Of a stretch of 64,000 nucleotides of DNA, positions 1 through 64,000 are shown one piece after another. A model generated the notes under the pieces. That model was not told the origin of the DNA and searched no databases. It saw nothing but the letters and a program-made list of their open reading frames with translations. This DNA is from Octopus vulgaris (Eukaryota). The position numbers were made by a program, and so were the translations under genes. The number at the start of each line of letters is the position of its first letter. Position 1 is the stretch's first letter. The stretch is taken from contig OX597818.1 in assembly GCA_951406725.2 (NCBI GenBank), forward strand, positions 74,276,001-74,340,000. Direction: 5' to 3'.

Positions 1-770
1 GCGCATATATATGTTAATGCATTTATATTAATATACATATATATATATATCCTCAATGATGTGATGTTTATCACAGTTTCTCTTGAATTCCTTTTGTTTG
101 CAGAAAAGATTGATATCAATATTTGCATCGATTTAAATACTTCTCAATATTTGTAGGTGTCAGAGACGTCAGTTTGATGCTACTGTTTACATGTCAGACC
201 TATACACTCTGATAAATATTTGTTGCACGATAAATGGAGAATGCAATAAATGATTGATAAATATGTGTCATTTACCTTACATGATTTATCCATTGGTGGT
301 ATAGCAATAGCCATAACCTTTCCTCAGTGTCTCTGACACTGGTAAAGAAAGACTGGAAATTATCCGCAAAGCGAAGTCCTTAGTTAGTAGTTAGATATTG
401 AAATATTTCCCGTATTCCAGTATTTCACTGCACGCAATCTACACAGTAGTGAAGACCCATGGTTTAGTACTTAATATGCAGCACTGATGATCGCAAGATC
501 ATGTTTCCGACTTCCTGCCGATGAATTTTTTCTTCAGGAACAAAACACTTTTTTGACATTGCTCTAATTCCCACAGCTGTAAATAAGTAACCCCAAAAAA
601 GATTGCGTCCTGTTCAGTGTGCGACGTTGATACATTATTGTTGCCGGTCGGGACACATATTAAGCTCCAAGGTATGGTTGAGGAGAAATAATATACTGCT
701 ATTTCTAAACATCTAAGGGGTTTTAACCTTCTCCGTAATAATTGTGATTTATTCACAATTATTGCACTCT

Positions 771-822
<52 letters not shown>

Positions 823-854
823 ACAAATATATATATAATTTTTTATTTTGTTAG

Positions 855-1460
855 GTATACTTGCCATCTCAATATGGCTAACCACTAAGGGAACATCGTC
901 TACAGCTGGCTTTAGGCACACTTTCTGTGCCCTTATGGTATTTGCAAAGGGAGATCATCCCTCTCTCGCAAACCTAAGTGATACGCACGGACTGCAGTTT
1001 CTTGGTATTGACCTGTTGTCGGCGTACGACAATCACCGGTTTTCGATGAAGAGATGTCCCAATGCAAAAAGTTTTATCGTTTTTCCAGTAACTTTTCGTC
1101 ACTGATTTCGAAAAACTGTCTGCAAGCAATAATAAACCTCTGAACGAGGTATAGACAGTAACTGCACGACAATGAGAGATATACTTGCCATCTCAATATG
1201 GCTAACCACTAAGGGTGGGTGTTACTGTAGCTTGTAGCCCCGTGCGTATCATTTAGGTTGACGATGGAGGAATGACCTCCCATTACAAATACCATAAGAG
1301 CACAGAAAGTGTGCCTAAAGCCAGCTGGAGACGATGTTCTCCTGGGGCTACAAGCTACAGTAACACCCACTCTTAGTGGTTAGCCATTTTCAGATGGCAA
1401 GTATACCTCACATTGTCGTACAGTTACTGTCTATACCTCGTTCAGAGGTTTATTATTGCT
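855..1460. repeat. Rearranged inverted-repeat element between (TA)n/(CA)n tracts, probably PLE pLTR-derived
   Basis: 1125-1240 and 1344-1460 are reverse complements. The loop 1241-1340 is the reverse complement of about 891-989. 855-891 is repeated directly at about 1179-1214. Confidence 0.8.
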
Positions 1461-1510
1461 TTTATTTTGTGTAATACGTAAAATACCTTACGTTTATAAT
1501 ATATACAATA

Positions 1511-1581
<71 letters not shown>

Positions 1582-3102
1582 CATATGCACAAGCACGCAC
1601 ACTCATATTTGTATATAAAATACTGCAGACTGTAGTGTATATACATAAATATAAATGCTCATATGCAAATATATAGATTTCCTCATCACTGAAGCAAAAA
1701 CAAATACAGAAATGGCCATGTTTCATTCATGCTTAGATAGAAAATCGGTAACAAATGTGTCCACTCTCTGGATGGCTAACCAATATGTAAATATATAAAA
1801 TGTTAATGATGAAATAATAGCTGAGTGTGTAGAGAAATATTGAGATTATAAACGGGTAAATGAATATGAGTCACTGAAAGAATGAAAACAGCAACAGGTA
1901 ACCTTTTATTACATACGCTTCATTGCCTTTATTAATATTTTTTCACTTTTTACTCCCGCCCTTTTACTTAGTTCATCGTCGTCATCATGATCAATACTAC
2001 ATTAATATAAACTCATAACAAAAGTATGAAAGGGAACAAGGAACAATAAGGAATCAGGTGTTTCTTCCAATGTTTTATACAGAAAAATGTTTTAATATAC
2101 ACATTTTTGAGTTTTGAGGTTAAAAGCGGTTTTTTGTAGTATAAGTAAAAGAGAAAGTGATATTTAACTATCATGGATCTGCTTTCTCTGATTTCTTCTT
2201 CAAAGTTTCGTGTAATATTTCCATATTCTTTCCATATTTAAAACCATGTGTGATTCTGTGATTAAGTAGACATGTCAAGTCTCATGATTTTCTTGGCATC
2301 CTAATTGATTGTTTTCAAACAATTTCATCAGAACGACGTGATATGACACCATGTTTTCACATCATTTTCAAACTCAGGGCTGTTGTGTCTGTCATAGCTA
2401 ATATTACTGGAACCTGAATATTTGTTTTTGACCATCTTACAGTCATGTAGGTTTATGACCAGTCAATCTTGTTTATATTTTTAAATTAATCACTGCGTTG
2501 TGTTATTGGTATGTCCTCCATTATCAATCGCTTATGTTTGTAAAGATTTTCTTTTATTGAAATACTTTCCAATCTAGTTTAATTTTATCATCGTTTTGTT
2601 TACTTTCTCCATGTTGAAGACCGTCTCTCAGTAGCAGAGAGCGTCTCACTTCTATGTAAGATATAAATTACTGCTTCAGGAAGTTTACAACTCTGAGATC
2701 AGCAATCGAACTTATAAATCAAGTGATCATTAATAAGATCCCGCTAGATTGAATGCTTGCTGTTTGTAATTGATAAGAGGATCTTTGATTTTACTTTGTA
2801 ACTTGTATATTATCAGTATTATTTATGGTTTGGTGGCCACGTACTTTGCGTTATGTCTATATCAAGTTTAAATTACTGCATTTATTTCCTGTATAGTTAC
2901 ACAGTTTCAGATTCATACAATAAGATTTCAGTGGAAGTTTTGTTTTTATCATAGGTATAGTTACTAATATATCTATTGGGTTGTATTTAGGATCAATTCG
3001 GTCGGCGGCTTGACACACACACACATATATATACACATATACACATATATATATATATACATACATACATATATATATATATATGTATACATATATATAT
3101 AC

Positions 3103-3142
<40 letters not shown>

Positions 3143-3146
<4 letters not shown>

Positions 3147-3460
3147 TCAGTGTGAATACTTGATAACAGTAAGCACCTGTATACGCCAGTTAGTGGTGTA
3201 GGTGATAGGGTATATTTATCAAAATAAAAACAGGATGCAAAGGATTTAGCGGTACATATGTATCTGGCTTTATTAGACAGTTTATATCAATGCATAATTG
3301 ATGTAATATGTATGTCAATAGCCTTCTTCATCCGCGCACAATAACCACACCAAAGACATGTATTACATTATAAGTTTGGGAGGCAAATCCTCATAGTCGC
3401 ATACAGCAGAGCGAGACACCAAAAACAAAATCAAAGCGTCCATACCGCCTTTCACTCGAT
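3143..3460 (-). mobile_element. TA-flanked non-autonomous repeat with a degenerate hammerhead-like motif; second partial copy at 49030-49195 (+)
   Basis: Shares tcaattatgcattgatataa...ctatcaccta..ccact..ctggc.tatacaggtgcttac.gttatcaagtattcac with 49030-49195. The second copy retains GAAA-catatg. Confidence 0.6.
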
Positions 3461-3468
3461 ATATATAC

Positions 3469-3610
<142 letters not shown>

Positions 3611-4163
3611 GAATACATTATTGATTACGAATTGTTTTATTGTGTGTGAAAGAGTCCATAATAGTCTACAAAGTTGGATTGTGGTTTGAGGAACTTAAAT
3701 GTACCATAATAATAATGAAATCACATACAATATGTAACAAAGACGTGAAAACTAAAAACAAATAGTCTCTTTACTAAAACATATATAAAGAAAATGGGAT
3801 AGAATAGTTAGATAGATAAATATGTGTGTGTTTACGAGTGTGCATGTGTGTGTATGTGTGTGTATGTGTGTGTGTGTCTGTGTCCGTGCTTGCGTATTTG
3901 TCCGTTCTTTTCTACTTCTAAATATTTGAATACTTTCTGCAAGGAAGGAGCTGGTTTCCAATGGAGAAAGCAATCTCCATTGCTTGGATCCAAAGCAAAA
4001 GAAAGAAGAAATATATAAAATCAAATGTTGAAATTCAGAAAGGCTTTCTCACAATTGTCAGAGAATATTCTGAAAGCGAACAAAGGAAAACCTCTAATTA
4101 CCGTCAGCATTCCCTTGTGAAAGCTATACATATTTTATGTATAAACTCAAATACAAACAGCAC

Positions 4164-4225
<62 letters not shown>

Positions 4226-4909
4226 TTGTGTGTTTGTTTGTGTTTGTGTATGTGTTTGTTTGTGTGTGTGTGTACAAATGCATTAAGGTTAATATAATAA
4301 ATTCTAAACAGGAGCAAGGTTTGAGATACTTGCATATGAGGAAATTTACATTTACTCAATATAAATGAGTAATAAACAACAGAATGTCTTGAAAAAACTG
4401 GCTACATATGATTATCCAATCAAACCTTCATTTGAAGATAGTTTGCGTCTAAATTAACGATCAATGCAACATCATACAACGGAGAGCCGATAACCGAAAA
4501 AAAACTTTAAATAGTTAAATCAAAGGATATCAAAAGGAAAACCCTGAAGAAACTGCATTGGTATTTGAATCTATAAATGCGGAGTAGATGAAACAGGGAC
4601 AACTGATGAAGGGGAATATTCTTTATGTTGCACGTGCCGTGTCTTTGTTAGTTTTTTTCGTTGTTCGAAAAAAAATTTCGTTTCTTATGTTTCTGTTTTT
4701 ATGTTTTCGTTTCTCATTGTGTTCAACGTTTTTTTGAAGTCCTGTACCCATACATGCATGTATATATACACATATATGCGTAGGTATGTACATATATGTA
4801 TGTATATACGCATATATTTATATATTATATATATATAAATATATATATTATTTATATTATATACATATATAAATACGTATATATATGTATATATATATAT
4901 ATATACATA

Positions 4910-4916
4910 TATAGAT

Positions 4917-5005
<89 letters not shown>
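4910..5005. repeat. (GATA)n tetranucleotide microsatellite
   Basis: Direct reading of tandem agat units. Confidence 0.95.
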
Positions 5006-5158
5006 TATAAAGGAATTAAAGGTAATGCTATGCTATTTAGTAATAATCATTATTTTTATTATCACTGTTATATATATGCATACATGAAAGGCATGCATAT
5101 TTAAATACATATGTACCCAATTTAGATATATATTTACATATATGCTGATACATGTGTG

Positions 5159-5190
<32 letters not shown>

Positions 5191-5495
5191 CGTGTAAAAT
5201 ATAATTAAGATTCAGTCGAATTAGACATTTGAATTGAGGTACCCTGCTATTTCGGTATAATCAGCACCCAAAACAATATTATTTGAATACTGAATATCAA
5301 GACTCATTGTAGTGATATTTGTACCCGATATTCTTGTCCTCTGCGCAGACAACGCAACCCAGCTAAGTGAAGTTACCCGCTCTTGGTAATTCAGACATGT
5401 ACTTTATGTCAAGGCACTTCTGTAGTATTTCCGAAGTGCAGATTCAAAGTTAGGCGAAAAGAAAATGCATAAATAGCAAAATGTACACATGTCAG

Positions 5496-5582
5496 TTCCT
5501 TACGACCATTTCAAGCGGTTCCATTTAATTGGTTAATTAAAACATTACATCAATTTGAAAGAAACCATTCTCGTCAGATGAC
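5496..5582 (-). ncRNA. Hammerhead ribozyme motif, left arm of palindrome, helix I damaged
   Basis: Minus strand: gtcat CTGACGA gaatggtttc...ggaaccgctt GAAA tggtcg TA. Confidence 0.6.
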
Positions 5583-5669
5583 CCCATAGACTTCAAATAT
5601 AAAAAATAAACCAGTTTTTGACAAATTTACATCGGTAATGGTTTATCCTTTATGTTTGAAGTATATGCG

Positions 5670-5756
5670 GTCATCTGATGAGAACGGTTTCTTTCAAAGT
5701 GATGTAATGTCATCATTAATCAATAAAAGGGAGCCGCTTGAAACGGCTGTAATGAC
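5670..5756 (+). ncRNA. Type I hammerhead ribozyme motif, right arm of palindrome
   Basis: gtcat CTGATGA gaacggtttcttt...aagggagccgctt GAAA cggctg TA atgac. Helix I gtcat/atgac, long helix II with one mismatch, near-palindromic helix III. Confidence 0.85.
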
Positions 5757-5798
5757 TTGAGAGAGGTACATCTTTGTTACTTATCTGTATGCTATGTG

Positions 5799-5904
<106 letters not shown>

Positions 5905-6529
5905 TTCATATTTGCCTTATGCTAATCATTAGAGTGCAATAATTCTGTAGCACATCCTTGAAGGGATTTGTCTAAGAAATCGATACAGTACATATTTCAC
6001 TGGCTGGTAACTTCTATCGAATGTTCCCGAATCGCTAAATTGTGTGAACGTATATAGGCCAATACCGGTTGCTAAACGGTGTTAATAGATCAGTAGAATG
6101 ACATTATATATATATATATAATGGATTATGTTATGGAATATACGACCATTAATCAGAATGTACAAGTGCCTGGAAATATTGATAATTAATTTAGGATTTT
6201 TAAAGTTGCATGGAACTAAAAAATCCTTATATATAAAGTTTAGTATTAACATAATCGGGAGAGAACGGCTTAGTAGTCGGAGCGTACATGGCTTTGTTAA
6301 TATATGTGTGTGTGTGTGTGTATGTGTTTGTGTGTACGTATATATATATATATATATACAACGGGTTTCTTTTAGTTTCCTTCTAGTACATCCATTTGTA
6401 ATGCTATAGTCTACCCGAGGCTGTAGAGGGCATCAATCTAAAGTGTGACTCAGTGGGACGGAAACCAAATCATTATGGCTGGGAATGATAAGTATACATA
6501 CATAAATACATATATATATATATATAACA

Positions 6530-6728
6530 GTCGCCATTATAGATCGTTAGCCACTACACACATTTTTTGCTCTCCTTGTTTCTCTCCCTGTTTTTTCTGT
6601 GTCCCTTTCTGTAGAAGAGCGTAGCCTCGAAACGTAAAAGACGTTTTCTATTCCTGAGCGCTATACTAATACATCTGTTTTTTTTTGTACACCACCTGTC
6701 TTCGTCTTTTGCTTTTTTCGTAAACTCT

Positions 6729-6731
<3 letters not shown>
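6530..6731 (+). mobile_element. Short TA-flanked element with a minimal hammerhead (6605-6640, A6U core); partial copies at 31385-31472 (-) and 62183-62290 (-)
   Basis: cttt CTGTAGA a gag..ctc GAAA cg TA aaag. (TA)n on both sides. Clear identity with the two other copies. Confidence 0.75.
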
Positions 6732-6781
<50 letters not shown>

Positions 6782-6832
6782 TATGTATATCTGTATACAT
6801 TGTAAATACATATATGCATACATAATTATATC

Positions 6833-6902
<70 letters not shown>

Positions 6903-6924
6903 TGTGTATGTATATATATATGTG

Positions 6925-6957
<33 letters not shown>

Positions 6958-7930
6958 ATATATATATACGTATATACATATATATACATATATAGATACA
7001 TACATAAACACGTATGTATATATATTCATAATTTATTAATATTTCGGATTCTCAATGGTAAATTTGTTAAATAAATATGAGTCAAAAATACAATAGCATC
7101 ATATATCATGTAAAATAATGATACGTTACTAATGTATCGCTCTTGTTGCACGCTCTTTTGTATATTACTATTAGATATTCGTTAAAGAACTATAATTTGA
7201 TTCTTCAATTATATGAAATAACACTCTTCCGGGAAAACGCCAGACACCAATCACTTTACAAAAATTCATTAAGTAAAAATTTAAATATATTACAAGTCAT
7301 CGAAGTTTTACAAAGGAAGGCGTGATTGTCAGACAGGAGATAAATCTCTCCAGGAAATATGGGTATACGTTTAGGTAATGAGAGTCTAACGTATGTTAGT
7401 GTATGAGGTCGTGCCTCTCACGCACGCTATATATTATTAATGTGCAATTCCAACGATACATCTTCAATATATTTAGAGATATAATGACCTATCTATTCCA
7501 TAGTGTGTTGAAATTAATGAAAATTTCTTGGGAAGTTCGTAAGGACTTTGAAAAATTAATCAGTTGTTAACATATATAATGTAAAAAGAATATTTGGATG
7601 AAATTATCATTGTTATTTATGAATCGAGAAAAAATGGAGGCAATTTTGTCTGAATTAATCTGAATAAAGAAACGGATCATAAGCCTGAAGTATATTTAAC
7701 ACGAACACTCTTTGCAAAAATTGGACCAGAGTCTATCTCCAGTAAATGGTACAACTGGAAAGCGCCTGCAACTGTAGCTATCCAACCACTATTAGCATAA
7801 CAAGCAGTGTGTATTAGACTGGCATAGGAACGGTAAATGAATTTCGGTGGAGGTCAAATTTGTATCAGTGACAAACCTAGAGATAATTATAAGTCATATT
7901 ATGTGAAACATACGCTAATTTAAAAAAAAG

Positions 7931-8250
7931 ACTCCGCCGGTTACGACGACGAGGGTCCCAGCTGATACGATCAACGGAACAGCTTGCTCATGAAATTAAC
8001 GTGCAAATGGCTGAGCATTCCACAGACACGTGTACCCTTAACGTAGTTCTCGGGGATAATCAGCGTGACACAGAGAGTGACAAGGCTGACCCTTTGAAAT
8101 ACAAGTACAACTCATTTTTGCCAGCTGAGTGGACTGGAGCAACGTGAAATAAAGTGTCTTGCTCAAGGACACAACGCGTCGCCGGGAATCGAACTCACAA
8201 CCTTACGATCATGAGCCGAATGCCCTAACCACTAAGCCACGCGCCCTCAC
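7931..8250 (-). mobile_element. tRNA-derived SINE with a CORE-like central domain, apparently full length
   Basis: Minus strand gives A box tggcttagtgg, B box gttcgattccc, then gtgtccttgagcaagacactt. Confidence 0.85.
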
Positions 8251-9352
8251 GCTAATTATACCCTAATATAATAGACACCTATATGTTATTATCCCACTCA
8301 TGGTTCACAATGTGTGACGCTGATTCAACCCAAGAATTAGATTCAGTCTAAGAATTTGATTAAGAGAAGTGGCTTCTCTCACTCAGTGTCTTACGTATAA
8401 TATGTCGTTTGATATTGTAATATCAAACTGTGTGTCTGTAGTTGAGCTGATTGATTACTTAGAGTAAAGATACGTCGAAACCGACTGTGAATCCTTTTAC
8501 TCTGACTGACATCTTGGAAATACTTTAATACAAACTTCTTATCTAATTAATGATAGAACATACGGCTATTATACATACGTACACACACACATATATAAAC
8601 ATATACATACATATACTTATATGTATATAAGTATTTATGTATGTGTGTATGTTTGTGTGTATGTATGCATGCATACATCAGTCTATGTATCTATGTATGG
8701 TTTCATCACTAGGGTCTGACAGATCGTGTCTGTAGAGTACATATGGATATTTTTATAAATATCAAAGGGACAGTGTATTTCTCTCTTATAATGAAATTCA
8801 TTCAACATCAGCAACATGTTATTGAAGTGTGAGAAACACACTATAAATTACCGACTTTTCCTTATTGCTGCAATTTATAATCATATTGAGAATTGCAATT
8901 ATTTTTATTATTAGATCCAGAAATATATTGAAAAGTTGACATAATGTACAGAAAAATGCACTTATACTGTAAGTAGTTTAGATGAAAGTATAACTAGAGT
9001 GGGGAATATCTACTTATGTTACTTCAAAGCTATTCACTTTCGCTTTTTTCCAAATGGCAATCTTATAAGTACCTTATCAAATCCGTCAAATATAGATTAT
9101 GTTAAGTTATATAATTATAGTGTAGCAAGAAGTAGAGTGATTGTATTGTTTTAAAATACAGAAAATTTTTAGTTTATATTACGGTGTAATTTAATATAAA
9201 CAATTGTGTTGAATTGTATACCTGTATACGGGTGGGGAGAAAAACTATATAGCATCTAGCTCTCGAAGGCATATAGACAAAGTGGGAATTGATGCTGCCT
9301 TCCTTTCCATTCAGACTATGATTAGAAGAGATTCAAAACAATCCACGTGTAT

Positions 9353-9387
<35 letters not shown>

Positions 9388-9659
9388 AAACAAAGTTATT
9401 TTATTCCACACGGGTAGATATATAGGAAAAATAGAAGTTGAAAATGCACTTAGGATAGTTAGAATATTTTCTATTATATTTAAAGATTTAACCAGTTTCC
9501 CAGTTTACACAGATTTTCAAAATGTTGAATTAGAATGACGTGGCTTTTATACAACTTGAAGAATTCTAATAATATATAATAATTAATATAAACGTTTCAA
9601 ATTTACTGGCAAAATTAGTTTAAAACCGTATCATCGTAATTTTATTTAAAGCTTAAGAT

Positions 9660-10300
9660 TGTAGCAAAAATGAGCAACAACAACGAAATACATATTAGTA
9701 CTTTGTGCCGTAGACTTTATTCTTAATAACGGCTGAACAACGCCTCGGCATTCAATTCGCTAAGTAATTATATAATTCTATGGAAATGTTTTGCCATATT
9801 TCATTGTTATAATCGAATAACTATTTTAGATTTGATGTTTTTTTTAACATGGATTTTTTGGGAAACATAATTCCACAAGTTCTCGATCGGATTCAGGTAC
9901 GGGCTCCGGGGAGGCGATTCGATTACGTCAATATTATGGTGATCAAATGATTCCTTAACCTTTTTGGCTTTGTGCACAGGAATATTGTCCTACTGATAAA
10001 TAGTCCCCGGAGGTATTTGATGAGTCAAATATGGCACAACATAGTAGATTCATATAACCTACATTATTTAGCTTTCCATCGACTTTAACTAGAGTACCAA
10101 CACCAAAGCTACTAAATGCCCCCCCCCGCTTGCGCCATCATTTTCATGCATTTCAGATAGAATTCCTTGGATGGGCGACGTCTGACGTATGTTTTACTAT
10201 CTGATCCAAATATAAAGAAGCGTGACTCGTCACTCCAAAGGACTCTTCACCAATCTTCAGCAATCCATTGAGCATAGCTTTTTGCGAAATTAAGTCAAAG
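9660..10300 (-). mobile_element. Tc1 (DD34E) transposase remnant, C-terminal half
   Basis: Minus-strand translation: VLWSDESRF..VRRRP, DNIPVHKAKKVK, PPRSPYLNPIENLW, MPRRCSAVIKNKVYGTKY*. Frameshifted. Confidence 0.85.
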
Positions 10301-10432
10301 TAGTAAGAGACTGACTTGGGAAAGTGAATAACATATATGTACAGGGTGTTCGGGCAAGGAGTTAATAATTCACTCAAAGTAACCTCCCTCAGCTTCCAGT
10401 ACGTTGTCAAACAACTCGATTTTGACCACCAT
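10295..10432 (-). mobile_element. Short 3' fragment of the same maT-like transposon as 12000-12370
   Basis: Near-identical to 12056-12198 (agtagtaagagactgacttggg...cagcttccagtacgttgtc). Confidence 0.7.
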
Positions 10433-10867
10433 CCGCTCTTTCTATTTCCAGATGTTGTAAGCTGAATTGATATCAATCTCCTATCTAAGATCTTGAGAGA
10501 AAAATCAATATTGCCAATATCTATATTCATTTTCTTATTCAAAAGGAAGTACTATGTTATTGTTGAAATATTTTTGGGGCCTTAAAGAGAAAAAATGATA
10601 AATGTACAGCTCAGTTACTGGAAACGCTTACTAAAATACGTATGGATCTAACAGAATACAAACTCCGCCTAGCAGAGAAGTATAAAATTCTAACGAACGA
10701 TATTATACATTTGAGTGCGATGCCGGTGCGAATTATAAGATTTTGATACGAGAATCGATATATTTTGAGAAGGCTCGAACTTTCAATAGGTTTGATATAT
10801 TTTATTATTCTTGCATTCTCTATGACCCATCTCCTTTATCTCTGATTACACACACGTATATATATGC

Positions 10868-10954
<87 letters not shown>

Positions 10955-11126
10955 CACATAGATACATATAACTTATAAATAAGGACAAATGAACAAAAAT
11001 TCCTATGCCAAATATGCCGAGAAATAGACTTTAAATCGTCAATAACCACATATAATTCATCACTAAAAACACGTGCCTTGAAGCAAGCTGACAGAAATTT
11101 CTAAGAAAATTCTGTTAAGACTGATA

Positions 11127-11198
<72 letters not shown>

Positions 11199-11723
11199 CA
11201 TACATATACATACCCACACACACATGTATATATATATATATATACATACATGCATGCATACACACACGCACACACATACACATACATGTATATAACGCGA
11301 TAGATTCAGTGGAAACGAAAAATAATTTACGCCACTCAAAAATAACATTTCCATTTGCTTAAATGATCCTTTTAGAGCTGCGTCAGTATTATTCTCCACT
11401 TCTGCATCTCTGTACCTCTCCAAATCCCTTGGATTTTGCTTCTAAAATAATTTAAAATAATTGACTATTTCACTTTTCACTTTCTTTAGCTTGTTTTGCT
11501 CATCTTATGTTTGAACTATTTTTGTTATGTTTGTTTTTCTACTAGTGACTGGGAAATTATTGTTATGGCTAATAAAGAGCTAGTCTATCTATAATCGGTT
11601 AGTTACATTAACAACGGAAGTCGCGAAAAATCTAAGAAATTACTGGGTGTAAATATATATTTAAATCTGTATTTGCATTTGCTTTGAATACACAAATATT
11701 CTCAGACACACTCCTACAATTAT

Positions 11724-11761
<38 letters not shown>

Positions 11762-11792
11762 GTATGTGTGTGTATTTAAATATTTGTATAAT

Positions 11793-11885
<93 letters not shown>

Positions 11886-11999
11886 ATATATATATAAGTA
11901 TGTGTGCGTGCCTGTGTGTGTATGTATCTGTTTAGCATTAACTGTTGGGACAAAGTGTACTCGATAACGTAGATGAGATCAATATTTTATTTTCAGCGA

Positions 12000-12370
12000 A
12001 TCCGTGCCATAGGGTCTTCCGGCAAATTTCAAATTCCTGTTAAATGACAGGTGAGAGTCAATGTAGTAAGAGACTGACTTGGGTAAGTGAATAATATATA
12101 TGTACAGGGTGTTCGGGCAAAGAGGTAATAATTCACTCAAAGTAACCGCCCTCAGCTTCCAGTACGTTGTCGAACAACTCCTCGATTTTGGCCACCATAT
12201 TGTCCTTGATGTTGTAGGTAAAGCGGTTGGTGTGTTTATCAACCGTTTCCCACACGTTATAATCCATGGGATCGCACTCATGGGAATTAGTAAGCCAGAT
12301 TTTGGAGTTGATGAAGCTGGAAAAATTCTCTAGCAACCACATTTGACTCTTTCCTGAGGCATGGCAAGGA
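12000..12370 (-). mobile_element. Tc1/mariner superfamily (maT/DD37D-like) transposase 3' remnant
   Basis: ORF 12133-12342 WLTNSHECDPMDYNVWE...VLEAEGGYFE matches the WPPSSPDLNPMDY.VW...A.GGYFE pattern. Confidence 0.75.
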
Positions 12371-13419
12371 ACCGAATCGCGGTATTACTCATTTCCAGCA
12401 ACAACTCCCTCCAACTAGAGATTGGCCACAAACTTGAGATATGCATCTTCATTGAGCCTAAATTGTTGTTGAATATTGTGGGGTCGAATATCTGCGTGTA
12501 GACGCAATCAAAAACCTTGCAGTGTTCCATTATTGTGGCCACGGTTACGTTGTTTTCGTTGCGGCAATCCACATCACATCATGCAGTATTCACAGAGCAC
12601 TGAAAAGATATCGGCATATTGATACTTTCACGAATTAATAAGATACACGTATCTCCTTACCAACTACAGCTTAAATCGTTATGCTCTCCAATGCCATTGA
12701 CTGCTCACCAACTCAACAAACTCTTTTTCAAAAAGATGGTGTTTAAAAAAAACTGTCAATAACACAGGAGACAAGGCAGCAAATATCAAACTCTGCATTA
12801 CCGAAAAACTAAATATGATAATATCAGCTGTGCTCGTTTTAATAATTGTGGTGAAAATCTTTCCACCCTGCATGCACATGAAACAGTTCGTACTTCGATG
12901 TTTCAAGCAAGGCCTTCTAACCATTTCTACATATCTCGAACTTCGGTAAGTTCCACTCTGAACACCAATAATACGCAGCACATGAACATTATGCATAAAT
13001 GTCACATGCACCTCCTGAACTTATGCTGGATTCTTCATTATACAGATACATGTGCAATTGCACATATTCGTGACATTACGTGATTCACACAAAGAGATAA
13101 CATATATATACACAAACGTACGAAGCTACAAGCCCATGCATTTATAAATTTACAATCCCGTGGACAAATTTGGACGTAAAGGTCTGTGAAAATCCACAAT
13201 TGTATGCAATCTGGTTTCTGTTTTCTTTCTCATTTTTCGGTTTTTCAATCTTTCATCTTTTATATCGTATTCTTTTTCGTCTGTTATCTCTCATCCTATC
13301 TTCCTATTTTAGTTTGTTATACCATGCTAGCAGTACCTGAAGATTGTACTGAGACACCAGACCTGTTAAAAATATGCAAGTATATATATATATGTGTGTG
13401 TGTGTATATATATATATAT

Positions 13420-13633
13420 GTTTCAAAATGTGACCGCGTGTGTACCGTTGGCGATTTTTCCCCTCCGTCTTCCCTTCTCTGGATCTTTCCTTTTCCTATG
13501 TTTCTGACGAAGAGCTCCGCTCGAAACGTAAACCCCTCCTTCTTCCCTTCCTTCCTGAGCGTCCAACAATACTATATTTGTTCCATGTCCTCACGTTGTT
13601 GTGTTTTCTGTTTGTGTTTTCATGTTTGGAATA

Positions 13634-13640
<7 letters not shown>
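13420..13640 (+). mobile_element. Short TA-flanked element with a minimal hammerhead at 13500-13533; 3' tail copy at 62998-63059
   Basis: gttt CTGACGA a gagc tcc gctc GAAA cg TA aac. Reverse-oriented copy at 15392-15600. Confidence 0.8.
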
Positions 13641-13684
<44 letters not shown>

Positions 13685-13703
13685 GTGTGTGTGTGTGTGT
13701 ATG

Positions 13704-13734
<31 letters not shown>

Positions 13735-14596
13735 TTAAAATATAATTAATGAGGTAATCAATCCACGGTGAACGCTTCTCCTTACAGGGAAAATGCAATT
13801 TATATTTTTAATATAATTATTTTCTGAGCAGTTACCTGCTATGATGTATATATTTGTTTCTTTATCTACAAATTCCCTACAGTCTATGTAGCCTCGTATA
13901 TTCTCATCCAAGATGGAGACGAGTATCAACGTTCCTAAGAGGCAGTCTTCATAATTTTTGAGAGATCTCTCTTTCGCATGAAGATATTTGTAGCCTTGAC
14001 ACACAAATAAAGAATATTTATCCGCCAATATGGTGTTAAACACTCTATCACACTGTTTGTAATTATCATGTATACACGCACACACACACACACACATATG
14101 CACATATACATACGCACATATGTATGAATATATGTATGTATCTGCATATGAGTATTTATTTGTCTTTGAATATAGTATAAAAGTTTGGTAAAGTTCTTGT
14201 ATTATTTGAATATATAATTATGAATATAAAATGGTATGTAATGTTTCGAAGAGAATCTTTAAGAAATCATTAATATGTGAATGTAGAAATTACTGAAAAA
14301 CCCATGGTTGTATCCTTGTAACAGATTATATTCCTTCTATATGTATGGTCGCGCAATATATAGAAAATCCATAAATTGCTTTTTACATGTCATGTATAAA
14401 ATATATATTTCTTTTTATTCACTAACGTGTAGTTGATATCATATATGTTACATAACAGATATATGGGCGTGATTTGGGATATTGTATACTTGTCTATAGT
14501 TTATGTAATTGTGAGAGTTTTGTAGTATCTGTGTATTATAAAATATGTATTATAGAATATGCTTTGGAAAATACAGATCAACAAATAGTGTCGTTT

Positions 14597-14760
14597 CATC
14601 AGGTGTCTTGGGGAAATTTCGAACCTTAGGAATGAGAACCTAGGTTCGTAATTTCTCCCAAACACCTGATGATGGTTGGACTGTATATCAGCCAAAATGT
14701 TGTGTTAACAACAAACAAGATGAGGACAAATATCCGTCAAATGTAAATAATGTAAATGAT
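14597..14760 (+). ncRNA. Hairpin (14597-14671) plus a decayed hammerhead motif (14661-14706)
   Basis: aacac CTGATGA t ggttgga..tcagcc AAAA tg TT gtgtt. Helix I is perfect. GAAA to AAAA is consistent with CpG decay. Confidence 0.6.
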
Positions 14761-15188
14761 GTACAGTTGTATTAATATGTAATAAATATTAATACAATAT
14801 TAATATGCTGCATAACTGTCACACTGCAGCAAAGTATGACCAAGTCATATGAAACAAGATTTTGTTTATTGTTTTAGGAGTCTAGATCACAGAAACATCG
14901 TCCTTGGTCAGAATGGAACATAGAAAACATTGCAGGTGGAAGGCGTGATGGCTGTACCAGTGATAGACTTATACACAATTTCACCCGATCAAACTTAGAG
15001 TTACGTGGAATGAAGCGTCATGCTCACTGAATAAACAGGTTTCCGAATGTAAGAATCGAACCTACGATATTGCAGGAAGATGAGCCTATTACGCTGACTA
15101 CATCAATTTTATGTATATATATATATATATATATATAAACATACACACATATATATACATATATACCTATATTACAAACGTACATATG

Positions 15189-15233
<45 letters not shown>

Positions 15234-15293
15234 AGTATATATATATATATATATATATGTATATGTATATATATGTGTGTGTGTGTAAGCATG

Positions 15294-15391
<98 letters not shown>

Positions 15392-15392
<1 letters not shown>

Positions 15393-15600
15393 CTAATCCA
15401 AACAAGAAAGCACAAAAAAACACAACAACGCGGGGACGTGGAACAAATAGAGTATCATTGGACGCTCGGGAAAGAAGGAATGAAGGAGGGTTTAACGTTT
15501 CGAGCGGAGCTCTTCGTCTGAACATAGGAGAAGGAAAGATCCAGAGAAGGGAAGACTGAGGGAAAAAATCGCCAACAGTACACACGAGGTCACATTTTCA
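15392..15600 (-). mobile_element. Second copy of the 13420 family; hammerhead at 15490-15523 with a mutated core
   Basis: Minus strand: gtt CAGACGA a gagc tcc gctc GAAA cg TT aaac. Its 3' end abuts (TA)n. Confidence 0.75.
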
Positions 15601-15954
15601 AAGACCGGAAGGAAATGGATGAAGAAAGGTGTTTTCAAAGACAGAAGAGTAGTTCTGTCAAAGACAGGAGAATGGTAGAGGAGGAGGAATGTGTGTGTGC
15701 GTGCGCGGAGGTCTGCGTGTGCGTGTGTGTGTATGTGTGTACGTGTGCAATGATGACACGTGTGTGTGTGTGTGTGTGTATGTGTGTGTGGTTCTGGCTG
15801 TTAAACAAAGCGTAGTAGTGTGAAGGTCGAGGAGGAAAGGAAGGAGGGAGGAAGAAGGAGTGGTGCCTTTTGTCTCTACCACAGGTCAGTACTGCTAGTT
15901 TGAAGTATTTGTGTGTGCATGTATGTATATGTATCGTGTGTATGTTTTGTTTGT

Positions 15955-15993
<39 letters not shown>

Positions 15994-16375
15994 GTGTGTT
16001 CGTGTGTGTATGCGTAAAGTTTGGGTGTGTGGTGAATAACTGTGCTTTACTTGGTGTATGTGTGCGTGTGTGCTTGTACGTGCGTATGTGCGTATACATG
16101 TATGTACAATTGTGTGCGTGTATGTATAACTGCGTACCGTGTGTATGGGATGTATGTGTGGGTTCATTTGTGTGTGTGTATGTATGTGCTGCGTGTCGTA
16201 TGTGAGTGTAGTTGTGTGTGCGTTTGTATGTGTGTGTGCGCGTCTAGGCATATATTGTGTGTATGTATATGTATCGGTGTGTATGTGAATTTGTGTAAGC
16301 GTGTGTGTGGGGGGGGGGTTGGAGTTGTGTGGGCGTAATGTGCGTGCGTGTGTGCGCTTACGTGCGTGTATGTGC

Positions 16376-16419
<44 letters not shown>

Positions 16420-16424
<5 letters not shown>

Positions 16425-17010
16425 GTAAAAAATATATACAAACTGGGACAAGAACGTGAAACACCAAGGAAACGACACAAGAACCACAGGACAGGACATT
16501 CGAAGCCCTCAGTCATCAGTCAAGAACCAGAGCATCTTCACAATTTCGGCTGATTAATCTTGAGATTGCTCTGACCTGGGCAGCCCCCAAGGGAAATCTA
16601 AGCCAAGCGCATTAGATCCCTTGGAAGAAAGCTTCGAATGTATACAACACAAGGACGGAAAATGAACGATGTACACGAATAAAAATACAGAAATACGGGA
16701 AAACAATAAGGAAAGCACGAATAAGAATACAAAAACGTAAAAACAATAACGGTAAGGATAAAAAACAAAAGCAGGACGTAGGACAAGGGTCTTTCGACAG
16801 GACGAGTTGAGTTGGGGCTGGCTTATGGCGTTGTGCCTTATGGCCGCGGGAGACAAACAAAAACGTGTTGCTTCAACGACTTCTGGAACGAAAAGGCCGC
16901 TCAGCAGTGGCTAGCGGTCATGTGAGGACAAAAGACAGGAGAAAGGGACAGATGAGGAGAGAGAGAGAGAGAGAGAGAAAGAGACACCTCAAGGGTCGTA
17001 CCAATGTTAG
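16420..17010 (-). mobile_element. TA-flanked non-coding interspersed repeat, same family as 51155-52113
   Basis: High visible identity over about 500 bp with 51235-51740 and around 51940-51980. Strand is inferred. Confidence 0.75.
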
Positions 17011-17033
17011 AGAAAATATATTTACGTATATAT

Positions 17034-17064
<31 letters not shown>

Positions 17065-17080
17065 AAGATATATATGTATA

Positions 17081-17161
<81 letters not shown>

Positions 17162-17236
17162 TTATTCATATATATACATATATATTTGTATGTATTTATG
17201 TATTGTATGCATGTATATATATACATATATATATGT

Positions 17237-17313
<77 letters not shown>

Positions 17314-18042
17314 CATACATATGTATATTTGTAATATATGTATATATGTATATATATGTGTGTATGTTTATATCACATTGGAATGGCAAATATTTGCTGC
17401 AATTTAAATGGTTTCAAACAAATTTCTTTTTCCTATACATACAATGATATATCTGATATGATGAAAGAAAACCTAGGTAAATAAATTACGTGTTAAGTAC
17501 ATTATAGTTTCATAAATGAAAAGAATCAGAGGCAAAACGTATAAGTTTAAATTTGCACGAATCAAAACAAAGTATGAAATTACTTACCTGAAGATATAAT
17601 AGGAAAACAATGCACAGCCAAAAATAAACAAATGTTGTTGAGATATTAAAGATGTAAACTGCTATAAATCAGGAAGTAGATTTTTTAATGGGACATAAAA
17701 GTGTTATTAACAATAAAAACAATGAAAACGGAATGAGATTAAGATGAGATAAATGTGAAAAAAAAACAAAAGTGTAACTAAAATTCTCATAAGAAAAATA
17801 CAATTTCCCGATGTACTTTCCAAATAATATTGTGAATACTTCAATGTAGGAAGTAAAAATATAAAATTGGACTATGTTGTAGGAATTTGATTGAATGTTA
17901 CATCAGGCTGACTGTTGATACTGAAAAGTAGTCCGTTACAGGCTTAGTTTCATGTCTCATATCAGAGGATAGTGGTGCTGTAGTATTTGTTTGAAATATA
18001 GCAACACGCCCAACGTTGTTGGAGCATGTTTATATATGTATA

Positions 18043-18078
<36 letters not shown>

Positions 18079-18125
18079 TGTATGTATGTATATGTATATA
18101 GATAGATATAGATAGATATTTATAT

Positions 18126-19728
18126 TGTTGCATTTGGGGATTGTCATGTTGCCAGTTTAGCCAATAAAAACACACGCACTATATATTTGGTGTTCATTTG
18201 CTTCAACTTTATTTTATGTTAATCATATTTCAGCCACAGTTCTTTCGTCACACTTTTGTGACCTCATCAGTGGTCCTTTGCATTTTTATATCTTTTCTTT
18301 GGGGATGGTGATGGAGTCTTTCCTTACTAATGATCAGTCATTTTGTATCCCTACTCTATGTCTCTTTATTTGTGCATGCGTATACCCCTATGTGCCTGTA
18401 TTATTTTATTTTATTTATTTTATTAATGTAGATAGTTATTTAATTCAAATTTGTTTATTTGTGTATTGTATTATATTATATTCATATTGTTATCAGTTTA
18501 TGAGGATTTTATTCTGTCATAAGATGTGGTGTGTTGTGGGGGTACTAGTGTTCCATTCTAGTTTCCTATTCATGCTAGGTTTATCTTCTATTATGTGTGT
18601 AGCTTCTGTAATTTGTCTAAGCGTTGCGTCTGTTCTATGTGTGGACAAGATTTTAACTTTTATGTTGTTGAGCAAGCCCCCATGTTCCTGTTCGGCGTGC
18701 TGGTACAGAACCAGAGAGCTCTTCTCTTCCTTTAGTTCCCTCCAATGCTCATTTATCCACTCTCCTATGCTGCGTGCTGTTTCCCCTAGTTCGTCATTGT
18801 CTTGTTACTGCACCGTCCCTCTGTACATCTTATACTATAGACTACATTCCTGGCTTTACAGTTTCTTTCTGGGCTAAATCTACATACAGCACAGTTCTAT
18901 CAGTACAGAGTATTCTATCTAAATGGTATGTTCTACCCATTAGAGATTTCGTAGGGTTTCCTAGCATCTCTACAACCTTAATTCTTAGCTTAAGTTTTTC
19001 TAGGGCCCTTATAAAGCGGTACGCAGTTCGCCTTTAGGGGTGATGTCGACGAACATGACACTGGCTATCGTACCATGAGTTGGTCTTCCCTATTTTCTTC
19101 TTAGTCCTTTCAATGGTGTTCCATGACTTGCTCCTACAGAGTCGGAAAATCCCATTCCAATCGTTACGTATGACAGTTTCAAATTTCCTCGTCGCTCCTT
19201 TGTATAATCTGATCCTTTCTCTTTGCCTGTATCCTGAGAACTGCATGCGGTGAACGAAATGTTGTATGTGTCACTTTAACTCTGGAGGGTCGCACATGTG
19301 GGACACATTTCTCATTACTCTGACGAGGTCTGCCATCAATATATTGAATTTGGCATTGTACGCGATAGCTGAGTTCCGGTGGATCAGGTATTCAGTTTCC
19401 AGCCAGAGTTCTGTATCTATTGCTGGTAGTCTATGGTTAGGGTGTTTCGTAGGGTAGTCTATCGAAACCTTAATACTCTGGTGGATGGAGTTAGCTATTT
19501 GCTGGATGCTCTCCATAGTATTAGTTTCTATTTCTTTTTCAAGAGTACTCTCTTGTGGGGGTGCATTTACTACTACGTTGATATCATCGACATAGCGGGA
19601 GTATATGTTCATGAATATGAAGTTCTTTGTCGGGTGTTCTTTAAGCCTTTTGTCCCACCTTATCATGAAAAGGTTGGCGTGTGTTTTTATTGGCTAAACT
19701 GGCAACATGACCGTCCCCAAATACAACA
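18126..19728 (-). mobile_element. Penelope-like element, 5'-truncated: RT C-terminal part, GIY-YIG, pLTR hammerhead (18234-18273), inverted 52-bp terminal copy
   Basis: ORF 19271-19666 has YSRYVDD and LPAIDTELW. Downstream GETARSIGEWINEH...RQITEA...MNRKLEW. CTGATGA g gtcaca aaag tgtgac GAAA. 18126-18177 is the reverse complement of 19677-19728. Confidence 0.9.
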
Positions 19729-19812
19729 TCTGTTGCAACACACGAATTCACATCAAAAGTCTTGCAAAACGAATATAGAAACGTAATATATATATATACA
19801 TAAATATATTTA

Positions 19813-19875
<63 letters not shown>

Positions 19876-20007
19876 TCTCAATATCTATAATCGAATAAAT
19901 GATATATATATATATATATTATATATAATATATATATATTGTATGTATATCAATCATTCTATAAATCTGAAATATATCAATCAATATCTATAAATCTGAA
20001 ATATATA

Positions 20008-20060
<53 letters not shown>

Positions 20061-20090
20061 ATCAATCAATATCTATAAATCTGAAATATA

Positions 20091-20150
<60 letters not shown>

Positions 20151-20159
20151 ATATCAATC

Positions 20160-20588
20160 AATATCTATAAATCTGAAATGAGAAAGTTTGTTAAAGGGTT
20201 AAAGGGCACTAGATCCCATCGGATTGGCTCCAAAATTTACAGGGACATGTAAAATGAGGTGAGGATGCGAGAGGGCTTCTTAAAAGGTGTGGTTACTAGG
20301 GCAAAAATCGCCCACTTTGACAAGTCTTCTCTCATTCTCCTATCTGCCCGTCTTCCTCCGTCTCTCTCTCTGTTTCCTCACTTCCCATCACTTTTTCTCT
20401 ATAACGACGTTTGACGGCTACTACTATCTTTCCCCCGTCACCTTCACCAGCGCTCTCACTCTTTCCTTCACTGCCTCCCTCTCTCTGTCTGTACATCTGT
20501 CTGCATTCATAGAGAGTTTTATTATAGCCACCACCACCACACAATAATGAGAACAAATATTATGAATCAGATATTTATTGGGTTAATT

Positions 20589-20625
<37 letters not shown>

Positions 20626-20684
20626 CTGTATCTATATATAAATATGTATATATAATGTATATATACAAAGTGTATATATCTGTA

Positions 20685-20744
<60 letters not shown>

Positions 20745-21860
20745 GTATACATTTGTATATATGCGTACACACACAAACACACACACAGATATATATATAA
20801 TGCGTATATATATATTATGTGTGCATTATGTGGCCTGTTGAGCTGAAAATATGTACACCTATGTTAAAAGTGCTGGCGAGTTTGCATGGCAACTATTTTT
20901 TCCCTCAAATGAAAGGCGTGACCTCTAGGACAAAATTCCTCATCTTTTAAAATGTTGCTCGATTACACCCGAATGAAATCGGCTTATATTAAACAAACAA
21001 GTAAAACAATGAAAAACTATGCCATTTTAATCCCAGGTAAGGTCGGGTATCTCTGTAGGTCTACTACATATTTGTGAAAAGGGCAGACGTTGTCTCACAA
21101 GCAGATATACAGGCAAAAGTGTTACTCAATATGGTAGGATTCAGTTGAAAATTTGCACACCTGTGTTAAACGTCCTGGCGAGTTTGCATGGCAACTTTGC
21201 TCAATTGAAAGGTGTGGCATGTAGGGCAAAATTCCTCATCTTTAAAGTGTGGCCCGCGTAGACCCGAATGAATTCGAGTTATAATACCGAAACAAATAAA
21301 AAATGATAAACTATTTTTTAATCCCGAGCAATTTCGGGTATCTCTGCTATCTATATATATAAAAGAGGCTTTGGGTCAAAATTGTATGCATTTTTTGCTG
21401 CGCCAGAGGTTGGCAGTGGCCAGATCGAGCTGAAAATTGACACAGGCATAGAAGGCGTGATCAGGCAGAGAGTTGAGTAGGTTAAAACTCACCATCTGGA
21501 AAGATGCAGTTGCTATGGTGAGAAGATTCAAGGGGGCTCTAAGCCCCTCCAGATTGGCGCGATTGGCATCTAATCTTATCTATAAAATGAAGAAGGTGAA
21601 CGTACACACAAATTTAATTTTTATGTAAAAAGGGGTCTAAATGGTGTTGGAAGGGGATTAAAATTTACAGGAGGGGGTAGCTTGAGGGGGGAAATTGATT
21701 GGGATACGTTTTGTAGCGTTACAGTGGTTGCTTTGGTGTGAAAAGTGGGATTTTATTGATTTGGAGGGACACTTGTTGGACTAGATCGGATACCTTTTAC
21801 CCGATTTCAATCAAATTTTCAACATGGTAAAGTGGAAGCGGATTTGTAATTTAAACGCGG
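20160..21860 (+). mobile_element. Tandem or nested non-autonomous Helitron-like elements
   Basis: 5' tcta(t/c)... starts at about 20164, 21060, 21350 and 21580. 3' hairpin ends cccaggtaaggtcgggtatctctgtag (about 21032-21058) and cccgagcaatttcgggtatctctgcta (about 21323-21349). 20840-21055 is paralogous to 21140-21348. Confidence 0.6.
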
Positions 21861-21867
21861 AAATCTA

Positions 21868-22205
21868 CGTTACGGAGATGCAAACACATGAGCACCAGTT
21901 GTGAATCCGTGTTGGGAGACAAACACAGACAGAAAGACATACAATATCATAGATATACATACACGCGCGTACACACACACACACGCAAAAACACACACAC
22001 AAACACACACACACACATATGTGTATACATACATATTTTCATACATACTAGCTTTTTTCAGCTTCCATCTACCAAACCCACTCACAATGTTCTAATCGAC
22101 CCGAGGTTATTATAGAAAACACTTGCTCAAGATGCTACGCAGTGGGACTGAATCTGGAACCATGTGGCTGAGACGCATGCTTCCTACCACATAGCTACCC
22201 CTGCG
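21868..22205 (-). mobile_element. Abundant tRNA-derived SINE with internal microsatellite, diverged copy
   Basis: Matches the family at 41410, 53522 and 25470 (ccacatggttcc..gttcagtcccactgcgt..cttg.gcaagtgt). Confidence 0.75.
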
Positions 22206-23846
22206 ATATGTACCACTAGAAAAGTAATATCAATATTTCAAAACGGTCATTCGTTTGGAGAAGAATCGATGAAAAATCCAATAAATAGGTTTTCGGATTA
22301 TTATGATGACGATCGATTAACTATTGCCATTGCTTTAAATGGATATCAGGAGATTTAGTGTTTTTGTGTTTGTTTCCTTCCACTTACGTGTTTTTTACTG
22401 AATGCTGGCAACTCGGGAAAATGGATTCCGTTCCACCAGAGACAGAAACAATCAATATCTTGCAAGTATAATTTAGTAGACAGAAACTGTATGAAAGAGT
22501 ATCAGAAAGTCGCCAGCTCTTGTTTCTTGGGAGCAGGCTAATCCGTTGACCGTATGTGCCGACGTATAAGATACATCCTTGCATAACACACGCCTCCATT
22601 TTACAAATAATTCTGTGGAGACCAAATACGTGTTTCATCATACACTTATTGAAACATATCTTAAATGCACATGCATGTAAATGCAACAGTGTGAGGAGAA
22701 AACCAACGATTTATCATAAACGAGCTAAAGCAATTTATTTAAAATAGTTAATCTTTTGGAAAAGCACTCAGCTAAATTTGGACTAAGTACAATCATTCTT
22801 ACCTTTTCACTTTTACTTGTTATAGTCATTATACTGCGGCCATGCTGGTGCATCACCTTGAAGTATTTTAATTGAAGTAATCGACAATACGTAGATATGA
22901 TTTAAAATACTTTGTAAAGATCATTGCCCAGATATTAACGATTTTCTTTGTTTCACACCACTCCTCCCCTCCCTTTCTTTTATCAGTTGTTATCGCTCTT
23001 CCACTTCACTTAGCTGTCCACCTCCATCTCCTTTTTCTTTCTCTTAAAAATAGCTTACGAGCCAATTGCAATTTTATAAGTTATATGATAAACTACGCCA
23101 TGGAAGTACCCTATTGCAGCTTTACTGACTTCCAGATCGATTGTATAGTTGTTTACGTTTAGATCAAGTGAATTGCTATCCAGAATACAAAACTTATATT
23201 TCTGGTCGTAATATTTTATGTAACTGTGATCGAGTATCAAAGTGGCACACCACCGCCATGATTTTCGTCTTTCAAAATGAATTTCTGAGTTACATAATAA
23301 ACAAATGTTTCTTAATGTAAGATACGAATTACGTGGGGGTTATGTATGCTGAGGAAAGAGGTATAATGAGATTATGCACACACACACCCCCAAACACACA
23401 CACAAACACATAACTGCCGACATACCGTACGCAGTTTTTGTAAATATTTGCTCAGAGATTCTAATAATACAGTTTACTTCCAATATTTCAGCATTTCAGC
23501 ATTAGTGATAAATATTATACCAAGAAGATTTATGCGCTTTCGGCATCTTAGTCTACAATATTCGGCCTCCCATCCGTAATAGAGCCACATTAAACTTAGA
23601 GCAATTTTTTGATACACACAAAAAAGAAAAATAAACGTGCATTACACACCGGTAAATACGGCAATTGCCACATATACTATTGTCATATCTTCATTCTACA
23701 GATAACTCTTCCCCTTCAGAAATATCATGGATGATCGGGTATATTTCAATGTTAGCTTATGACACCAATGCAGCTGTAGGATTGTAATGATGTGATTTGC
23801 CAATATGACATAATGCGATCATAATATTTCAAAACGTTACCATATG

Positions 23847-23878
<32 letters not shown>

Positions 23879-24945
23879 CAAGGCATATAGAGGTTTAGTT
23901 CACAGGTGATCTAAACGGATAGGTGCTGGGTAAGTGCTGTAACGGATTACAAGAGCTACAAGCCTGTAACTGAGACATGAACTATGAAACTATTGTAGAT
24001 TTCCGATACAGCGGATATATATTTGTTAAAAAGGAAAACAAACGCCAAAGGCAAGAGATCATAAGTCATATATGTTATTATTATTAAAAATTATTGCGCT
24101 GTTTCAGGGATATCCCATCGTCGGAGACAGATGGTAAGAACCTGAGTGGGTATAGATTACATAAACGATGGAGAGATGTAGGAAAAAGAAAAGGAAAAAT
24201 ATATAAAAGTTCAGTTTAAGTTTCCGATAGTGCAGGTGTTAATCCATGAGCCTTTAGGTACAATCCAATGTGAATCCAGATAAGATAATATTCCTCATAT
24301 TGTAGATGTCCAGGAAGAGTACTGCCATGTTGAAGATTAATAAAGTAATGATAGTGTGGGATAGTAGAAATTGGCTAAAGAGAGAAGTAGAAAGAGAGGG
24401 AGAGAGGAATCGTAGTAGAGCGGTAGAGGCTATTGAGCTAAAAAGAGAGAGAATAAATCTTAGAATGGGTGGTCAGGTTTACAGAGAAAGAAGCAGCTGA
24501 CATAGCATTGCCGAAGAATATAAAAATATTAAAATATAAAGAGCAATATAAACCGAAAGATAAAGATAAAGGAGAAAAAATGGTAAAGGAAGATAAAGTA
24601 AGAAATACAAAATAAAGTAAAGTAAAATAAATACGTAAATAAAGTAGATAAAAGAAATTCAGACAGACAGTAGATGCTAGTGATGTTCTTCGAGTTATAG
24701 GGTTAGGGCAGGAAGTAAGTGTAGGCGTCAGTTCTATGGCCAAGTTTAGATGCCTTAAATATAATCCAAGCTAGCGAGGAATGGGTGATGGATAGGGTGA
24801 ATGTCTATTGGAATACAAGCTAACTGTTAAATTAAATTATTTAGGAATAAAAGAATCCCTTAAAACCCACGACTCACCGCATTTATTCAACAAACACAGC
24901 GAGGGCATCAACATATGCAAACAGATTCTTCCACACTTTTAAATT

Positions 24946-25180
24946 CTTATTTCTTTACTGCCAACAAGGGGCGACACACAGAGGGAACATACAAGGACAG
25001 ACAAACGGATAAAGTCGATTATATGGACCCCAGTGCGTAACTGGTACATATTTAATCGATCACGAAAGGATGAAAGGCAAAGTCAACCTCGGCGGAATTT
25101 GAATTCAGAACGTAACGGCAGACGAAATACGACTACGCATTTCGCCTGGCGTGCTAACGATTCTGCCAGCGCACCGCCTT
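24946..25180 (-). mobile_element. tRNA-derived SINE with a Nin/Deu-like domain
   Basis: Minus strand gives the B box g.attcaaattcc and gcctttcatcctttcg..atcgattaaatatgtaccag. Confidence 0.85.
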
Positions 25181-25469
25181 AAATTCTCTTTTAAATTCTC
25201 ACTTTTAAATTCTCCCATAAATCTAAGTGCAAGCTTAACTCCGCCTCTCCCGCCCCAACACACGCATACGTAGCGCCTAACTATATGCCTCCATGGTCTT
25301 AGTCACATACCATCGTATATCTTCTCTATCGTTATTAATACCTTAGTTAACAACTGTTAATTCCCTCATTCCTAGTTCTTTACTTCATTTTTTTTTAAAA
25401 CTTAACGTCACAGATGCCCTAAATTTTTATTCCTATATAATCTAATTTAACAGGTAACTGGTTTTCCAA

Positions 25470-26040
25470 TAACCACATGGTTCCAGGTTCAGTCCCATTG
25501 CGTCGCACCTTGGGAAAGTGTCTTCTACTATAGCCTCGGGCCGACCAAAGCCTTGTGAGTGGATTTGATAGACGGAAACAGAAAGAAGCCCGTCGTATAT
25601 ATTTATATATACGTGTGTATGTGCAAGTGTTTGTGTATCTGTGTTTGTTCCCTCGACATCGCTTGACAACCGATGCTGGTGTGTTTACGTCCCTGTAACT
25701 TAGCGGTTCAGCAAAAGAGAACGATAACATAAGTACTAGGTTTACAAAGAATAAGTTCTGGGATCTATTTGCTCGACTAAAGGTAGTGCCCCAGTATGGC
25801 CGCAGTCAAATGACTGAAACAAGTAAAAGAAAAAAGAATATATATAATATGTGTGTGTGTGTGTTTGTGTGTTTAGGGTGTTTGTGTCTGTGAGGCTGTG
25901 TGATAAGAAGCTTCCTTCCCAAACACATGGTTCCAGGTTCGGTCCCACTACATGGCACCTTGGGCAAATATATTCTACTATAGCCTCGGGCCACCTGATG
26001 GGATGTCATGGGCAGAAACTGAAAGAAACCCCTGGTATAT
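25470..26040 (+). mobile_element. Two tandem copies of the abundant SINE (25470-25835 nearly complete, 25890-26040 partial)
   Basis: Family head, internal TA/TG repeat and gactgaaacaagtaaaaga tail. Confidence 0.85.
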
Positions 26041-26550
26041 CTGTGTCTGTGTCCGTGTGTGTGTGTGTGAAGATCTAGTGAAATTGATTCACAGAATCTT
26101 CATTTTTTAAAAGGAAGTGAAAAATCTGAAAATCTTTTATATTGACGTAGTTTTCCACTCATTGCTCTGAAGCCTTGATCTTGTGGAGAAAAAATTCGAG
26201 GAGTCAGCTTGTATCATCTTACAGTTTCTTTCGTCTCTTCATTGATTTCTACAGTTTTTTTAATGTTTTATTATGTTTTTAATTTGTTATATTAATATAT
26301 TTGTCTGCATGCTTTTGCTTTATGCGCATTTCAGTATTATGTATACCTGTCATATATTTGTGTACATCGTTAATATATAAGTGCATGTCGATGTAGGTAT
26401 TCATATATAAGTTTATAAGCATATTTATGCATTCATATGCATGTGCGTGTGTGTGAAAAGGGGGCATCTGTTCCCAAAACTCTAAAGTTGAATAACGTTT
26501 CCATGCTTGGATTTGTAAACTACGATAAGAATAACACCGGTTAACAAAGA

Positions 26551-26765
26551 ATTTGTCCCACGAAAAAGAATACCACTATCTTATATGGTTTTGCATGCAG
26601 AATTCAAAAATAATGTCAAATTATCTGTATTACACCAGTGAAAAAGAAAAACAAAACGCGGTTGAAATGAATCTCGTGGTGTGAAGAAGGAATACAGTGC
26701 AATGTGCGGCACAGATGCGGTGAAGTGAAACACAACACAACGTGCGGTTGACATGGTAACAAGCT
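26551..26765. repeat. 215-bp interspersed repeat, near-identical copy at 30886-31102
   Basis: Both run from aatttgtccc to ggtaacaagct. Confidence 0.85.
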
Positions 26766-27016
26766 GTTAATGCCTCGCTGTCTGTTAATTGGCTAAAATT
26801 ACCCAAATTTCCCAAATTTAATTCCAAATAGCATCAGATTCTCTAATTTACGAGATAAAGTAATTGGTCGATCGTAATCAAAATTAAGAGTTGCATCGAT
26901 ACACCAAAATTGAAAGCGATCTGAGCAAAATTAAAAGGGATTGATTTTGTGAATCAATTTAACTTGATACTCTGTGCGCGTATGTGTGTGTGTGCGTGCG
27001 TCTGTTTGTCTGTATA

Positions 27017-27151
27017 TATATAAATACAGTGTACATTTAAGCGCATAAGAGGTAACCATCATAGGAAACCAAGTACGCTAGAAGGGATAGCGTGCTAAGT
27101 TTCCTATGATGGTTACGTCTTATGTGTTTAAATGTACACTGTATTTATATA
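27017..27151. repeat. Long imperfect hairpin
   Basis: tatataaatacagtgtacatttaa...ccatcataggaaac / gtttcctatgatgg...ttaaatgtacactgtatttatata. Confidence 0.85.
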
Positions 27152-27313
27152 ATATATAGTCTATTGAGTAATTTTTCTACACGCTAGGCCACTGGTAGTA
27201 AGTATTTCTAAATTTTTTTCTTACTATGATTTTATATATATATATGTATATATATATATGTATATATATATGTATATATATATGTATATATATATATGTA
27301 TATATATATATGT

Positions 27314-27848
27314 TAGACCGCTGGTGGCAAAATAATTTCTGCTGAATTTTTTGCTACCCTATATTGATTAATTATGAATTTTCTGTTTAATTCCGAAATG
27401 GAATCGGCAGCTTATATTTGCTGCCGATAAATTTGGCGCGAGTACGATGAGTTCGAAAATTTTAGGTCAGATATTGCCGAAGCGGTAATGTTGCTGCCTC
27501 GTGTAATTTCTCTCCCTCCTGGCTTTCTTTACTGATGAATTTGTTGGCCTATGGAAGATTGACTTGATTTAATTTAATCAGGCTGATTTACCATTAAAAA
27601 ACGATGAAACAATGCATTGTCTAAAGATGAACGGGGTAAATGTTTTTTTAATTTTCTCCTGGTTTACGGAATTACTACTATTTTGCGGTTGAAGCCTTGG
27701 CTGTTATTTCTAGTGGGTTGAACGGCCTATTATGGCCGTTCCTTAATTTATTGTTGAATTTATTAATAGTCTCTGACTATTTCCTTTTTCTCACTAGACC
27801 GCCGGTGGCAAAATAATTTCTGCTGAATTTTTTGCTACCCTATATTGA

Positions 27849-27856
<8 letters not shown>
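27314..27856 (+). mobile_element. Terminally redundant non-coding element (481-bp period plus 62-bp direct repeat) with one hammerhead; retrozyme- or pLTR-like
   Basis: 27314-27375 equals 27795-27856 (one mismatch seen). TA-type repeats on both sides. Confidence 0.8.
27526..27627 (+). ncRNA. Type I hammerhead ribozyme motif, canonical core, GUC site
   Basis: tcttta CTGATGA at...gat GAAA caatgcattg TC taaaga. Confidence 0.85.
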
Positions 27857-27913
<57 letters not shown>

Positions 27914-28205
27914 TCAGTAACAATAAAGGGTGAAATTAATTAATTTGGAATAATTATCAATTACACCAAGTAGATTTCGGCATGTAAAAGCCTCATTCGA
28001 GGAAAATTTAAGTAATACTAAGCAATTAAGGGTTTAGCAACGAATTGCCTCACCAACACACCGAATTTAGAAATAGCAGTCAAAGAGATATAGCTATTCC
28101 TTCTACTAAAAGGGAGATCTCAGTAAGAACACAGCACTTGAAAGGCAAACACAGACAGGTAAGAAAGAATGAAATGACGGCAATCTATCATACAATTTTA
28201 AGTTA

Positions 28206-28297
28206 CCTACGGACGTACGTTTCGAAATCAAGTTTTAGGAAAGCATAAGAATTAGAAAATTCTACCTTACCCAAACTTCTTTTCTCATCGGCGTAGG
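28206..28297 (-). ncRNA. Type I hammerhead motif with U4C core, inside a TA-flanked element at about 27909-28760
   Basis: cctacg CCGATGA gaaa...tttc GAAA cgtacg TC cgtagg. All three helices are intact. Confidence 0.8.
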
Positions 28298-28757
28298 ATA
28301 CTACAATTATGAATAAACAATTTGTTACCGAAATGCATTGCGAATAAGCCCGCCATTTTCATAGATATGTAAAGATAAACATTCGTACATGCTACGACGA
28401 ATTCTACGGTTGGATATCGGGTTTGTAACGTTATGTTTTTTCTTATATATCTTGAGTTTGTTGCACTGATGAACATAGAATGCATATTCTGCATTAATTG
28501 CGAAATCACAGGTGATATGTAACTAAATTATATTTTTAAATGACTTGCTTTGAAGTTTTGCATTCGGTAAAATTTTGTTTATTTTAGTAGTTTTGACCGC
28601 ATTGGTCCCTCTTAGCGTGTGGCATCTACGAATAGTAGTAACCTGAATATAATATAAATAAATATTTTCAAAGTGGAAAAATTTACGGATTTTTTCTCTT
28701 ACGAGATTTTTCACGCTAACTACTGATAAATTCTTATAAAGATTTTATCCTCAATTG

Positions 28758-28862
<105 letters not shown>

Positions 28863-28871
28863 GAAATGAAG

Positions 28872-29189
28872 AAAATGCTGACAAAATAATTTAAGTAAGG
28901 GAGAGTGTATTTAATAGGTGAAAGTTCTTTTTACCGGTTGCGCATTTGTTATGCTTATCAAAAGATATTTTTTAAGAGAGATAGAGTTCCTTTCTGATAG
29001 ATTTTTTTCTCTTATCAGATTTTTTCTCTTTTTTTCTCTTATCAGATAGGAGAAAAAAATCTATCAGAAAGGAACTCTCTCGCTCTTAAAAAAATATCTT
29101 TTGATAGGCATAACAAATGCGCAACTGGTAAAAAGAACTTCACCTAGTAAATACACTCTCACTTACTTAAATTATTTTGTCAGCATTTT
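28872..29189. repeat. Palindromic element (about 140-bp arms), each arm with a degenerate U3-A8-type hammerhead
   Basis: 28872-29011 is the reverse complement of 29050-29189. Arm motif TTGATA(A/G) gcat aacaa atgc GCAA c(c/t)gg TA aaaaga. Confidence 0.8.
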
Positions 29190-29379
29190 GTATGTAACTT
29201 CTAGCACCTTAGCTCATATCAATTGGAAATAACAAATAGAGATAACTCTGAACAGACTCAGAGCCGTACCGTTAGCTAAATCACATTGAACAACATGGAC
29301 TGATTTGCGCCATTGAAGCTACAAATGCGACTGGGAATCTGACAGTGGACAATATTGGACTAATTTTGTACGTTGATGA

Positions 29380-29790
29380 CAAGCTGGCACAATCGTTAGC
29401 ACACCGAGCGAGCTACTATAATCGTTAGCACGCCGGGCGAAATGGTTAGCGGTATTTCATCTGCCGCTACGTTCTGAGTTCAAATTCTGCCGAGGTCGAC
29501 TTTGCCTTTCATCCTTTCGGGGTCGATAAATTAAGTACCAGTTACGCACTTGGGTCGATATAATCGACTTAATCCGTTTGTCTGTCCTTGTTTGTCCTCT
29601 CTGTGTTTAGCCCCTTGTGGATAGTAAAGAAATAGGTCTTTCGTCTGCCGTTACGTCCTGAACTCAAATCCCGCGGAGGTCGACATTGCACTTCATTCAT
29701 CCGGGTTCGATTAAATGAATACCAGATACGCACTGAGTTCAATGTAATCGACTTAATCCCTTCGTCTGTCCAAATTTGTCCCCTCTATGT
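29380..29790 (+). mobile_element. Nin/Deu-like SINE with a tandem diverged partial copy
   Basis: gagttcaaattc..ccgaggtcgactttgcctttcatcctttcggggtcgataaattaagtaccag. Second unit starts at about 29640. Confidence 0.85.
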
Positions 29791-29934
29791 TGAGATGTAT
29801 TTATTCCACAAGAGAGCATTTTTTTCTCCACGGTAATCGCATTGAACTTGCTTTTAGAAGTTGAAATATGACAAACATATTTTAATTAACTTAGTGTTCG
29901 CTTACGCCCAAACATCCCTAGGCTCTGATACTGC

Positions 29935-29996
<62 letters not shown>

Positions 29997-30027
29997 CATA
30001 TACATATATACATGTATGTATATATAT

Positions 30028-30079
<52 letters not shown>

Positions 30080-30126
30080 GTATCTATATATATATATATA
30101 CATATATATGTATATATGTATATATA

Positions 30127-30181
<55 letters not shown>

Positions 30182-30213
30182 GTATATATGTGTGTGTGTA
30201 TATATATATATAC

Positions 30214-30770
30214 ACGAGCTAAACGCCCCCGTCCAACGGACGGTGCTGAATTGTCAAATATTTAAACCCAATTTTCTCAAAACAACTTGTCCAACAGCCC
30301 CATAGCCCCTCAACCCTTTGAGAAACACTGATTTAACCTAAATTTGAGACACCAACAAAAGAAGAAATAAAGATAGAAATTTAAGGCAAAAAATTGTCTT
30401 TCCTTCCTTCATGCCAAGTTTGAAGAAAATATCTCTTTTGAATCTTACTTTTTGGACCTCTTAAATATACTGCATTGTGTGGCATTATTTGAAGCCAGCA
30501 TGCTTTTTTTGCAAAAACTGCACTTGCATTTTTTCTTGCGTATGCGTAGTATCGATCGCAACAGCTGATTTACTTGCGCGTACAAATGCACGTTCCCACG
30601 GCTTTATCGATCGCATTCTCACCTGGAAACGATTTTTGTAATTCAAGACTTATACACGCCCTGATACCGTCAGTAACTACATATCAAATTTGAGCGCAAT
30701 CGGATGTCGCTGCCCGAGATCCTAGACGACACACAGACAGACAAAACGGATTTTATCTAATATATTTATA
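30214..30770 (-). mobile_element. Non-autonomous Helitron-like element
   Basis: Minus strand has tctgtctgtgtg near the 5' end and the 3' hairpin ccgtcc-gtt-ggacgg followed by gcgtttagctcg|t. Confidence 0.55.
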
Positions 30771-30806
30771 TATATATATATATAATTTGTCCCAAGAAAA
30801 AGAATA

Positions 30807-30890
<84 letters not shown>

Positions 30891-33257
30891 GTCCCGCGAA
30901 AAAGAATACCGCTATCTTATATGATTTTGAATGCAGAATTCAAAAATAATGTCCAATTATCTGTATTACACCAGTGAAATAGAAAAACAAAACGCGGTTG
31001 AAATGAATCTCGTGGTGTGAAGAAGGAATACAGTGCAATGTGTGGCACAGATGCGGGTGAAGTGAAACACAACACAACGTGCGGTTGACATGGTAACAAG
31101 CTCTATATGTATGTATGTATTTATGTATGTATATATGTATGTATGTATGTATGTATGCATGTATGTATGCATGTATGGATGTATGTATATATGTATATAT
31201 ATATATATATATGTGCATATATATATATACATATACATACATACATACATACATACATACATACATACATACATACATACATACATACATACATACATAC
31301 GTACACACACTTGTAGAGTAGCCTGTGGCTGCCGGGAAATTTTCACAAAAGACTGTCTTTTTCTCAATTTTGTTTATTCCATGTCTTCTACAGAAAGGGA
31401 CACAGAAAAAAACAAGGAGAGAAACAAGGAGAGAAAAAATATGTGTAATGGCTAACGATCTATCATGGCGACATATATACATATCCGATTGATAGGCGTC
31501 TTGATCAGGACGGATTTCTGCTGTATTTGGTACAATTTACAAGGTCTAGATTCTTACTTCCTACTATTTAACATCGTAAAGCTAACCATAGGTGAAGCCG
31601 AGCTTTTGAAGTTGTAAACTGGTAACTGAAAATGTTTGCATTTGTAATTTGATAGTCATGGCATAAGTAAGTCTGACTGGAAACTGTAGTCGTTTGAATT
31701 GAAATGGGCCAGAGACTTTTGTGTGTTGATCATCTAATCAATACATTTTATACTAAAACGTTTCCTGAGACCGTGAGATGTGGGCACGTGTATGCATAAC
31801 ATCAAGTCTCTTCCTTCTCTGTTCGGGTGTCTCCTGAGCTCGCCACTGATGCTTTGTGAGGCTCTTTCCGCTTTGTCACCGTAATGAAATTCCTTATATA
31901 CATGCATACACAGACACACACTGATACTCACATATATAAACATATCACAATCAGTGTGAATGATATGCATATATAGAGAAAGAGTGAGAGAGTTGGTGGT
32001 AAAGACAAATATATATAGAGAGAGGAAGTTTACAATAAGAAATGTAATGAGAGAGAGAGAGAGAGAGAGAGTAGGATAAGAATATATAATCATACCCTTA
32101 AAATGACGCCTTTCTAAAAACATTCCATTGTGATGACCTGGAAGTAATGTTATTTCTCGTAGAAAATGATATTTTTTGATTACTAATAAACAAAAACCTT
32201 CTCTTTGGGACGCGGATGCCAAAAATGAAATCCATTTTCTCCAAGAAGCATCAGTTCGGAGCATTTCAGGTACATGCACATATAGCTAGACGCGTACAAT
32301 CTCTTTTATATGTAATTTTATAGAGCTGTCCTTTCAACCTGGTGGACAAAATATCGCTATTTCTCTGGTCTATACAACTTGGATGCCAAGGTTAACATTA
32401 TCGCCTTTATAAATATATGCTATTGAAGGTCTATGCTGCATTAATTACTTCATTATTCTATGATGCACTTGCTGTTTATCTCACCAGATGATTTAGTAGT
32501 GGGAAGTAGAAAGGATTCATTGTGAGACTTATTTTAGAATTTCAACAAACGCAGCTTAATCTTGTTTCGTATTCAAAAGAATAAATTGCTAAGGAGATGG
32601 AAGGAATAACTTTGGAATAGATTTGGTGAATGATAGTTTAATAGATGATATGAAATACCATTTCTTTCATTGATTATTTGGTATTGTATAGTTTTGGTAC
32701 ATTACTTCAGTCTTGCAAATATATAGACCATCAGAGTTATGCAGTGCTTTTTACTGAAAATGTACAAATGCTATGTGGTTGTTGCTATCGCCGTTTAAAT
32801 TCGTGTCAGTTCTAATTGAGCAAACCTAGAGTGGAGAAAGTTTTTCCATACGTGACCATTATTTTATGTATTCAGACTTAGCTTATCTAAAGCTACACTA
32901 TCCAGTCCTTCATTCATTAACATAACAGTGTATGATTCGAAAGGGATTTTACTTCAATTCCGAACGGCGATTTAGATTCTTCGTCCTTGGTTAGAATTAC
33001 CGCACTTAATATTTAACTGAAATGTTGGTGGTGATTCATCAGATGCTTTTTTTATATATATTCAGTCACTGTGCAGATAAGTATTCATGTGTTTGGCATC
33101 CACGCTAATCACAACTAATGTATAAGTAACAATAAGTTACCTAATTGCAATTATCCGATGAAACTCCAAGTACGGATACCATTAAATCCACCTTTCTTTT
33201 CTTCCCTCGGTTTAATCATTCCGCTCTTTAAACATTCACACACATTACACACACACA

Positions 33258-33306
<49 letters not shown>

Positions 33307-33559
33307 GTGTGTACCTCAGCTGTACAATACAAATTTTTGTTCAATCAAAGACAATTCACACCACTTCACAAGGTGTCTGTTCTATGGAACACAATACAAA
33401 ATATATCCAATCCAACGGTGTCGACAGTATGGAACTGCCAGAGTATACATGAGTATACACGTAAAGAGAAGAAGATAGGAAAATAATTGCACGAGTTTGG
33501 TAACAGAAAAGTTGCTAAACAAATGAACGATGAGGCGAAGGAAGTCTTTGAACTGCAGC

Positions 33560-33916
33560 TATGCTGGAACACCGCTTTTAGTCGAACACATCAAAGTCAA
33601 GACTTATTCTTTCTAAGTCTAGTACTTGTTCTATCGGCCACGTTTCCCGAAGCGCTAATTTACGGCGGCTTAAACACACATCGATTGTGGACAAACACAG
33701 ACACACAAATACATAAACACAGACACAGATACACAGACACAAACACACACACACACAGACACACACACACACATACGCACACACACATATGTATAGGACG
33801 GGCTTCTTTCAGCATCCATCTACCAAATCCACTCTCTAAGCTTTGGTTGGCCAGAGATTATAGTAGAAGACACTTGCTGAAGGTGCCACGCAGAGGGGCT
33901 GAACCCAGAACCATAT
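33560..33916 (-). mobile_element. Abundant SINE, diverged copy, head cut off at the adjacent PLE
   Basis: Family body and tail with an internal CA repeat. Confidence 0.75.
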
Positions 33917-34507
33917 GACGATGAGTTAACTATAGCTAACTTCTTAGATATTACTCTTAATTTGCAAAATAACTCATACTTCCCATATCACAAACCTTCC
34001 ACCAATCTCAAGTATATTAGTCCTTCCAGTAATCACGCTAGGGCAATTACTAAGAATTCAGTTAAAAACATTTCAGTTCGATTGTCTAAATTATCCGCCA
34101 ATGTTGACATTTTTAACGACAAGGCAGAATTTATAATTCTGCCTTAGTTAAAGCAGGGAATAAAGAAAAAGTTACATACATTGATTCTGCTCAATCTCAT
34201 CCTTCATCTACTGTTCAAGACAAGAAATCTAGTTGTAATAAGAAGTATGATTTTAATTCTAATATTGTAAACAGCACAAAACATAAAATTCCTTTACGGG
34301 TTAAGGGGATCAAGCATTATTTAAGCCCATTTTTTTAAGTCTAGAGGAATTTCACCGTTCTTTAAAGATAGTACCACTTATAATTTGATTGTTACTAGGA
34401 AAACTGTCTAGTTTGTTATTCCGTAAGAAAAACAAATTAAATCTAATCTTCCTTTGTAGTTCCATGAAGTGGTTGGTAAGAACTTTCCAAAAAATTCTAG
34501 ATATTAC

Positions 34508-34830
34508 GGAGATGTACTTGCATAGCAAGTGATTTGGTCTGAGATCGTGTGCTGAAACGAAAACAATAGCAGCGTGGAAGGTGTTTGTAAGCCATTTAAG
34601 AAACACACAAAAGCCTTTCGATTCCCTTCAACATTTAAGTTTAATTTGTCAAAATATTTTCGTCGCTATCAGACCACGACCTGTTCACTGATAAGATTTT
34701 TGTCAGTGAACAGGTCGTGGTCTTATAGCGACGAAAATATTTTGACAAATTAAACTTAAATGTTGAAGGGAATCGAAAGGCTTTTGTGTGTTTCTTAAAT
34801 GGCTTACAAACACCTTCCATGCTGCAATTG
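34508..34830. mobile_element. Palindromic insertion with a 12-bp target-site duplication and two back-to-back G3-C8 hammerheads
   Basis: tctagatattac at 34496-34507 and 34831-34842. Arms about 34564-34695 and 34700-34831. Confidence 0.85.
34699..34749 (+). ncRNA. Type I hammerhead motif with swapped G3-C8 core pair (mirror copy at 34645-34695 on -)
   Basis: tttgtca GTGAACA g gtcg..cgac GAAA atat TT tgacaaa. Confidence 0.75.
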
Positions 34831-35008
34831 TCTAGATATTACTGAATTATTAATTCTCATATAGAGTTGCCTTCTCCATCACAAAGAATCTTTCACAAAT
34901 TATATCTTCTCATAATATCAGTCTGCTAAATAAAATTTCATTTTCTGGGAGTTTCAACATTAATTTTGTTAATTCCACCCTTCACATAATAATAATAATA
35001 ATAATAAT

Positions 35009-35066
<58 letters not shown>

Positions 35067-35077
35067 GCAATAAAAAC

Positions 35078-35509
35078 ATGGTTTTGATCTCTGAGGACAA
35101 CCCCAACATAATTAAATTTATGTCTAATAATTCTAAGATCAAGAATTCTATATACCAATGTAAAATTTCTTGCGGTACCGATGTCTACTTCTACATTGGC
35201 GCAACCTCTTCCCAGTTATCTAAGAGAATTTCCAATCATTATTCTTCATTTAGGGATAGCAGTAAACGTCATAGCACTGGGCTAAGTAAATTGGTTTGGT
35301 ATCTTAAAAACAACAATAAGGATTTTAAGTTAGATTGGTTCATCATGTCCATATCTTTACCTTACGATAAGGGCAAAGGATTTTGTAACATTTGCAACTC
35401 TGAATTCTTCCATATACTCTTCTCTAAGAATCACCTTGTTAACACACTTATAGAGCGATCTTACAAATGTAAGCACTGGCAGAAACATACCTTTAGCTCA
35501 TATAAGTGA
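35078..35509 (+). pseudogene. GIY-YIG endonuclease domain of the PLE
   Basis: SIYQCKI...FYIGAT...KRISNH..SFR..STGLSKLVW.LK..CNICNSE..KCKH. Confidence 0.9.
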
Positions 35510-35782
35510 TTTTACCAGTCTTTGTAGTTTGAACATTTAGTTCAACGTGCACTTTACTTCAATAGAGAAATCTACTTCCAAGCCTTTGAACACTTTTTCA
35601 ACCAATATATCCCTCTTTATTTGCTCTCTACTTATTATTTCTTTACCCATTCTCTTCCTAGTGTCTGCCTTTGATGTCGAATCTACTAACGGTTTGTTTT
35701 AAATACTTAATAGAGTTCTATTTATCATTTATGCAGTCATCAAAATTGTTATAATGTCTTGTTGTTGAGATAGGTTCTCTTT

Positions 35783-35865
35783 CTTTCCTGATGAGAAGAT
35801 TGCATTTTACACCGTTTATTCCTTTGGAATAAAACCAATGTTGTCTTCGAAACATATGTCGAAAG
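35783..35865 (+). ncRNA. Type I hammerhead ribozyme motif, canonical, in PLE pLTR
   Basis: ctttc CTGATGA gaagat...gtcttc GAAA catatg TC gaaag. Predicted cleavage after C35860. Confidence 0.9.
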
Positions 35866-36078
35866 TAAAAGAATTTGAATAGCATCTGCGTTCAACTCCA
35901 TTTATTTACTTATACTACACAAATTACTACACATTAACCCGTTGTTTCTACCTTTGAAAAGGTCGCTATATCCTTGTTACTTGCGTGAATTTTGCTACCC
36001 CGGAAACTGTTTATTGAATTTTCCATGTTAACGGTAAACAAAGGATAATACATTCATCCATTTATATATATATATATG

Positions 36079-36132
<54 letters not shown>

Positions 36133-36246
36133 TATATATACATATATATACACATACGTATATGTATGTATACATACAAACACACACATATATATGTGTG
36201 TGTGCCTGTGTGTGTGTGCATGCATGTGGCATGTGTATATATATGC

Positions 36247-36356
<110 letters not shown>

Positions 36357-36836
36357 ATACACTGATAGAAATGCTGTTATTCACATGTTGCCAGCGATTG
36401 AATATTGCTCGAGAATGGTCGGTCATATAGTACAATATACTCTGTGCATATATTTGTATTTTTAAAATTTAAAGCGATTAACATCTACCATATAGAGGAA
36501 ATTGTTAAAGTATGATTAATATCATTACAAGTAACTTCATCACCTTCCGTAGCGACACATTTCTCGTATTTCTTGTTCTATTTCAACTGATGAAAAAGAA
36601 TGTAAATTTCAGAATATATTTCTTGAATACCTCTAATTCTATTATGTTATGCCATTTTATATCTTGAAATTTTAATTTCCGATAGTTTGAAAAATGACCT
36701 AGTCCTATGAAAGAGTGAAAACTAATATGCTCGATGACATGAGAGGTAAGAGTTCTTTCCGATGTTATTTGCACTAAACTTTGTTCTCTTTAAAATCGAT
36801 CTGACAATATTTAAAACGAAAACAACGACAAAGCTA

Positions 36837-37432
36837 TTAGGTTGTCAAGAACGTTCTTGCGGTTTTTAACCTTTAAATTCAGATGCACATATCTCGGCTC
36901 AAACAAAACTTTATTAATCGAAATGAACACCATCAGAATCAACACACTTTTGCTAACGCGAAAGAAGTTTATTTATGCCAGTAGCGTAAAAATTCTGCGT
37001 TCCGGCGGCGATGAAGTCGTAGAACGGGTGTTTGGCATCGTCTATTTTTAAGCATTACTCACGCAGGAATTGTCGGGATGCTTGAAAAAGTGGTAGTCAG
37101 TAGGGGAGAGGTTTGGTGCGTAAGAGGGATGAGGCAGAGTTTCCTAGCCCAATTTGTTCAGCTTCTGCAGCGTCAGTTGTGCGGCGTGCAGTCGAGTGTT
37201 GTCGTGGAGAAGAATTGGTCATTTTCTATTGACCAATACTGGCTGTTGTTGTCGGAGTTTCTTGTGCATTTCCTTGATTTGCTGACAGTACTTCTCCACC
37301 GTAATGGTTTCGCCTGAATCCAAAAAGCAGTGATGGCTGAGACAGGCCGCAGACCATCCAACAGTCACCATGACATTCTTTTGGTGCAACTTTTTGGTGC
37401 AACTTGCGTGGAGCTTTGTCGGCGTCAACCAC
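36837..37432 (-). mobile_element. mariner (DD34D) transposon, 3' half with terminal inverted repeat
   Basis: KLHQKNVMVTVGW..GETIT..YCQQ, LLHDN, LPHPSYAPNLSPTDYHFF. End reads ta|ttaggttgtc. Confidence 0.9.
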
Positions 37433-37925
37433 AAATAGCTTCAGGGTTGATGTATTAAAGATAGAGTAATATTTATGTTGTCAAGGGAGGTTAGTATATT
37501 AAAGAAGGATTTAGTTAAGTTTTTTTTTAACATTAAGAGAGAAGGGAGTGTATACCATAGGATAGAGCATCCGCCACTTTTATTAGGGTGTTTAGGGGTA
37601 GTGCTATCTATATTTTTGGAGAATGGAGGTGTGTAGCACGGCCCACTTTGTTAGCTGTTTCAGCTTTTGGCCTAGTATTATATTTGTGCGTGTGGGGTGT
37701 AGGTTGTCTTAATGCGAGATCCTCCTGGTTCTATCAAAGTGTATATGTGGTCTGTTGTGATTCTGATGGTTGGTGTATCGTTGCGATGTGATATATGTTG
37801 TTTGAGCGTGGTATTAGGGATGTATTTTATTTGTTGGGAGAAGCAGCTGGCAGAGAGCGCTTGGTTGTAATATGGTGCGTGGTTATCGAAAATGTCCTCA
37901 GTGGAAGAGAGGTCAGATATACCTC
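37433..37925 (-). mobile_element. Internal PLE fragment, close copy of 46790-47160
   Basis: LSSTEDIFDNHAPYYNQALSASCFSQQIKYIPN is encoded almost identically at 46800-46900 (+). Confidence 0.85.
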
Positions 37926-38850
37926 GTGCCATTCAATAACAACTTTAGCTGTGTGAATTGGGGCTTTATCATCCCGAAAGATTGCATTTACCCCCGAAAA
38001 CAGTTCCACAATCATAGGATGAATTTGATGAGATAAAATGCTTAAATAGTCTTGACTATTAATTCCGCCATGAAGGGAAACCATAGGGCCGGCGGATTTC
38101 CAAGATATAGCCCCACCCCAGATCATCACAGGTACTCCTCCATGTTTAGCAGTTAGAAGAAGGCAATCAGGGTCAAATGCTTTTTTTGGCTGTCTCCACA
38201 CGTATACCCGACCGGTGGTCGGGTGTAAGGTAAAGGATCACACGCCAGACAAAATAACATTCTTCCACTGCTCTAGGGACCAATTCTGTATGTTTTACTC
38301 TACTCTAAACGCTTTTCAACGCTTGTTTTCGAAAGTAGTGCTTTTCTGATAGCAGTCCTCGCGTGAAATCTGGGATTGTGCAGCTCCCGTCGAACAGGTT
38401 TTGTGGAAACTAGCTTCTCGAGGTAGTCATTAAACTCTGCAGTAATTTTGGGAGGTGTACATTTGTGATCCTTTCTAACAATTGGCATTCTTCCGAAGTT
38501 TTGTTTCAACGAGAAGGTTTTTCCCTCTTTCTCAAATGCTGTCATTACTTTCGAAATAGTACTTCTTCATACACCAAACATTTCGGTTGTTTTTGTCGCG
38601 CTAGCGCCTGCCATACAAGCACCAACAATTTGACCTCTTTGTAAGTCCGATAGCTCTGTCATTTTCCTGAATTTTAATTACCTTTCCCTGACGATATCTG
38701 AAAAGAAGCAGCAATTTTAACAAAGCATATTAAGCAACACTAATAATAAATCAAAAAACATAAAAATAAACAAGCTTTTGACGCTTTTATAGATATTTCA
38801 AAATTATGATGCTATGGTGCTAGGTACTTCCATTATTTTTCTAACCCGTG
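37926..38850 (-). mobile_element. Tc1 transposon, 5' part with left end (ATG at 38662)
   Basis: MTELSDLQRGQIVG.., VWRQPKKAFDPDCL..KHGG..VMIWG..IFRDDKAPIHTAK. Terminus ta|cacgggttagaaaaataatggaa. Confidence 0.9.
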
Positions 38851-39031
38851 TATGTGTATATGTGTATATATGTGTATATATGTGCGCACGTTTGTGTATA
38901 TATACATGCATGCATGTATATATTCATACATAAACCGAGGTACTACTGTATTAAATGAATATGAGAAAGACGGGATATAACGTACTATTTATCTGTGATT
39001 AGAGTTGTTCCAAAAACCGAGTTTCTACTGC

Positions 39032-39114
<83 letters not shown>

Positions 39115-39399
39115 GTATATATAAATATGACAAGCAATAAATAATGGTCATTACATATTTATACACACACATACACACACAGTTTGTGCCTATTTCCTTT
39201 GCTCTCCTCTTGTTTGTAGAAGTGACTGATATTTTATATTTCTAAATATTTGTAGGTGTCAGAAATGTCAATTTGAAACGACTGTTTACATGTCATTCGT
39301 ATACTTCGTGATAAATATTTGTTGCAAGAAATCTATGAAGCACATTCCTGAAGAAGAAATTGATTAAAATATATTTCTGTAGATGTTAATGTCTGGGTG

Positions 39400-40000
39400 A
39401 AGTGTACAGGATCTTACCATCCGTGGCCCTTTTTCAAAATCATTGAACTAGGTTTGAAAAATGCGGGCAAGTTATCTGCAAAAGATAAATTTTGTCAGAA
39501 GGGCTACAAGTTACATTCTTTTCACGGTATCGAACGTCTGTCAGTTTCAACTTTGATTTCCTTACTCCTTTGTTTGTCTGATTCCGCTGTCTCCTGCGGC
39601 TTTGTTCTGTCATATCACTTATTGACCATGTAGAGTCTTTTTTTCTTTCTGGCAAGTATCTTAGTATGTCAATCTTTCTTACCCATTTTTAGGTTAGGTT
39701 TTAATTTTGTAACCCATCTTATCAACATTTTCCTTCTTCAGTACTCCAGACATGTGTGGTTTTTAATAAAAGAAACAAAAAACATAGGCAGAGGTTTTAC
39801 TGTCTCCTATTTTATGTTCATTATTACCATTAGGGAATTTTTGTCATCTCAGTGTATGTAAGTTATGATACATTTCTTACTTCAGAAGACCCACCCACTT
39901 CACCTAATGTCTTGCAATCTTAGTAACTGTAATCCTTTGTTATGGAATTGCAGTTGATATATTTTGAATGCAATTACCTTGTTTCCTTGTTTATTCCAGC
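39400..40000 (-). mobile_element. Possible heavily decayed LINE APE-endonuclease remnant
   Basis: STWS...NQTN...LTDVRYRE....PSD loosely resembles TW.S..NQID..DVR..SDH. Confidence 0.3.
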
Positions 40001-41409
40001 TTCCAGACGAAATTATTACAAATATAAGTTGTTTCTAAATCATATTCATGGTGAATACTTGATCTACTATTCCCGTGTCTCGAGGGAAATTTCAGTTATA
40101 GTAAAGATGATGATTTATATGAATGGAATATTGTAGCATATAATTAGAAAGTTTTAAGTGGAAGACCTTCTTGGCTGTATTCAGCAGCAAGATAATCTTT
40201 CAACCGATAGTTAACGGGATTCCAGTCGTACCAGACAGTACACGTTTGTTTTCTCTCTCATAGTACGTTTTAGTCTCTTCGAATTGCACAGCATCACTTA
40301 CCAGGAAGTTACAATTAGTTTTATTGTTGCATCAGTTGCATCCACTGAGCACGAATATTATTTCTGTCATTGGATTTAAGATGTATAATATGTTATATAA
40401 ACTAACATTTTACATACTCTTATCTCTTAAATTTTAAATAAAATTTCATTTCCATTGTCTATCTTTAATCCTAATCCATCGCATCATATTGACTCTAACA
40501 ATTCTGATTTCCTACAACCTTTTCATGTTATTGCTATTATATATCTAAGTTCACAAATGTTAACTCTTTTCTATTATCATACATATTTGCATTAACTAAA
40601 TGAATTCATTTCCTTCGATAACAACATATTTTCCTCTAATTATCATTAATTTTTTTTCTTTTTTGCACAATAGGTTCTCAGTCACATTCATTTATAACTA
40701 ACATAAGGAATTATTTATTATCTTAGTTTCTACCATTAGTACCTTATTATATCTACTAATTTAATCAGCCAACCGGCGTAATAGGCTGAACTGGTTACAA
40801 CACCCAAGGTACCTACCCTCGTGGTATTCAGGCAGGTTACAATGCAGACAGTAGTACAGAAGACGGTTATACACGTGTTATGATCCGGATGAAGTCAGGC
40901 TCCCTTAGAGTGTAAGTAATTAAAGGCCGAAAATCTTGCATGATAGTCCTTCTCTGACGGCCTTTTCATGTTCAGCTCTCTACACAGTTTCTTACAAAAT
41001 TTCTTGTACAAATCTATGTTCAAACTTACTTCATTCGTTATTTAATTATATTTTCCCTACAGTGAAACAATTCAAGCCTACTCTTCAAGATTTTTACTAC
41101 AAATCATATCAAACTTACTGACTAAGCAAAGAAAATGTATATTTTCCACTCAGTAAATTCAGTATTTTTTAATAAGTTTTAATTGATTTTAAAATTAAGT
41201 TTATTCTGTAATGTTATAAAACTACTTCATTTTAATTTTCATTTTTCATTAAAATAGAAATTTTTAAAATTAAGGTAATTTTACAATTTTACGATATTTT
41301 CTAATCAATATTTAAAAATTTAGCCAAATAGAATAAACAGCTTAAAACATTTCTTAATAATACAATATCTAATTCCTTATTTTTCAAAATTATAAATAAA
41401 GGAAAATTA

Positions 41410-41697
41410 GGCGCAGGAGTGGCTGTGTGGTAAGTAGCTTGCTAACCAACCACATGGTTGATCTTGGGCAAGTGTCTTCTGCTATAGCCCCGGGCCGACC
41501 AATGCCTTGTGAGTGGATTTGGTAGTCGTAAACTGTGTTTACGTCCCTGTCACTTAGCGGTTCGGCAAAAGAGACTGATAGAATAAGTACTGGGCTTACA
41601 AAGAATAAGTTCCGTGGTCGATTTGCTCGACTAAAGGCGGTGCTCCAGCATGGCCGCAGTCAAGTGACTGAAATAAGTAAAAGAGTAAAAGAGAGTA
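41410..41697 (+). mobile_element. Abundant SINE with internal deletions, followed by a decayed Nin-like SINE (41730-41900)
   Basis: Head ggcgcaggagtggctgtgtggtaag, tail aagtaaaagagtaaaagag. Confidence 0.85.
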
Positions 41698-42146
41698 AGT
41701 CATTATTTTCAAACATTTACCAAGCTAATGCGGCGCCCTAGGACAATCGTTAGCACTGAGAAATATGCTCAGTGACATTTACGTCCGTTGTTACCTTCTA
41801 AGTTCAAATTCTGCTGAGATCCATTTTGCTTTGCATCATCTTGGTGTCGATAAAATAAGTACCAGTTGAACACTGGGGTCAATTTAATCGACTCTGGCCC
41901 ATTCCCAAACTCGTTGGTTTTGTGGCAAATTTTTTTCAAATCAATATTTAGCATAAACATTGATTCTAAAGGAAAATTATCGGATCTCTTCCTTCTGACC
42001 GACAGGTTTACAAAATAACTTTTTGTAACTAAACACTTTCAAAATTCGTATACTTGTAGAATGTGTCATATAAAATATCTTTCACCAAATATTTCACGAA
42101 ACCTAAATTGTTCCCATTCCTAAAAACTTATTTGCGCCAATACTTC

Positions 42147-42220
<74 letters not shown>

Positions 42221-42223
<3 letters not shown>

Positions 42224-43892
42224 ATGAAACGGTAAGATAACAAAAGAAAGAAAGAGACCTCAATATTATGTAAATAGAAGAAATTTATCTATACAATATG
42301 TTACATTACTCGGTAGTCAAGATAAAACTCTGAGTTTCAGATGCCGAAGTGGAAATCCACAACACCATCTCTTCGGTTATCTGGCTATTTGAAAACGTTA
42401 TGAAAAAATACCGTTAAATAAAGGGAAATTACTCTGTTATAACTCTGCTTGCCTGCGTACTTATACATCGCTCGCATTTTTCGCATATATAAAAATACAT
42501 AAAAAACATAAAAATATATAAAAATATATAAATTCTTCTTGGGACATAACATAGAAAGCATGTTCTATCTGTTTTCTTTAGGGAACCAAAAACGTAACAG
42601 AAATTTAGTCACATGTGGGCATGATCCGAAAAGCTCTGTCCTTGTATTTAGACTTTCCAGATAAGCCATCTCTCCATGTCGCATAGACCGCACCTTCTGC
42701 TGCCGTTAGTATAGGGCTTACATCTGGCCAAAATCTTCCATTGTATGTTATAATCGACACCTTTTTCTCTTAAAGACCAAATATGATTAGATAATTGTGT
42801 CGCTTTTCTTTTGTTCCAGTGCCTAAAGCTCAAAGTGTGGTTATTGAACCTGGCCTTGAAATTACCCTCTGTAAGGCCCACGTATTTCTTCGTCGAAACG
42901 GTGTCTTTAGTGGTTATAGAGTTTACGGTAGCTTCATATATGATGGTCTTGGACATGCAAGCTCCATTTAGCGGGCACAATTCTTTATTCCTGAATGAAC
43001 AGCTGTTTTCTTCTTGTGTTTTTTGTATGTTATGTTTGATTATGTTTTTAAAATTGGTAGTTGAACTAAAACTAATTTTTAAATTGTGTCTATTGAAGAG
43101 TTTCCTATAAGTATGGTTAACTGGAAAATGTCTATCTATCAGTGCTAGGAAATATTTACCTATATTGAAGGCCACCTCGGGTGAGTAAACCAGATGGCCT
43201 TCCTATTTCTATTATTCCTTTTCCTTACTGTTGGGCTAGTGATAGGTGTATATTTTATTTTATCGCTAAAACCACTATCTTTTAAAGCCTTATTATAAAC
43301 TGGGGCAACGCTATTGAAGATGTCCTCATCAGATGAGAGGCTAGAAATCCTCTTACTAATATTTTTAACTAAATTTTTGAATACTATAGGGGGATGGCAT
43401 GAACCTACATTAATATAACTTAGTCTATCATTGGGCTTCCTGTAAGGCTTATAAATATTCTTATTAAGATCTAAGGAAACGTCTAAGAAATTGACAACCG
43501 TCAGGGTAGTATCTATAGTTATACTAAGTCCGAAGTGTTTCATTAACTGGATAATATCCTTCCTAAAACGATATTGTGCTGGTCCATTTGTATTAGCTGT
43601 TAAGGCGAGGGCATCATCTTTGTAGATGGAGAAATGTACGTTAGGGAATGTCTTACCTAAGGTATCTAGGAGAAAAAGTCCAATTAGATCGCAGATGCCT
43701 GCCCCATCATATGAACCCATGCTCACATCGAAAGCGCCCTCTGTGTCGGTGTTTTTTACCCACTTTGTGTTCTCACTGAAAAGTAATGTCTTTCTAGCAT
43801 GGAAGATTATGTTCTTATCATTGGTACTAATTTCTATGAAGTCATTAGCGAAGATGAGGGTTTTATCTAGCAGTTCTTTAGAGATAGAGGCA
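42221..43892 (-). mobile_element. Penelope-like element: RT (43160-43892), GIY-YIG (42648-43175), pLTR hammerhead-like motif (42320-42382)
   Basis: FDVSMGSYDGA, IYKDDAL, NFLDVSLDL, CPLNGAC..IIYEATV..KYVGLTE..KARFNNH. One frameshift between the ORFs. agataa CCGAAGA gatg..catct GAAA ctcagag TT ttatct. Confidence 0.95.
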
Positions 43893-44051
43893 TATATATA
43901 CATATAAATCAATAAATGGTGGGGTTGTGTTGACCACACGTGGAGAAATGATAGGCAAAGAAAAATTATAAAAAGGCAGAATGCTAAATTGAAGGTAAAT
44001 TTTAACGGAAATGGGTGTATAGAAAATTAAAAAAAAAATTTTTTTAATATT

Positions 44052-44093
44052 AACTCTAACCGGTTTTCGTATCAATGGGACTTCTCAAGAATT
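44052..44093 (-). ncRNA. Hammerhead motif with U3-A8 core pair, weak helix II
   Basis: aattc TTGAGAA gt..ac GAAA accggt TA gagtt. Confidence 0.6.
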
Positions 44094-44166
44094 TTTTTAT
44101 AAATGAGGAGGGGCAAAAAGAAAATGACATTGTTTATATATATATATAAATATGTATGTATGTATG

Positions 44167-44231
<65 letters not shown>

Positions 44232-44237
44232 GTATAT

Positions 44238-45600
44238 AAGAGAATTGGAAAAGATTCCTGGACGACTGTTTTAAACTCTGGAATGAAAACACAGATAAAC
44301 TCTTAAAATTCAAAACCTACTGAACAGCATCAACCCAAATATACAGTTCACTATGGAGTACAACTAAAAGGAGCTTCCATACTTAGATATACTGATTTAA
44401 AAAATTAGCCTAAAAATAGAAACAGATATATTTTACAAAATAACAGACGCCAAACAATACCTACTTTTTGATTCATGCCACCCAAGACACACTAAAACAA
44501 ACATCCTTTCAACCTTGCAAGAAGGATATGCACAATAGTGTCAGAACAAAATACCAGGAACTTTAGACTACAAGAACTCAAAACACCCTAATTGACAGAC
44601 ACTACCCAGTTCAACTCATAGAGGATGGGATCAGACGTGCAACAGAAATCGACATAGAAACTTTGAGAAAAGTTCAACACAACAACACACCTTCCCCGAA
44701 AATACTGCCTTACATATCCACATACAACCCCAGAAACAAAGAAGCTTTCACCATCATCACCCAGAATTTACCAATACTTCATAAGGACCCCAAATTAAAG
44801 GAAATTCTAAACATACATAAAATCATAAAAAAGCTACAAACAACCTAAATCACTTAAAAAGATTCTCACAAAGGCAAAATTATTTTCTGAAATTACGGAT
44901 GCAAAAGTAAAAAAAATGTGGTAGACCAAACTGTGCAACATGCCCAAACCTTCTAGAAGGATCAGAATTCCTTTTCAAAGAGGAACAAAAATTCAAGATC
45001 AGATCTAATTTTACTTGTGCTTCTGAAATAATATTTTATGTCATAAGATGCTCGGGCTGCCACGAAAACTACGTAGGGTCCACAGAACTATCACTCAGAC
45101 GCAGATGCACTCTGCATCGACAACAGATTGCATTCCCAGAATACAGAATGTTACCCTTTAGTGAGCATATTGAGAAATACGCAATGCAACTACAAACACA
45201 ATTTTTAATCTTTCCATTCTATCAATGTGCTATTGAAACACCAACACAAATTAGACTAAACAAGGAAACATTCTTCATTGAAAAATATAAGCCTGAACTT
45301 ACCCATTCTAACATTCTTATACAGAGAAACTCATCTCATTAAAAAAAAGCGATTATCTCCCTTATACCGGAAGAAATCCCTTATTACCTCCCCTACCTGG
45401 AACTCTTCTTTGCACTTAATAACGAAGACATGACACGATGTAGGTAAAGAAATTTAAGAAATTTCAAAAGTTTACACGAAACCGGTTATTTCTCCAAAAA
45501 CTATGTTACTATACACAAAATTTTCTAACATAACGACTTAAATATATTCTTTAACCTTATAAAACAAGCCTTCTGTAGTTTTTTCACTCTTTATTTTTTT
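44238..45600 (+). mobile_element. Penelope-like element of a different lineage (Cys-rich linker before GIY-YIG), frameshifted; decayed U3-A8 hammerhead at 45448-45493
   Basis: [52 protein letters not shown]. agaaat TTAAGAA..GAAA ccgg TT atttct. Confidence 0.9.
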
Positions 45601-45613
45601 TTATATATTTATA

Positions 45614-45691
<78 letters not shown>

Positions 45692-46168
45692 CTAACTCTA
45701 AAATCGGGTCCGATATGGTAATAACGGGATTTTTTAGAAATTTCTATCAGCTTCTTTCGAAATACGTACTGTTGCTGATAAATTACACGGTTATTGACGT
45801 TGCCTATTTTCGGCATATTTTGGCATTTGAACATTTTTTACCAATAGTTTTACAAAGCCCTAAAATGGAAAGCATACTAAACAAATATTGCATAAAAAAA
45901 CAGTAGACGACAAGACAACAACCCAAAGAAACATCTAACAAAAGCGAAATTCTCATCAGAAACTAAAACTTAATTCTTTGTAAAAGGGTGCGGAGATGAT
46001 AGATGTGGGATCTGCAGTAACCCCCACCTACAAAATATATGATATATGATATGCTATATGATGTATAAAAACATATAATATACAAATATATATCTGTAAA
46101 TATAAAACCATCAGAATTTCTGAGTCTCATTTATTCAAATATAGAATACCTGTACAATATCTCCAAAC

Positions 46169-46248
<80 letters not shown>

Positions 46249-46259
46249 GTATATATACT

Positions 46260-48830
46260 GCCATACACGTCCACGCTTCAGCCTGAAATCATAGATACGC
46301 CTCATATGCCCCACCAAATCCGACCTGGGAAGAGTAAGTAAAAATATTTTGGACAAAATAATACCAATCGTCAAGTAGAGATTAATGGTCAACTTATGGT
46401 CCTGTACAGGTGAAGTTATTACATGTTTCAATCTTCTTAAACAACAAAAACTTTTATTCTTTCCTAAAAGTCGACATAAATAATGACTATCCTTCTATTT
46501 CTCACGAACATCTTAATCAGAGATGACGCGTTGCTAGTTCCCAAGAGCGTAAATAAATCATCTTTAGAACGAACTAGAAAATATCTACACAAATTCTTCT
46601 CCAGCTTAAACATGCCTATTACGTTTGAAAATTCTCACAAAACTACTAACTTTTTAGATGTAACTCTAAACTTAGAAACCTCCCAATACTCTTCTTATCA
46701 CAAACCTAACCAATACCTTAAATACCTAAACATTCATTCCAATCACCACTAATCCACCTTCGATAACATAGTCAGGGGTATTTCTATATGTATATCTGGC
46801 CTCTCTTCCACTGAGGAAATTTTCAATAACCACGCACCATATTACAACCAAGCGCTCTCTGCCAGCTGCTTCTCCCAACAAATAAAATACATCCCTAATA
46901 CCACGCTCAAACAACATATATCAATTCGCAACGACACACCAACCATCAGAATCACAACAGACCACATATACACTTTGATAGAACCAGGAGGATCTCGCAT
47001 TAAGGCAACCTACACCCCACACGCACACATATAACACTAGGTCAAAAGCTAAAACAGCTAAGAAAAAACGCAACTCTATTCTCCAAAAATATAGATAGCA
47101 CTACTCCTAAACACCCAAATAAAAGTGGCGGATGCTCTATTCTATGGTATACACTCTCTTATATTGGACTCTAACGTCCCTCGACAACATAAATACTGAA
47201 GCTATTCTATCCCACCACACCCAACTTTTAAACTATCATAGCAGTCTCTATTAAACTCACATTATAGCAACTCTAAATACACGAACACTCAACATGTACA
47301 CAGCTTCAGCATTGAAACTCATACCACAAACACAACCATAATCCAAATCATCTTGCTAGCACTATCCGGAATACTACTACAACTTCCATCACCCCTACAG
47401 ATATAATAATTAACAACAGCGATTGCAATAATAACAATAATAGTAATAATAACATTAATAATACTAATAACTTAGACCTTTCTATCCGCTTCTCTAACCT
47501 CTCCTCTGACAGTATTGTCACCTCCATTCCCCAAAATAGCCCCCAAAATCACCCACTTGTAACTGCCGTCCTGGATCTATCTGCCCTCTACAAACACATT
47601 GTAGAAGATCTAATGTCATTTATAAATGCACCGTCCTCAACACATTACACAATTCTACAGACATATATATAGGGTCAACCATAAATTTTAAACATCGATA
47701 TGCCGCTCATTTGAATTCTTTTCGATACGAGAAACTCAGTAAATCCACAACACTCACCAGTCACACACGTCATCTAAAAAATAGAAATATTCTCTACACT
47801 CTGTCATGGACCATAATAGATTCAGGGCTTCCATATCAAGGTCAGCGCTTAGCCTGTAAATTATGCTTGAAAGAAGCATTTGACATATTAAAGTACAACT
47901 CCTCAACACTACTTAACAAATATAATGAGGTAGTAGTATTAATATGTCTATATATATGTGTGTGCGTGTATACGTATACATATTCGCAAATATACATACT
48001 TTCCTCCGTTTCCTACCTGCCACTAACCTATCACGCACGTCTATTTATAGTAATTTGACATCCTTGTACTCTTCCCTCCACCTCAAATTTTACTACTAAA
48101 ACTACGACTCACTTATCTTTCCTATACCTTTTCTCTATCTATTCCTTAATGCAGCTCTGTCATATCACCCCTACTCACATATCTCACATTCTTTTACTCC
48201 TCTCTTCTCATCTCTTCCCCTCCCTCCCCCACTTCTCACTTCCTTCACCCTTTCTTCATTTGTTTTTACTCTTTGCTTTTATCTCTCTCCCCTTTTTCAC
48301 TATTTGCTTTTGTATCTCTCCATTTTTCTATTTTTCTCTCTTTCTTCCTCTCATTCTGTCTTCCTGTTTTAGATCTGACCTTTCTCCTCGTTCTAATCAT
48401 ACACATCCCTCCTTCTTCCATCTATATTACAAATACATTCTCAAATTATTCATTCACGCCACAAAGACCTTTCGGACGAGCAACACTGATTCCACGGATC
48501 CATACATTGAAATGACTAAATATGAACTACTATTGGAACTTACACTTATTGGAACGTACAGGAAGTTGTTTTTTTTTACACTTCAATACACCATTTTCCT
48601 AGAATAATGGAACTGCAATTACAATATCTTTATATATTTTATTTCTACTTCCATTCTCTTAATTCTCTCTATATTCCCTAACTTTTCCACAATAATTCGA
48701 ACTTAAATATTTTCTCACTTCGTCTCATGAAGGGATAGTCATAATATCCCAGAAACAGCTGTAAGACTATTTCATTATAAATGTCCCGAAAACTCCTCAC
48801 AGCCTTGGATATGTTATCTCATTCGGTCAA
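46260..48830 (+). mobile_element. Penelope-like element, internally deleted and decayed; damaged hammerhead at 48722-48767
   Basis: RLICPTKSDLGRVSKNILDK, RDDALL, NFLDVTLNL..YHKPN..SNH, SFRYEK..STTL..CKLCLKE. gtct catga a gggata..tatccc a GAAA cagctg TA agac. Confidence 0.9.
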
Positions 48831-49033
<203 letters not shown>

Positions 49034-49232
49034 ATTATGCATTGATATAAGTTGTTCAATAAAGCCCGAAACATATGCACCGCAGAATCATTTACGCCTT
49101 GTTTTTCTTTTGATGCATATATCCTATCACCTATACCACTTGCTGGCATATACAGGTGCTTACAGTTATCAAGTATTCACCCTGAATTTTTTGTATATAT
49201 ATATATATATATATACATACATATATACATGT

Positions 49233-49330
<98 letters not shown>

Positions 49331-50574
49331 GTGTGTGTGTGCGAGGAAAAGAAACATTAGATTTTCAATACTAAATTGGGAGGGAGGTAGTCTATAGTGT
49401 ATATATATATATATATATGAGATTTTGTTGATGCCAAAAGGACAGTGCATTCTCTCTTATAATGAGATTTATTCAACATCATCAACATGCGCTATTGAAG
49501 TGTGAGATTGGCAGTATAATAAGAAGGTTTTTCTTTAATACTATAATTTATAATCATATTGAGAATTGTAATTATTTTTGTTATTAGATGCAGAAATATA
49601 TTCAAAAGTTAACGAGTATAGAGAAAAATGTACTTGTACATAAAGTAGTTTAGATTAAAGAATAACTAGAGTAGGAGATATCTACTTATGATACATCAAA
49701 AGCCACAAGACATTTCTTGTGTCTAAAGGACTGCCTTCTTATAATTACATTATCAAATCCTTCAATTATAGATTATGCATGGATGTGGTGTTATGTGGTA
49801 AAAAATAATAGTGAATTAAGGTAATCATTGTTTCAGGGTAGTAAAAACATTCTATAGTTATATTGCTAACGTGGTGAAATTAAACATATAACCAACATGT
49901 GTGTGTGGCAGGGGTGTTATTGGTGGATGGGTGTTTGTTTGGGTTACCTATAGACAGATAGGTAGATAGAGATATTGATATATATCTAAATTATATATGA
50001 ACACATATGTGTGTGTGTGCGTGTGCGTGCATACATATATATATATATATTTATATAGACACGCATATCTATCCATGAATCTGTATGTATCTCTGCTTAT
50101 GCCCATATATATATACATATATATATATACACATACATACATTGTATGTATATGTATAATTACGTTGTACTTGTGCACAATAACATTATTCGATATTGTT
50201 GTTGAATAATGTAACATCCATTCTTTCTCAATGATTTTAGCCTCATAACGGGGGAATTGTTTTCCCTTTCTATTCAGATGATATATTCAGATAATAGCGT
50301 CAGAACACAATAAATATATCCACAAAAAATGTTTTTTGCTATTTGATTGTCTATAAAAATAAATTATTGTCGAAACGTCATAAAAGATGCATCTCCCGGC
50401 TTATATTATAGTATTGCTTATAACAAAGATAAAGTAGAACAGTTTACAATGGTTGAAATATATTCTTTAATTAATAATATTTGGAAAAAAGGCGCGAGCT
50501 GGCAGAAACATTATCACACCGGCCAAAATGATTAGCGGTATTTCGTCTGTCTTCGTGTTCTGAGTTCAAATTCT

Positions 50575-51085
50575 GAGGACAGCTGATATCTTGAGTATTT
50601 AGGCCGTGGTGCACAAGCACCGATTACGTTGGACTGGCCACCTTATTAGCATGACGGATAGAAAGATACCTAAACAGATGCTATATGGGGAACTTGTTAA
50701 TGGAAAGAGACCCCGGCAGAAACCAAGGCTGTGATTTAAACACTGTGTCAAATCCTCATTAAAGGCCTGTGATATACAGGATACTGACAGGGAGAGCAAT
50801 GCCTGTCATCGCCATAGATGGAAGAAGCAGGTTAAGGAGGGGGTCGACACCTTTGAAGGAGCACATATTCTGAATGAAGAATTTAAGCGTGCGGCTCGAA
50901 AGCTCACTGCTGGTGATGTGAATGGGTAAAGCTTGGTCTGCAACGTTTCCTGTCGTGTATGCTTGTAAAGAGCAGGTCCTATTAACCACAAACGGAACCG
51001 CAAATGCAAAATATAAGTTGGTTCTAGAAGGCCGTTGCTAACCTTCAGGTCAAGGTCAGCAACGGTCTTCCTCGGTCACGTGTGG
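50575..51085 (+). mobile_element. RTE-clade LINE 3' fragment abutting a truncated Nin-like SINE head (50490-50575)
   Basis: HRLRWTGHLISMTDRKIPKQMLYGELVNGKRPRQKPRL*FK..WKKQVKEG, then a C-terminal CxxxC...H zinc-finger-like motif. Confidence 0.9.
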
Positions 51086-51154
51086 AGGGCCATCATATAT
51101 ATATATTTGTATGTATGTATGTATGTATGTATGTATGTGTATATATATATATAT

Positions 51155-52113
51155 ATATGTAAAAGTAAAAAAATATACAAACTGGGACAAGAACGTGAAA
51201 CACCTATGTATGTATGTATGTATGTATGTATATGTAAAAGTAAAAAAATATACAAACTGGGACAAGAACGTGAAACACCTAGAAGACGACACAAGAAACA
51301 CAGGACGGGACATTCGAAGCCCTCAATCATCAGTCAAGAACCGGATCATCTTCGCAATTTCGGCTGATTAATCTTGAGATTGCTCCGATCTGGGCAGCCC
51401 CCAAGGGAAATCTAAGCCAAGCGCATTAGATCCATTGGAAGAAAGCCTCGAATGTATACAACACAAGGACGCAAAACGGACGATGTACACGAATAAAAAT
51501 ACAAAAATACGTAAAAACAATAAAGAAAGCACGAATAAGAATACAAATACGTAAAAACAATAATGGTAAGGATAAAAACAAAAGCAGGACGTCAGGACAA
51601 GGGTCTTTCGACAGGACGAGTTGAGTTTGGGGCTGGCTAGTGGAAGAGTGCCTTTAGGCCACGGGAAACAAACAAATACGTGTTGCTACAACGACTGCTG
51701 GATGCGAAAAGGCAAAGCAGCAGTCGCTGGCTGGTCACGTGGGGACAAAAGAGAGGAGAAAGGGACAGATGAGGAGAGAGAGAAGGGGAACAAGGGAGGA
51801 GAAGAAAGAGAGGGAAAGAGACAGATCGAGGGGAGTGTAAGGTATGAGAGGCAGAGAAACGTAGGAGAGGGGGGACGGATGAAGAGAGAAAGAAAGAAAA
51901 AAGGGGAATAAGGGAGGAGGAGAGAGAGAGAAAGAGACAGATCAAGAGTCGTACCAATGTTAGAGAGTATATACTTACGTATAGGATGAAAAAATGGGTA
52001 CGTAGCCGCCAGTATATATGTAAAAGTAAAAAAATATACAAACTGGGACAAGTACGTGAAACACCTAGAAGACGACACAAGAAACACAGGACGGGACATT
52101 AGAAGCCCTCAAT
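51155..52113 (-). mobile_element. Terminally redundant TA-flanked element (about 786-bp period, about 95-bp direct repeat, plus an extra 50-bp partial repeat)
   Basis: 51235-51328 is repeated at 52021-52113. 51160-51205 is a further partial copy. Confidence 0.8.
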
Positions 52114-52187
<74 letters not shown>

Positions 52188-52759
52188 AATAATGTAGATT
52201 TTGTTTCTCAGATTACTTATACGGACATATAGAAGATTTTTGAATAAGCCCAAGGAAATGATATGCAAAATTCCATTTCATTTCATTTCCTTAGGAAAAT
52301 TTGAAGACATTTTATACTCGTTTATTAATAAATTAAGAAACGCCTCACATTATTACTGTCAGCAAACGCTATTTTTGCTTCACTTTAATACGCTGTCCCT
52401 TTCCTATACTTTCTATAAATATTTACATATCTGTGAGTGTGCATGTGTGTGTCTGTATGTGCGTTTGTGTGTGTGTGCGCGAGCACGTGTGATCGTGTTA
52501 TTGTGTGAGTTTGTGAGTGTTTCTTTGTGCGTGATTTTGTGTGTGCACGCACGCGTGCAAGTGTGTGTGTGTGCGTGTGCGAGTGTTCGTATGTCTGTTT
52601 GTGTTATGCATAAATAACATTTACTGTGAAGATTTTCTATATCGGGCGAAATGCTTAGCAGCATTTCGTCTGTCTTTTATGTTCTGAGTTCAAATTTTGC
52701 CGAGGTCGACTTCGCCATTTATACTTCTAGTCGAGTACTGTGTGTGTGTGTGTGTATGT

Positions 52760-52802
<43 letters not shown>

Positions 52803-53521
52803 TGTATGAGCGAGTGTGTGTAAGCGCGCGTGAGCACGTGTGTTTGCTTTAAATTATTTTACAGAACGCGCCATGGCTTTGCCAGATGTTCAGTGTTCTG
52901 CTGCCACCAAATCATCTTTGTCTTTCCTGCTGGCTTCAAAAACAAAAAAAAAAGAAAAGAAAGAAAGAAAGAAAATGATGTACCTGACAAATACTAAGGT
53001 CGATTTTAACTGATTACAACTTTCTCTTTAAAGCTGTTCACCTTGTGCCTAAAGCATAAAGAAATAATAATGATTATTTAATTAATTAGTTAATCAATTA
53101 ATTAATTAAATTTTGATACAGTTCTGTACAAAAGGCGACACCTGTATATATGTATATGGTAAATTAAACCGTAGGAATATTTGTTACGCTTAATATATCG
53201 ATTTGTCAATAATGTATAAATTTGTCTTAAGGTATTTTGAAAATAAAGGCTGTAATTTTAATTCGTTACGAAATAAGGTACGGTAGGCAAACCTTCTTAT
53301 ATTATTCGGCAATTGTTTTTAACTGAAGTACTTTGTTTCCAGTTAGGCATAAGTCGTTAATTTGTACGACACGCCAGCCGGTCAATTCCTACCTGTCATA
53401 ACCAAGAACCATTTCTTAACGTAGTTCAGTGCATGAATAATATCTTATAGCTTCATTGGAGCCGCGAGGAAGAAGTGCAATTTATTTCGAAAAAAGAATT
53501 ACATTTGTGCAATGTGCTTGT

Positions 53522-53898
53522 GCTTGCTTACCAACCACATGGTTCCGGGTTGAGTCCCACTGCGTGGCACCTTGGGCAAGTGTCTTCTACTACAGCCTCG
53601 GGTCGACCAAAGCCTTGTGAGTGGATTTGGTAGACGGAAACTGAATGAAGCACGTTGTATATATGTATATATATATATATATGAGTGTATATGTTTGTGT
53701 ATCTGTGTTTATCCCCCCAACATCGCTTGACAACAGATGCTTCTGTGTTTACGTCCCCGTAACCCTAGCGGTTCGGCAAAAGAGACCGATAGAATAAGTA
53801 CTAGGCTTACAAAGAAAAAGTCCTGGGGTCGATTTGCTCGACTAAAGGCGGTGCACCAACATGGCCACAGTCAAATGACAGCAACAAGTAAAAGAGTA
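53522..53898 (+). mobile_element. Abundant SINE, nearly complete
   Basis: B-box-like ggttgagtccc, family body, internal TA repeat and tail. Confidence 0.9.
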
Positions 53899-53972
53899 AT
53901 ATTCAGAGATGGCATTACCAGTGAGAACGTCATTACTGATGTAATATAGAGCGGAACACACGCACACACACA

Positions 53973-54261
53973 CACTGACAAGGGGGTTAACCGACCCATG
54001 ACCATCGCTAGAATTACTAGACTAGACTAGTCTCGCCTATTTCATAGGCAGTATATATCACAACTATTAATACACGCGTTAGCGTTTCGTCAAATTACCC
54101 ATAAATTTTTATTGTGAAAACATATATACAATTAGATCGGTTTAGCCAAACTATCGACCGCTTGAGTATTCACAATTGCTGATGCTTACAAAATACATGG
54201 AAAAAAATCTGGTCTAGTGATTCTAGAGACGGTTATGGGGAGGTTATATCCACTGTCTGTG
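53973..54261. mobile_element. MITE with imperfect terminal inverted repeats of about 50 bp
   Basis: cactgaca..cccatgaccatcgctagaattactagactag versus ctggtctagtgattctagagacggttatgggg..tgtctgtg|ta. Confidence 0.7.
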
Positions 54262-54673
54262 TAAACATATTGCGATCTTCTTACAACATTAAATGTCTTT
54301 AACTCTTATTTCTAGCAATATAAGTGCTTCGGCATGCACAGCAACCTTAGCCACGTTTAGTCGCGATAAAATGTTTACTTTTTGTATTATTTTGCGCCTA
54401 ACTGTTTATATTAATAACTATCTGTCTATATCTGTATACACACATACACACTCACACGCACAAACATATGTATTATGTACGTGGTCCATATATGCATATG
54501 TGCATGAGTGTGTGTGTATGCATGTATGTATATATGTCAAAGCTTTACGTAATTACTTCGCTAATTTGATAATTACCATTACACAGGTCCCCTTGAACTT
54601 ATTTATGAAGCTTCAATGCATATAAATAAATAAATAGATACACAGGCACATAAGACCAGTCTTCCGAATCCTC

Positions 54674-54739
<66 letters not shown>

Positions 54740-54899
54740 GCCCATAAAACCTCTCCAACTAGACGGGATGCAAGACTGTCACAATATAAACAAATAGATC
54801 TAAGAATTATTAAATTATTTTCTCGTTTCTATCCCCAAATATATTCTGTCTCTCTTTCTTCACCTCTCTTGATACATATCTAAATGTGTGCATCTGTGT

Positions 54900-56040
54900 T
54901 AGTAAAAACAATCATCTCCAATAAGATTATGACAACTTATTTTAATGCAACCCAATATTATACAGCTCATGGAGTGGGCCCATAATACGCCGTCGTTACT
55001 TATAAGAACAATATAAAGATCAGATCATGAGAAGAGAGAATGTAGTATACAATCCCTGCCGAAGTAGAATACACATATTTAAAGCTTACGACGTAGCACC
55101 ACTTGCTCGAACACAAACAGCTGGGCATTCGTGTAGAAAATTCTCGGGAGCCAGAAGTTACCCATTACTCCCAAAATCTTTCTTCCCCGACCATCCACTA
55201 TAATGTTCTGTGGACGCAGTAATATTCTTTTTTACGGTCAACAAAGCATGCATACACCTCTTGACAATATTTTCACAATTTCTCGAAGAACTATCATAGA
55301 GTCAATATCTCGTAAATCGTGCTGCGTCAAAGATGGTAACCCTATTGTACTTCAGCTTCCTTGAGCTCGACAATTTCTTGACACATTTTCATATAGACAC
55401 TTTCAGTAGACTTTACTCGGAACGCTCATCAAGGAGATTCCTCTATAATTAGAGCCCTATATTTTTCTCTCCCTTTTTAAAAACTGGGATTTTCATACCG
55501 GATTTTTCGGGAGTATTTCCCGCCAGAGAATACCTTCTGTAGTACTGTTTTTAACATTTCAAACTGAATGTTATCCCCCCTAGCAGCCTTGTCAAATTTA
55601 AAGTTTTTAATCGCCCCTATAACTTCAACTTCTATGAAATTAGATTTCACTCGTGTCCAACAAAACATTTCAATGTGACTAGAGTTAGAAGATTGGCAAA
55701 ATATTTCTCTATCGGTTAAGGATGTAAAAACCCTAGCCGAGTTCTTAACATGTGAGGAGGAGAGCAACTGCTAACGAAGTCAATAGATGGTCTTCGAGAA
55801 TGCTTTATTGGCTGCTCTAAAGGCAGTGGCCATCTTAACGCCAAATCTTCCAGTGACTTAACTTTGTACGATTTTACTGTCTCTGCAGCAAGCTTTCACG
55901 CTTCAGTGTACTGCATCTGTGAAAGTGGGTACTTGTTTCCAAACCGAGATTTGTAAGCCTCATTCTTTGCTTGGATGGCATATTTAACTTCTAGGTTGAC
56001 CCCGAAGCTTCTTTTACTATCTGGTGCCACTTCGAGCTGC
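54900..56040 (-). mobile_element. Decayed LINE (RTE-like) reverse transcriptase fragment
   Basis: EVEVIGAIKNFKFDKAARGDNIQFEMLK matches the pre-RT EV..AI..LK..KA.G.D.I..E.LK motif. Confidence 0.7.
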
Positions 56041-56149
56041 TTTCGTCCACAGCACTAGACAACCGAAGGAGAAAATGCAGAACGAAACAATCTTCACTCC
56101 ATTCAAACATCCTCAGTTTGTTGAGAAATGTCTCTTAATTTGGATGCAA

Positions 56150-56760
56150 AAGTGCTTTTATGAACTGATTGGCACGTGCAACCATTCTGGGAGTTGTATC
56201 ACAATCTGTGGGTGTAGAATCTATCAACACTTCTTTGCAGGTGATATGTTACCACCTGGGACATCGGAAAGAAAGTGTTGCAGGGCGGGAACGAGTATTA
56301 GTGTTAAATAGATCGAGAGTGTGACTCTCAAGAAACTCTTCCAATTGCATTCTGCATGTTAGTGGACCATTGCTGAGACAATTGGAGAATTTACTTAGCG
56401 CCACATTCACAAGTGCTGAGAGGCAGAATGCGACAATGATTTCAGGTGCTGGGACTGTAATGCGCCAACATTTGATCTTCTGATGAAGAGAGCTTAATAA
56501 ACAAAGCAAACTACGATTTGGTTTATATGTCATGTCTTTCCTCATCTATGTTTATGAATATTAGGTAATAACTGAAAGTGTATGATTGCTTAACGATAAT
56601 CGATAGGGTACTGTGATTGGAGATCAGCTAGTCTATCCAGCTCGAGCCTCTACTTCTCCACATTGAGAAATTATAGTTCTGATACTACGGAAAACTAATT
56701 TGAATACTGCAAGGAAAAATCGCAGAAAGGTTTCTTGAAACCGAACCAACCAACAAGAAA
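56150..56760 (+). mobile_element. Decayed LINE RT/thumb fragment in the opposite orientation
   Basis: ITICGCRIYQHFFAGDML resembles I.IGG.RI..LLFADD. Downstream residues loosely fit the RTE thumb. Confidence 0.45.
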
Positions 56761-58428
56761 CCTAGGTGTAGACGAAGAATGAGATGTATAGTTAATAATT
56801 CATAGTCTCACTTAGTCACACTTGGGAATCCAGCAGGTAAGTCTAATGAGAATTGCTGCTAACAGTACCCATGCATGAGGTGTCTGAGAACACTACCACG
56901 AATATTGGGCAAAGAAGATGGATGATGGATAGAATAGAAATTTTGACGAGGATGTTATCGCCAAACCGTCCGTCTTGCAAAGAGGAAATTTCAGAAATAA
57001 CATTGCCTCGACAGACACACAAACACTGAGCTGTTTATTAAGTTCCAACACCCAAGAAAATACCATTGGTTTGTTGAATAACGTTTGTTCAAATTGTGGA
57101 AAGATTAACAAACTTATGAGTGCCAGTATACCTGCTACTGATGTTGCCGTTCCTACCCAGTGAAAGATTCTATCCCGCATTCAAAGTAAGATCATGTGAC
57201 TTATTTGCAGCAAAGTTTGCTCCTTTCAATTTGTAAGCTACCAACCATTCTAATATATGTGCTGACACATCTGACAGTCCACATCTGTTCACTAAAAGTT
57301 ATTTGAAATGCTTCCCCACTGAATCTTTTCTACCCAGTATTCTTTCCTTGGTAGTTCTTCACCTAATTCATATTTTCTTATCATTAACAACATCAACTGA
57401 AAATTAAGCCCTCCTAACAAACTAAGCGCTCCTAACAAAACTATACAACAACCACCACCACCACCTAATTAGATAATAGAAAACTAAGATATACAATATT
57501 AACGATTCTTACAATGGAGATTTTTTCTTCCACGGTCAGTTAATTTTTTTTTAACTGAGCGCTAATATACTTCATGGATTAAGCAAAGAAAAAATTAGTA
57601 ATGAAATTTAAAACGTAATATTGAAGAAACAGCATTGTTTCAATAATCATTTCTGATGAAGAAAGGTCAAGGACACAGGCCCATCACACTGGGATTTGAA
57701 ATTAATTTAAAATACACTGGGGAGTTAGCCATTCGAGAGAATCGATTTTGAGTCTACTTACGAGGACAAGATTGCAACGTCAACAGTATGCTATTATGTC
57801 AGCCTTTTGAAGTCTTTTACATTCACAGACATAGAAACGATAAAAAAAAAAAACAGGACTGTGAACATTTAATTTAAAAGACAGATTGGCATTACAGGAA
57901 TTTGTATTGATTTATCGTGTCGTATATTATCTGCTTCGTCTTGTTTAGTATGCAACAATGAGGACTGGATAGCAGTCATTCACTAAAAGTACATATAAGA
58001 AATTGACATGGAATAAAATGTGTTTGAATAACTAATTTAAGTAAGCGTATTTGAAAAATTTGAATAATGTAATAGTGTGGACAGTAGAGATTAATCTGAA
58101 GGCACGGAGTGGAAGAGTGAGATAAGCTTGTTAATGAATTGGAGGAAAAAAGTGTTTTACTTGTATGAAAGAAGTATTTTGTTAGAAAGGGAAAGATGTA
58201 TATAGTCTGTTCAGTCTGCACATAGAATATCAAATGAGAAATTTGCATATGAAAGATGTTAAATATGTATTAGAAATAATTGATAAAAAATGTTAAGGAG
58301 AGAATATGATTTCAAAATTGAATAATCTTTTAATTTTCAATACATACAAACACACACAACACACACATACGTATACATATATATGTCTTTGTGAGTGTGT
58401 GTGTGTGTTTGTGCGTGTGCGATCATAC

Positions 58429-58512
<84 letters not shown>

Positions 58513-58789
58513 CAGAGAGACAGACACACGGACAGACAGACACAGTGTATGGTTGTGTGAGAGAGAAAGAGAGAGAGAAATACAGACGTGTGTGTATGCC
58601 ATTATTTCATATCGTACGCCTTTTACCATAGACAGTGATGTGCCTTATATTTCTAGTTTTCTGAAGGTCATTTGTCATGTCTTACAAGATGAAGTCCACC
58701 GGCCATGACTTGTTTTGTAGAGCTGAGTTAAAGAAAACTGTATTATTTCCAAACCACTGACCTGGGCCGAACATATATATATATATATA

Positions 58790-59012
58790 TTTCTTTACTA
58801 CCCACAAGGGGCTAAACACAGAGAGGACAAACAAGGACAGACAAAGAGATTAAGTCGATTACATCGACCCCAGTGCGTAACTGGTACTTAATTTATCGAC
58901 CCCGAAAGGATGAAAGGCAAAGTCGACCTCGGCGGAATTTGAACTCAGAATGTAACGGCAGACGAAATACGTCTACTCATTTCGCCCGGCGTGCTAATGC
59001 TTCTGTCAGCTG
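58790..59012 (-). mobile_element. Nin/Deu-like SINE
   Basis: Near-identical to 29420-29635 in reverse orientation. Confidence 0.9.
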
Positions 59013-60432
59013 GGCCGAATATATATATTAGGTAGACTCTACTGAAGACACTGAAAGTCCAAGAATTACATGAACTAATCGTGATCAAGTGCAGTTTATC
59101 GCACAGGTTTCTTGATGTGCTACAAGAATGACGAAATAATCACTTTTTGGTTGTGATATTAATATTTCAAAGATAGTTTTCCTATTGCAGAACCGGAATT
59201 GAATGCGATTTTGTAACTAAATGATAATTTTACATATAAACATACCTCCTACAGCTTTATTCAACGTGTCCGTAACCGACCCTAAATATATACAGGTGGG
59301 CGGATTTAAGTAATATATTGCTAAATGTCCCAACCTTAGACACAATCAAGGAGTGAAAATAGGATACGAACCACAGTCTTCTTGCCTAGCGTTTCGGTAC
59401 TGTTTTGTCCCAGGTATTCACTTGATTAGTTGGTACTGACGATTAAATTCTTCAAAAATGGAGAATAGCTTCTTAACTTGCATATATTTACATATGTATA
59501 CATATATATATATATATTTACATATAACATATTTACTTTCTCATAAATATTGCATTTTTCATAAATATTGCATTTTAATAGGTTGAGCTGCAAGCAGCTA
59601 AATTTTAAGTTTCTTTTTGTACATGAAGTTATGAAATACATTTATGGATCTTATGGTATTTTGAAGCATTGAATTCGCATTTTATTCAAATCGGGTTTAA
59701 AACATTCCATCATAATTTGAAACAAGATCTAACTTTTCCTTGCTTTTTCCTTGTTATTTAATCCAAGGAGAAATAATTGCAGCGATCATCTTTCATAATT
59801 GAACGATGGACGAATTATCAGTTGATATTTTCTCCATCACTGTCTAATGCAATACTATTATTAGTCAATCATACAAGGATTATGTTTAAAAAGAGAAGTA
59901 TCTTCCAAAGGAAGTCAGTCCCATCGATCATGTTAAACAACGCTAGACAACTAAAATATTCACAACTCAATGTGAAGTTTAATGAAGCACACAGCGTGGG
60001 TGAAACTCCGAGCGCTGGCAATCTGGATAATTAGTATCGAACGCATGAATAAACAGTACTACGTTTAATAAAAGAAAACATAGCAGCCGTCACTGGCAAG
60101 CATGTAGAACTTTGTAGAATGTACTATGCGTTCGCTAACAAATTTAGGTTCTTCTGTAATCACGGGGAGTCAGACAACATTTTCACACCTCACATCCTTA
60201 ACACAATGGGATACATAAAATGTGACAAATAGAGAGAATTATTACAACACCTATATTCATTTTCTGAAGCAACGACATAAAATCTGCGTTGGTCGAGGAC
60301 ACAATGGGCTACCTGGACCAAATATCAAACACAAAGTTTTGTTCTTGAGCACAATTGTCTGATAGCACAAGTGTTATATATATGGAATATTTTCTAATTT
60401 GTTAGCTAAATCGCGTTTATATATCAGTGTAT

Positions 60433-60482
<50 letters not shown>

Positions 60483-60484
<2 letters not shown>

Positions 60485-60840
60485 TCAAGGAATGGCAATC
60501 AAGGAATGGCCATAATAGGCCATTCACCCACTAGAAATAACAGCCAAAGCTTCAACCGCAAAATAACATTAATTCGCAAACCAGGAGAAAATTAAAAAAA
60601 CATTTACCCTGTAATTTCTTATACGATGCACCGTTTCATCTATTGTTTAATGGTAAACTAACCTGATTAAATTAAATCAAGCCAATCTTCCATAGGCCGA
60701 TAGATTCGTCAGTAAGAAACAGCCAGATCCGAGCAGATATTCAGATAGCTAAACGAGGATCTCTATCCTGCCTCGGCAATATCTGACCTAAAATTTTCAA
60801 ATCATCGCACTCGCGCCAAATTTATCGGCAGCAAATATAA
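60483..60840 (-). mobile_element. Second member of the 27314 family, with an intact hammerhead at 60615-60719
   Basis: tttctta CTGACGA atctat...atagat GAAA cggtgcatcg TA taagaaa. Its 3' end abuts (TA)n. Confidence 0.85.
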
Positions 60841-61084
60841 ATGAATTTAAGATTGTTATAGGTTGTTATATTTTGGAATATGTAATAAACAATATAGGTT
60901 GAAATAATATGAATGTGAGAAACAGTTTTTGGATGTATACTCATGTATTGTGAAACGATATGATTGTAATAATATATCATTGAGAATATTTAATCAAGTG
61001 TACTGCAAAAGAAATAAAGAAATTGCATATATATACATGTGTGTGTGTACGCGTGTATGTATACGTGTGTATGCGCGGGTGTAT

Positions 61085-61277
61085 ACTCTTTTACTCTTTT
61101 GCTTGTTTCAGTCATGTGACTCTGACCATGCTGGAACACTGCCTTTAGTCGAGAAAATCGACACCAGGACTTATTCTTTGTAAGCAGGTTACTTATTCTA
61201 TAAGTTACGGGGACGTAAACACACCACCATCAGTTGTCAAGCGATGTTGGGGGGGACAAACACAGACACAGAAACGT

Positions 61278-61337
<60 letters not shown>

Positions 61338-61955
61338 CTGTTCATCAAATAGTAGTAATTGGCATTTAGTTGTGACAATGCTGTTTTCTACATAAATTCC
61401 TTATATGGAGCTCTGACATCCCCTTTACCCCATTTCTATAATTAGAAAAATCTTTATTGTCTCCTTTCATTTGTTCTTCCTTCTCAGAATCTTACAGTAG
61501 TCTGGAACAATTGAATCTTAGTCAGTCAGTTGATGGGCTCCACTACCTCAAATGTTCTTAAAATTTAAATCCACATCTTTGTCTATATATCTACCTTCTC
61601 TATAATGTTGCCACTTGATATGAACATTTTTGTATTAATGGAAAACCTCTATAATTGGCTGATGAGTGCTCAGCATTTTACAACTGTTGTAATACTTACA
61701 ACATTTAATAAAGTGATGTAGTACGAAACGATCATACCAAATTACCGGAGTCATTCTTGTTGCTTATTTTGATTATACATATACATATATACGACGGGCT
61801 TCTTTCAGTTTCCATCTACCAAATCCTCTCACAAGGTTTTGGTCGGCTTGACACTATAGTAGAAGACACTTGCCAAAGGTGCCACGCTGTGGGACTGAAC
61901 CCGGAACCATGTAGATCGTAAGCAAGCTACTTACCACACAGCCACTCCTACGCCT
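61085..61955 (-). mobile_element. Abundant SINE split by an insertion in its internal microsatellite
   Basis: Head half at 61790-61955, tail half at 61085-61275. Confidence 0.85.
61655..61740 (+). ncRNA. Type I hammerhead motif, canonical core, in the 61338-61780 insert
   Basis: ttgg CTGATGA gtgct...agtac GAAA cgatca TA ccaa. Confidence 0.8.
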
Positions 61956-62064
61956 AAGCCATTCCCACGCCTGTTTATGTTTTGTATATATGTATATTTA
62001 TATACTGACATAGAAGTTTATATATATATATATATATATGAATATATATATGTATATATATATG

Positions 62065-62109
<45 letters not shown>

Positions 62110-62117
62110 TATATATA

Positions 62118-62183
<66 letters not shown>

Positions 62184-62288
62184 GGATAATTCACGAATGG
62201 AACAAAAGACGAAGACAGGTGGTGTAGAAAAGAAACAGATGTATTAGTGTAACGCTTGGAAATTGAAAAAGTCTTTAACATTTCGAGC

Positions 62289-62334
<46 letters not shown>

Positions 62335-62436
62335 AAAAGTGATAAGAAACGAATGAGACATTCTCGATATTAGATAAATAGGGAATTATTTATATATATA
62401 TATATGATAATAAAGAAAAAACATTAAGTTGTCATT

Positions 62437-62495
62437 ACAGTACTCGGAGTTTCGAATGTCGGATCAAAGAGCTACGATGCACTTTTGTCGGCTGT
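62437..62495 (-). ncRNA. Decayed U4C-type hammerhead motif related to 42320-42382
   Basis: acag CCGACAA aagtg..cattc GAAA ctccgag TA ctgt. Downstream sequence resembles 42225-42300. Confidence 0.55.
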
Positions 62496-62873
62496 TAATA
62501 GCAGTAGACACCAATGAAAAACCGTTGATTAAAAGTGAAGTGAATCTAATAGGTAGGAAAAGAAAAATGAAAAAAGATGAAAATATAGGCAAACATATTC
62601 TCACAATACATATACATTTAACCACCCGTATTCATAGCGTCTATATACGTATCCACTCACACAAACATGTATACGTATATGCACATAAATACACAAACAT
62701 ATATGTGCATGTACATACTCATTCATACACACATATCCACGCACACATGTATATATATATGTATACCTGAACGCAAATTCAACCTCATATATAAATATAG
62801 GTGTTTGCATGCATACACAAATCATAATACATATAATACATATATATACAGACATACATTCACATTCCCGCAT

Positions 62874-63006
<133 letters not shown>

Positions 63007-63054
63007 CCACGTCCTCGCGTTGCTGTGTTTTTTTTATGCTTTCATGTTTGGATT

Positions 63055-63143
<89 letters not shown>

Positions 63144-63368
63144 CATCCTCGTAGAAAACTGATGAAAATACACGAGCGACGGGGTCAGATTCACAGTTAA
63201 TGAAGATAATTACGAAATTAATACGCCTTTTATATGCTTTCACATTTACATAGATATACGTAGGTGAGAACATCAATTAATTCAGCTCAACTGATGCTTA
63301 TTAATCCGTCTAACTATAAGTACATATCATACTACATACATGTACAAACACACACATATGTGTGTATG

Positions 63369-63432
<64 letters not shown>

Positions 63433-63462
63433 CATAGATGCATATATATATATATTTATATA

Positions 63463-63526
<64 letters not shown>

Positions 63527-63563
63527 AGAGAGATACATAGATGCATATATATATATTTATATA

Positions 63564-63604
<41 letters not shown>

Positions 63605-63855
63605 TGACATCTATATTGGTATATCATAGATAATATCTCATTTATTCATTTTGTTACTACTGACGCTATATCACGTTTGTGACGCTATGCATTTATGTAT
63701 GCATGTATGTATATATATATATACATACATAACATATACCTATACATAACATTTTTTTTTAAATATGCTATGTCTTATGAATTTTATTTATGCACGCCAA
63801 CCACTAGTAATATATCAATTTGATTTATTACCCCGTATTTACGATAGTTTTATAT

Positions 63856-63930
<75 letters not shown>

Positions 63931-64000
63931 ATATATATATATATATAGGTTTGTGTTTGTATATATGTATGTATATATGTATGGTAGAAATTCTTTCTTT

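Follow-up and report, generated by a model that had tools for sequence, protein, structure and literature searches.

A solo, ORF-less retrozyme-like copy in (TA)n DNA of Octopus vulgaris, probably a passenger of Hydra-clade PLEs

Introduction

The animal non-LTR retrozymes, in which solo monomers are common and whose units range from 51 to 972 bp, have been linked to the pLTRs of PLEs, and eight of nine Xenopus retrozyme dimers are described as lacking cleavage (10.64898/2026.07.22.740005). Invertebrate units are reported at 170-400 nt, with a mussel retrozyme of about 350-390 bp as the molluscan example, and circular RNAs have been shown for the coral, mussel and axolotl retrozymes (PMC7229834). 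Among PLEs, (TA)n is the target of almost all families of the Hydra clade, and these bear hammerheads on the sense strand close to the 3' end; PLE insertions are typically partial tandems, with a full copy preceded by a truncated one (PMC8557442). The mode of movement of animal retrozymes and the purpose of the PLE hammerheads are standing questions: more-than-unit copying from a circular RNA template was proposed in 2014 (PMC4209133) and in 2020 (PMC7229834), and in one in vitro study the Poseidon protein of the anole worked on RNA that had not been processed, primed within it at AT-rich DNA and did not need the hammerhead (PMC11167929).

Here we describe a locus at positions 27314-27856 of a 64,000-nt stretch of Octopus vulgaris contig OX597818.1 (positions 74,276,001-74,340,000), hereafter the window. 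Its sequence marks it as a likely small, parasitic retroelement whose type is known from other animals, and we hold with good confidence that it was carried as a passenger of a Hydra-type PLE and copied from an RNA template longer than one unit. A closed 481-nt unit, a candidate driver clade, a (TA)n target and a shared motif together make the circle-template model testable.

Results

The locus comprises a 481-nt non-coding unit on the plus strand (27314-27794), strongly structured on the hammerhead strand, followed by a terminal redundancy of 62 bp. The first arm of this redundancy (27314-27375), which contains a 10-bp hairpin (27323-27358) and the motif TGAATTTTTTGCTACCC, recurs at 27795-27856 with 61 of 62 positions identical, the sole mismatch being T27322/C27803, and the second arm continues into (TA)n. 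The arms are offset by 481 bp, and an offset scan from 470 to 494 returned 61 matches at 481 and 11-25 at all other offsets, in agreement with the period and redundancy proposed in an earlier note on this DNA. The locus thus amounts to 1.13 units (543 nt) with a single hammerhead, and the same note was right to describe it as non-coding, as bearing one mid-unit hammerhead (an intact type I core within 27518-27635) and as flanked by TA repeats on both sides. Indeed, the longest ATG ORF of the circularised unit has 26 codons, leaving it without coding capacity, and a Hydra protein profile search of the unit and its flanks found no RT or endonuclease and no single ORF combining RT and GIY-YIG. 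On the 5' side lies a (TA)n tract with TG interruptions (27233-27311), the presumed insertion target, and on the 3' side a (TA)28 tract (27854-27909) places the locus tail-to-tail with a neighbouring element at 27910-28760.

The unit is considerably more stably folded than its shuffled versions, with z scores of -5.4 to -5.9 on the hammerhead strand (-5.9 linear, -5.8 circular) against -1.9 to +2.2 in 15 control windows; the opposite strand reaches -4.4 with 5 G-U pairs, compared with 26 on the hammerhead strand. Additional local structure includes a perfect 9-bp hairpin at 27403-27428 and an 8-bp hairpin at 27720-27741, both on the plus strand. A reading of the unit as a tRNA-derived SINE was set aside since ARAGORN returned 0 genes, and a Pol III promoter was rejected because the B-box-like GTTCGAAAA near 27451 is absent from the second copy described below and from the variants.

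The predicted type I hammerhead (27518-27635, plus strand) is built from helix I (27526-27531/27622-27627; TCTTTA/TAAAGA in this copy), a distal helix (27518-27521/27632-27635) and a core of CUGAUGA (27532-27538), GAAA (27606-27609) and UC, with the predicted cut after C27621; the consensus CUGANGA, GAAA and UH elements and the three helices are present in both copies of the unit. A strict hammerhead pattern gave four matches in the window, compared with one across all 60 composition-matched simulated windows. Stem III is the palindrome CAAUGCAUUG (27610-27619, plus strand), for which the predicted self-duplex is worth -15.1 kcal/mol in copy 1 and -17.5 kcal/mol in copy 2, and the hairpin 0.0 and -0.2. 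Since it is predicted to pair between molecules and not as a hairpin, stem III suggests cleavage as a dimer, as described for type I motifs of animals and proposed for PLE hammerheads (PMC4209133). Helix II has 6 bp in copy 2 and is weaker in copy 1, where a bulge or mismatch follows the first 3 bp, and the modelled cost of the active fold in copy 1 is 8.9 kcal/mol in the circle and 4.2 kcal/mol in a 151-nt piece, with a probability of at most 0.02 for helices II and III, compared with 2.1-2.7 kcal/mol in copy 2. By these folding models, the copy 1 hammerhead looks partly decayed. Folding also gave, as an alternative pairing, a pseudoknot that would join GGC(U), on the 5' side of helix I, to the GGCC of the internal loop of stem II; it shows no covariation and is a guess.

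Stem II, which the earlier note had passed over together with the Hydra-clade PLE link in the window, spans 67 nt (27539-27605, plus strand) and is divided into a short basal helix, an internal loop and an 18-bp G-U-rich extension (27551-27569/27576-27594). The core halves are 67 and 68 nt apart in copies 1 and 2 and 54, 58 and 61 nt apart in three other window elements, with a fifth family, at 42376, at 31 nt. Sense-strand hammerheads are found in 63 of 90 Hydra-type loci drawn from animals other than that of the window (80 of 391 metagenome matches and 10 of 10 from genome contigs, many of them redundant), and all 78 motifs have 10-31 nt between the core halves, with spacers of up to 120 nt allowed in the search; by blastn, the unit itself has no similarity to these 90 loci (best E 0.82). 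In published Hydra-clade hammerheads, loop II measures about 10 nt or less, and the nearest long-stem precedent we have seen is that of the spike-moss PLE-X1 hammerheads, whose stem of about 50 nt is marked as deviating (PMC8557442). An Rfam scan returned 0 matches at gathering scores and, at E values up to 10 over 27200-28800, 14 weak matches with 0 hammerheads among them. The long stem II thus escapes Rfam even at E 10, and such elements may be under-counted in cephalopods.

A partial second copy lies on the minus strand at 60497-60840 and covers unit positions 99-435 with 82% identity over 349 columns (E 3e-91). It is about 345 nt long, carries an intact hammerhead (core 60712-60706) with a 68-nt stem II, and has a 14-bp duplication (60484-60510) at its end, against an (AT)24 tract (60435-60482). 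The earlier note had introduced this paralog at 60483-60840 with helix I and helix III sequences that are as it gave them; the 82% identity is confined to a partial copy, and TA repeats adjoin only the 3' end. Accordingly, (TA)n insertion is seen at both ends of copy 1 and at the 3' end of copy 2, which is a weak test because TA tracts are very common in the window. The end registers of the copies on the unit differ (62 for copy 1, about 437 for copy 2), and the predicted cut site lies uninterrupted within each of them, so that their template would not have been a cut linear monomer.

We then compared pairing between the copies. In a 38-pair named structure, 75 of the 76 cells are paired, with four double and four single changes; slid structures pair at 20-48%. 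The double changes fall in helix I (two, which could be one paired indel), in helix III (one) and in the 27720-27741 hairpin (one, C-G to U-A in copy 2). In a shuffle control, 98 of 500 shuffles scored at least as high, a non-significant result obtained from two sequences with little power. A simulation of pair retention gave P values of 5e-6 to 4e-3 that do not constitute a test, as the helices were derived from the same two sequences and the broken columns (helix I positions 7-8, the helix II base at 4-6 and two extension columns) were left out. The earlier claim that covariation implies selection on the fold is borne out in its observation, pairing being kept where the sequence differs, the two-copy covariation being non-significant.

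Variants in sequencing contigs extend this comparison. Among the 40 of 92 variant rows listed, 13 fall in named helices and 10 of these keep or restore the pair (27355, 27518, 27541, 27562, 27583, 27585, 27586, 27628, 27632 and 27633). Positions 27526, 27604 and 27605 are potential pair breakers unless the partner changes; loose contig ends contain the partner change for two of the three, with 27604 as an unexplained exception. These partner changes are helix I TTTCTTA/TAAGAAA and helix II GTCC/GGAC (run X11), the latter with its strands taken from two separate loose ends. In the usual hammerhead position numbering, the only core change among the 40 of 92 variant rows listed is at the free N7 position. 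Furthermore, G-U pairs are kept and are swapped with Watson-Crick pairs on one strand only. A-to-I editing as a source of the G-U pairs is not supported by the A/G versus C/T variable places in the four aligned runs (15/16, 22/16, 21/16 and 19/17), counts that carry no information on direction. Taken together, these patterns are suggestive of selection on the RNA fold, short of a formal result.

The non-significant two-copy covariation, and the fact that the minus strand also beats its shuffles (z -4.4), would both fit a satellite, or a DNA repeat rich in hairpins, that spreads as DNA and acquires paired changes by arm-to-arm conversion. Such a repeat would account poorly for a hammerhead whose core is intact and oriented like those of coding PLEs, for G-U/Watson-Crick exchange confined to one strand and for copies that are dispersed and TA-anchored, and we regard it as very improbable.

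The unit is wholly or partly present, always in contigs, in 20 of 24 listed sequencing runs from 10 studies under four organism labels. Four of the 24 runs were aligned to it, and six of the 20 matching runs, with small shares, were left out. The alignments contain 1951, 1269, 149 and 358 contigs, most of them below 99% identity, with every bin covered; the intervals 27314-27393, 27385-27479 and 27456-27780 are each bridged by divergent contigs, and two of the four runs (X3 and X11), under two organism labels, contain an end-to-start joint from 27780 to 27314 with a different 13-nt linker. With all junctions of the 481-nt cycle covered by variant contigs, the unit is, on this assembly evidence, a property of the family, closed in other copies and without a universal end, and the same contigs mark the family as large and diverged. 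Greater-than-unit copying, put forward in the earlier note, is supported insofar as other family members cross both junctions and both window copies span the predicted cut site. The shares of aligned contigs that continue into unlike sequence are 0, 0, 0.03 and 0.01, and the 24 of 245 loose ends listed are by eye variants of the unit with no attached ORF. In all four runs, contig depth drops about tenfold just after 27750, where copy 2 ends, which may reflect a preferred end or only local divergence of copy 1, the two explaining it equally well. No two-hammerhead array was seen among the contigs listed, none of which spans 27314-27856 and in which repeats collapse, and exact-pattern searches for further copies gave 0 in metagenome contigs and 0 in viral contigs.

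The two redundancy arms share alleles that are rare in the family. Both carry G at 27341/27822 and C at 27342/27823, minor alleles in four of four and three of four runs, respectively, where the family majority is A at 27822 (4/4) and T at 27823 (3/4); C27803 is absent from all aligned depth in all four runs. The shared minor alleles indicate that the arms come from one molecule or from a homogeneous array and, together with the single mismatch, fit one template copied beyond its start. A 543-nt copy of a 481-nt unit would need either a circle or a tandem transcript, and on sequence grounds the shared arm alleles fit a circle and an uncut tandem RNA equally. The same passenger family could thus be copied from uncut head-to-tail transcripts in pLTR style, the 62-bp repeat being a 5'-truncated second unit and any circles by-products. 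This alternative, which all the sequence facts fit as well as they fit the circle, is in keeping with the typical partial tandems of PLE insertions (PMC8557442) and with the anole element, which primes without hammerhead cleavage (PMC11167929). It would require a homogeneous source array for the minor alleles common to both arms, and the apparently conserved core (an N7 change only, among the 40 of 92 rows listed) argues that cleavage matters at some step; we consider it possible, though on the unlikely side.

A candidate driver is present in the same window. Starting from relatives of a window RT fragment, we built a custom profile (65 matches among 2289 candidates; 31 aligned, plus three window fragments), which located coding PLE remnants at 33923-35506 (+), 43897-42651 (-) and 46271-47935 (+). 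The RT relatives carry the RWK, DKT, CxCX5C, CxxC and CxH motifs that define the Hydra clade (PMC8557442), and the RT at 43.2-43.9 kb is by eye close to Hydra-1_Obim of Octopus bimaculoides from the same source. Pfam gave one sub-threshold GIY-YIG match for five window proteins; for the endonuclease fragment at 35066-35506, a longer homologue was found in 0 of 203 candidates and no Pfam family was relevant. The Hydra assignment of the remnants therefore rests on motifs and the custom profile.

Hammerhead-bearing PLEs coexist with the unit in the window, with hammerhead-like motifs at 35788 and 42376. The first belongs to a degenerate coding Hydra-clade PLE with RT and endonuclease remnants (33923-36062, plus strand; 54-nt stem II), which we propose as the type of element that served as parent or driver of the unit. 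The motif TGAATTTTGCTACCC occurs in the remnant ending at 36062, downstream of its hammerhead, and in both 62-bp arms, and nowhere else in the window; the pattern TGAATTTT(N0-2)GCTACCC has three window matches (two in the unit, one in the Hydra remnant) versus 0 in 100 shuffles. These motifs are part of a shared 3' module (27322-27400, plus strand) that resembles 35961-36029 of the coding remnant and 28046-27974 of the neighbouring element and that could, from its sequence, be a candidate RT recognition signal. The first 87 bases of the unit score 43 against the 3' region of the coding remnant (none of 400 random pieces of the window exceeded 42) and 46 against that of element 27910-28760 (none of 400 exceeded 43), with scores barely above the background maxima and a query chosen after the motif had been sighted. 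The likeness to the coding remnant thus comprises a motif of 15-17 nt and an alignment of about 65 nt in a single remnant chosen post hoc; the module has no match at the window 3' ends at 5.7, 42.3 and 48.8 kb, and no full-length parent with the whole unit in common was found. The module of the coding remnant follows the hammerhead and sits close to the end. Copy 1 has the full module only at its start and a truncated one at its end, as expected of a permuted copy.

With other hammerhead-bearing PLE ends in the window, and with local duplications at such ends (such as the 14 bp at copy 2), the locus could instead be the dead 3' end of a coding PLE, that is, a solo pLTR or UTR with a local 62-bp duplication and no independent non-autonomous family behind it; contigs break at repeats, and attached ORFs could be under-reported for that reason. 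We judge this improbable, given the end-to-start joint in divergent copies under two organism labels with almost no run-on into foreign sequence, the absence of any Hydra protein match in or beside the unit, and the permutation of the 3' module, complete only at the unit start, relative to the coding remnant.

The neighbouring ORF-less element (27910-28760, minus strand) belongs to another family and carries a hammerhead-like motif at 28291 with a CCGAUGA core, a 61-nt stem II and the palindrome CGTACG. It has the shared 3' module and no internal direct repeat, is bounded by a TA tract on either side, and is possibly a second non-autonomous family.

The window holds further elements of interest. 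A 320-bp inverted repeat (5469-5784, 78%) lies just before a TA tract and is reminiscent of the truncated copies that occur inverted in PLE insertions; its plus arm has a hammerhead-like motif at 5675 with a 58-nt stem II. The Hydra-clade remnant at 42222-43897 (-) encodes RT and endonuclease in two frames, with TA tracts near both ends and a degenerate hammerhead at 42376 with a 31-nt stem II, and the Hydra-type RT and endonuclease remnants at 46271-48831 (+) have a pyrimidine-rich 3' region, in which a degenerate hammerhead was recognized by eye at 48725-48770 before (TA)n. Also by eye, we noted a PLE-like ORF fragment with a GIY-YIG domain and a CxxxxCxxC finger (44911-45342, +) and endonuclease- and RT-like PLE fragments at 18517-18804 (-) and 19271-19693 (-). 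At 29451-29791, a segment of 184 bp is tandemly duplicated (1.9 copies with 79% matches). ORF fragments at 37827-38566 (-) are presumably of Tc1/mariner transposase type, and we take the repeated sequence at 61130-61260, with similar copies elsewhere, to be SINE-like and of octopus type. Outside the window, Hydra-type PLE ORFs were found in ten contigs catalogued under bacterial MAGs or the genome of a symbiont (L081-L090), seven of the ten with sense-strand hammerheads; these contigs are probably animal host DNA binned into bacterial genomes. Two of them, L084 (3449-4543) and L088 (1882-2484), contain several distinct hammerhead motifs in direct and inverted orientation within a few hundred bases, which suggests nested or inverted PLE ends.

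Discussion

We propose that the locus is a solo, 1.13-unit, ORF-less retrozyme-like copy, a passenger of Hydra-clade PLEs that entered (TA)n by copying of a circular RNA, a reading to which we give roughly even chances; its driver, its transcription and cleavage, and the circle of the 481-nt unit, are what we infer from the features above. The passenger status and the longer-than-unit template, the more secure part, are common to this proposal and to copying from uncut tandems. In the proposed pathway, tandem or overlapping units would give rise to read-through transcripts, which paired hammerheads would cut via the palindromic stem III, and a host ligase would join the cut units into circles of about 481 nt. 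A Hydra RT-endonuclease would then nick the (TA)n target, begin synthesis within the RNA, close to the shared hairpin/GCTACCC module, and produce copies of variable length, 543 nt in copy 1 and about 345 nt in copy 2. The anole Poseidon and Xenopus dimer results, the costly active fold of copy 1 and the drop in contig depth after 27750 count against this pathway, whereas the circles shown for other animal retrozymes speak for it.

A more specific and decidedly tentative possibility is that an octopod Hydra-clade lineage evolved hammerheads of 54-68-nt stem II, which escape standard models, and gave rise to abundant ORF-less retrozymes that form 481-nt circles and keep the parent's 3' recognition hairpin. 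If so, driver and passenger would constitute a matched pair with a defined cis signal for a rolling-circle test of a PLE RT.

The class of element is likely one already known, and by analogy the unit likely works like an animal non-LTR retrozyme. The 481-nt family is undescribed in the mainly open literature that we searched on octopus and cephalopod hammerheads or ribozymes and on non-autonomous Hydra derivatives; it may be present under another label in existing repeat libraries, for example the one behind the O. vulgaris annotation.

Like animal non-LTR retrozymes, the unit is non-coding, low in GC and highly self-paired, bears a type I hammerhead and occurs alongside PLEs; unlike them, it comprises 1.13 units with one hammerhead, exceeds the 170-400-nt range at 481 nt and has a stem II of 67-68 nt (10.64898/2026.07.22.740005, PMC7229834). 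It further differs from them in its (TA)n insertion and its specific link to the Hydra clade, and it is known here from DNA sequence. The preprint reserves the term "active" for loci in which two or more units follow one another and every unit has a hammerhead; with 1.13 units and one hammerhead, the locus is therefore filed as a solo retrozyme-like copy.

With the Hydra-clade PLEs, including Hydra-1_Obim, it has in common the (TA)n target and a sense-strand type I hammerhead with a palindromic stem III, which in that clade is short, the hammerhead lying near the 3' end (PMC8557442); the unit differs from them in its longer stem II and in having no RT/endonuclease ORF. The PLE hammerheads proposed to act as dimers have the same type I topology and palindromic helix III (PMC4209133), although the palindrome of the unit is longer, at 10 nt, and its stem II much longer than in the examples given there. 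As an ORF-less, repeat-forming PLE derivative, the unit also resembles the non-autonomous Chlamys elements such as MRC1, which have pLTR-like repeats, head-to-tail copies and a resemblance to autonomous 3' ends; these differ in that they are mostly without hammerheads, reside in green algae and target (CA)n or (C)n (PMC8557442). Finally, in contrast to the plant LTR retrozyme, with a type III hammerhead in each of its two LTRs, the octopus unit carries a single hammerhead, of type I, located outside the 62-bp repeat.

What the first reader, a model, noticed from the sequence alone, without database searches (positions are those of the whole stretch)
34496..34842. Palindromic insertion with two back-to-back hammerheads carrying a swapped G3-C8 core pair
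Seen: a 323-bp insert with a perfect 12-bp TSD inside a PLE. Each of its two arms (about 132 bp) reads GUGAACA...GAAA-AUAU-UU. The right arm has a 7-bp helix I, a gtcg/cgac helix II and a palindromic AAUAUU helix III. Established: C3 and G8 form a tertiary Watson-Crick pair, and compensatory swaps partly rescue cleavage in vitro. Inference: this is a natural G3-C8 hammerhead that standard CUGAnGA searches would miss. The two arms come from one duplication, so they are not independent evidence. Either strand's transcript would hold one ribozyme plus its antisense.
Basis: partly seen in the sequence, partly recalled or inferred. Interest (0 to 1): 0.85.

Follow-up and report, generated by a model that had tools for sequence, protein, structure and literature searches.

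The report
Core-swapped hammerhead in octopus retrotransposon
A jumping-gene family with thousands of copies in this octopus genome carries a hammerhead-ribozyme motif whose two paired core letters are swapped relative to its nearest relatives; it is predicted to fold like a ribozyme, its cutting is untested and likely slow, and the back-to-back arrangement seen here is the family's ordinary way of inserting.

Summary
Observation confirmed. The 323-bp insert sits between a true 12-bp target duplication and consists of two head-to-head pieces of the pseudo-LTR of an autonomous Penelope-like element (PLE; RT plus GIY-YIG). G3-C8 is the family's fixed state: 7,391 exact motif matches, 78 of 87 independently sampled arms, none C3-G8. 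Its sister and outgroup PLEs carry C3-G8 or U3-A8 at the same place, so the swap is derived and keeps the pair. The palindrome is not special: 47 of 83 sampled loci are head-to-head, and 45 of those 47 pair one long 'tail' end with one short end. At this locus a 132-bp hairpin is predicted to bury the motif. Cleavage is untested and probably slow or dispensable: 109 of 131 arms span the cut site and only 1 starts there. A young sister family expanded with A9C, and a relative has G12A. I found no natural G3-C8 hammerhead in the papers I could search, but two key papers were not held. This scan noted G3-C8 candidates before, in two other genomes (unchecked). New variant of a known kind; interest 0.5.

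The parts
34496..34507 (+). Left copy of 12-bp target-site duplication; its last 5 nt also match the element's 3' end (microhomology)
34508..34562 (-). 55-nt PLE 'tail': stretch between the two inferred reverse-transcription start sites, present on this arm only
34508..34694 (-). Left arm: pLTR fragment in element sense on the minus strand, from helix I to the long 3' end (matches L041 1828-2019, 94%)
34645..34694 (-). Left hammerhead motif, G3 at 34688, C8 at 34683; helix I weakened by a mismatch
34695..34830 (+). Right arm: pLTR fragment in element sense, ending at the short 3' end (matches L041 1823-1959, 93%)
34699..34749 (+). Right hammerhead motif: helix I 34699-705/34743-749; core G3(34706)-U-G-A-A-C8(34711)-A9; extra G 34713; helix II 34714-18/34728-32; G12-A13-A14 34733-35; palindromic AAUAUU 34736-41; U17 34742 (predicted cut 3' of it)
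34799..34830 (+). Inferred start (ATG) and first codons of the parent ORF, truncated at the short RT start site
   Evidence: inference from L092, where the element continues past the tail into the ORF
34831..34842 (+). Right copy of the 12-bp target-site duplication
33881..35509 (+). Decayed host PLE of another family (RT-thumb-like fragment 33881-34147; GIY-YIG-like fragment ending at 35509) into which the insert landed
   Evidence: motifs read by eye; no PLE-related Pfam hit; host copies
35783..35865 (+). Host PLE's own canonical C3-G8 hammerhead (C3 at 35788, long loop II, ACAUAUGU helix III, C17)

Best explanation
The insert is two head-to-head copies of the pseudo-LTR end of an autonomous Penelope-like retrotransposon, whose family-wide hammerhead motif has a fixed G3-C8 core pair that likely keeps the fold and would cut slowly, only as a dimer or with the element's protein, while at this locus it is predicted to be buried in a long hairpin. 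Insertion mechanism (inferred): the element's protein nicks both target strands 12 nt apart. Each 3' end primes reverse transcription inside uncut element RNA, one at the far (tail) start site helped by 5-nt microhomology and the other at the near start site 55 nt upstream. The two cDNAs run toward the RNA 5' end just upstream of the hammerhead and are joined head to head. Cleavage is not needed for insertion. Shown: family, parent ORF, fixed swap, phylogenetic polarity, end statistics, TSD. Inferred: fold, two-ended priming, residual activity.
For: Fixed swap: 7,391 exact matches to the G3-C8 motif (control 0) versus 14 for the C3-G8 version (control 1). All 10 of those 14 that I inspected are not this family. 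In samples picked without using the core, 24 of 30 loci and 78 of 87 arms are G3-C8 and none is C3-G8. Parent: the motif lies about 1 kb behind an 839-aa open RT + Zn-linker + GIY-YIG frame (L091). Polarity: on the protein tree the family is sister (100%) to L134/window-18k, both C3-G8. That pair groups apart from relatives with C3-G8 (L151, L152, L155, L157, L161) or U3-A8 (L150, L153), all with the motif at the same place: three Watson-Crick pair types at 3-8. Helices I and II are predicted at 0.99 (II) and mostly >0.9 (I) in L041 and L091. Subfamily differences fall in loop II, 0 of 18 core positions. Ends: 3' ends are bimodal, 56 short and 74 long of 131; 45 of 47 head-to-head pairs have one of each; the TSD is mostly 12-14 bp outside microsatellites. 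Frangieh 2024 (PMC11167929): a purified PLE protein cuts and extends both strands and starts RT at two internal sites that define the tail. Its hammerhead needs the protein, the engineered C3G/G8C double mutant partly rescues cleavage, and hammerhead mutants do not affect insertion.
Against: No cleavage data. The enrichment of subfamily changes outside the core is not significant (Fisher p=0.13 core, 0.14 core plus helices). Close relatives carry core changes expected to damage catalysis yet multiplied: C9 in all 20 loci of the young sister family and 87 of the first 100 of 4,459 matches, A12 in L157-L160. So residual activity is not implied by pairing alone. The monomeric three-helix form is unfavourable (-5.5 vs -13.7 kcal/mol MFE), RNAcofold did not return the ribozyme dimer as MFE, and in the window copy helix II has only 0.12 probability. 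Arkhipova 2013 (PMC3846280) offers self-priming on an antisense template as another route to head-to-head structures. A first tree with two distant RT rows misplaced them inside the family; they were dropped.
Confidence: 0.58

Rival explanations
1. Catalytically dead hammerhead descendant: the fold (or only helices I and II) is kept as a structural signal for the element's protein, splicing or translation, or simply inherited; G3-C8 was fixed under relaxed selection and never cuts.
For: 109 of 131 arms span the predicted cut and 1 starts at it. A9C sister family and G12A relatives proliferate. A re-amplified palindromic master lacks G3-U4-G5 in one arm (7 of 83 loci). Frangieh 2024 found no RNA reads ending at the cut site and no need for cleavage.
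Against: Both changed positions restore a Watson-Crick tertiary pair that matters only in the active fold. 3-8 varies as C-G, U-A and G-C across the clade, and L151 swaps 15.1-16.1 to U-A. Every other catalytic position is intact.
Confidence: 0.3
2. Efficient natural ribozyme that cuts the element RNA in vivo and defines unit-length or circular transcripts.
For: Full catalytic complement with strong helix I (7 bp) and II (5 bp). Tandem 172-bp units holding the motif exist at L008, an arrangement that would allow dimers. Cut RNA might be religated or simply not be used as template.
Against: No pile-up of 5' ends at the cut site (1 of 131 at 1871; 8 within 1866-1878), while 59 of 131 end at 1808-1819, upstream of helix I. 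Minimal PLE hammerheads cut poorly even with a canonical core (PMC4209133).
Confidence: 0.1
3. Chance resemblance, copy-specific decay of a canonical core, or an assembly artefact / foldback DNA element.
For: Rfam gives no hammerhead match. Palindromes can be assembly artefacts.
Against: Fixed in thousands of copies. Present in contigs of four public runs labelled as four organisms (A-D), with opposite-strand joints and no variant at >=5% over the core. The arms differ at 4 sites and the TSD is verified. Rfam also misses the canonical motif in L152.
Confidence: 0.02

Closest known systems
Minimal type I hammerheads of Penelope-like elements (Cervera & de la Pena 2014, PMC4209133)
   Same: In the pLTR; one extra nucleotide between 9 and 10.1; G10.1-C11.1; short palindromic helix III; pairs of motifs on opposite strands 100-700 bp apart were already noted there.
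   Different: Core is G3-C8. The 56 representative rows of their Fig. S3, as extracted text, show C3-G8, U3-A8 or U3-G8 and no G3-C8. The extra nucleotide is G, where their consensus is H.
Natural U3-A8 core covariation (Perreault 2011, PMC3088659; S. mansoni Cercyon families)
   Same: Natural change of both partners of the 3-8 tertiary pair.
   Different: Needs two transversions (C>G, G>C) and puts a pyrimidine at 8; fixed in a multi-thousand-copy animal family.
Engineered C3G/G8C rescue mutant of the Anolis PAc (Poseidon) hammerhead (Frangieh 2024, PMC11167929)
   Same: Identical core swap in a PLE hammerhead; same order of hammerhead, ORF start and two RT start sites.
   Different: Here it is the natural state; activity not measured.
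Inverted-pLTR insertions with one-sided tail (Arkhipova 2013 PMC3846280; Craig 2021 PMC8557442)
   Same: Head-to-head inverted pLTRs, tail at one end only, flanking TSD.
   Different: Tail 55-59 nt rather than 30-40; here quantified as a near rule (45 of 47 pairs), with most arms ending just upstream of the hammerhead.

Membership tests
Hammerhead ribozyme (type I, minimal PLE type) | Canonical C3 and G8 identities (CUGANGA) | tested here: not met
   G3 and C8 in window and family; filed as a variant, not a canonical member
Hammerhead ribozyme (type I, minimal PLE type) | Watson-Crick complementarity of positions 3 and 8 | tested here: met
   G-C in 78 of 87 arms; C-G or U-A in relatives
Hammerhead ribozyme (type I, minimal PLE type) | U4 G5 A6 A9, G12 A13 A14, A15.1-U16.1, H17 | tested here: met
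Hammerhead ribozyme (type I, minimal PLE type) | Helices I and II, G10.1-C11.1, short palindromic helix III | tested here: met
   Predicted in L041 and L091; helix II only 0.12 probability in the window copy
Hammerhead ribozyme (type I, minimal PLE type) | Location in the pLTR of a PLE | tested here: met
Hammerhead ribozyme (type I, minimal PLE type) | Match to an Rfam hammerhead model | tested here: inconclusive
   No match, but the canonical motif in L152 is missed too
Hammerhead ribozyme (type I, minimal PLE type) | Site-specific self-cleavage after N17 | not testable with these tools
   Only assembled contigs were available
EN+ Penelope-like element | Single ORF with RT and C-terminal GIY-YIG | tested here: met
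   L091 839-aa open frame with YVDD and YIGET motifs; homologs named reverse-transcriptase-domain proteins; Pfam gave 0 families
EN+ Penelope-like element | pLTR, optional tail, inverted 5'-truncated copy, TSD | tested here: met
Nematis clade of PLEs | Zn-finger-like linker with short spacer before GIY-YIG; RT phylogeny with reference members | tested here: inconclusive
   Linker resembles Nematis rather than Neptune rows by eye; no reference sequences were in the tree
Non-LTR retrozyme | Head-to-tail tandem units each with a hammerhead | tested here: not met
   This locus is head-to-head; tandem units of the same family occur at L008

The most novel reading that the evidence does not exclude
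This is a natural, active G3-C8 hammerhead, the swap so far described as an engineered rescue mutant. It is fixed in thousands of copies within a PLE clade that explores the hammerhead core (G3-C8, U3-A8, C9, U15.1-A16.1, A12) because the element's protein assists folding and selection favours slow cutting. CUGAnGA-based surveys would then undercount PLE ribozymes, and some PLEs reported to lack one may hide a swapped core.
Probability: 0.4. Interest if true: 0.7.

Novelty: new variant of a known kind. Interest (0 to 1): 0.5.

Why it matters
It would complete natural covariation of the hammerhead's 3-8 tertiary pair, and it shows that consensus-based searches miss a whole multi-thousand-copy family. 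The G3-C8 family, its C9 sister and their canonical relatives in one genome form a ready natural series for asking whether PLE hammerheads must cut at all, which is still an open question. The 45-of-47 long-plus-short end rule is genome-scale support for two-strand, two-start-site priming in PLE insertion.

Tried and rejected
Rfam: nothing at gathering score in the window, and only microsatellite-driven noise at E<=10 in L041, L152, L134; uninformative. Pfam: 0 families for the parent ORF. Expression and cleavage: no RNA holder listed on record; the 4 runs laid were contigs, which cannot show RNA ends. Selection test core vs rest: not significant. First tree with distant RT rows L186 and L188 gave a false root and was redone without them and without the duplicate L074. 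Rejected: canonical family consensus; unique duplication event; MITE/foldback origin (arms are PLE pLTR sequence); my first label 'Neptune' (linker fits Nematis rows better). No G3-C8 motif scored >=12.5 in the 79 metagenome loci scanned; many of them lack the 3' region or are distant RTs. Literature searches for a natural G3-C8 hammerhead found none. Lunse 2017 (PMC5785218) and Hammann 2012 (PMC3334697) were not held, so prior description there is open. Earlier-findings look-ups by sequence and by genome were empty.

Full report
Observation. The sequence and repeat search confirm two 132-nt inverted arms (34563-34694, 34700-34831; 4 mismatches) inside a 323-bp insert bounded by TCTAGATATTAC at 34496-34507 and 34831-34842. 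All 11 other copies of the host element that I inspected carry this site once, so the duplication is a true TSD. The right arm fits a minimal type I hammerhead at every position except 3 and 8, which read G and C: helix I 7 bp, one extra G after A9, helix II 5 bp, AAUAUU, U17 at 34742. A descriptor allowing any Watson-Crick 3-8 pair finds it once in the window and never in 60 resampled windows. The left arm is 55 nt longer and has a damaged helix I.

What it is. The arm has 1,671 first-look candidates in G000. Exact patterns give 7,391 matches for the G3-C8 motif, 6,820 for core plus helix II and 8,427 for a downstream 26-mer; these count arms, not insertions. Walking upstream leads to an autonomous PLE. 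L091 holds an 839-aa open frame with RT, a CxxxCxxC linker and GIY-YIG motifs, and the motif lies about 1 kb behind the stop. L092 shows the element continuing past the tail into the ORF, so the order is inferred as hammerhead, start codon, two RT start sites, as in Anolis PAc. Pfam gave no family; identification rests on motifs and named homologs. The linker resembles Nematis rows of Craig 2021 by eye. A protein labelled Octopus vulgaris matches G000 at 100%, hence 'octopus'.

The swap is fixed and derived. Among 30 loci picked by upstream sequence, 24 have G3 and C8, 2 have lost C8, 2 have a disrupted core and 2 lack the region (two of the 30 are arms of one locus). Among the first 100 matches of the downstream 26-mer (83 distinct loci, 131 arms), 78 of the 87 arms covering both sites are G3-C8 and none is C3-G8. 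The canonical version of the motif has 14 matches (control 1); the 10 inspected are not this family, and several define older PLE families with a C3-G8 core and a similar tail. On an RT-EN tree of 18 rows the family is sister, at 100% support, to a young family (L134) and a copy in this window (18100-19675, minus), both C3-G8. Outside lie metagenome relatives with C3-G8 (L151, L152, L155, L157, L161) or U3-A8 (L150, L153) at the same position; no motif was recognised behind L154, L156, L165 or L170. Contigs from four public runs labelled organisms A-D hold the family with no listed variant at 5% or more over the core. Subfamily differences cluster in loop II; 0 of 18 core positions vary, but this is not significant (p=0.13).

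The palindrome is ordinary for this family. 47 of 83 loci are head-to-head. 3' ends fall in two groups about 55-60 nt apart (56 short, 74 long, 1 other), and 45 of 47 pairs have one of each; 7 of these share one junction and are not independent. TSDs outside microsatellites are mostly 12-14 bp. The young sister family shows the same pattern. Inverted pLTRs with a one-sided tail are described (Arkhipova 2013; Craig 2021). Frangieh 2024 showed that a PLE protein cuts and extends both strands from two internal start sites. I infer two-ended priming here, with 5-nt and 1-nt microhomology at the two ends. Self-priming on antisense RNA, proposed by Arkhipova 2013, is not excluded.

Does it cut? Untested. 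At this locus either strand folds into one long hairpin (-234 and -222 kcal/mol), so the motif is predicted to be buried. For the family: 109 of 131 arms span U17, one begins at the cut, and 59 begin at 1808-1819 of L041, at an AG|ATG site preceded in long copies by CTAAC and a pyrimidine tract. The templates were therefore uncut. Core changes expected to harm catalysis have multiplied in close relatives: C9 in all 20 loci of the young sister and in 87 of the first 100 of 4,459 matches, and A12 in L157-L160. Against a dead relic: both changed bases restore a pair that matters in the active fold, three pair types occur across the clade, L151 swaps 15.1-16.1 reciprocally, and the engineered C3G/G8C swap partly rescues a protein-assisted PLE hammerhead (review passage). 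I put slow, assisted cutting at 0.58, a dead or structural descendant at 0.30, efficient cutting at 0.10.

Comparison and novelty. Natural U3-A8 is known (Perreault 2011; Cervera 2014). G3-C8 appears in the papers I saw only as an engineered variant, and none of the 56 rows of Cervera's Fig. S3 has it. Ten library searches found no natural example. Lunse 2017 and Hammann 2012 could not be read and may contain one; figure panels and unread supplement parts may also bear on this. This scan noted two G3-C8 candidates in other genomes, which I did not check.

What I saw of each paper: PMC4209133, text parts 1-2 of 4 and supplement parts 1-2 of 3; PMC11167929, parts 1-2 of 4; PMC8557442, passages, a supplement search and one supplement part; bioRxiv 2026.07.22.740005, part 1 of 5; PMC3088659, PMC3846280, PMC6765202, PMC8495972, PMC6155905, PMC3884650, PMC13282606 and PMC11014351, passages only. 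Hammerhead numbering and the expectation that A9 and G12 changes harm catalysis are partly recalled (G12 also).

Verdict. Real feature, correctly described. It is a natural G3-C8 hammerhead-fold variant fixed in a large PLE family, with activity unshown, and the palindrome is a known insertion form. New variant of a known kind, interest 0.5.

Noticed in passing
L130-L149 (e.g. L134, motif about 500 nt behind the ORF); G000-wide: Young, near-identical sister PLE family (open frames up to about 1,312 aa) whose hammerhead reads CUGAUG-C-G, i.e. C at position 9; 87 of the first 100 of 4,459 matches have C9.
   Followed up: partly
L150:2497, L151:~4973, L153:~3432, L157-L160 behind the ORF: Further natural core variants in the same PLE group: U3-A8 with C9 (L150), U15.1-A16.1 swap (L151), U3-A8 (L153), A at position 12 (L157-L160).
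   Followed up: partly
L247, L284, L285, L289, L290, L293, L312: Seven of 83 loci share one identical head-to-head junction in which one arm lacks G3-U4-G5: a palindromic master that was itself re-amplified, all in TA repeats.
   Followed up: partly
L041:1795-1819 and 5' junctions of short copies: Short copies end at an AG|ATG site that looks like both a 3' splice site and an initiator; several have an extra G before the AG, possibly a reverse-transcribed cap.
   Followed up: partly
L008; L004-L007: Head-to-tail arrays of about 172-bp units each holding the G3-C8 motif (retrozyme-like), and copies inside a 5.2-kb tandem repeat.
   Followed up: no
window 18100-19675 (-); motif 18234-18273: Decayed close relative of the parent PLE with a canonical C3-G8 core but G at position 17.
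   Followed up: partly
window 35783-35865 (+): Host PLE's canonical hammerhead has a roughly 40-nt loop II that short descriptors miss; also present in 6 of the 11 other host loci fetched.
   Followed up: partly
window ~13504 (+): Weak canonical minimal-hammerhead candidate (C3-G8, 4-bp helix II, 2-bp helix I).
   Followed up: no
L181-L228: Distant RT loci from metagenomes carry two recurrent hammerhead types, one U3-A8 and one C3-G8.
   Followed up: no
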